IMG/VR virus record: IMGVR_UViG_3300025127_000099
Span: 1 to 38,048 of that record
DNA: 38,048 bases
Strand: one strand, 5' to 3'
From: a virus
Taxonomy: Duplodnaviria > Caudoviricetes
This document shows, in pieces, positions 1 through 38,048 of the stretch. The position numbers and the translations under genes were made by a program. The notes under the pieces are model-generated. The model was given only the letters and a program-made list of their open reading frames with translations, had not been told where the DNA came from and searched no databases. The stretch's first letter is position 1; each line of letters starts with the position of its first letter.

Positions 1-52
1 AATTTCATTCCCAGCTGCTGCTGCCGCCACTGCTATTATCACACTTTCATAG
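1..52 (+). CDS. C-terminal end of a conserved virion structural protein (partial, 5' truncated)
   Basis: Frame 2 reads ISFPAAAAATAIITLS-stop (TAG 50-52). It resembles the FTIQFP..A..AIIRI C-terminus of a structural protein common in marine podoviruses. Confidence 0.55.
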   Translation, partial: ISFPAAAAATAIITLS

Positions 53-68
53 TCGAGGTTAATCGTCT

Positions 69-1043
69 ATGTCTGTGGTTACTAGTGGATACAGTAGAAA
101 TACTTGGAACTCAGGTGCATGGAACCGTAGTGTTGTAGACCGATCGGTTAGTGTAACAGGAGTTTCATTATCTACCACTCTTCGTTCTGTAGACGTAACT
201 ATTCCAGGCACAGCTTTTGTAACTAATGTAGGAATAAATTTATCTCTTCGTAGTGTAGCCACAGCAGCTAATGCAGGTGTATCAGCCACAAGAACAAGTA
301 TAGGATTTAGCTTACGATCGGCAACAGCTGTAGTTGTTAAAACACAAAATGTTACAGGAGTAGCATTAGTAACTACACTAAGAAGCACATCATTTACTAG
401 CAGCCCAAAAGTTTCTTTAACAGGATTAGCACCAAGATTTACCATAAGAGATGCTGTCGCATTCTTTGGAACAAATGTTATACCATCACAAACATCGGCG
501 ACATTTGCAACAGGTAATGAAAACATAGAGGCTGGAGCTAACCCAGTGATATACAATGGTGGTAAAACATTTAAAGTTACGGTTGTAAGTGTAGGAGGAG
601 CTAACAAATACTTTATAGACGGTAGACAACAGTATGGTTTAAATTTAGTCAAAGATCGTGCACTATATACCTTTGATCAATCCGATAGTTCTAATGATGG
701 TCATCCATTACGATTTTATTTAGATGCAGCTAGAAGCACACTTTTTTCAACTAACGTACAAACTGTAGGAACTCCAGGTAATCCTGGGGCATATACACAA
801 ATATTTGTTGCGAATGATGGCCCAACTACATTATACTATCAATGTAGCATACACGCAGGTATGGGAGGTAAAGCAAACTTCCAACCATTAGTAAGAACGA
901 GAGTTATATCACCAAACATAAACGGTGACGGTAACTTGGTATTAACAGGAGTTAGTGCTAGATTTAGAACACACATAAGAGGAATATGGACACCTAAAGT
1001 TTTTGGTGGTACTTCTGAAATATGGAAGGCTAAGAAGATATGA
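69..1043 (+). CDS. Virion/tail-associated protein with Ser/Thr/Val-rich repeats and a cupredoxin-like domain
   Basis: GAGG SD upstream. N-terminal GYSRNTWNSGAW motif, ~21-aa repeats (VTGVSLSTTLRS / VTNVGINLSLRS / VTGVALVTTLRS), then YTFDQSDSSNDGHPLRF...TLYYQCSIHAGMGG. Confidence 0.7.
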   Translation: MSVVTSGYSRNTWNSGAWNRSVVDRSVSVTGVSLSTTLRSVDVTIPGTAFVTNVGINLSLRSVATAANAGVSATRTSIGFSLRSATAVVVKTQNVTGVALVTTLRSTSFTSSPKVSLTGLAPRFTIRDAVAFFGTNVIPSQTSATFATGNENIEAGANPVIYNGGKTFKVTVVSVGGANKYFIDGRQQYGLNLVKDRALYTFDQSDSSNDGHPLRFYLDAARSTLFSTNVQTVGTPGNPGAYTQIFVANDGPTTLYYQCSIHAGMGGKANFQPLVRTRVISPNINGDGNLVLTGVSARFRTHIRGIWTPKVFGGTSEIWKAKKI

Positions 1044-1702
1044 GTATAACATTTAACCAATTAGTAAACAGAATTAAAACAACAAGTGAAGACACCAGCA
1101 CAGAGTTTGTTGGTGACATCCCAGCTTTTATTGAAAGAGCTGAAGCCAGATTAACAAGAGAAATAGATTCATACGGTGTTGTGCAATATGCAACATCAAA
1201 CATGGTTATCGGTGATCCATTTATTACTAAACCATTAAACACTTTAATTATTAAAAATTTAAATATTATAAAGTCTGACGGCACACGTATTAATTTATTA
1301 CAAAAGACCGACGAATATTTAAATGATTATTGGCCACAACGTACAAGTGTGGGAGTGCCTAGATATTATGCAAACTTTGGTTTTAATAATTTACTTATAG
1401 CTCCTACACCGGTGTCGGCTTATGATTGTGAAATGTCTTATATCGTTCAACCAACAGCAGCTACCTCAGTGCATCAAGAGAATTTCTTTACTGAATATTG
1501 TTCTAATGCATTGTTTTATGCTAGTATGAAGGAAGCTTGTATGTTTATGAAAAATTACTCTGCGGCTCAAATTTGGGAACAAGAGTATCAACGAGCCTTT
1601 ACTGACTTATTAAATGAAGCCAGAAGGACAAGACAGGATGATATGAGAAATAATGCCTCACCAGCTGGAGGCGATAATACATTAGTAAAAGGAAGTAATT
1701 AA
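1040..1702 (+). CDS. Head-tail adaptor (tail tubular protein A-like)
   Basis: ATGA overlap. IPAFIERAEARLTRE, GVPRYYA, IAPTP and LFYASMKEA motifs are typical of podovirus adaptor proteins. Confidence 0.7.
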   Translation: MSITFNQLVNRIKTTSEDTSTEFVGDIPAFIERAEARLTREIDSYGVVQYATSNMVIGDPFITKPLNTLIIKNLNIIKSDGTRINLLQKTDEYLNDYWPQRTSVGVPRYYANFGFNNLLIAPTPVSAYDCEMSYIVQPTAATSVHQENFFTEYCSNALFYASMKEACMFMKNYSAAQIWEQEYQRAFTDLLNEARRTRQDDMRNNASPAGGDNTLVKGSN

Positions 1703-1704
1703 TT

Positions 1705-2643
1705 ATGCCTAGTAGTTATACAACAAGATTAAGATTAGAGAAACAAGCTGATGGCGAAAATGCAAACTCTTGGGGTGATCGTCTTAACCAACAAGTTATT
1801 GATATGGTTGACGAAGCCGTCGGTGGTGTAGTCGTTGTCAGTACAACAGGAGCCACAACATCATTAACAGCTAGTAACGGTGCAGCCGATCAGTCTCGTA
1901 ATGCTGTATTAAGAATTGAAGGAACATTAGGATCTGACTCAACTATAGTAATTCCTAGTGTTGAAAAGTTATATGTTGTTGATAATCAAACATCAGGTGG
2001 CACACATACAGTTAAAATAAAAACAGCCGCAACAACAACAAATGTTATTGCTCCTCGTGGTGGTTCAAAGTTTATTTATTGTGATGGTGTAAATGTTCAC
2101 AACTCCGTTGACCCAGTAGGTGTTAGTGCACTATCTACAGAAGGTGGTGCTGTTGGCCCGATCACAGTTGGTGGCACGGTATCAGCCACAGCCGTAGATT
2201 CAACACGAGTTATTACAACAAGTATTTCAAGCTCAATCACAGATACAACTAAACTATTTGCAACAACAGCTATATCTGTAAGTGCTGTTGACTCACTGGG
2301 TAAACAACTTAGAATTACAAAGTCAGCCGTTGCTGATATTGTTTCATTAACTGATGCATCAACGATCTCAGTAAACTTTAACAGTGGTCAAAACTTTGAT
2401 GTTAGATTAGGTGGTAACAGAAACTTAGGTGCTCCAACAAATGTTCAGTCAGGACAAACCGGAAGCTTCTTTGTTCGTCAAGATGGTACTGGATCAAGGA
2501 CGTTATCATTTAATAGTGCTTACAAGTTTGTCGGGGGTACGGCTCCTACATTGACAACGACAGCTTCTGCCGTTGACCGTATTGACTACGTTGTGTTATC
2601 GAGTTCTAGTGTGCATATGGCAGCATCACTAGATGTTAAATAA
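1705..2643 (+). CDS. Tail fibre / fibre-anchor protein
   Basis: N-terminal MPSSYTTRLRLEKQADGENANSWG anchor seen in marine podovirus fibres. C-terminal LTDASTIS...QDGTGSRTLSF..YKF.GGTAPTLTT domain. Ser/Thr-rich. Confidence 0.7.
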   Translation: MPSSYTTRLRLEKQADGENANSWGDRLNQQVIDMVDEAVGGVVVVSTTGATTSLTASNGAADQSRNAVLRIEGTLGSDSTIVIPSVEKLYVVDNQTSGGTHTVKIKTAATTTNVIAPRGGSKFIYCDGVNVHNSVDPVGVSALSTEGGAVGPITVGGTVSATAVDSTRVITTSISSSITDTTKLFATTAISVSAVDSLGKQLRITKSAVADIVSLTDASTISVNFNSGQNFDVRLGGNRNLGAPTNVQSGQTGSFFVRQDGTGSRTLSFNSAYKFVGGTAPTLTTTASAVDRIDYVVLSSSSVHMAASLDVK

Positions 2644-2657
2644 TACAAGAGGTATAA

Positions 2658-4091
2658 ATGGTATTTCAAAATAATGTTCTTTCAGGTGCAGGTGGATCAG
2701 GTACAACCACATATGCAATAGGTCAATCAATAAGATTTAATGATGGTGACAATCCTTATATGGGAAGAACACCATCTGCAACTGGCACAGAAGAAACATG
2801 GACTTGGAGTTTTTGGGTTAAAAGAGCTACACTTGGAACTTTACAAGTTTTATTTCAAATAGGTGCTGATAAAAATAATTGCGACCAATTTTATTTTAAT
2901 ACCGATGATCAATTACAATATCAACATCTTGATAGTGGAAGTAATACTGATGATTTAGAAACTACACAAGTGTTCAGAGATCCTGCGGCCTGGTATCATA
3001 TCATACTAGCAGCAGATACAACGAATGCAGTTAAATCTGAAAGAATACGAATTTATGTCAACGGAGAAAGAGTTACTAATTTTGCCACTGAAAATTACCC
3101 TACACAAAATACACCTACTGATGTTAACACACAAGTATTGCATCAAATAGGTTCACAACTATCAGCAACATATTTTTCTTTTGATGGTTATATGGCAGAA
3201 ATACATCTATTAGATGGTTTAGCTTATGGACCAGAATTTTTTGGTGAATTTAATAATTCAGAAATCTGGGTCCCTAAAGAATACACTGGCAGTTATGGAA
3301 CAAATGGTTTTAAAATTGATGGCAGAGATGCATCCGACTTAGGAGACGATGAATCGGGTAATGGTAATGATTTCACCACAAGTGGACTTGGAGCACACGA
3401 CCAAGTTCTTGACTCACCAACGAATAATTTTGCAGTTGCTAATCCCATTCATGCTTCTAGTTTAATAGGAAGTGGTACATATGCTGAAGGTAATTTACAA
3501 GTTAATTATGGCACTTCCATTGGAGGTTTAGCCTCAATAGCAGTTAGTTCAGGTAAATGGTATGCAGAGTGGGAAATTCATAGTGGTTCACCTACTTACT
3601 TCGTTTTAGGAATTTATGGTGACGAACCTCTTCTAAATACATCTTATGCTGGTAAATTTGCAAACAGTTATGCGTATTATTCGCAAGATGGAAGTTATTA
3701 TAATAATAATGTAAGTAATTCCTATGGTAATTCTTACACAGTAAATGATGTTATAGGAATAGCACTTGATTTAGACAATAATAAGTTATACTTTTCAAAA
3801 AATGGTACTTTTCAAAATAGTGGAGACCCAACAAGTGGGTCAACTGGCACTGGTGCTATATCTATAACATCAGCATCTAGTGTTCCTTTAGGGCATTATT
3901 TTATAGCAGGTTCAAGTGGTAGTTCAGCTCCTACAAGTCATACCCTTAATTATAATTTTGGACAAGATGGAACGTTTGCAGGTAATGTAACAGCAGGTGG
4001 AAACAGTGATGCAAATGGGGTAGGTAATTTTAAATATACTGTACCAAGTGGGTACTTGGCACTTTGCACAAAGAATTTAGGAGCAGAATAA
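2658..4091 (+). CDS. Tail fibre/receptor-binding protein with LamG (ConA-like) and SPRY-like domains
   Basis: SIRFND..TWTWSFWVKR, FRDPAAWYHI, FDGYMAE, YGTNGF; SSGKWYAE..VIGIALDLDNNKLYFSKNG. Confidence 0.8.
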   Translation: MVFQNNVLSGAGGSGTTTYAIGQSIRFNDGDNPYMGRTPSATGTEETWTWSFWVKRATLGTLQVLFQIGADKNNCDQFYFNTDDQLQYQHLDSGSNTDDLETTQVFRDPAAWYHIILAADTTNAVKSERIRIYVNGERVTNFATENYPTQNTPTDVNTQVLHQIGSQLSATYFSFDGYMAEIHLLDGLAYGPEFFGEFNNSEIWVPKEYTGSYGTNGFKIDGRDASDLGDDESGNGNDFTTSGLGAHDQVLDSPTNNFAVANPIHASSLIGSGTYAEGNLQVNYGTSIGGLASIAVSSGKWYAEWEIHSGSPTYFVLGIYGDEPLLNTSYAGKFANSYAYYSQDGSYYNNNVSNSYGNSYTVNDVIGIALDLDNNKLYFSKNGTFQNSGDPTSGSTGTGAISITSASSVPLGHYFIAGSSGSSAPTSHTLNYNFGQDGTFAGNVTAGGNSDANGVGNFKYTVPSGYLALCTKNLGAE

Positions 4092-4092
4092 T

Positions 4093-6492
4093 ATGGCAAC
4101 ACCAACAATACCAAATGGCGAAGAACATTTCTTCCCAATTATTTACGAAGGCAACGGAGCTGGGCAGAGGGTTGGTAAGTTCGTACCTTTCACAGATAAT
4201 GGCACGATTGCGAATAGTTGTATATTTAATGATGACGATAGTCCCAAATTATATCGTCAATTAACTTCTGGAAACAGAAAAACTTGGACAATAAGTTTAT
4301 GGTTTAAGTTAGGAAAAGCACCTTCTACTGATGCTTCAGGTTTTTGGGTGTCAAGTCCTACTGATGATGGTGCTATAGGTGGTAATCCTAGTCCATATAA
4401 TATGATATTTTTTCAATTTTCTTCTGGTCAGCTTGAAATACAAGATTATCAAAACCCAAGTTATGTAATACGATTAAAAACAAATAGAACATTTGAAGAT
4501 ACCAGTAAATTTTACCATTTAGTATTAGCAGTTGATACAACTCAATCAACTGAAGCTAATCGTGTGCGAATGTATATTGATGGAGATGAAATTACTTCTT
4601 TTGCAACATCAACATATCCATCTTTAAATGCAGATACAAATGCAAATCGTAGTGGTTATTATAATGTTGTAAATATTGGTTATAATGCATATTGGGATGG
4701 CTATATGGCAGAATTTAATTTTGTAGACGGAACACAACTCACACCTTCAACCTTTGGTTTGACCGACACAAGCACAGGACGTTGGATACCAAAAGCATTA
4801 ACAGGTATTACCTACGGAACTAATGGGTTCAGATTACAGTTTGGATCGTCAAGTGCACTTGGAGATGACACCAGTGGAAATGAAAATGATTTCAGTGTTA
4901 CAAATTTAGCTAGTACAGACCAGACCACCGATAGTCCTACCCAGAATCATGCGACAATGAATCCTAATAATAAAGCATCAACAAATGCAAGTTTGTCAGA
5001 AGGTAATTTAACAGTAACACTAAGCAACACTTATGGTGGTGCTTGTGCAGGAATGGCATTACCTAGTAGTGGTAAATATTATTGGGAAATTAAAAGTGTA
5101 GGAACAATTGATGCAAATACAATAGTGGGTATAGTTCCAGACAATGGTGTTACAATAGCTGGAAGTCAGCAATTTCCAGGAGGCAGTAGTAACCCAGGTA
5201 GTTTTGGTTTCGGTCCTGCACAAACTCCTGATGCACAAACTGTTCGTAATAGTGTTTTTGAAAATTGTCCAACATTATCAAAAACAACTGCTGCTGGAAC
5301 ATATATTCAAATGTGTTGGGATGGTGATACTGGTAGTTTATGGTTTGGTTTAGATAATACTTTTGAAGGCAACCCAAGTGCTGGAACAGGTGCATCATTT
5401 ACAGGTATTAATAATACACTTAAATTGTTTCCAGCTTGTTTTGCATATGCCGATGTCTTTGAATTTAACTTTGGACAAAGGAGTTTTCAACATACCCCAC
5501 CAACTGGCTTTGTGGCTTTACAACAAGACAACCTACCTGAAACTGAAAAAGGGGTGAGTGGATTTGTGTGGATGAAGAATAGAGATGCCTCAGACAGTCA
5601 CCAGTTATATGATAGTTCACGAGGTATACAAAAAATGTTAAAGACTAATGATGTAACTCAACAGACAACAGTTACAGATGGTTTACAAAAATTTTTAAAA
5701 GGTGGTCAACAAATTGAAGATGATGTGTCAATTAATACAAGTGGTGAATCATATGTGAGTTGGAACTGGGTAGCAAATGGAGGCACCACGGCTACAAATA
5801 ACGATGGTTCAGTTACTTCAACTGTTCAAGCAAATACAACTGCTGGATTTTCAATCGTTAGATGGACTGGTGGAGGTAGTGCAGGAACAGTTGGACATGG
5901 ATTATCACAAACACCAGAGTGGATATTTTATAAACGAACAAATGCTACTGGAGATGGTTGGGTAACTTATCATAAAAACCAAAATTCATCACCAGCTAGT
6001 GGTAGTATGCAATTACAATCTACGGGTGCATTTGGTGCAGATTCAACTTTGTGGAATAATACCGCACCGACATCAAGTGTAATTTCTATTGGTACTTATG
6101 GAATGCAAAGTAGTGAAGAACGAACAGCTTGGGTGTGGCACCCAGTTGAGGGTTATTCAAAATTTGGAAGTTACGAAGGAAATGCTAGTGCTGATGGTAC
6201 ATTTGTGTATACAGGATTTAAACCAGCATTTCTTATAATTAAAGATATTGATAATACTAGAAATTGGATAATGATAGATAGTACCAGAGACCCCTTTAAC
6301 CCAACTGATAAAGGTTTGGCTCCTAGTAATACTAATGCTGAAAACACAGGTAATGCTATTGATTTTGTATCAAATGGATTTAAATTTAGGTCAAGTAGTA
6401 CATCATTTAATACAAGTTCCACATACATCTATATAGCATTTGCTGAACATCCATTTGTTGGGGACGGAACGAGTCCTGTAACTGCGAGGTAG
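4093..6492 (+). CDS. Tail fibre/receptor-binding protein with LamG and SPRY-like domains plus a C-terminal extension (paralog of the upstream gene)
   Basis: Same motif order (TWTISLWFK, WDGYMAE, YGTNGF, DSPT, SGKYYWE). C-terminal NTTAGFSIVRWTG..GHGL..P / GYSKFGSY.GN..VYTGFKPA / DFVSNGFK domain. Confidence 0.8.
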   Translation: MATPTIPNGEEHFFPIIYEGNGAGQRVGKFVPFTDNGTIANSCIFNDDDSPKLYRQLTSGNRKTWTISLWFKLGKAPSTDASGFWVSSPTDDGAIGGNPSPYNMIFFQFSSGQLEIQDYQNPSYVIRLKTNRTFEDTSKFYHLVLAVDTTQSTEANRVRMYIDGDEITSFATSTYPSLNADTNANRSGYYNVVNIGYNAYWDGYMAEFNFVDGTQLTPSTFGLTDTSTGRWIPKALTGITYGTNGFRLQFGSSSALGDDTSGNENDFSVTNLASTDQTTDSPTQNHATMNPNNKASTNASLSEGNLTVTLSNTYGGACAGMALPSSGKYYWEIKSVGTIDANTIVGIVPDNGVTIAGSQQFPGGSSNPGSFGFGPAQTPDAQTVRNSVFENCPTLSKTTAAGTYIQMCWDGDTGSLWFGLDNTFEGNPSAGTGASFTGINNTLKLFPACFAYADVFEFNFGQRSFQHTPPTGFVALQQDNLPETEKGVSGFVWMKNRDASDSHQLYDSSRGIQKMLKTNDVTQQTTVTDGLQKFLKGGQQIEDDVSINTSGESYVSWNWVANGGTTATNNDGSVTSTVQANTTAGFSIVRWTGGGSAGTVGHGLSQTPEWIFYKRTNATGDGWVTYHKNQNSSPASGSMQLQSTGAFGADSTLWNNTAPTSSVISIGTYGMQSSEERTAWVWHPVEGYSKFGSYEGNASADGTFVYTGFKPAFLIIKDIDNTRNWIMIDSTRDPFNPTDKGLAPSNTNAENTGNAIDFVSNGFKFRSSSTSFNTSSTYIYIAFAEHPFVGDGTSPVTAR

Positions 6493-6546
6493 GGTTGTAT
6501 ATATGAAACAAATATTTAATAATAGAAACATACGTAAAGGAGTATT

Positions 6547-7140
6547 ATGTCTTGGGCAATAGTAAAAAACAATCAAGTAATTGAAATACTGAATGGTGCA
6601 AAAGCTGTAACCATAAACGGTATACAATACCCTAGTACTATTTTTAGTGTATGGCCAAAAGCCGATCTTAAAAATATTGGTATTTATCCAACACAGATTA
6701 CAAGCACAGTAGATAATAGAACTCATGCAGGAACAGGTGGTGTAACGTATACCATTAATACCGATCACGTAGCTATACACTATAATAAAAAAGCACATGT
6801 AATTGAAGATGTTACCAATGAAGATAAAAGTGTAACAGCAGGTTTAAAATCAAAACTACTTGGAGAAGTAGATGCCAATGCATACAAAGTGTTAGCACCG
6901 TCAGACTGGATGACTACACGTCAGATAGAAACGGGTGTAACTATAGCTGATAATTGGAAAATATGGAGAGCCAGTGTACGAACTCAAGCTAAAGCTATGA
7001 AGACGGCTATCAATGCTGTAACAACAATCACTGACGTTCCAGGATTATATGTAACTTATGCAACAGCTAGTGATGGAACAATGACATCTGTGTCTAGTGG
7101 TCATCTATGGCACTGGCCTAAAAATCCAGATGAGGCTTAG
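6547..7140 (+). CDS. Putative tail-fibre assembly protein
   Basis: AAGGAG SD. INGIQYP..IF..W...LK.IGIY N-terminus and LAPSDW...WRASVR...WP C-terminus resemble Tfa-like chaperones. Follows the fibre genes. Confidence 0.55.
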   Translation: MSWAIVKNNQVIEILNGAKAVTINGIQYPSTIFSVWPKADLKNIGIYPTQITSTVDNRTHAGTGGVTYTINTDHVAIHYNKKAHVIEDVTNEDKSVTAGLKSKLLGEVDANAYKVLAPSDWMTTRQIETGVTIADNWKIWRASVRTQAKAMKTAINAVTTITDVPGLYVTYATASDGTMTSVSSGHLWHWPKNPDEA

Positions 7141-7159
7141 AGAAAGGTGGAGAGAATAA

Positions 7160-9004
7160 ATGTCCACCGATACAATTCTATTTGATGTAAATTTCAGACC
7201 GGGGATAGACAGAGAGTCTACACAATATGCCTCCAAAGGTGGATGGTATAATGGTGACAAAGTACGGTTTCGTGCTGGTAAACCAGAAAACATTCGTGGT
7301 TATGAGAAAAGAGTACAAGAAGCATTCATAGGAACAGGTCGTTCATCTCACTCATTTACAAGTAACGAAGCTCTAAAGTATCTTTCGTTTGGCACACCAA
7401 GTCATCTCTATGTTTATGCTGGTGGTAAGAACAATGATGTTACACCATTACGAACATCAACAACATCGAGTGTCACTTATAAAACAGTAGCTTCTAGCAC
7501 TCGTATACTTGTATCATCCACAAGTCATGGAGCTAATGTTGGTGATTATTTTATTCTTGTATCGTCAGCAACTGTTGGTGGTAATCATAGATTTTTAAAT
7601 AATCAGTTTGAAGTTGTATCATCCACACCTACTAATTTTACATTTAATGCTTCAATAGCTTCGTCGGCAACTACAACAATAACAACACGATCTAAGTTTC
7701 AATTCTATATACACTCAGGTGGTTCACAAAATATTCCTGAACTTGGTTGGGGTATTGGTGTTTATAATGCAGGTGTATCAATTACAGGAGCCAGAGCATG
7801 GAACAGTCCTGCGAGTATATCTGGTGATGCACAAACGCAACCACTACGACAATGGTCACTTGATAATTTTGGTGAAGACTTATTAGCCTTACCACGAGAA
7901 GGTAGATTATACGTATGGGATGAATCAGCTGGTACAGGCAATAGAGCCGTGGTTGTATCAACAGCTCCTAGTGCTTCTAATTTTATGTTTGTATCACAAC
8001 AAGATAGACACGTTATTTGTTTAGGTACACACGGTGTAGCTAGTGGTTTTGACCCAATGTTAGTTAGGTGGTCAGATCAAAACGATTATGCAAATTGGAG
8101 TGTTAATGTTAGTAGCACATCGGGCGAAAACCAACTAGGTGACGGCAGTGAATTAATAACCGGACTTAACACTCGTAACCAATCATTAATTTGGACGGAC
8201 AATGCTGTACATGCTATGGAGTTTGTTGGTCCACCGTTTATATTTAACTTTAGACAGTTGGGTTCTAACTGTGGTATAGCTGGGCAACATGCAGCAATCG
8301 AACTTGATGGTCGTATATTCTGGATGGGTGCAAAAGATTTCTTTGTGTATGATGGTGCTGTCAAAGCTTTACCGTGTACAGTTCGTCGTTATGTTTATAA
8401 TGATTTTAATTTTGATCAAAAAGAAAAAGTATATGCTGGTACAAATCAAGAGTTCAGAGAAATAACATGGTTATATCCAAGTAAAAATGCAACAGAGGTA
8501 GATCGATATGTAAGTTATAATCCTGTTGAAAACTATTGGACATTTGGTACAACTATATTTACAACATGGGAAGATAAAGAAGTATTTCAAAACGTGATAA
8601 CAACTGGTCAAGAAGCAGACGGCGATAACTATTTATATACAAACGAACCCGAAGATATTTATACAGCTGATGGTCAGAAACAAGAAGCCTTTCTTGAATC
8701 ATCAGAATTTGATACAACTCCACCATCGTATGGACCAGGAGATAGCATTATGTACTTGGATAGAATCGTTCCAGACTTTACAATAAATGATGGTGGTCGT
8801 GTTACTTTAAATATGAAACTTAAAAACTTTCCAAACGGAGAGATTAGAGAAAAGGGACCATTTTTTGTAACACCGACAACACAATTTATAAGAACACGTG
8901 CTCGTAGTCGTCAAGCTATTATTCGTATCTCGACATCTACGGGTGGAACTAACTGGCGACTAGGATCTTTCAGAATGGATGTAACACAAGATGGCAAAAG
9001 ATAA
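7160..9004 (+). CDS. Tail nozzle / tubular protein B (P22 gp10-like DNA stabilisation protein)
   Basis: FRPGIDRE..Y...GGW.NGDKVRFR.G.PE, WSLDNFGEDL, RWSDQ.DY..W, F.EITWLYPS and WRLG.FR.D...DGKR motifs. 614 aa, beta-rich. Confidence 0.8.
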   Translation: MSTDTILFDVNFRPGIDRESTQYASKGGWYNGDKVRFRAGKPENIRGYEKRVQEAFIGTGRSSHSFTSNEALKYLSFGTPSHLYVYAGGKNNDVTPLRTSTTSSVTYKTVASSTRILVSSTSHGANVGDYFILVSSATVGGNHRFLNNQFEVVSSTPTNFTFNASIASSATTTITTRSKFQFYIHSGGSQNIPELGWGIGVYNAGVSITGARAWNSPASISGDAQTQPLRQWSLDNFGEDLLALPREGRLYVWDESAGTGNRAVVVSTAPSASNFMFVSQQDRHVICLGTHGVASGFDPMLVRWSDQNDYANWSVNVSSTSGENQLGDGSELITGLNTRNQSLIWTDNAVHAMEFVGPPFIFNFRQLGSNCGIAGQHAAIELDGRIFWMGAKDFFVYDGAVKALPCTVRRYVYNDFNFDQKEKVYAGTNQEFREITWLYPSKNATEVDRYVSYNPVENYWTFGTTIFTTWEDKEVFQNVITTGQEADGDNYLYTNEPEDIYTADGQKQEAFLESSEFDTTPPSYGPGDSIMYLDRIVPDFTINDGGRVTLNMKLKNFPNGEIREKGPFFVTPTTQFIRTRARSRQAIIRISTSTGGTNWRLGSFRMDVTQDGKR

Positions 9005-9302
9005 CAGAAGAATACCAAGAAAAAAAGGACAACCAGTCGGTAGTAAAAAACACTCTGACTTGTATACCGATGAGAATCCAAAAGGCACAATACGTGGTTT
9101 AAAATTTACAACGGTTGCAGATGCACGAGCTTCGGTAGCTAAGATAAAAAGATCAGGTCGTAGTCATGCCCATAAAACACAGGCTGCGATAGCTATGGAA
9201 CAACGAGCTAGAGTTGCAGGTAAAAATAAACAAGCTGCTGTGTATAGAGCTTTTATAAATCAACAAAAGAAAAAGACAAAACAAAAAAGGAATGTAGCAT
9301 AA
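8991..9302 (+). CDS. Small highly basic protein (HSDLYTDENPKGTI family), function unknown
   Basis: Overlaps the nozzle stop and abuts the next ATG. Lys/Arg-rich. Confidence 0.7.
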   Translation: MAKDNRRIPRKKGQPVGSKKHSDLYTDENPKGTIRGLKFTTVADARASVAKIKRSGRSHAHKTQAAIAMEQRARVAGKNKQAAVYRAFINQQKKKTKQKRNVA

Positions 9303-9722
9303 ATGGCAGATTATCCAAGATTCCCAAGAATAACACCTAACATGGAAAACAGTTCGACGACGTTTACAACAGGATCTCCACAAAGTTTTGGGCCTGGCGG
9401 AACAGCACCTGCACCAACAACGACTGTATCGTTTCTTGATGCTGGTAATGCTAATGCTTTTTCAGACGATGCACTTAATAAAATGGAAGCCTGGGCTGAT
9501 TCGTTAAATGATAAACTATCAGCTGACCAAGTAAAAATTCGTAATGGTGTACAACAAGATCAGTTTGGATCTATAAGTATACAAGGACGACTAAGACTTA
9601 ATAGTAACTTAACAAACCCTGATACGGCAGAAGCTACACCGTTGAAAGGGCAGATTAGATTTAATACTGATACTAATAAGTTTCAAGGCTATGATGGTAC
9701 AGGTTGGAGGGACTTTCACTAA
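9303..9722 (+). CDS. Small tail protein (needle/short trimeric fibre-like)
   Basis: Located after the nozzle. C-terminal GQIRFNTDTNKFQGYDGTGW motif is typical of trimeric fibre segments. Confidence 0.55.
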   Translation: MADYPRFPRITPNMENSSTTFTTGSPQSFGPGGTAPAPTTTVSFLDAGNANAFSDDALNKMEAWADSLNDKLSADQVKIRNGVQQDQFGSISIQGRLRLNSNLTNPDTAEATPLKGQIRFNTDTNKFQGYDGTGWRDFH

Positions 9723-11890
9723 TGGGATTTTTTAAAAGTATAGGAAGAGCTTTTAAATCTATAGCTACAGATATACTACCTCCAGTTATATTGGGTAGTA
9801 TTCCAGGAGCTGGACCTTTTTTAGCCGCAGCTTATTCAGGTATTAAAACTGGTGTAGAAACAGGTAGCCCATTTGCTGGTATTGGATCAGCTGCTATGTC
9901 TTTTGGTTTAGCTCAAATAGGACAAGGTTTAAGAGGACAAGGTCCGGCAGCTTTAGATGTTGCAAGTCCAATAGGTGGGACAAGTCCTATCGATGCAACA
10001 AAAGGATATGCATCTTTTATGGGAAGTCAAACAGCAAAGGGTGGAGTAGAAGGTGCACTCGCCAGAGGTGTACAAGCAAACGTGGTTTCAGATATAGGTG
10101 TTAGTCCTCGTTTTGCTGAAAGTGGTTTTAAAAAAATTGCTGATGCAAGTGGAAATGTTACAAGAATAGTTAGACCAGATTTGGTTTCTACAAATGTTGC
10201 TGGTGATGTAATAGCTGATCAAACATCAAGACAAATACTTAAACCAACATCAGGTATTATGGGCTTTGCTAAAGATGCTGCTGACATAGCAATGAAACCT
10301 GCACCATTATTTCAAGATGTAGGGATTAATTATAATGTAAGACCAGCTACTCTTGCCGGTCTTGGTTTTGTGGCTAAACAAGCAGGAACACCTTTACCAG
10401 AACCAGAGCCACTACCACTTATGCAACAACAACCACAAAGAGATCTAAGTAGATTTGCTTATAAAGGCCCATTACAAAGAGGAGAATATCAATATGCTGA
10501 TCCTGAATCTTTATATGGTAAAAGAGATGCTAGTACCTATGGATATGTAGGAGCTAAAGAAGGGGGAGTTATGAAGTTTCAATTAGGCGGTGCTCCCATG
10601 ATCGGTGGTTTTTCTCCTATTGACCCAAACATGAGACCAGTTCCCTCAATACCTAGAACGGGTGGTGAGCCTTCTATAAATATTGTTAGTCCTCCAGGTG
10701 GTCAAGCTGAACCTATTTCAACAGCTAACTTCATAGGACCAGCTCCTATTAATCAACCGCCTATGACAGGTATAACTCAAACATTACAAAAGGCGAGTCA
10801 ACAACAACCGGGTATGCCTACACCAAGTCCAACACAAACATTACAAGGTTTGTCACAACAGTTATCCAAAGATGTAAACTTACAACCACCAGCACCATTA
10901 CCGACTCAAGCCCCTATGATGCCACAACAACAATTAGATGTTCAAGGATTACTTAATCAAAAAGGCATGAATGAATTAAGTAACCTTATTAAAGATCTAC
11001 CACGTAAACCTTTAGATATTTCTATTAGTGGTCTTGGTAGTCTTGGCTTAGCTGTCGGTGGTCAAGTTCCGGGCATGGCTGGAGTTTCTCCTATATCACA
11101 AACGGCTATGTCACCTATAGCTCCCCAACAGTCCCCAACTACACCTGCCCAAGAACGACCCAAAAATCTAACTATCGGTCAAAGTTCAACAATGGATCCA
11201 ACAGCCGTAGAAACCACTAAAGCTGTATATGGTGAAGGAGGTGATCCTGGTGAAAAAGAATTTATAAATATGTTTAGTAGTATATTTAACAGTAATCCAA
11301 ACATTGTTACTCGTATAGCTCAAAAAGAATTAATACCACAAGTTGGTAGCCAAATGTATCAACAAATGAAAGATGCTAATGCTTTTGCTCCGGGCTTACC
11401 AATACAACAACCAACGATACCAGCTATTGGGGAAGATAAAGAACCAAAACAAATGGCTGAAGGTGGAGAGGTAGAGTCCAATCAAATGTTACAAGAGAAT
11501 GCATTCGTTATACCAGCAGATGTCGTAGGTCACATAGGTGACGGTTCATCTGATGCTGGTGCTCAAAGATTACAACAGTTTCTGGGTATGAACCCGCAGC
11601 AGTACCAGGCGGGTGGGATTATGGCGGGTGAATTACAAGGACCGGGTGGTGGTATGGATGACCTCATTCAAACCAGCATTGAGGGCAAACAAGCAGCAGC
11701 TGTGAGTCCACAAGAGTTTGTAGTGCCACGAGACATTGTTGCAGAATTAGGAAAAGGTAGTTATGATCAAGGATCTAAAAAATTATATGCTCTTATGAGA
11801 AATGTACGTAAATTTAAAACAGGTAAAACAGAACAACCAGCTGAATTGAATAGAGGTTTAAATAATTTAATGAGATCGGCGGTTGCTTAA
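9722..11890 (+). CDS. Ejection/internal virion protein (start re-called to ATG 9722)
   Basis: TAATG overlap with the upstream stop and a GGAGG SD. Amphipathic MGFFKSIGRAFK N-terminus, Gly/Ala hydrophobic segment, Pro/Gln-rich middle, duplicated FV(I/V)P.D(V/I)V..(I/L)G.GS domain. Confidence 0.7.
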   Translation: MGFFKSIGRAFKSIATDILPPVILGSIPGAGPFLAAAYSGIKTGVETGSPFAGIGSAAMSFGLAQIGQGLRGQGPAALDVASPIGGTSPIDATKGYASFMGSQTAKGGVEGALARGVQANVVSDIGVSPRFAESGFKKIADASGNVTRIVRPDLVSTNVAGDVIADQTSRQILKPTSGIMGFAKDAADIAMKPAPLFQDVGINYNVRPATLAGLGFVAKQAGTPLPEPEPLPLMQQQPQRDLSRFAYKGPLQRGEYQYADPESLYGKRDASTYGYVGAKEGGVMKFQLGGAPMIGGFSPIDPNMRPVPSIPRTGGEPSINIVSPPGGQAEPISTANFIGPAPINQPPMTGITQTLQKASQQQPGMPTPSPTQTLQGLSQQLSKDVNLQPPAPLPTQAPMMPQQQLDVQGLLNQKGMNELSNLIKDLPRKPLDISISGLGSLGLAVGGQVPGMAGVSPISQTAMSPIAPQQSPTTPAQERPKNLTIGQSSTMDPTAVETTKAVYGEGGDPGEKEFINMFSSIFNSNPNIVTRIAQKELIPQVGSQMYQQMKDANAFAPGLPIQQPTIPAIGEDKEPKQMAEGGEVESNQMLQENAFVIPADVVGHIGDGSSDAGAQRLQQFLGMNPQQYQAGGIMAGELQGPGGGMDDLIQTSIEGKQAAAVSPQEFVVPRDIVAELGKGSYDQGSKKLYALMRNVRKFKTGKTEQPAELNRGLNNLMRSAVA

Positions 11891-12311
11891 AGTCGAAGAG
11901 GTAAAATCTTTTGACGATATTAATGAACTGTTTATGTTGTTTCCTGTTGAGATAGACCGGATGCCTTATAACGGTAAATACACAACGGAAATACTTAAAC
12001 AACAAATTGAAAGAGGGATATTGGGTTTGTTAAGAATTACATACAATGATAGAATAATCGCAGGTTATGTAATAAGAATCAATGTTTATCCAACGACTAA
12101 AAAACTGTTGGAAATCCTGTTTATCTTTGGTCGAAACCTCAACTTTCGGATAGGTAAACAAATATTTAAAAAGCTTGAAGACTTAACTAAAAAATTAAAG
12201 TTGGATGGCATTGAACTAACCGGTCGTATGCAATGGAACAAAATCTGTAAAGGATTAGGTTTTGCTGATGACCAACAATTTATACAGAGAACAAAATGGC
12301 TGACTTATTAA
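11883..12311 (+). CDS. GNAT-like protein of the ejection-protein cluster (T7 gp13 / P22 gp14 positional analogue)
   Basis: IIAGYVIRINVYP...LEILFIFG...IELTGRMQW...LGF pattern. Sits between ejection genes. TTG start uncertain. Confidence 0.55.
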   Translation: MLKVEEVKSFDDINELFMLFPVEIDRMPYNGKYTTEILKQQIERGILGLLRITYNDRIIAGYVIRINVYPTTKKLLEILFIFGRNLNFRIGKQIFKKLEDLTKKLKLDGIELTGRMQWNKICKGLGFADDQQFIQRTKWLTY

Positions 12312-14743
12312 AACGACTTAAAATTTCTGAACAACAATATGGTGTAGGAATGGAAGACAATCCATTCAAAGATACATCTCCAGATGAGTGTATGAATGTA
12401 TGCTTTGGTGGTGGTGGTTCACCGCCTCCTCCCCCACCTGCCCCGGCAACAGTTACCCAACAAACAAGTAACATACCTGAATATTTTCAACCGTATTTAG
12501 AAAGATTGTTTGAAAGAGCCGAAGGTGTAACAACAGAACCGTTTCAAAGATATGAAGGACAAAGATTAGCAGAGACAACACCTGAACAAAAAGCTGCTTA
12601 TGCTGGAGTTCAGGATATGGTTGGTGGATATAAACCATACATAGGCACAGCTGATGTGTTAACAGCTCAAGCTGCACAGCAATCAACAGATCCGATGGCT
12701 GTTGCCTCACGTATGAATCCATATCAACAGTCAGTTATTGACATACAAAAAAGGGAGGCTCTAAGAGATGCTGAAAAATTACAGCAACAAATAGGAGCTT
12801 CAGCCGTAGGAGCAGGGGCCTTTGGTGGATCACGTCAAGCTTTACAAGAAACAGAATTAGCTCGACAAACGGGACAACGACTAGCCGATATACAAGCCGT
12901 TGGTTCACAACAAGCCTATCAACAGGCCCTCAATCAACTAGCTGCGGATCGTGCTGCTTCTCTAGCTGCGGGTCAACAGTTTGCTGGATTGGGTACGACC
13001 CAACAACAGTTAGGATTAGCTGGACTTGGTGCTCTTGAAACAGTTGGTCAAACTAAACAAGCTCAACAACAACGTCCACTTGATATTGCTTACGAAGACT
13101 TTGCTCGTGAGACTACATTCCCATCACAACAAGTACAACAAATGTCTTCTGTGTTACGTGGATTTAATCTACCAACATCAACCTATGCTACGACACAAAC
13201 ACAACAAGCTCAACCGGGCTTTGGTCAACAGCTACTGGGTTATGGTTCAGGTGCTCTAGGATTATATGGTGCTGGTAAAACATTTGGTTTATTTAAAGAG
13301 GGTGGTGATGTAAACCCCGGACTAAAAGCACTAGCTAAAGAAGCCCCCGAAGCTGTAGAAAATATGGGTTATGATCCTGATGAAGTAGCTAATGCTTATG
13401 TGGGTGGTCGTATGAATTTTGGTCCAGGTGGTCTTTCAGATATTGAAAAAGGAACTAAAAGATTTATGGGAGATAGAACATATCCAGACGGCACTCCTTT
13501 ACCTCTTCAAATAGGACCTGAATTTTTTAGAAGTATGGGTGCTGAAATTATTGAAGAAAAAGATAAAAAAAATTTTAGAGATGATTCAATAAATAAATTA
13601 TCTCGAGATGCCTCTGGTTTTAGATCAGATAGAGATGAAGTTGAGCCTATAAAACCAAAAAAAGAAAAAAGTTTATTTGAAAATTTATTTGCAGAAGATA
13701 GTGGGCCAAGTGATAGTGATACTATCCAAGATGAAATTGATTTTTTACAAGGAGGTCAAGAAACAACAAATTTTTTAGAAATATTAAATCCAATAGGTCA
13801 AGCTCAAGCTAAAGCTAAAGAATTAATAGATCAAAAGAAAGAGGAACAGGAGATTGTTGATAAAAAAAAAAGTGATAAAGAGCCATCAACAATTATTCAA
13901 AGAAAAACACCGTTAATGAGTGGATCTAATGCCATGACAGGATATGCACAAAATATATTAGGAACTATTGATAAACTTGAATCTGAAATAAAAGGAATAT
14001 CTGAAGAACAAAAAGGGTCAACGAAAAGAGCTGGTGCTATTTTAGAAGGACTAAAGAAAGCTAAACAAGATAGACTATCTAAAGTTAAAGAAGATGCACA
14101 AAACGAAGGTTTAATGGAGTTTTTAAATATATCAAAAAGAATATTTGAAGCCGATCCATCAAAAGGACTAGGAGCTATTGCCTTTGGATCTTTAGCTGAT
14201 TCAACCGATAAGTTTGTAGATATTGCAAAAAGAATTAAAGACATACCAGTTCAAGAACAAGAGATAGCTTTAGAAGCAGAGCTTGGTAAATTAGAATTAG
14301 GAGATAAAGAAAGAGCTATTGCAAAAGACTTTATTACTCAAAGATTAGCTACAACGACAGCCAGAATAAATGTTCTTGACAAAGTATCAACTGCTTTGGG
14401 TAAAGGTATAAAATCTTTTTTACCAACTAATAATGATATTAATGCTATCGCAGCAAGATATTTGGGTAGAGAAACTATAGGACGAGAGGGACCTAAAGTG
14501 GCACAATATGTAGAAGAAGCTTTTGCAGAAACCTCACAATATGGAGAGCAGCAAAGACTTCAAGGTAATCCTTTAACTAAAGATGAATTAACTACAATTT
14601 TTAATAATCGTTTAGGACAAAAACTTACTAGTGATAAAAGCCTTCGTAAATTTAATCAAGAAAATACAGGTGATTTTACTAATCCAACAGCTGGTGAGAC
14701 TTTGGATAAACAAAAAAGTAGAAGAAAACCGAGCAGGGGTTAA
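12296..14743 (+). CDS. DNA ejection/pilot protein
   Basis: CFGGGGSPPPPPP..TQQTSNIPEY, Y.GQR.A, MNPYQQSVID, GAGAFGGSR motifs. Gln/Ala-rich helices, GLYG hydrophobic segment. Confidence 0.75.
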   Translation: MADLLKRLKISEQQYGVGMEDNPFKDTSPDECMNVCFGGGGSPPPPPPAPATVTQQTSNIPEYFQPYLERLFERAEGVTTEPFQRYEGQRLAETTPEQKAAYAGVQDMVGGYKPYIGTADVLTAQAAQQSTDPMAVASRMNPYQQSVIDIQKREALRDAEKLQQQIGASAVGAGAFGGSRQALQETELARQTGQRLADIQAVGSQQAYQQALNQLAADRAASLAAGQQFAGLGTTQQQLGLAGLGALETVGQTKQAQQQRPLDIAYEDFARETTFPSQQVQQMSSVLRGFNLPTSTYATTQTQQAQPGFGQQLLGYGSGALGLYGAGKTFGLFKEGGDVNPGLKALAKEAPEAVENMGYDPDEVANAYVGGRMNFGPGGLSDIEKGTKRFMGDRTYPDGTPLPLQIGPEFFRSMGAEIIEEKDKKNFRDDSINKLSRDASGFRSDRDEVEPIKPKKEKSLFENLFAEDSGPSDSDTIQDEIDFLQGGQETTNFLEILNPIGQAQAKAKELIDQKKEEQEIVDKKKSDKEPSTIIQRKTPLMSGSNAMTGYAQNILGTIDKLESEIKGISEEQKGSTKRAGAILEGLKKAKQDRLSKVKEDAQNEGLMEFLNISKRIFEADPSKGLGAIAFGSLADSTDKFVDIAKRIKDIPVQEQEIALEAELGKLELGDKERAIAKDFITQRLATTTARINVLDKVSTALGKGIKSFLPTNNDINAIAARYLGRETIGREGPKVAQYVEEAFAETSQYGEQQRLQGNPLTKDELTTIFNNRLGQKLTSDKSLRKFNQENTGDFTNPTAGETLDKQKSRRKPSRG

Positions 14744-14763
14744 AATCAAACGGATGAATAAAT

Positions 14764-17700
14764 ATGTTAGCTAATTATAAAACAGCTACCTTTCAAGAAA
14801 CTCGAAAAGAATTATTAGACAATCAAGATAAAGGTAAGCTTACACAACAAGAAGAAATTAAAAAATTTCTACAAGACAAAGGTTACGATTATCAAGATTT
14901 TTTTAATGAAGAAGATAGGTATGAAGCCGACTATTATAAACAACAGCAGGAAGAACAAGAAAAAGGTGCTGTTGCTAAACAATTATTACCTGAAAGTGAA
15001 GTAGCTCGTCCTGAATTAACTGGACTAGGTGTTATTGATTCTCCGGTAAGAGTTGCTGGTAGAGCTGTTGGTGAAGCTACAACTGGATTAAAAGATACAA
15101 TAGCTACTTTTTTTCCTAAGTTTGAAGAAAAAAGAGTTGAGATTGGTAATTTTTTAAGAGAGAGTTTACCAGAAAGTGTGCAACGATTTGTGTATCAAAC
15201 TATGGATCCTTATCACGGGGGTGAAGGACTTGGGGCTACGGTCGAAGAAACAGCTGGAAAGATCGGATCTTACTTTGTTGGTTATGGTGGTGTAACTAAA
15301 GGTCTCCAAGGTATAGCTAAAATAACTCCGGGTGCTCGATCGGTAATGACTCAAACATCTCGTAAGTTAAAAAGAAAAGCTAGAAAAGCAGCTCGATTAA
15401 CTGGAGCTGGAGTTCGTTTTGGTGTAGGTGCAACCATAGTAGAAGATCCTGAAGAAAATGTAGTAAATGTTTTAAACGAACAATTTCCAGAATCATTTGA
15501 GTTTCTTGAAAAATATACGATTGATCCAACCGATAAAAAATCTAAACAATATTTAGATGCTCTTGTAAACAATCTAGTAGCCGAAGGTGTGCTCACAGCT
15601 GGGGTAGCCACAGTTGGTGGTTTAGCTAAACTTTATAAAACTATTAGACGTAGTAAAACTGTTACCGAAAGATTTCCGTTAAAAGATTTTGGGAAAAAAG
15701 CTGGTCGATTAGATAAGATAGCTGCGGGATTATCATCTAGAATGGGTGTTGATGAGTCAACTATGGAGAAATTAATTTTAAGAGATAATGCTGCAAAATC
15801 AGCTGCAATAAAATCAACAGGTTTAGCTAGTGAATTAGAAAACTCTTTAAAAAAAATAGAGGGAATAGATGATAATTTTTTATCTGATGTTGTTAATCAA
15901 GCTTTACAAAGTAAAAACACAATAACACGATTTGTTGACGGTCGTAGATTTGAAACAGGAACTGATGCTTTAGAAGCACTTAGACAAAAGTCTCCAGAGG
16001 CAGCTAACATAGTTAAAGAAATGAGAGACAATATTGATGAATTATCTATGTCAATTAGTGATAAAGTTGGAGGAAAATTTTCAGCAACGATTGATAACAA
16101 TCTTAAAACATATTTAAACACATCCTATAAAATATTTGATGATCCTGAATATCGTCAACAAATTTTAAAAAGAGTAAAAAATTTAAAAGATGATGATGAG
16201 GTAGTTCAAAATGCCATGATTTATATGCGAGAAAAACTTGGATCAGAGGCCACAGAAGAGTTAGCTCAAAAAGAATTAATTGAATTATTAACTGATAAAG
16301 GGTCAAGAGAATTTTTTAAAAGTTTAAGTGGAGCTAAAGGATATAATTTATTTGGTAGTTCTAAACCGACAAAACCTAAACTTACTGATTTTGATAATAG
16401 ATTAAAAGCTTTATATGGAGAGGTTAAAAATCCATTTAGAAATTATTTAAATACATTTAATAAGTTATCAGTTATTAAAGCTGAACAAGATTTTTTAGAT
16501 GAACTAGCTAGTGATCTTGTATCTCGTAACATAGCCAAAGTATCTCCTAGTGGTAGAGTGGATGATGGTTTAGTTAGTGTTGAAGATGCGGCAAAAGCTA
16601 GGTTAGATAAAATATTTGGTAAAAATTTAACTGAAGGAAAAAAATTAAATATTCTTGATGAGAGTAATAGAGAAATTATAAGCTCTTTTGTTACTCAACC
16701 TAACGTAAAAAATCCATTTAAAGATGTTTACGTAAATGAAAATTATGTGAAAGCTATTAGTGAGGGTTTAAATATGTTGGAACAACCAAGTGGTAATCCA
16801 ATTATGAAAGCCTATGATTATTTTTTAAAAGCAAAAGGTTTATCACAGGTAATGAAAACAATCTACTCACCCTCAACACATGGTCGTAACGTCATGGGTA
16901 ATGTTATGATAATGGGAGCAAACGGCATGATTCCTTTTGGTAAACAAGGCAGTCAAGCTTTTGCTGACTTAGGAAAAAGATTTGCAGGTGTATCAAATAA
17001 AGAATTAGGAGAACGATTAGCTCGATATTCTGAACTTGGTATAACTGATAGTGGAGTTGGTTTAGGAACAATAAAAGATAATTTAAATATGTTTTTAAGT
17101 GAGCCTGATAAATGGTTAGACAAATCTATAGTACAAAAAACTAAATCAGCACCTTCTACATTTAATAAAAAACTATTTCAATTATATCAAGCTGAAGATG
17201 ACATATTTAAAATTATGCATTTTGAGAAAACAAAAGATTATTTAAAAAAAGCTTTTCCTAATAAAAATATTTCTGAGATTGAAAGTTTAGCTGCCAGTCG
17301 TACTCGTGATCTTATGCCCAACTATGCTCTTGTTCCTAAATATTTTAAACAACTAAGAGGTTTTCCTGTTGGAGACTTTTTATCTTTTCCAGCTGAGATG
17401 GTTAGAATTAGTAAAAATTTAATTAAATACACTCTTGATGATTTATCTTCTGGTAACTTTGAATTAACTAAACAAGGAGCTAAAAGATTAGCCGGACTAA
17501 CAACTGTTGGTATAAGTGGTGACTATCTTAAAAATAAATCAATGATGTTAATGAACATTAACAAAGATCAAGATGAAGCTATTAACAATACTATACCATA
17601 TTACGAACAAGATTATTCAAGAATATATTTAAGTCCTATTCAGAAACGAAAAGATGGATCAGTCGTAGTCGATTATGTAAATTTAGGTCCTGTTGATCCT

Positions 17701-18546
17701 TTTGAATATTTAAAATCAGCAGCTCGAATGGCACAAGATGCTGTGTTTAGTAATAAGCCAGTAAAAGGTGAAGAAGCTATGTATAAAATTTTTGATAGAA
17801 CTCTATCACCATTTTTAGGTCCATCTATGATTGTTGAAAATTTTTTAAACTTACGTTTTAATCCTGATTCATCAGATTTTAGAACCGGAGCCATAGCTAG
17901 AGGAGTGGGTGGAGCACTTTATAAAACATTTGAACCTGGTTTTGTATCTAATTTAAGAAAAAATTTACAGGCCTATAAAAGTAGACAGTTAAGGGGCGAT
18001 GAATATGGTGTCTATGATAAAGGACTACGATCAATTCCTGATGGTGATATAGATCTTATGGCTCACTTAGGAATAAGAAGGCAACGATTTGATATGACAT
18101 CTTCTATACCATATAATTTTACACCGACGTTAAGATCCTACAGTCGTCCAGACACAAAATTAAAACAACTGTTGAGAAGTAGTGTGGGTGGACAGTTTGA
18201 TCCTATTCGTCCTGTAACTCAAGAAAGAATTTATGATGCATACGTACGAGCACAAAAAAATAGACTTGTAGATCAACAAAAATTAAGAGGATTAATTAAA
18301 GATTATAAAGCCATGGGTTTTGATTTTCCAGAGATTATTGCATCATTTAGTAGATATGGAGCTTTGCCTGATAAAAAACTTGGTAAAAAAAGTAGACAAG
18401 CTTTAGAGTCATCTGATTTAAATTATTTTATTCCTGTTCCATATAGTGAAGATGTAACAGCTAGAGATATATATGGTTTACAAATACCTTATGATCAAAT
18501 GGATGATCTTTATAGATCATTGAGTAATAATAAAATAGAAAAATAA
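14764..18546 (+). CDS. Large internal virion / ejection protein
   Basis: 1260 aa and the last of the ejection cluster. KTIYSPSTHGRNV.GN, YQAEDDIFK, MPNY..VP...GDFLSFPAE motifs. Confidence 0.65.
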   Translation: MLANYKTATFQETRKELLDNQDKGKLTQQEEIKKFLQDKGYDYQDFFNEEDRYEADYYKQQQEEQEKGAVAKQLLPESEVARPELTGLGVIDSPVRVAGRAVGEATTGLKDTIATFFPKFEEKRVEIGNFLRESLPESVQRFVYQTMDPYHGGEGLGATVEETAGKIGSYFVGYGGVTKGLQGIAKITPGARSVMTQTSRKLKRKARKAARLTGAGVRFGVGATIVEDPEENVVNVLNEQFPESFEFLEKYTIDPTDKKSKQYLDALVNNLVAEGVLTAGVATVGGLAKLYKTIRRSKTVTERFPLKDFGKKAGRLDKIAAGLSSRMGVDESTMEKLILRDNAAKSAAIKSTGLASELENSLKKIEGIDDNFLSDVVNQALQSKNTITRFVDGRRFETGTDALEALRQKSPEAANIVKEMRDNIDELSMSISDKVGGKFSATIDNNLKTYLNTSYKIFDDPEYRQQILKRVKNLKDDDEVVQNAMIYMREKLGSEATEELAQKELIELLTDKGSREFFKSLSGAKGYNLFGSSKPTKPKLTDFDNRLKALYGEVKNPFRNYLNTFNKLSVIKAEQDFLDELASDLVSRNIAKVSPSGRVDDGLVSVEDAAKARLDKIFGKNLTEGKKLNILDESNREIISSFVTQPNVKNPFKDVYVNENYVKAISEGLNMLEQPSGNPIMKAYDYFLKAKGLSQVMKTIYSPSTHGRNVMGNVMIMGANGMIPFGKQGSQAFADLGKRFAGVSNKELGERLARYSELGITDSGVGLGTIKDNLNMFLSEPDKWLDKSIVQKTKSAPSTFNKKLFQLYQAEDDIFKIMHFEKTKDYLKKAFPNKNISEIESLAASRTRDLMPNYALVPKYFKQLRGFPVGDFLSFPAEMVRISKNLIKYTLDDLSSGNFELTKQGAKRLAGLTTVGISGDYLKNKSMMLMNINKDQDEAINNTIPYYEQDYSRIYLSPIQKRKDGSVVVDYVNLGPVDPFEYLKSAARMAQDAVFSNKPVKGEEAMYKIFDRTLSPFLGPSMIVENFLNLRFNPDSSDFRTGAIARGVGGALYKTFEPGFVSNLRKNLQAYKSRQLRGDEYGVYDKGLRSIPDGDIDLMAHLGIRRQRFDMTSSIPYNFTPTLRSYSRPDTKLKQLLRSSVGGQFDPIRPVTQERIYDAYVRAQKNRLVDQQKLRGLIKDYKAMGFDFPEIIASFSRYGALPDKKLGKKSRQALESSDLNYFIPVPYSEDVTARDIYGLQIPYDQMDDLYRSLSNNKIEK

Positions 18547-18573
18547 CACTCCGTCAAAATGTTGACATAACAG

Positions 18574-18602
18574 TTGACACTATAAATAAATAACTATATA
18601 TC
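18574..18602 (+). promoter_or_regulatory. Sigma70-type promoter, probably giving a leaderless mRNA for the glycosyltransferase cluster
   Basis: TTGACA (18574-79)-N17-TATATC (18597-602). ATG at 18610 has no SD. A second TTGACA lies at 18562 within the inverted repeat GTCAA-N4-TTGAC (18553-66). Confidence 0.6.
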
Positions 18603-18609
18603 TATAAAA

Positions 18610-19395
18610 ATGAAAGATGTCCATGTGGCGATCGGTTGGGACTCCCGTGAAATAGATGCTTATCAAGTATGTGAACATTCACTTGTTAGACGTTCGTCTA
18701 TACCTGTAGCTGTAACACCCTTGATGCATAATTCGTTACGGGGTTTTAATTTGTTTGATAGAGAGTGGCGAATAGATAAGAATGGTCAACACTGGGATGT
18801 GTTAGACAATGCCCCTTTTTCTACAGAGTTCAGCCATACTCGTTTTCTCATACCAGAACTAGCAAGACGTAACAAAGTAAAAGGATGGGTAATCTTTTGT
18901 GACTGTGATTTCTTATGGCTTGATGATATAAAAACTTTACTTGACGAACTTGATGATGACTATCCTGTCATGGCAGTTAAATTTAATTATGTGCCTGATG
19001 ATGGTATGAAAATGGATAATAAAATACAAACAAAATATAATTGTAAATTGTGGTCATCTCTCATGGCATTTAATATGAACCACAAAGCTAATAGGAAACT
19101 AACAAAAGGTGCTGTTAACGAAATGAAAGGTCTTGATCTCCATCAGTTTGCGTGGTTATCAAGAGGACCAAATAGTGTTGGAGAAATAAACCCAAGATGG
19201 AATTATGTTCCAGGTATAATGGGAGAGAACACTCCACTCAAACCATCAGCTGTTCACTTTTCTTTAGGTGGACCGTGGATGAAAGATTATGCTGATTGTG
19301 ACTTTTCAGATAAGTGGTTTGCTGAAAAGGCTCACATGGATTATCAAGATGGATCAACATTAAAGGACATGAAATGCCTACATTTTCACTTGTAA
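18610..19395 (+). CDS. Glycosyltransferase (GT-A fold, GT8-like)
   Basis: IGWDSRE..AYQVCEHSL, STEFSHTRFLIP, FCDCDFL (DxD), WSSLM.FN..H, WNY...HFSLGGPW. Confidence 0.8.
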   Translation: MKDVHVAIGWDSREIDAYQVCEHSLVRRSSIPVAVTPLMHNSLRGFNLFDREWRIDKNGQHWDVLDNAPFSTEFSHTRFLIPELARRNKVKGWVIFCDCDFLWLDDIKTLLDELDDDYPVMAVKFNYVPDDGMKMDNKIQTKYNCKLWSSLMAFNMNHKANRKLTKGAVNEMKGLDLHQFAWLSRGPNSVGEINPRWNYVPGIMGENTPLKPSAVHFSLGGPWMKDYADCDFSDKWFAEKAHMDYQDGSTLKDMKCLHFHL

Positions 19396-21005
19396 CATCG
19401 TTCCGGGGCGATCACTGGAATCTTTATGCCAAAGATTGTATAGAGAGTTTTATCAAATACTGGCCTGAAGACACGAAACTCTATGCTTATTACAACGATT
19501 GGCCTGAACGTGGTCTTCAATCGTACGATCCCAAAAGAGTAGAGTTCATAGATATAATGGGTTCTTCTCAAGAACTGTGCGAGTTTTTTAAAAGGTACAA
19601 AAGCCCAAAGGATACACCAAACTGGAGAACAGATGTTAAACGATGGGCATACAAAGTCTACACTGAGTATGAGTTCTTTGTAAAAAATCCACCAAAGTGT
19701 GATGTGGGTATATGGATTGATGCTGATACCGTAACATACAACGACATACCAAAAGCTAAACTTGAAGAGTGGATGCCTAAAGATAAAGACATAGCTGTGC
19801 TTGGTCGTGAGGCAGTAAATTATATAGAAGCTGGTTTTGTTATGATGCAGATGACAGAACTTAATAAAGCTTTGTTTGCAGATTTATTTGGAGTGTGGGA
19901 CTCTGGTGAAATTTATAATTATAAAGAATGGCACGATGCTTTTGTGTTTACTAGAATCATGAATCTACATCAAGCACACGGCTTACAAGTTAATAATCTA
20001 TCACCATACTGTGCTGATCTCAATGCATTTGAAGCATCGCCACTTGTTAGGTATATGTATCACAATAAAGGTTTGTTAAAATTTAAACAAGAACAAGCTA
20101 ACCAAGAGGCACCGAACACAAAAGTCAAAGCAAAGAAAACAGAAGATTCAAATAAAAAACCTATAGTGGTAACACCACAGGACTGTATGCCTATTGAAGA
20201 TATTCGTATGAATATACTTACAAATGCCAAACGTATGCCTACGGCTATAACCAAACGATGTCAGTGGAATGATGAAGAGGTAGCTATCGTATCAGCTGGT
20301 CCGTCTCTTAAAAAAAGTTTTAGAGAAATACAACAACTACAGAACAGAGGGGTTAGGATTGTATGTGTTAAGCATAGTCACAATACACTTCTTGAAAATA
20401 ATATTCAACCGTGGGCATGTACAATTTTAGATCCAAGACCCTTCAATGAAAAATCTACACATGGTTATGTACGTAAAGAATTGTTAGCTGAGCCACATCC
20501 ACGAGTAATGTATTGGGTGGCAACTATGTCCAATCCTGATGTGGTTACACACTTACTCGATAAAAAAGCAAAGGTTGTAGCTTGGGATGCTTATTGTAAT
20601 GCAATAGAGGGATGGGACTTTTTTAAAGATAGACTGCTTATTACCGGTGGCACGTGTGCTGGTATGAGGTCAATAGGTTTGTTACATACACTTGGGTTCA
20701 GAACAATGCATCTATATGGTTTTGATTCGTGCATCGAAGGTGAACCAGAAAACAAAGATGAGTTAGCTGAAGACGGTCGTAAGAAATGGTTGAAGGTATC
20801 GGTCGGTGAAGACAATAAGCCATATTGGACAACAGGTGAATTACTGGCTCAAGCTCAAGACTTTGAGAAGCTTATGCAAAGAGAAGAAATAGATCTTGAT
20901 ATTCACGTTCATGGTGATGGTTTGGTCAAAGCATTATGGGACGATGGGTTAAAAGATAAGATAGAAAAAACAACATACAAGGAGATCTTCGATGACATCC
21001 CGTAA
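19374..21005 (+). CDS. Fusion of a GT-A glycosyltransferase with a Maf/MptE-like (DUF115) domain
   Basis: N-half: RWAYKVY, IWIDADT, EAGF, EWHDAFVF, H.KG. C-half: AIVSAGPSL, LDPR, GGTCAG.R...L...LGFRTMHLYGFDSC. Confidence 0.7.
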   Translation: MPTFSLVTSFRGDHWNLYAKDCIESFIKYWPEDTKLYAYYNDWPERGLQSYDPKRVEFIDIMGSSQELCEFFKRYKSPKDTPNWRTDVKRWAYKVYTEYEFFVKNPPKCDVGIWIDADTVTYNDIPKAKLEEWMPKDKDIAVLGREAVNYIEAGFVMMQMTELNKALFADLFGVWDSGEIYNYKEWHDAFVFTRIMNLHQAHGLQVNNLSPYCADLNAFEASPLVRYMYHNKGLLKFKQEQANQEAPNTKVKAKKTEDSNKKPIVVTPQDCMPIEDIRMNILTNAKRMPTAITKRCQWNDEEVAIVSAGPSLKKSFREIQQLQNRGVRIVCVKHSHNTLLENNIQPWACTILDPRPFNEKSTHGYVRKELLAEPHPRVMYWVATMSNPDVVTHLLDKKAKVVAWDAYCNAIEGWDFFKDRLLITGGTCAGMRSIGLLHTLGFRTMHLYGFDSCIEGEPENKDELAEDGRKKWLKVSVGEDNKPYWTTGELLAQAQDFEKLMQREEIDLDIHVHGDGLVKALWDDGLKDKIEKTTYKEIFDDIP

Positions 21006-21900
21006 AGTAGTAGGAGTATTTTTAAATTCAGCTGTGCATCAGCCACATATTAATACACTGACAGCTATGACTCATGGCATCAGAGAAACAACAGATAACC
21101 TTGTGTTCTTATCTAACTCAACTAAATATATGGATTGTGATATAGCCGTTATATTTGGATCGTGGAAAGATAGACACACAAAACATCACTTATTAAAAAA
21201 AGATGTGGTTACTAAACATAAAGGTGACTTGCTTGTAATTGAAACACCATTGCTTGGACGAACTATAACAGAAGATCATAGATATTATAGAGTTGGTAAG
21301 GGTCACTACATGGATACCCTTGGTTATTTTAATAATAAAAAATCTGACAAAGATAGATGGGGTATCCTACGAACCGATCTTGGTTTAGACATAAAAGATT
21401 GGAGAAAAGATGGTAAACATATAATGTTTCTTATGCAGTTGCCTGGAGATGCGGCAACAGCTAATGTTGACATACTTAAATGGTTACAGGATGAGATAGT
21501 TAAATGTAAAAAAATATCTGACAGACCTGTTAGAGTTCGTATGCATCCGTTAATATCATCTTATGACCTATCTAAATTTGAAGAGTTTGTGGAAAAACAA
21601 AAAGATGTCAGCATGGTATTCGGACATAAAAATCCGATTGCGATGGATTTGGAAGATTGTTGGGCTACAGTTTCGTTTACAAGTGGAGGGGCTGTGGATA
21701 GTCTCCTTGCTGGTATCCCTGTTATTACACCTAGTAATCTTAACTTTGCTTATCCAATATCATCCCATTCCATTGAAGATGTAGAAAATCCAAAGATGGA
21801 AGATCGTCAACAATTATTTAATGATATTGCATACACACAGTGGACAATAACAGAGATGGCACATGGATTACCTTACAAACATTTAATTAATAATGACTGA
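20992..21900 (+). CDS. Capsule-biosynthesis (KpsC/KpsS-like) glycosyltransferase
   Basis: MQLPGD, VRVRMHP and TSGGAVDSLLAGIPV match the Q..D / HP / S..G.EAL..G.PV motifs of this family. YTQWT C-terminus. Confidence 0.65.
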   Translation: MTSRKVVGVFLNSAVHQPHINTLTAMTHGIRETTDNLVFLSNSTKYMDCDIAVIFGSWKDRHTKHHLLKKDVVTKHKGDLLVIETPLLGRTITEDHRYYRVGKGHYMDTLGYFNNKKSDKDRWGILRTDLGLDIKDWRKDGKHIMFLMQLPGDAATANVDILKWLQDEIVKCKKISDRPVRVRMHPLISSYDLSKFEEFVEKQKDVSMVFGHKNPIAMDLEDCWATVSFTSGGAVDSLLAGIPVITPSNLNFAYPISSHSIEDVENPKMEDRQQLFNDIAYTQWTITEMAHGLPYKHLINND

Positions 21901-22216
21901 TAATAAAGATAAAGATAAAGATGTTGTTGTGCATCTATTTAAAGACAAGTCTGAGCACATAATGTCAAAGGATGCAGTCAGTCAAATGCCACAGGATAAT
22001 TTTACAAACATAGTTGTTGATCATTTAGATGTCATTAAGGAAGATGCTAATAAATATAAAGCTACCGGTATCATAACTGTTTTGTTTGATGATCGAGGCC
22101 CTATCATAGATTATTTTGCAGGTAGTGTTAACTTAAACTCAGCCTATGTTTTGATGGACCAACTAAAGGGTGTTATATTAGATAAGATAGAACAAGCACA
22201 AGAGGGAATTGAATAA
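21893..22216 (+). CDS. Hypothetical protein
   Basis: Overlaps both neighbours, with phage-like codon use. Confidence 0.6.
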   Translation: MTDNKDKDKDVVVHLFKDKSEHIMSKDAVSQMPQDNFTNIVVDHLDVIKEDANKYKATGIITVLFDDRGPIIDYFAGSVNLNSAYVLMDQLKGVILDKIEQAQEGIE

Positions 22217-22626
22217 TGTTAACAGCACTTATAGGTCCAGTCACTGGGCTACTTGATAAATTCATAGAAGACAAAGACCAAAAAGCACGTCTGGCTCACG
22301 ACATAGCTACCATGTCCGAAAAACATGCGAATGCTTTGGCAAAAGAACAGGCTAAAGCTAACACCGAAGCAGCTAAACATCCGAGTATGTTTGTAGCCGG
22401 TGCAAGACCTGCAATCATGTGGGTGTGTGCAATCGGTTTATTTGTAAACTTCTTTATCTTACCACTAATGACTTGGTTCACAGCTTTGTTTGCACCAGAA
22501 ATAAATATGCCAAACTTTGTGGACACAGGTGAACTTATTTCTCTGACCATTGCATTACTCGGCATGGGTGGACTCCGTAGTTGGGAAAAGACAAAAGGGG
22601 TTGCAAGAGAGAATATGAAGAAGTAA
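22216..22626 (+). CDS. 3-TM holin (GTA holin / DUF3154-like)
   Basis: LIGPVTGLLDKFIEDKDQK, EA.H.SMFVAGARPAIMWVC, LLGMGGLRSWEKTKGV. Confidence 0.85.
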   Translation: MLTALIGPVTGLLDKFIEDKDQKARLAHDIATMSEKHANALAKEQAKANTEAAKHPSMFVAGARPAIMWVCAIGLFVNFFILPLMTWFTALFAPEINMPNFVDTGELISLTIALLGMGGLRSWEKTKGVARENMKK

Positions 22627-22629
22627 AAT
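22601..22629 (+). promoter_or_regulatory. Sigma70 promoter for the pqqA unit
   Basis: TTGCAA (22601-06)-N17-TAAAAT (22624-29). The predicted start near 22636 lies at the foot of the leader hairpin. Confidence 0.6.
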
Positions 22630-22637
22630 AAAAAGAT

Positions 22638-22693
22638 CAGTGGACTGCGGTCATTCGATGACAACCAGCACTGTTTGTTAACCTATAAACAAA
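22638..22693 (+). promoter_or_regulatory. Structured 5' leader of pqqA (two hairpins)
   Basis: CAGTG/CACTG (22638-42/22669-73) encloses CTG/CAG and GTCAT-TCG-ATGAC. TTTGTT/AACAAA (22674-79/22688-93) follows directly before the GGAG SD. Confidence 0.55.
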
Positions 22694-22703
22694 TGGAGTT
22701 GAT

Positions 22704-22778
22704 ATGTGGTCTAAACCTATTATCACAGAAATAGCAGTCGGTCTTGAGATCAATAGCTATGCATGTGCAGAAAAATAA
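22704..22778 (+). CDS. pqqA: Pyrroloquinoline quinone precursor peptide PqqA (24 aa, MWSKPIITEIAVGLEINSYACAEK)
   Basis: GGAG SD at 22695-98. W-x-x-P N-terminus and G-[LMF]-E-x-x-x-Y core (E15, Y19). Typical length. Followed by a terminator hairpin. Confidence 0.9.
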   Translation: MWSKPIITEIAVGLEINSYACAEK

Positions 22779-23067
22779 TATAGTAGTGGGAGCCTTAGTG
22801 CTCCCTTTACTTCTTTCATTTTGCGATCCAGTTGTAGCTACTAACGGTAGACTATACGATCAACTCAATCAATATTACGTAACTTGCAGACTAACCAAAG
22901 AACAGATAGTCAAACCTTTTTTTGGAGAAGATTCTGTCAAATGCTTTTATACATGCACAGATAAGGATACTATGGTTATAACAACGCATAGTAATTTTGC
23001 TTGTGAAAAACAAATACAGAGTCCAAGAGGAGACAAAAGAGATTGGAGAGGTCGATTGAAATACTAA
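22759..23067 (+). CDS. Putative exported Cys-rich small protein (start uncertain)
   Basis: Signal-like KNNIVVGALVLPLLLSFC followed by four more Cys. Overlaps the pqqA 3' end and its hairpin. Confidence 0.45.
   Translation: MHVQKNNIVVGALVLPLLLSFCDPVVATNGRLYDQLNQYYVTCRLTKEQIVKPFFGEDSVKCFYTCTDKDTMVITTHSNFACEKQIQSPRGDKRDWRGRLKY
22788..22821 (+). terminator. Rho-independent terminator after pqqA
   Basis: GGGAGC-CTTAGT-GCTCCC stem-loop followed by the T-rich TTTACTTCTTTCATTT. Confidence 0.6.
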
Positions 23068-23162
23068 GGCTACGAGATTGTAGTGGTGAAAGATTTCCAA
23101 GAAACAAGAACAGAATATTAGGTTATAGAAATCCAGTTAAATATTATGGTAAAAGAAGTTAA
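23043..23162 (+). CDS. Possible 39-aa basic peptide
   Basis: AGGAG at 23028-32 and TTG start. Reads ..ILRLRDCSGERFPRNKNRILGYRNPVKYYGKRS and stops right at the terminator. Confidence 0.3.
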   Translation: MERSIEILRLRDCSGERFPRNKNRILGYRNPVKYYGKRS

Positions 23163-23196
23163 ATCTCTAGAGGTTTACGGTCCCACCTCTAGAGAT
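23163..23196. terminator. Bidirectional terminator at the convergence of the two genome arms
   Basis: Perfect 12-bp inverted repeat ATCTCTAGAGGT / ACCTCTAGAGAT with a 10-nt loop and T-rich tails on both strands. Confidence 0.8.
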
Positions 23197-23231
23197 CCTT
23201 TTGACGACGTTGTTTCAATTAAGAGTATATA

Positions 23232-23657
23232 TTATTTTGTAGCTTGGTCAAGTAAATTACGCACAATTTTTGAAGATGATTCGGTCTTTGTTCCACCTAT
23301 ATTAAATAGCATAGGAATGTTGTGTTCAAAACAATAATCCATCTCTGGTGTGGATGTGGGTATACGATCACCTCCGTTAGCAAAAGCAAATTTAATTTTA
23401 TCTTTACATAAACACTGTAAGTTTTTTACAACTGTATCGTCGTCATCCTTTCCTTTAATAATTTTATCTATATATTTATTTGATTCAACAATTAGTGATC
23501 GTTCATCGTACGATAATACGTTGTAACCTTTCTTTCTTTGTAACCATTTGTCAGTATTTATTATTGCCCATACACTTCCCATTGTACGAGCTTGTTTAAA
23601 CATATTTATATGTCCAGAATGTAGGGGATCAAAGCCCCCACTCACCACTATAATCAT
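23232..23657 (-). CDS. Cytidylyltransferase family protein (TagD/RfaE-like)
   Basis: VSGGFDPLHSGH (HxGH), FANGGDR, K.ESSS motifs. Confidence 0.85.
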   Translation of the reverse strand: MIIVVSGGFDPLHSGHINMFKQARTMGSVWAIINTDKWLQRKKGYNVLSYDERSLIVESNKYIDKIIKGKDDDDTVVKNLQCLCKDKIKFAFANGGDRIPTSTPEMDYCFEHNIPMLFNIGGTKTESSSKIVRNLLDQATK

Positions 23658-23976
23658 GACTTATCCTTGTTATATCGTTTTCATCTAGTTTTTCACCCTC
23701 CCAAATCTCAAAAACCCTTACATGGCCATTAGAAGCACGTAGACAATGAAGTGTATTTCTTGGGATATAAACCCTATGGCCGGGTAGAAATGTCCACCAG
23801 TGATCGTCTATGAGGGCCGTCGCTTCGCCACTTTGTATTTTCCAGTGCTCATCTCTATATTTATGGTATTGAACAGACATTCCTCGACCTGGATACACAT
23901 GTAATATTTTTATAACTCTAGTTGGTGTTTGTTTTAATACTTTGTAATGTCCCCAAGGTCGTGAAACAATATTCAT
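23629..23976 (-). CDS. Cupin, type II mannose-6-phosphate isomerase C-terminal-like
   Basis: RPWGHY, PG..MSVQYHKYRDEHW, IP....H.L, L.ENDI.R motifs. Confidence 0.85.
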   Translation of the reverse strand: MNIVSRPWGHYKVLKQTPTRVIKILHVYPGRGMSVQYHKYRDEHWKIQSGEATALIDDHWWTFLPGHRVYIPRNTLHCLRASNGHVRVFEIWEGEKLDENDITRISHDYSGEWGL

Positions 23977-24065
23977 TATGTAACAGAAAGCATAAAAATT
24001 AATATAAGTTGTATAGCCAACACTGCTAATACAAATTTAAGTAATGACCAAAGAAATCTTTCCAT
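23976..24065 (-). CDS. 29-aa single-TM peptide (MERFLWSLLKFVLAVLAIQLILIFMLSVT)
   Basis: Fills the gap between two genes exactly, with a TAATG overlap into the cupin start. Not in the ORF track. Confidence 0.6.
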   Translation of the reverse strand: MERFLWSLLKFVLAVLAIQLILIFMLSVT

Positions 24066-24066
24066 A

Positions 24067-24633
24067 TTATCTAAACGGTGGACCCATGAACCAACACACT
24101 AAACTGTGTCGAGTTCCCTCTGTTACGGCTTTTATTCTATGAAGATAAAATGAAGGAAATATAATCATATCACCTTTGTTTTTAAATCCTTCAATCGGTT
24201 CTATCTTACCATCCATATTTTTAATTTGTAATATACCACCTTTATAGTCTTCAAAATTAGATAACTGTACAACCATAGATAGTTTTCTAACTAATCCAGG
24301 ATAAGGCCCATCAAACTCTGGAGGATAAATATCTCGGTGCCATTGATAGTGTTGCCCCTTTTTATATTCTGTAAACTGTGGACACTGTAGATTAGTAACA
24401 TCAAACATGTACTCTTCATTGTTTACTTTAGATGCAATTTCACATAACTTAGGGACGATCCAATGATCAAGAGGATACCACCTTACTTTAGAGTTTCTAT
24501 CTTTTTTAAGATTAGCCTCTTTTTTCCACATTACCCCTGCCAACTGTTCAGAATAGTTAGGCGACTCCTTTATCATTTCATCACATAATTTTTCTGGTAC
24601 AGCTTTTGGTATGGTCACAAATGTTTTATACAT
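24067..24633 (-). CDS. 2OG-Fe(II) oxygenase (prolyl-hydroxylase-like)
   Basis: HxD in WHRD, RKLS, YKGG.L, FPSFYLHR, GTRHSLVCW. Confidence 0.88.
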   Translation of the reverse strand: MYKTFVTIPKAVPEKLCDEMIKESPNYSEQLAGVMWKKEANLKKDRNSKVRWYPLDHWIVPKLCEIASKVNNEEYMFDVTNLQCPQFTEYKKGQHYQWHRDIYPPEFDGPYPGLVRKLSMVVQLSNFEDYKGGILQIKNMDGKIEPIEGFKNKGDMIIFPSFYLHRIKAVTEGTRHSLVCWFMGPPFR

Positions 24634-26620
24634 CTACAACCTCACATGAGTTGGCACTACATGCAAGAGTTTGGGAAGACTTTGTGTTATCATCTTGTTC
24701 ATATAGTGCTAAATCATTCCAATTAATTTTATTTGGTTGACTCTTTTTTAACTCATTATACATATCTTTGTCAATGTCTTCATAAGGTGCTTGTTGATAT
24801 ATGTGACCAAAGTTTGGTAGAAAAGAAACACCACTGAGATCATCAAAGTTTCTCCAACACCAATCAGCAACACCTAACCACTCGTCTTCATTAACCGATA
24901 TGGTTATACTTGGTTTGTGTTCGCACCAATATTTAGCATAGACCAACCAATGATCAAGCTGTTCAATAGCTGATCTTCTATTACGAGTGATACATCCACT
25001 TGGTGATTTTTCTACAAAAGAAAAAACAGCAGTTGCATCTGGTTTCATAACACAATCTTCTGTTGGTATGTTTTGTGATTGTAAAAACTGTGTCAAAGGA
25101 TCTTTCTTATCACCTCTAACTCTACGAATATAATGTTCGTTATGTCTGGCATGTATACCTGATGCGGCATTGACTAATTGTGATACAGTTCCTGATGGTT
25201 TGACACATGTGATAGCCGTTGCTTGATTAATACCAAATCGTTTAGCCCATACCTTATTTACATCCACGGCTTTTTGTTTCATTCTTTCTAACAAGTCTGG
25301 AAGTATTGATTGATTATAAACGTCACCAGATAATATTTTGTGATCCATGATACCAGTTAATGACACACCAAGAAGTCTTTCTTTTTCTGTGGTATCTTTC
25401 CATTGTCTACGAAGATATTTAAAACTGGTGAGTGTAGACTGCATAGTTCCAAGAATAGTTGCGGCCTCTACTTTATCAAGTAGATCTTCTTCTTGATCTG
25501 ATTCACGAACAACCACCTCAGATAGATTACAAAACTGAAACGGTCTTAAAATTATTTCTGAACATGGGTTGGTTCCAAACTCATAGCTGTCATCACGTCT
25601 TTTGTTTCTACCGGCAACCGTCTTTGATGCTTGTCTATTAAATATACCTCGTTCACCACTACCTGATTTATATAGAGCTAACCACTCCTCCATGAATGTA
25701 CCGATGTTATCTGGTTTTGTTTCATACACAGCTGAGTTATTAGATAATGCACGTTGTGATTCTACTCTGTACCACTCACCAGACTTGGCATCTCTCATGT
25801 CTCTATCATTTAAATCTGATAAACTAATCATAGCTGATCGTCTGACACCACCAACTACAACAATCTCACCAACTTTACACACAAGATCGTGACACTCTAA
25901 CGGGGTAAGTTTTCTTCCTTTGGCTTTAATAAAGGTTTCTTTTGAAAAGTTGAAGAGGTCAACGAGAGGTGCAGGACCCGAAGCTCTTCCACCGAAAGTT
26001 TGAAGTCGTGCCCCTGCCGGTCGCACATTAGAAATATCCCACCTGGGGATTTGCCCGGCATACAATAGTGTAAGGACTTCCCGAAATGCTTTTGCCCAAC
26101 CAAGTTTAGAGTCCCTGACCACGACCACAGACTCTGTATTATGGAAATCATCAGCAACACTAGGCAAATGTTCTGTATATTTTTTTTCAACACTGAAACC
26201 AACTCCCGTCCCACACATAAGTACATAAAGTATTTCATCAAAAGCTTTCGGATGATCCACCGGTATGTAAGAACAATTATACCCTGCAATGTTTTCTTTT
26301 TCAAGAGCTGGTCCAGCTGTCATTAATGCTCTCATTGATGGCATTACATCTAAATTTAAAACTTTATTTTCAAGATACTTTCTTGTCTTTTCATCTATCT
26401 TATACTTGCAATTCTTTTCTATTTGTTTTTCAAAAAAATCAAAATAACGAGACACAGTTTCGTGCCACTCTTCTCTACGTTTTTTTTCAGGTAGCCATCT
26501 AGCATACCTAGATTTATGAATGAACTGTTGGTAAACAGTTGGTAATTGTTTATTTAATTTATTATTACCTTCAACATTTCTTTCGTGTGTTGTTTGATTA
26601 AATATAGTTGTAGTCGTCAT
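24626..26620 (-). CDS. nrdJ: Class II adenosylcobalamin-dependent ribonucleotide reductase (monomeric RTPR-like)
   Basis: SRYARW, PSMRALM.AG, YNCSY, GTGVGFSVE, VVVGGVRRSA, GTNPCSEI, TCVKPSGTVSQL, C-terminal ACSANSC. No beta-subunit gene. Confidence 0.92.
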   Translation of the reverse strand: MTTTTIFNQTTHERNVEGNNKLNKQLPTVYQQFIHKSRYARWLPEKKRREEWHETVSRYFDFFEKQIEKNCKYKIDEKTRKYLENKVLNLDVMPSMRALMTAGPALEKENIAGYNCSYIPVDHPKAFDEILYVLMCGTGVGFSVEKKYTEHLPSVADDFHNTESVVVVRDSKLGWAKAFREVLTLLYAGQIPRWDISNVRPAGARLQTFGGRASGPAPLVDLFNFSKETFIKAKGRKLTPLECHDLVCKVGEIVVVGGVRRSAMISLSDLNDRDMRDAKSGEWYRVESQRALSNNSAVYETKPDNIGTFMEEWLALYKSGSGERGIFNRQASKTVAGRNKRRDDSYEFGTNPCSEIILRPFQFCNLSEVVVRESDQEEDLLDKVEAATILGTMQSTLTSFKYLRRQWKDTTEKERLLGVSLTGIMDHKILSGDVYNQSILPDLLERMKQKAVDVNKVWAKRFGINQATAITCVKPSGTVSQLVNAASGIHARHNEHYIRRVRGDKKDPLTQFLQSQNIPTEDCVMKPDATAVFSFVEKSPSGCITRNRRSAIEQLDHWLVYAKYWCEHKPSITISVNEDEWLGVADWCWRNFDDLSGVSFLPNFGHIYQQAPYEDIDKDMYNELKKSQPNKINWNDLALYEQDDNTKSSQTLACSANSCEVVDV

Positions 26621-26859
26621 CGTCTCCCTTTCATTTTAAAAATATTTCTTATATGTGTTAGTGTCATAAATATATTTAATATAATTATAAAGTATAAATT
26701 GTTTTTAATTGACCAAGCCCACCAAAATACTTGCGATACTAACCCGATCCAAGGTGCTCGTGGTGATTTATTACCATAAAAGTAAACAGATACACATGCA
26801 CTAATGGAAGCTAATATTTCTAGTAAAGGGAAGGTGTCATAAGGTAATAAGTCTAACAT
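26617..26859 (-). CDS. Small 3-TM membrane protein, half-size PnuC-like
   Basis: Three hydrophobic segments, with GNK...PWIGLVSQVFWWAW pattern. Confidence 0.55.
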   Translation of the reverse strand: MLDLLPYDTFPLLEILASISACVSVYFYGNKSPRAPWIGLVSQVFWWAWSIKNNLYFIIILNIFMTLTHIRNIFKMKGRR

Positions 26860-27328
26860 TGTTTATGGGAATATTAAAGAAATATTCTCCCTTTCTTTTA
26901 AATTTATTTGGAATTTCAATCACAATATCATCTGTTAACTGTGAACCTTTGATTTTCCAGGCTTGTTTAAGATCTTTTCTTAACACATAAAATGTTAAAT
27001 CATCCTTATCTTTCATCATATCAACCAATCTTTTTTTTCTAAAAGGTATATGTAAAGTTTTCCAATGTGACGGCCACTCATTTGTCCACCCATTTTTAAC
27101 CTCAACTTCATGATAAGATTCAAGAGGCTCACGAGTTACGATATCAGCTCCATAGTTCTCCACATCTTCAGTAAGGACACAACCTAAACTAATCAAATAG
27201 TTTCTAACAGCTTTCTTGCCAGGGCCATCCCATTTTTCATATTCTTTTTTTCTGAATGGTGATTTATTGTTTACTATCTTGTTCACTTTTTTTACTCTCA
27301 CAGTTATGTTTAAAGTAGACATCACCAA
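26837..27328 (-). CDS. PD-(D/E)XK nuclease-like protein (true start probably GTG near 27286)
   Basis: YGADIV...YHEVEVK..W...HIPFRK. Confidence 0.55.
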   Translation of the reverse strand: MVMSTLNITVRVKKVNKIVNNKSPFRKKEYEKWDGPGKKAVRNYLISLGCVLTEDVENYGADIVTREPLESYHEVEVKNGWTNEWPSHWKTLHIPFRKKRLVDMMKDKDDLTFYVLRKDLKQAWKIKGSQLTDDIVIEIPNKFKRKGEYFFNIPINNVRLITL

Positions 27329-27491
27329 AAACAGTTAAACTTGTGTTATTGGGATCAGGTTTAGTCTGACCTACATACTCCCACTCACAGTTCATTTTCT
27401 TTTCGTTAATAGCTCGTTGTTGAAAAAAATCTATGTTACTTAATGTATAAAAGTTCATAGCTAATCCAAAAATAATTGATACCGGATCCAT
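27264..27491 (-). CDS. Hypothetical small protein with N-terminal hydrophobic segment
   Basis: ATG start, tightly packed in the operon, two Cys. Confidence 0.55.
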   Translation of the reverse strand: MDPVSIIFGLAMNFYTLSNIDFFQQRAINEKKMNCEWEYVGQTKPDPNNTSLTVFGDVYFKHNCESKKSEQDSKQ

Positions 27492-27496
27492 AATTA

Positions 27497-27952
27497 TTAC
27501 TCCTTTTTTAATAGTTCAATGTATCGTTTTAAATACCATTCAGCCTTTTCTAAATCCTCTAATCTTTTGCCTTTATAATTACATCTCCATGTGTATTTCA
27601 TAACTTGACCACGTAGATAGCCACGATATTCTTCAGGTGTTAGTGCAGCTTCGATGGCTTCAATACACTCTATACCTTTATCATTTAGTTTGTAGTGTGG
27701 GGGATGATTTACTATATCAGATTTTGAATTTGTATTTTCTTTTATTTTATTTAAAGCATTTTTATCTCTCATATCCTCAATCAAACCTTTCCATTTTTTA
27801 ACATAACTAGGAGCAACTTGTTTAGCTATATCATAATTTTTAGTTTTCAATGTCTTTCTAAATTTTATTTTTCCAAAATATTTTTTAACATCCAACGGAA
27901 TTTGTAATTCAACGTGGTACGTTTCGTTTTGTTTTATAATATTATTTGTCAT
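27497..27952 (-). CDS. DUF3310 (T7 gp1.7-like) protein with N-terminal DUF6538-like domain
   Basis: C-terminal VNHPPHY..IECIEAI..GYLRG..MKY.WR..YKG..EDL.KA.WYL. N-terminal TYHVELQIP.DV...FGK..FRKTLKTK....A. Confidence 0.75.
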   Translation of the reverse strand: MTNNIIKQNETYHVELQIPLDVKKYFGKIKFRKTLKTKNYDIAKQVAPSYVKKWKGLIEDMRDKNALNKIKENTNSKSDIVNHPPHYKLNDKGIECIEAIEAALTPEEYRGYLRGQVMKYTWRCNYKGKRLEDLEKAEWYLKRYIELLKKE

Positions 27953-28345
27953 TTAGATCTCCTCTTTATGTGTCATATTTAATAATACATTTAATCTTTT
28001 TCTTTGGAACTCTGTGTTGTTAGGATCGTTAATAAGTTTACGAGCAAACGTACGAACCTGTTGATCATTAAGACCGGCAAGATCACATACATCAATAAAC
28101 CATGTGGCAGTGACACCAACACTTTTACTGAACCACCGAACAGCTTCTTCTCTAACTTGTTTAGCTTCTTTAGAATTAAATTCATTGTCATTACTAGCAT
28201 CCAATAATGCTTGATAAATAACAGCTCTAAATAATGCTCTTTCATTTTCTCCCTCTTTATTATCATAATTTTTTTCCATCGTTGGATCGACTTGAATACG
28301 AGAAGTGTTTGATATTTTTATTTTGTTTTGCTTTTCTTGTTTCAT
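27953..28345 (-). CDS. Conserved phage hypothetical protein
   Basis: ERALFRAVIYQALLDA..A..WF..F..VCDLAG motif. Confidence 0.7.
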   Translation of the reverse strand: MKQEKQNKIKISNTSRIQVDPTMEKNYDNKEGENERALFRAVIYQALLDASNDNEFNSKEAKQVREEAVRWFSKSVGVTATWFIDVCDLAGLNDQQVRTFARKLINDPNNTEFQRKRLNVLLNMTHKEEI

Positions 28346-28703
28346 TTATCCATTTAGTTGGTATAACTTTCTCCCACCATAAAAAATTGTTTTTGCTTAG
28401 CCACTCACCATAAGTTGTTTTACTTCCTTTGTAAAGTTTTACTTTATAATTTTGTAAAACAAAACGAATATCTAACTCTGGTTTTTGCTTTTGTATATAT
28501 AAATGTTTAAATCTATCTTGCTTTGTTAGTCTACCTTTTATCTCAATTATAATCCCATTTGGTAAGATAACATCCGGTACATATGTATGATCTGTTTCTG
28601 GAATAACATATGCAATTTTAATTGGTTCATATTTAAATTTAACTTTTTGTTTTGTTAATTTACCACATACTTGTTCTTCAAACTTTGATCTATACTTTGG
28701 CAT
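28263..28703 (-). CDS. Endonuclease I (T7 gp3-like Holliday junction resolvase); start re-called to ATG 28703
   Basis: YRSKFE, YE, YVPD..LPNGIIIEIKGR...DRFKH, LDIRFV, SKTTYGEW. Confidence 0.9.
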   Translation of the reverse strand: MPKYRSKFEEQVCGKLTKQKVKFKYEPIKIAYVIPETDHTYVPDVILPNGIIIEIKGRLTKQDRFKHLYIQKQKPELDIRFVLQNYKVKLYKGSKTTYGEWLSKNNFLWWEKVIPTKWINETRKAKQNKNIKHFSYSSRSNDGKKL

Positions 28704-29557
28704 TAGGCAAGATCTTCCATAACATTTGGTTCCTTCTTCACCACAGTTAACCACCGAGGGCCACTACTATAAATAAATTTTCTTAATCCACTACCATTAT
28801 TCACATCTTGCCAACAATCAACCTTAAATGCACAATAGCTACACTCAACACAGAGCTTACGATTACCCGATGATCCATCTTCTACGTCTTCATAACAACG
28901 AGGTGGTTTATTTTTTTTATCCGATAAATATTTTTTTAAATCAGCTATTGTTTTTCTTATATCTGGGTATTCTTTCTCATCCGGAATACACAAAGCCAAG
29001 GCTCCACTTTGTTTATCTATGGCTAAGAAAGATAACTTATCATTACCTTGAGCTTCACCATAGGCTTTTATCTGTGAGAGATAACCAAACGAATCATTCT
29101 CTTTGTTTAAACTGTTTGATTTAAATTTTTTAAAACCATAGTTCGAAGCTGACTTAACATCCACCACCCATCCATCTATGTTTGCATCTTGGTGTCCGTA
29201 TATGCCATCAAGTGTTAACTGTTTTTGTTCATCAGTTACTGTGTGTCCTGATGTACGAGCTAATAATAATAATAATTCTTCAAGGATGTGACCATACAAA
29301 AATTTTATTTTTACATATGGTGGTAAGTGTTCTCGCAAATCTGGTCTATAAAATTCATACCATAGTTGACGAGCCGGTTTACCAAGACTAGACATACGTA
29401 ACTTACGAGGTTTGTTCTTATTATCTTCTGTAAGATAAGTTTTTATAGATTCACAGACATTTTTAGCAAACATATTAAGATCACTTTTTGTGGGTTCTTT
29501 GTTGTTATCATCAAAGAGTTTATAGATATCGTCGACAAGAGTTTTTATATCAGACAT
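28703..29557 (-). CDS. Cas4-like / PD-(D/E)XK exonuclease
   Basis: LRMSSLGKP.RQLWY, GH.D..IDG.VVDVKSAS, GY..Q..AY, C-terminal CVECSYC.FK..CW. Confidence 0.82.
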   Translation of the reverse strand: MSDIKTLVDDIYKLFDDNNKEPTKSDLNMFAKNVCESIKTYLTEDNKNKPRKLRMSSLGKPARQLWYEFYRPDLREHLPPYVKIKFLYGHILEELLLLLARTSGHTVTDEQKQLTLDGIYGHQDANIDGWVVDVKSASNYGFKKFKSNSLNKENDSFGYLSQIKAYGEAQGNDKLSFLAIDKQSGALALCIPDEKEYPDIRKTIADLKKYLSDKKNKPPRCYEDVEDGSSGNRKLCVECSYCAFKVDCWQDVNNGSGLRKFIYSSGPRWLTVVKKEPNVMEDLA

Positions 29558-29610
29558 AAAAAAAGGTGGCTAGGAAAAGTGAGTGAGTGAGATCTAAAAA
29601 CCTAGCCACC
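29558..29610 (-). terminator. Terminator after ssb with a 26-nt (CUCA)n loop; candidate sRNA
   Basis: 10-bp perfect stem (29565-74/29601-10) followed by U7 on the minus strand. Loop is UUUUUAGAUCUCACUCACUCACUUUU. Confidence 0.8.
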
Positions 29611-29629
29611 ATTTATTCCTTCTAATAAA

Positions 29630-30151
29630 TTAGAAAGGAAGCTCTTCGTCCAAGCCGTCCTTACTAACGGCCTGACCATTCTTTTGTTGTGGTTTATCAT
29701 CAGCCGGTGATTCAAACCCACCTTTAACTTTAGGTAAGTCTCCAAGTTCTTCTTTGTAAGATACAAGATCTATCACTTGCACGGCTTTCAATGCTGAACC
29801 CACACCTTTGTTACCCCTAATGTCATAGTCGTAAGTATCAAATAACACATTTACTTTTGATCCATTACCTATCAAGGTGGTTTCCGGGATTGGATTCTTT
29901 TGAGCATCCACAACCCTAACCGGTGTGTTCATACTACCATCTCTCTTTTTTACTTTTCTTTTAATCTGTATGAAGTTACCACGATCATCCTCTTTATTTT
30001 TAATTCTCTTTTCAAGACCTAACTTTTTTAGTTGTGCCTCAGTTTTAGAATCAACAGCTACATCAATGGAATATATTCCGTCCGGATTATAATCATCAAC
30101 TGCCGGTTTGTGGACTTTCGCCCAATAAGATATACCACTTATCATTGGCAT
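29630..30151 (-). CDS. ssb: Single-stranded DNA-binding protein (gp2.5-like)
   Basis: G..YWAKV..P, IGNGSKVNV, L.AVQVIDLV.Y, acidic DEELPF tail. Adjacent to polA, with AAGGAG SD. Confidence 0.82.
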   Translation of the reverse strand: MPMISGISYWAKVHKPAVDDYNPDGIYSIDVAVDSKTEAQLKKLGLEKRIKNKEDDRGNFIQIKRKVKKRDGSMNTPVRVVDAQKNPIPETTLIGNGSKVNVLFDTYDYDIRGNKGVGSALKAVQVIDLVSYKEELGDLPKVKGGFESPADDKPQQKNGQAVSKDGLDEELPF

Positions 30152-30212
30152 AGTTTACTCCTTTTTTCTTGGTGTCTTTAGTTATCTAAAAACTATATTA
30201 ATAATACGATAA

Positions 30213-30241
30213 TTATTATAACATAAGTATGCGATTGTCAA
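30213..30241 (-). promoter_or_regulatory. Promoter for ssb
   Basis: TTGACA (30241-36)-N17-TAATAA. It also contains TGnTATAAT at 15-nt spacing. Confidence 0.6.
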
Positions 30242-30246
30242 CATAC

Positions 30247-31929
30247 CTAGTGAGTATCTTTCCACGTTTTACCTATGCTATATTCACTGTCCAACGGACA
30301 TTTAAAATAAAGTTGCTTTTCAGTACATTTCATTGCCTCCTTTGTAATATTACCAAACTCTTCTGCTTGTTTTTTAAGAACTTCAAACTGAACTTCGTCG
30401 TGTATGTTAGCTACCGGTTTTGCATTTATATTTTTTTGTTTCATCAAATCAATTATGTTTACTAACCATTGTTTACATACAATAGCTCCGGCTCCTTGCA
30501 ATAAAGTATTTAGTGCTGAGTGTTGATTACGAACGATTAGATATCGACCATCAATAGCCTTTACAACACCTTTACGAGCCGATTGATCTACATAATTTCT
30601 TAACCTTTTAATAGCCGGTATCGCATCCATAAACTTTTCTCGTAGTTGACGACCCCGTTCAACACCACCACCAACTATCTCACCAATTTTTTGATCTCCG
30701 GCTCCATACAACCAAGCATATATAAATGTTTTTGCCGTTGGTCTGTCAGGTAATTCAGCTAGTCGTTGGTTATAGCTATGTATATCTCCATGCACTACTT
30801 CTTCTGTATATTTTTTATCATTGATATAGTGAGCAAAGCATCTCAGTTCTAACGAACTCGCATCTGATCCTACTAAACAATACTTTTCAGGATCACTAAC
30901 TGTCCAACAATCCCTACACTCTTTTCCGTATGGTGAATAACTAGCCGGAACTTGTGCCATATTAGGACTATTGTGTGACATTCTATGAGACACACACCCA
31001 AGAGTAAAGACTCGTCCGTGTACTTTGTTGTCATCACTAACTACATCTAACCAACTTTTTATTTGTGATACTCTCTTTTGTAAAAGTAAATATTGAGACA
31101 CCTCTTTGGCTTCGGGGTAGTCAAGACCACTTAATATTTTTTCATCAACAATAGGTTGTTTTGTTGGTGTAAACTTACGAGGTTTCCAACCAAGTTTAAT
31201 AAGTCTTTCGGCTATTTGTTTTCGTGATCCCGGATTAAATACTTCAATCTTACTTTTTAATTCTTTACCCGTCTTCTCTGATATTCTTTTGTAAGTTATG
31301 GGTGGAAATATTTTTTGTAGATTATCTTTTATCACGTTTGATTCATCTTCTAGTTTCCCCATCAATCCAAAAGCTTTTTTAGTATCAAGATAGAAACCCT
31401 CTTTTTCTTGCCAACTAAGTATCATCTTAACTTTATGTTCAAGTCTAACTGATTCGTTGCTAAACTTTGCAATCTGTGGTCGTAGATGTTGCATCAATCG
31501 TCTTGTTAAATCAACATCACTAATACAATAATCTAACATCTCACTACAATATGTATCAAAACCTTTGTCATAGTCTGCCTTCCCTTCACCATCTAATCGT
31601 TCTCCCCAAGCTTTCAAACTATGTCCTCCATCCATGTGAGGGTTAAGCATTTGTGAAATGATAAGGGTGTCTAGAATCTGTGATAGTTTTATTTTTACTC
31701 CTAACAATTTATTTAAGACCGGTGCATCAAATGATACACCATTATGCATAATGTATTTTCGTTCTGGATTGTCATTTATAAACCTTACTAATTGAGTCGG
31801 GATATTCTCACCTACAAACGATAACATTACTCCGGTATCATAATCTTGGACAGCCACACAATGAATCTTGGTAGGGTTTAAACTGTCTGTCTCTATGTCA
31901 AGTACAACTGTTTTAAACTTTGAATCCAT
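30247..31929 (-). CDS. polA: Family A DNA polymerase with 3'-5' exonuclease (start re-called to ATG 31929)
   Basis: DIETD, HNGVSFD, DTL, HSLKAWG, YC..DV; motif A DASSLELR, motif B R..AKTFIYAWLYG, motif C NIHDEVQ. Confidence 0.95.
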   Translation of the reverse strand: MDSKFKTVVLDIETDSLNPTKIHCVAVQDYDTGVMLSFVGENIPTQLVRFINDNPERKYIMHNGVSFDAPVLNKLLGVKIKLSQILDTLIISQMLNPHMDGGHSLKAWGERLDGEGKADYDKGFDTYCSEMLDYCISDVDLTRRLMQHLRPQIAKFSNESVRLEHKVKMILSWQEKEGFYLDTKKAFGLMGKLEDESNVIKDNLQKIFPPITYKRISEKTGKELKSKIEVFNPGSRKQIAERLIKLGWKPRKFTPTKQPIVDEKILSGLDYPEAKEVSQYLLLQKRVSQIKSWLDVVSDDNKVHGRVFTLGCVSHRMSHNSPNMAQVPASYSPYGKECRDCWTVSDPEKYCLVGSDASSLELRCFAHYINDKKYTEEVVHGDIHSYNQRLAELPDRPTAKTFIYAWLYGAGDQKIGEIVGGGVERGRQLREKFMDAIPAIKRLRNYVDQSARKGVVKAIDGRYLIVRNQHSALNTLLQGAGAIVCKQWLVNIIDLMKQKNINAKPVANIHDEVQFEVLKKQAEEFGNITKEAMKCTEKQLYFKCPLDSEYSIGKTWKDTH

Positions 31930-33634
31930 TGGTCGGCATCTCCTGAAAGTCATCTACGACATTCTTTTTTCTTTTAATATTTCTTCTATTATTATTACGA
32001 CTAATTGGTGCATCACACTCGGACATACGACCGGTATCTTTATTCCATTTCAACCAACAACAAGGCCCCGTCTCTCCCGAGAATCTATTTTTTAGAACTC
32101 TTATCGTTGTTGTGTTTCGTATATCTTCCTCGTCGTGTTGACCATTTCTTTCTAAACTAAAAACCATATCAGATAGTTGAGCTATCCCGGCTGATCCTCT
32201 GAGTTGTGATAGACTTACGACGGCTCCCTCTTCATGACCGGAATCAGATGTACCTCTTCGTAAATGTGAAACCAACATGAGATGTATCTTTTGTTCTTGC
32301 ACTAACATTCTTAGTTTAGTCATACATTCATCAATAGCTTTTCGTTCGTCACCATTCTCCATAGCTGATACCACCATTGATAAGTGATCAAGTATTATGT
32401 ATCGACAATCAAGACCACTAGCTAGGTACTGAACCTTTGATACGATGTTTGATATTTCTGTTGAACCAAAGTGATCCCACAATCTAATCCGTCCGGTACC
32501 TAGGGTTTGTTCCCACGACAATCTCTTCTCTTCTTTAGTTGCTTGACATGTGGGTAAGTGAAAAGGTTTGCAACCATGTACTGACATAATACCTTTAGCC
32601 GTTCGTTCTATTGATTCTTCTAGGAACAAACAACCCACAGATTCTTTAGTGTTTTTAATTATGTGGTAAGCTAACTCTCTCATGATGCTCGACTTACCTA
32701 TACCTGAACCAGCAGTAAAGGTACATAGTTCTCCAAGTCTCATACCATAAGTCATTTTGTTCATGCCTTCCCACGGATATGGTAGTGATTTGATTTCATC
32801 TTCTTTGCTGACGATATCCCAAGTATCTTCACCAAGAACAATACCATCGGGTGTATAGACCTTTGCATTGTACCATCTGTCTATGAACTCTTGTCTTTTA
32901 TTTTTAAATAGATATTCGTTTGGATCTTTGAGATCCATTTTAACTATGGATACTTTCTGTGGAGGAAACAGTTCAGCTATCTCTCGTGCTGATTGTTGAC
33001 CAGGATCATCCATATCAAAACACAACACAACCTTTTCAAAACTGTTGATGAACTCATAGTTTCTTTTACAATCCATCACTCCACCTTGTGAACCAGATCG
33101 TATACTTACACTTGGAAACTTCTGTCCAAAGATTTCGTATACTGCCATAGCATCACATTCTCCCTCGGTGATTGTTAGGTATTGACCACCTTGTTTAAAA
33201 CATTGCTGACCAAAAAGCATACATTGATTACCACCATGTCCTTCAAAGTGAAAGGTCTTATCTGCTACATTACGAGTCTTCACGGCGATTTGTTTAAACG
33301 ACTTGCGATCGAAGTATGGATAGTGGTGGTGGCTAATCTCTCCTTCTTTGTTTAGAGTAGCTGTCACTCCATATCTGTGTGCCGTCTTCTGTGATATACC
33401 TCTATCAGCAAGAGCATGGATATCTCTTTGTCTATCAGCAAGATTAATAGTTGTTTGCATTTGTGATGGTGTATCGTCTATGTCCACGGCTTCCGTTCCT
33501 TGTTTCTCGAATGTGTTGCATACGAAACAATAGGTTGATCCATCTTCGTACACGGCTCGTCCATCACTTGATCCACAGTTGTTGCACTTACTGTGTCGTA
33601 AGAACTTACTCTTATTGGTTGTTGTTTGTGTCAT
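31913..33634 (-). CDS. T7 gp4-like primase-helicase (start re-called to ATG 33634)
   Basis: Zn finger C..CGSSD...YCFVC, TOPRIM ITEGECDA / FDMD, Walker A AGSGIGKS, ILDHLS, LRGSAGIAQLSD, KNRFSGETG. AAGGAG SD. Confidence 0.95.
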   Translation of the reverse strand: MTQTTTNKSKFLRHSKCNNCGSSDGRAVYEDGSTYCFVCNTFEKQGTEAVDIDDTPSQMQTTINLADRQRDIHALADRGISQKTAHRYGVTATLNKEGEISHHHYPYFDRKSFKQIAVKTRNVADKTFHFEGHGGNQCMLFGQQCFKQGGQYLTITEGECDAMAVYEIFGQKFPSVSIRSGSQGGVMDCKRNYEFINSFEKVVLCFDMDDPGQQSAREIAELFPPQKVSIVKMDLKDPNEYLFKNKRQEFIDRWYNAKVYTPDGIVLGEDTWDIVSKEDEIKSLPYPWEGMNKMTYGMRLGELCTFTAGSGIGKSSIMRELAYHIIKNTKESVGCLFLEESIERTAKGIMSVHGCKPFHLPTCQATKEEKRLSWEQTLGTGRIRLWDHFGSTEISNIVSKVQYLASGLDCRYIILDHLSMVVSAMENGDERKAIDECMTKLRMLVQEQKIHLMLVSHLRRGTSDSGHEEGAVVSLSQLRGSAGIAQLSDMVFSLERNGQHDEEDIRNTTTIRVLKNRFSGETGPCCWLKWNKDTGRMSECDAPISRNNNRRNIKRKKNVVDDFQEMPTNGFKV

Positions 33635-33664
33635 TGTCGTCACTCCTTTTTTTATTTACGATTG

Positions 33665-33693
33665 GTTATATATATTTTTTCGGGGTTCGTCAA
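33665..33693 (-). promoter_or_regulatory. Promoter for primase-helicase/polA
   Basis: TTGACG (33693-88)-N17-TATAAC (33670-65). Confidence 0.7.
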
Positions 33694-33844
33694 GCATGAG
33701 ATAAAACGAATACTAAACATGAGACAAACCCCCGTATTCCACGGCTGTATCAAGGGGAGGAAATATGAGTGGAATAAAAGTTAGATCAGGGGTTGTCAGA
33801 TGTTTAATCCTATGATAGGATTCGGGTAGATTCCGAGGGGGAGT

Positions 33845-33983
33845 AATATTATTAATAATATTATTAATAGTATTATTAATATATTTATTAATAATATTAT
33901 TACTACTACTATTACTACTACTATTACTACTACTATTAATATTATTATTAATATTATTATTAATAATATTATTAACTATATAT
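33845..33983. repeat. AT-rich 12-bp-period tandem array, candidate replication origin
   Basis: (A/G)TATTATTAATA x3 (33846-81), TTACTACTACTA x3 (33900-35), TTAATATTATTA x2 (33936-59). Flanked by the palindrome AATCCTAT-G-ATAGGATT (33806-22). Confidence 0.75.
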
Positions 33984-34032
33984 AGACGGTTTGTGTCTCT
34001 TTGAGAAGTAGGGATAGTAATCATTAAGACCA

Positions 34033-34287
34033 TCACTCAGTATCACAAGGTTTGTTTGCATGATAGGTATCATGATGAGCATCAGCAACGGGTTGTTTTT
34101 TTGCTCTAGCTCTACGATAAGCATCAAGCTCAACAATACGATCCTGATAATTATTAGCACCAAAACAATAGAGTTTCATCTCAGCAGTATCACGATCAAT
34201 ACGATTGTTTAAAAAATCATCAAGTACATGTTCAATCATTTCCATTCGTAGCTTGGGGTTCATTTTTGGATTATTATCTTCAGACAT
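34033..34287 (-). CDS. Hypothetical early protein
   Basis: AAGGAG SD, overlap with the upstream gene. Confidence 0.65.
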   Translation of the reverse strand: MSEDNNPKMNPKLRMEMIEHVLDDFLNNRIDRDTAEMKLYCFGANNYQDRIVELDAYRRARAKKQPVADAHHDTYHANKPCDTE

Positions 34288-34624
34288 AGTTTTTTAACTC
34301 CTTTATAGTTTGTTGGTAAAATTTATTCTTGTATCCCTTTATCAACCAATTTGTAATGAGACGATAGTCAAATGGAATTGGTTGTACGGCACGAGGTAGG
34401 TTTAATATAACAACCTGAGATTCAAGATTACCAGGTTCGTATTGTATTCTCCACATAAAGTCTACACTTTTAGATCCCAAACATAACTCAGGTGATCCAA
34501 ACACTTTCACAAGGTGTTCATATTTTGTTTTAATACTGCCTAATTGATGGTGTCCACATCCAACAAGCATTATGTCGTTGTGAGTGACAAATGTAGCTTT
34601 GTCATGCTTATGTATTATTGCCAT
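34280..34624 (-). CDS. Hypothetical early protein
   Basis: G.I...Y..LV..FG.P.....K....W pattern seen in small phage proteins. Tight packing. Confidence 0.65.
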   Translation of the reverse strand: MAIIHKHDKATFVTHNDIMLVGCGHHQLGSIKTKYEHLVKVFGSPELCLGSKSVDFMWRIQYEPGNLESQVVILNLPRAVQPIPFDYRLITNWLIKGYKNKFYQQTIKELKNYV

Positions 34625-34626
34625 GA

Positions 34627-34824
34627 TTATTCAAAATACTCCTTTTTTTCTTTTATTGTTTCTAATGTATCACATTTTACTGCAATTAATTTCTCTGGTC
34701 TATCTTTATATTTATAAGCTAAATCTTTGACAGTTCCCTCACAACTCATGGTTGGTGTCGTTCGATACATGGAAAGTTTGCCATTGAGTTCTAGCCATAT
34801 AGTAATAAGATATACATCAAACAT
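34627..34824 (-). CDS. Hypothetical early protein
   Basis: AGGA SD, overlap with the upstream gene. Confidence 0.6.
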   Translation of the reverse strand: MFDVYLITIWLELNGKLSMYRTTPTMSCEGTVKDLAYKYKDRPEKLIAVKCDTLETIKEKKEYFE

Positions 34825-35008
34825 ATCTATATTCCTGAATTAAATTACTGTCTAAATATTCTTTAGCTTTTTTACCTTCAACAAAAATATGTTTGGTTTC
34901 TTTTAGTTTCCAATCATCCCATATTACCCACAGATCATCATTACCTTTTTGTTTAGTAATAATATATCTTTTATATCTGTCGCAAAATAAATCAAGTTGT
35001 CTCATCAC
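34817..35008 (-). CDS. Hypothetical early protein
   Basis: AGGAG SD, coupled start/stop. Confidence 0.6.
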   Translation of the reverse strand: MMRQLDLFCDRYKRYIITKQKGNDDLWVIWDDWKLKETKHIFVEGKKAKEYLDSNLIQEYRYV

Positions 35009-35220
35009 TTACTCCTTTGTCGTATAAGATGAAACTTCCAACCAATACACATGTGTCCAGATTGTTTAAGTTCATCTCGATTAATATTCAATTGTTTAAA
35101 CTCTTGTTCAACGATTGGTTGTAGGTTATCACAGTTCTCTCGACTCATGATAAACTTCTCCTCCACACCATTTGGTGTAGAGAAAACTAGGTATAAGGCA
35201 AACAGTTCTTTAGTCATCAA
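35005..35220 (-). CDS. Hypothetical early protein
   Basis: Overlap with the upstream gene, hydrophobic N-terminus, two Cys. Confidence 0.6.
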   Translation of the reverse strand: MMTKELFALYLVFSTPNGVEEKFIMSRENCDNLQPIVEQEFKQLNINRDELKQSGHMCIGWKFHLIRQRSK

Positions 35221-35413
35221 TCCCCACTTTCTTTTTCAACCTACTAATTTCTTCTTCATTTAGTTTCATGAACTCATTATACATTGTTAAGCCAAAGTCA
35301 TATCCTTGTTTGTAATAATACATATCAGGATGGTAGCTTGACCTACTACCCTCAAGAACGGCATCAGTTACACCATCTTTGAAAGCACTTAAATTAATTG
35401 TTTCTTTAGTCAT
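35210..35413 (-). CDS. Hypothetical early protein
   Basis: AGGAGGAG SD. FKDGV.DA..G....YYYKQGYDFG pattern. Confidence 0.65.
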   Translation of the reverse strand: MTKETINLSAFKDGVTDAVLEGSRSSYHPDMYYYKQGYDFGLTMYNEFMKLNEEEISRLKKKVGIDD

Positions 35414-35613
35414 AACACTCCTCCTAAATCTACATTTTCTAATTCTTCTCCGTCATTATCATAATGAATACCTAGAAACTCAATCTTGTTATCCATTACT
35501 TGTTTAATTAACCATTGTTTGATCTCATCATCTGACCAAACTGTTTCCAAGAGTTCCTTTTCTTTTTCAGAAACTTCGTGGACACTTGATATATCAGCTA
35601 TGTATTTAGTCAT
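35410..35613 (-). CDS. Hypothetical acidic early protein (start re-called to ATG 35613)
   Basis: GGGAGG SD precedes ATGATGATG. The longer ORF call overlaps the neighbour excessively. Confidence 0.6.
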   Translation of the reverse strand: MTKYIADISSVHEVSEKEKELLETVWSDDEIKQWLIKQVMDNKIEFLGIHYDNDGEELENVDLGGVL

Positions 35614-35806
35614 CATCATCCTCCCATACTTGTAAATAAACTTGTTCTTCAATAAACTCAGCCACCCTATTCCGTATGTCACATATGTCGTTCCATTTAG
35701 GATGGTCACAAGTTATTTTACTTACACCATTTTCCTCAAGTAAATCAAAAAAATCATCTTGAAATTTATTGAATTGTTGATCTGACATTTCTTTTCTAGG
35801 CATCAT
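35606..35806 (-). CDS. Hypothetical acidic early protein
   Basis: AAGGAGG SD. Confidence 0.6.
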   Translation of the reverse strand: MMPRKEMSDQQFNKFQDDFFDLLEENGVSKITCDHPKWNDICDIRNRVAEFIEEQVYLQVWEDDDD

Positions 35807-35930
35807 CTTCCTCCTTATCTAAATCAAATCTAATCCATATTGATGCACCAGCTTCATCACTAAAGTGTTGTACTTCTTCGTAATCAACGGGTGCATTGTC
35901 TAGCCATTTAATAAGTTCTTCATAAGTCAT
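35796..35930 (-). CDS. 44-aa acidic early protein (MTYEELIKWLDNAPVDYEEVQHFSDEAGASIWIRFDLDKEEDDA)
   Basis: TGATG coupling to the upstream gene and fills the gap. Below the ORF-track cutoff. Confidence 0.6.
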   Translation of the reverse strand: MTYEELIKWLDNAPVDYEEVQHFSDEAGASIWIRFDLDKEEDDA

Positions 35931-36226
35931 CACTCTTCTCCTTTTATTTTAAGCATTTGTTCTACCTTTTCAGATAGTTCTATGCCTATTGTTGTTAATA
36001 ATAAATGTTGAGCCGACAGTGTATCAGGTGCGGTATCGTGTATATAACTTACACATAGTTGTGCTAGTCCTCTGCTCGTATTAAAAGCATCAAACCCTTT
36101 AGCATCAGCTTTCTTTAACACCTTTACCACTTCTTTAACTACCCACTCGATCTGGTGGTCATCACAAAGTTTAGTTTGTTTAAACGGCTTCTTTGATTTT
36201 ATGTCTATTACTTTAGGCATCACCAT
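35930..36226 (-). CDS. Hypothetical early protein
   Basis: AGGAGG SD. The likely start is ATG 36220. Confidence 0.65.
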   Translation of the reverse strand: MVMPKVIDIKSKKPFKQTKLCDDHQIEWVVKEVVKVLKKADAKGFDAFNTSRGLAQLCVSYIHDTAPDTLSAQHLLLTTIGIELSEKVEQMLKIKGEE

Positions 36227-36437
36227 ACCTCCTTTCTATTTCATCAATAAGCATATCTAAACCTTCACATAAACCATTAAAATAAGCTTGAGAGTGGCTA
36301 TCGTTTATACCTTCCTCGTTATCAACCTTAACATATAAAGCACCATACTTTATCTGTCTTAATGTAAATGATTTATGATTATCTGGGTCGTTCATAAATT
36401 GTTTAGTTTTATTTTTAGCACCAATAGACTTCGTCAT
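36213..36437 (-). CDS. Hypothetical early protein (start re-called to ATG 36437)
   Basis: AAAGTGAGG SD-like element a few nt upstream of the ATG. Confidence 0.55.
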   Translation of the reverse strand: MTKSIGAKNKTKQFMNDPDNHKSFTLRQIKYGALYVKVDNEEGINDSHSQAYFNGLCEGLDMLIDEIERRYGDA

Positions 36438-36774
36438 TGTTGTCCTCACTTTCTTCACTTGGTTTTTCATTTTGTCTATGTTCTTGGACATCTTCATCTA
36501 AAAAATTATAAAGTTTATCCATTACATATTCTTTAAGGTTTCCGTTTTCATCATCAGTAAGTTGGGAATAAAATATACAGTACATTTTATCTACAATATA
36601 ATTAAACCAATGCACTATAAAATCAGTATCCTCTACCACTTCTTCAAAGTTAAACTTGGTAATTGGTTTGCCTTTATATAAACAATTACTCATCAGCTCG
36701 TGATACTGTTCCTCAATTTTATTATCTAATTCTGACCACACTTTTTCTTGTAGTTTTAAATGTTGATTACCCAT
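36415..36774 (-). CDS. Hypothetical acidic early protein
   Basis: GGAGGG SD, TAATG coupling. Confidence 0.65.
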   Translation of the reverse strand: MGNQHLKLQEKVWSELDNKIEEQYHELMSNCLYKGKPITKFNFEEVVEDTDFIVHWFNYIVDKMYCIFYSQLTDDENGNLKEYVMDKLYNFLDEDVQEHRQNEKPSEESEDNNDEVYWC

Positions 36775-36953
36775 TATCCCTCCACTTCAGTTAAGGTTGC
36801 ATCAGCATAGGCATTATCTACATATCTCAATGTGCCTTGTATTTCAAAACCACCTTTATCGATTAAAATTTGCCTTGCTTGTTCTTCGTTGTCAGCTTTT
36901 ATCTTATAGTCATAACAACAATCGACTTGAAAATGATATGTTTTTTTATTCAT
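36774..36953 (-). CDS. 59-aa early protein (MNKKTYHFQVDCCYDYKIKADNEEQARQ...)
   Basis: GGGAGG SD. Fills the gap, with a Y.I.A.NEE.A motif. Below the ORF-track cutoff. Confidence 0.65.
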   Translation of the reverse strand: MNKKTYHFQVDCCYDYKIKADNEEQARQILIDKGGFEIQGTLRYVDNAYADATLTEVEG

Positions 36954-37140
36954 TATCCCTCCCTTTATTATCTTTAATTTTGTGCAAGTAATTTATAAAC
37001 AAACTACTTCCGTATTGAGCCGTAAATTCTGCAAAAGCATCTTCATTTTCTTCTACAAAATCTTCCCACTCGTCATCAGATAGTTGATCATATAAATCTA
37101 AATGTTCTTTTTCTAATGTTTGCCATAATTTAAATGTCAT
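36946..37140 (-). CDS. Hypothetical acidic early protein (start re-called to ATG 37140)
   Basis: GGGGAGTGAG immediately upstream, ATGA overlap. Confidence 0.6.
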   Translation of the reverse strand: MTFKLWQTLEKEHLDLYDQLSDDEWEDFVEENEDAFAEFTAQYGSSLFINYLHKIKDNKGRDNE

Positions 37141-37316
37141 CTCACTCCCCAATCTTCAGCAATTACTTTTCTGCTTTCTCGTGTGTTGTCATATATTCTA
37201 ACGTCATATCCCTCCATGCCTTGCAGCTCTGCAAACTCATGAGCCTTGGATAAGTCGTTAAACTCTCTCTCTTTTATTTTATTAGTAGTTTTATATTCTA
37301 CTGTGTAATGTTTCAT
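37137..37316 (-). CDS. Hypothetical early protein (start re-called to ATG 37316)
   Basis: AAAGTGAGTGAG leader. F..L..A..FA pattern. Confidence 0.6.
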   Translation of the reverse strand: MKHYTVEYKTTNKIKEREFNDLSKAHEFAELQGMEGYDVRIYDNTRESRKVIAEDWGVR

Positions 37317-37350
37317 ATTTCTCACTCACTTTATTATTTAATTAATATTA

Positions 37351-37767
37351 TTACAGTTTTGTTATGATGTAAAATGTTTCTCCAAACTTTGTATATTCTT
37401 TTACCTCATACCTAGTTTTATGTTTTTTAATATACTTAATCTTTTCAATCTTAATACATCTGTAAGCATTCTTTTCTTGATCAAATACTTGTAGGATATT
37501 ATTTTGTTTTAGATTTTTTCTTAATCCTAACATAGAGTCTCTTTTGCTATATACAAAAGTTCCATTTTCTTTATCAAGATACTTAATTCTATTCTTAATA
37601 TCTCCAATAAGGTATCTATCAGAGCCGTCAGCTTTGGTAAAACAAACCTCAAGTTTTTTTGTGTTATCGTTATTGATAATAACAAACAATGCTCTTTTGT
37701 ATCTCTCAATATTAAGAGGCACGTTTAAACAGTTTATGTAGTTTTTTATATTAGTTTTTGTTAACAT
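37351..37767 (-). CDS. WYL_2/DUF2693-like SH3 (Sm-like) beta-barrel protein
   Basis: V.FTKADGS.R...G and VFD.EKNAYRCI motifs. Confidence 0.65.
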   Translation of the reverse strand: MLTKTNIKNYINCLNVPLNIERYKRALFVIINNDNTKKLEVCFTKADGSDRYLIGDIKNRIKYLDKENGTFVYSKRDSMLGLRKNLKQNNILQVFDQEKNAYRCIKIEKIKYIKKHKTRYEVKEYTKFGETFYIITKL

Positions 37768-37808
37768 GTATTCTCACTTTCTTTTGTTATGTTAATTGTC
37801 TATCTTAA

Positions 37809-37837
37809 TTATTAAAGTATAAATTTTTATATGTCAA
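37809..37837 (-). promoter_or_regulatory. Early promoter
   Basis: TTGACA (37837-32)-N17-TAATAA, with an AT-rich UP-like region upstream. Confidence 0.6.
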
Positions 37838-37874
37838 ATAAAAAATTATTTATTCAATTAATTAATTATTATTC

Positions 37875-37961
37875 TTACAATACTAGCCCTAATAATAACC
37901 ATTGTATAAATAGTATTGAACAAAATAAAATTGCTAATGATTTTATAATTGGATTAACCAT
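37875..37961 (-). CDS. 28-aa single-TM peptide (MVNPIIKSLAILFCSILFIQWLLLGLVL)
   Basis: AAGGAG SD, overlaps the upstream stop, almost entirely hydrophobic. Confidence 0.5.
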   Translation of the reverse strand: MVNPIIKSLAILFCSILFIQWLLLGLVL

Positions 37962-38048
37962 AATATTTATCTCCTTTTTTAATGTTATCTATCGCCCATA
38001 ATGGTTGTAGATTTTTATAATTAAAACATTCTAGTTGATCTTCTTCAA
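37954..38048 (-). CDS. C-terminus of an HNH-type endonuclease (partial)
   Basis: Reads EEDQLECFNYKNLQPLWAIDNIKKGDKYYG-stop. NLQPLW..DN..K is the second half of an HNH motif. Confidence 0.65.
   Translation of the reverse strand, partial: EEDQLECFNYKNLQPLWAIDNIKKGDKYYG

Follow-up and report, generated by a model that had tools for sequence, protein, structure and literature searches.

Is the very short open reading frame (ORF) behind the holin gene of a marine podovirus-like phage a genuine pqqA, and why would a phage carry the gene of this PQQ precursor peptide with a structured RNA leader and without the enzymes that process its product? The question was raised by a first-pass annotation of the window, by which we mean the whole analysed stretch of 38,048 nucleotides of viral DNA. 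ORF and profile annotation showed the window to be a podovirus-like phage fragment with two converging arms, the plus-strand arm holding virion genes and the holin and the minus-strand arm PolA, the primase-helicase and a B12-dependent reductase. The features of the cassette and its surroundings are as follows.

22216-22626, plus strand: holin (PF11351, phrog_3427), upstream of the pqqA cassette.
22601-22629, plus strand: sigma70-type promoter-like site TTGCAA-17-TAAAAT, with the -35 box inside the 3' end of the holin gene and the -10 box at the holin stop.
22639-22672, plus strand: conserved structured RNA leader; its stacked helices are interrupted by a 2-nt 5' bulge, a bulged C and an AA bulge, and its loop is variable.
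22671-22703, plus strand: second hairpin region and Shine-Dalgarno (SD) sequence GGAG (22695-22698); this stretch aligns colinearly with the leader of rpoH in G006, a TMED127 genome.
22704-22778, plus strand: pqqA, encoding a 24-residue PQQ precursor peptide with E15 and Y19 (by translation, PF08042 and TIGR02107).
22759-23067, plus strand: conserved ORF of 102 amino acids whose start lies within pqqA, in a different frame, and which extends across the terminator-like hairpin.
22788-22815, plus strand: terminator-like hairpin (22788-22805) followed by a T-rich tail; both fall in the 5' portion of the downstream ORF.

The first-pass annotation had read a 24-codon ORF behind the holin as PqqA. 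The ORF indeed starts 77 nt after the end of the holin gene, and its translation gives the 24 residues that had been proposed. Its scores exceeded the cut-offs of both profiles for this family, with 33.8 bits against 21.1 for PF08042 and 36.8 bits against 20 for TIGR02107, which bears out the identification. Extrapolation from 3 of the 64 parts of IMG/VR gave an estimate of 3700 stretches with a match to a degenerate pqqA pattern, and 119 of the 120 returned matches lay inside short ATG-started ORFs. Fourteen of the 120 were of the GLEIN type seen in the window, while the rest (approximately 105) were of another type that we take to be Methylophilaceae-like. Many copies of the latter type have promoter boxes of their own and simple 5' hairpins, without the leader of the window. 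With a second pattern, in which the Glu and Tyr codons were left free, an estimated 400 stretches of alphaproteobacterial type were found, and all 118 returned matches (95 distinct DNA sequences) kept both residues, with both synonymous codons of each in use; as this pattern fixes other conserved residues, badly decayed copies of pqqA are invisible to it. Pairwise comparison of 26 distinct close pqqA sequences, a set picked by their shared first five and last three residues and hence biased towards conservation, gave 2086 synonymous and 583 non-synonymous codon differences, and codons 13-24 of the same sequences gave 1223 and 0, respectively. Both the conservation of the Glu-Tyr pair and the synonymous excess agree with the earlier reading, and we conclude that the ORF is a real, intact and conserved pqqA.

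The gene resides in a bona fide phage genome, flanked by virion, holin and replication genes and with a near-complete relative. This relative, the viral record G197 (58,972 bp), shares 7.9 kb with the window at 85% identity and contains one pqqA. The closest cultured relatives were the Pelagibacter phages HTVC115P/104P/103P by polymerase and HMO-2011 by reductase, and the hosts of these phages, at 45-61% identity, are SAR11, SAR116 and roseobacters. The window shares the podovirus-like replication module (PolA, primase-helicase and B12-dependent reductase) with the HTVC103P-type pelagiphages and HMO-2011, but it is only 45% (polymerase) and 61% (reductase) identical to them and its cassette is unmatched in the GenBank phage set, where neither tblastn with the peptide nor blastn with the cassette gave a meaningful match. 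Among 12 loci with holins at least 92% identical to that of the window, nine had the cassette adjoining the holin and three did not, and no pqqA was found in the partial records of these three cassette-free phages. No match to the pqqA pattern was present within the DNA fetched for 68 further loci with approximately 50% identical holins. The pqqA cassette is accessory and dispensable at the holin site. On both sides of the meeting point of the two arms (18610-21900 and 23232-24633) the window also contains glycosyltransferase-like, MptE-like, cytidylyltransferase, mannose-6-phosphate-isomerase-like and 2OG-Fe(II) oxygenase genes.

The window had been said to lack pqqB, pqqC, pqqD, pqqE and any radical-SAM gene, and none of these families was found among the 46 main ORFs scanned of the 96 listed. 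The same picture emerged from a set of 50 long pqqA-bearing viral records, of which 10 had a completeness of 90% or more. No record contained pqqC and none scored over the cut-off for pqqE; two weak radical-SAM-like matches were seen, while the same pqqC and pqqE models gave matches in host genomes as positive controls. Likewise, none of four near-complete viral records had pqqB, pqqD or a PQQ dehydrogenase, all of which are present in the host genome G006. The absence of the processing genes from near-complete records, including that of the relative G197, supports the first-pass view of the phage pqqA as a stand-alone precursor gene without processing enzymes.

A GTDB scan with the C-terminal core of the window's peptide returned 101 loci, and 75 of the 80 loci listed belonged to records titled uncultured Alphaproteobacteria, Rickettsiales or Pelagibacteraceae. 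Two of the remaining five listed loci were phage-like contigs in bins of unrelated bacteria. The cassette-bearing phage contigs L538 (G014:C51) and L539 (G015:C7), the second of which is a relative of the window's phage, are placed in GTDB bins titled Maricaulis and Flavobacteriaceae, likely through binning errors. The genomes MED657, AG-892-F10, CM1_5m.P40, TMED13 and AG-896-A16 belong to TMED127/Methylaequorales according to PMC12542740, where these bacteria are described as uncultured, abundant surface-ocean methylotrophs with a PQQ- and lanthanide-dependent methanol dehydrogenase and a PQQ module, and where xoxF5 is their top transcript, making up 16-57% of the transcripts of one genome. 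We found an AEK-ending PqqA core in 38 of 42 genomes of the TMED127 order, with one to four copies in each, and a pqqC match in all 13 genomes tested, in 12 of them over the cut-off. Aligned over 23 residues, the phage peptide and the commonest host peptide agree at 19, among them the last 13. A shorter PqqA core occurred in 33 of 401 sampled Alphaproteobacteria, and the non-TMED127 copies among those listed end differently. Because the last 13 residues match and the genomes carry the processing enzymes, TMED127/Methylaequorales is the likely host of the window's phage. The alphaproteobacterial type of the core, as first proposed, could thereby be narrowed to the pqqA of this order. The proposed host with pqqB-E also fits, since these genes, absent from the phage records, are present in TMED127 (in G006 including pqqB and pqqD), a host assigned by likeness of peptide and leader. 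Host pqqA copies often have a promoter box of a different kind; a strict pattern of it was found in 18 of 98 host upstream regions and in none of 102 phage regions, and the window has no match to it.

The cassette had further been credited with its own promoter, SD sequence and terminator. The promoter-like site was found and has nine of 12 consensus matches, but as a single site it is not above chance (seven such sites in the region against 10.1 in shuffled sequence); what stands out is its conserved position. Of 71 distinct sequences upstream of the leader, 39 have a -35/-10 pair at this same place, against 1.9 ± 1.3 after shuffling, and 52 have a -10 box 4-11 nt 5' of the leader, against 16.7. 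From this placement the leader is predicted to start the transcript. The SD sequence was found as described, 5 nt before the ATG. The terminator is less certain, because the hairpin lies within the conserved ORF at 22759-23067, and as a single site it is at chance level (one found, 1.0 expected); it may be a leaky terminator or a partly coding feature. In eight RNA runs, the contigs over the region were of low depth and also covered the holin and the downstream DNA, and cannot show a transcript of the cassette. In two RNA studies a contig ended near the terminator (22804 and 22810), and in one of them another contig continued past it.

The overlapping ORF has 48 homologues, and its three nearest Atlas clusters are all viral; scanned from an upstream TTG, it gave no Pfam family above the cut-off. 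A homologue is present in 26 of 76 leader-bearing cassettes and is common to two unrelated phage families. Three of these 26 cassettes are without the ATG, and there the start would fall at the base of the hairpin, a possible alternative start. The hydrophobic N-terminus and paired cysteines of the predicted product suggest an exported protein.

The proposed hairpin leader proved to be real and far more conserved than a single sequence could show. A 34-nt element is common to the upstream regions of GLEIN-type viral pqqA genes, lying 19-40 nt before the ATG, between promoter and start codon. In an alignment of 36 distinct rows, 99% of the cells were paired and eight of the 11 pairs had changed on both sides, a level reached in none of 500 shuffles and compared with at most one pair in slid controls, although the rows are related. 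One pair accepts U-G in nine of the 36 rows, which indicates a structure on the sense strand. One unpaired G, the bulged C and the AA bulge were invariant in all 36 rows. No match to Rfam 15 was obtained at the gathering score. At E values up to 10, the only match was to a microRNA; it fell on the terminator and was rejected as chance.

When the motif alone was searched for, all 113 returned viral matches were followed by pqqA, one of them cut by the contig end, and with two variant patterns this was the case for 22 of 27 matches, including one frameshifted gene. The leader is present in some 45 of the 102 distinct regions that precede GLEIN-type pqqA in phages. The genes adjoining the leader cassettes include the window-type holin, GroES, T4 gp59, IscU and a desaturase-family gene, and since these neighbours differ between the holin family, the GroES-linked family and T4-like phages, the leader crosses phage families, podovirus-like and T4-like. 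On the cellular side, it was not seen in the upstream regions of TMED127 pqqA genes (98 distinct regions, after exclusion of three phage-like loci) or in those of 40 pqqA copies in a sample of the alphaproteobacterial class. Simple hairpins at the place of the leader were seen by eye in many host and other phage pqqA copies.

To look for the leader outside phages, a covariance model was searched over 42 genomes of the TMED127 order and 151 of the class. The leader was found in one of 42 and one of 151, the same genome in both cases, the class search having low power as 45 candidates were scored per genome. This genome, G006, is AG-896-A16 of the TMED127 genus CACBWF01, and the leader immediately precedes rpoH, the gene of the heat-shock sigma factor (343 bits on TIGR02392 against a cut-off of 323). 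No second site was detected in G006 or four relatives at E values up to 10. The two other genome matches (G014 and G015) were phage-like contigs in bins of unrelated bacteria and not cellular sites. The rpoH gene is flanked by a pseudouridine-synthase gene of rluD type and a gene that we take, from its sequence, to be of purA type, and three metagenome contigs have the same neighbours as far as they reach. Of 119 motif matches in JGI metagenomes, 86 were before pqqA, four before rpoH and 29 likely due to chance. The latter lay in DNA of 43-74% GC, and in 24 of them one or both of the helices tested are disrupted. The possibility of a single-cell amplification chimera was ruled out by four metagenome contigs, some of them divergent, with the same arrangement. 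The sole clear cellular home of the leader is thus the rpoH leader of one TMED127 lineage, which is new here.

From the hairpin through to the start codon, a stretch that also takes in the second hairpin and the SD sequence, the G006 leader is 83% identical to that of the window, and it is the best match of 17.4 kb of the window in G006. Its nearest phage leaders are those of the window's phage family (0.78-0.84 after the motif, median 0.58), and this sharing ties the family to a TMED127 host. In a midpoint-rooted RpoH tree of 30 rows, from which two frameshifted loci and one unparsed locus were left out, the four leader-bearing rows formed one branch (SH-aLRT 99). The 26 rows without the leader had no SD sequence, and in 14 of them a strict test placed a promoter immediately 5' of the ATG; rpoH therefore looks leaderless in these members of the order. 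The simplest reading of these sequences is a single gain of the leader in the rpoH lineage of G006, and we lean towards the view that it passed from a phage of the window's family to the host rpoH. Just upstream of the -35 box, 22 of the 26 rpoH genes without the leader have a direct-repeat box, the reverse complement of which resembles a repeat before the host pqqA, hinting at a DNA-binding regulator that rpoH and pqqA of TMED127 may share. Over their first 50 coding bases, pqqA and the G006 rpoH looked alike at the DNA level (score 45 against 24 for shuffled sequence). We put this down to chance, given a score of 25 for the sister rpoH L599 and equally high scores for host pqqA copies.

What the leader does is less clear than where it occurs. 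Our preferred reading, held tentatively and with somewhat less than even confidence, is a portable expression element bound by a host factor: the rpoH site and the absence of the leader before cellular pqq genes speak for a portable element over a PQQ-only sensor, and the invariant bulges suggest a bound partner. Host RNA polymerase would make a short transcript beginning with the hairpin, and a host-side factor, either a protein or a small molecule, would bind the invariant bulged bases and set the translation or lifetime of the message.

A plain 5' stabilising hairpin for a very abundant short message, the bulges of which reflect recent spread of the cassette, is possible but somewhat less likely than the portable element. 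The location of the leader at the predicted 5' end, the simple hairpins at the same place in many host and phage pqqA copies and the occurrence before two unrelated genes all fit this explanation. However, a mere stabiliser hardly accounts for bases that stay invariant in every row while most of the pairs have changed on both sides, and the divergence of the attached peptides and phage backbones indicates that the spread was not only recent.

The leader may instead be native to rpoH of the host lineage, for instance as a thermometer or stress switch, and have been taken up by phages so that pqqA is timed to host stress or so that a factor controlling rpoH is soaked up. The chromosomal rluD-type, rpoH and purA-type context in G006 and the three metagenome contigs agrees with this, and as 42 genomes of the order were sampled, further lineages may have been missed. 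We nevertheless consider this direction doubtful, as the leader-bearing rpoH genes form one shallow clade nested among 26 genes without an SD sequence, and diversity is far greater among the phage leaders than among the host copies, the latter grouping with the window's phage family.

It is also unlikely, though conceivable, that the leader is a ligand- or protein-sensing switch that couples pqqA to the state of the methylotroph host in several phage families and was captured by a host lineage for rpoH. If true, this would be a case of phage-to-host transfer of a regulatory RNA and would give a handle on how lanthanide- and PQQ-dependent methanol oxidation is steered during infection. The narrower version, a riboswitch aptamer for PQQ, a pathway intermediate or a metal such as a lanthanide that switches pqqA translation, appears slightly less likely still. 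It draws on the small, strongly covarying fold with invariant unpaired bases, on the near-exclusive link to pqqA across unrelated phages and on a predicted competition with SD pairing. When 79 distinct but related leaders were folded, forcing the motif freed the SD sequence more than with shuffled linkers (0.175 against 0.020; 57 of 79). On the other hand, the mean energy of the motif fold is about 5 kcal/mol higher than that of the free ensemble. In the window the SD sequence is predicted to be paired both with and without the motif fold, which does not suit a simple ON switch. Moreover, the leader precedes none of the TMED127 or class-sample pqqA copies, and its one clear cellular site is before rpoH, with no obvious link to PQQ, so that the gene associations point to no single ligand.

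Regarding the peptide itself, the cassette probably supplies extra PqqA to the PqqB-E enzymes of the likely TMED127 host. PqqE together with PqqD joins the Glu and Tyr of PqqA, as described in PMC5715301. According to PMC9851590, the pathway consumes the peptide, whereas its enzymes can serve repeatedly. Extra peptide would pass through host PqqB-E and keep the PQQ-dependent methanol dehydrogenase supplied during infection. The phage would add only the consumable part, mirroring the extra pqqA copies of its hosts, presumably with higher PQQ as the outcome. A counterpoint is that the host already has up to four pqqA copies. In addition, the overexpression results of PMC7936290 show that pqqAB increased the output of Acetobacter by 29%, in comparison to 8-fold for the whole cluster pqqABCDE, and precursor alone may therefore not limit PQQ output. 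The alternative named in the first-pass annotation, a decoy that titrates PqqD/PqqE and would thus lower host PQQ, gains something from a pqqA carried without any enzyme and from the saturation of the chaperone that an excess of peptide could cause. It is very improbable, however, because the Glu and Tyr were kept in all 118 matches, which is what a processable substrate would show, and because the phage peptide shares them, like its entire C-terminal half, with the host peptide.

The novelty implied for a phage pqqA did not hold, as a viral PqqA was reported in 2020 for the Lake Baikal population VP_266 and proposed to support host methanol oxidation in the respective section of PMC7678222 (Coutinho et al. 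2020), and viral pqqA is also listed in PMC13188868. The window resembles VP_266 in its phage-encoded PqqA and the methanol-oxidation support proposed for it. VP_266 comprises T4-like freshwater phages with predicted Methylophilaceae hosts that also encode methanol dehydrogenase, whereas the window is marine and podovirus-like and has pqqA alone, with an alphaproteobacterial peptide and a likely TMED127 host; the VP_266 section of PMC7678222 mentions no structured leader, such as the window has. The ExxxY core, the size and the occurrence as stand-alone copies away from pqqB-E are shared with cellular PqqA (PF08042, TIGR02107), for which dispersed extra copies are described in PMC9851590, five in the strain of that study. 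In contrast to the cellular genes, the copy in the window is on a phage, without the host promoter box and with a sigma70-type promoter and an RNA leader. The leader is similar to the candidate viral RNAs of PMC10690425 in being a short covarying hairpin in a phage 5' untranslated region; the searched part of its supplements contained neither the motif string nor pqqA, and the leader may be among the unnamed candidates. The sections of PMC11996626 drawn on here mention neither pqqA nor phages. In a literature search that covered few subscription papers, none was found on the leader, on TMED127 phages with pqqA or on a link to rpoH. The less known part is thus the RNA leader and its sharing with the host rpoH, while the pqqA gene is of a reported kind.

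With 75 bp, the gene is below ordinary gene-calling limits, and given some 3700 matching stretches, phage input into PQQ may be common and largely unseen. The cassette can serve as a sequence tag that links phage families to the TMED127 order. As the leader is short, synthesizable and strongly covarying and stands before two unrelated downstream genes, its ligand or binding protein is directly testable.

The settings of pqqA in other phages are varied. In the T4-like carriers L490, L360, L617 and L363 the cassette lies beside genes of the fatty-acid-desaturase family, for IscU/IscA-type Fe-S assembly or for SoxYZ-like fusions, which could support radical-SAM or PQQ-dehydrogenase function. In the phage loci L340, L345, L357 and L379, pqqA directly follows a sequence that by eye is tmRNA-like and that may be the tag-coding region and 3' end of a tmRNA.
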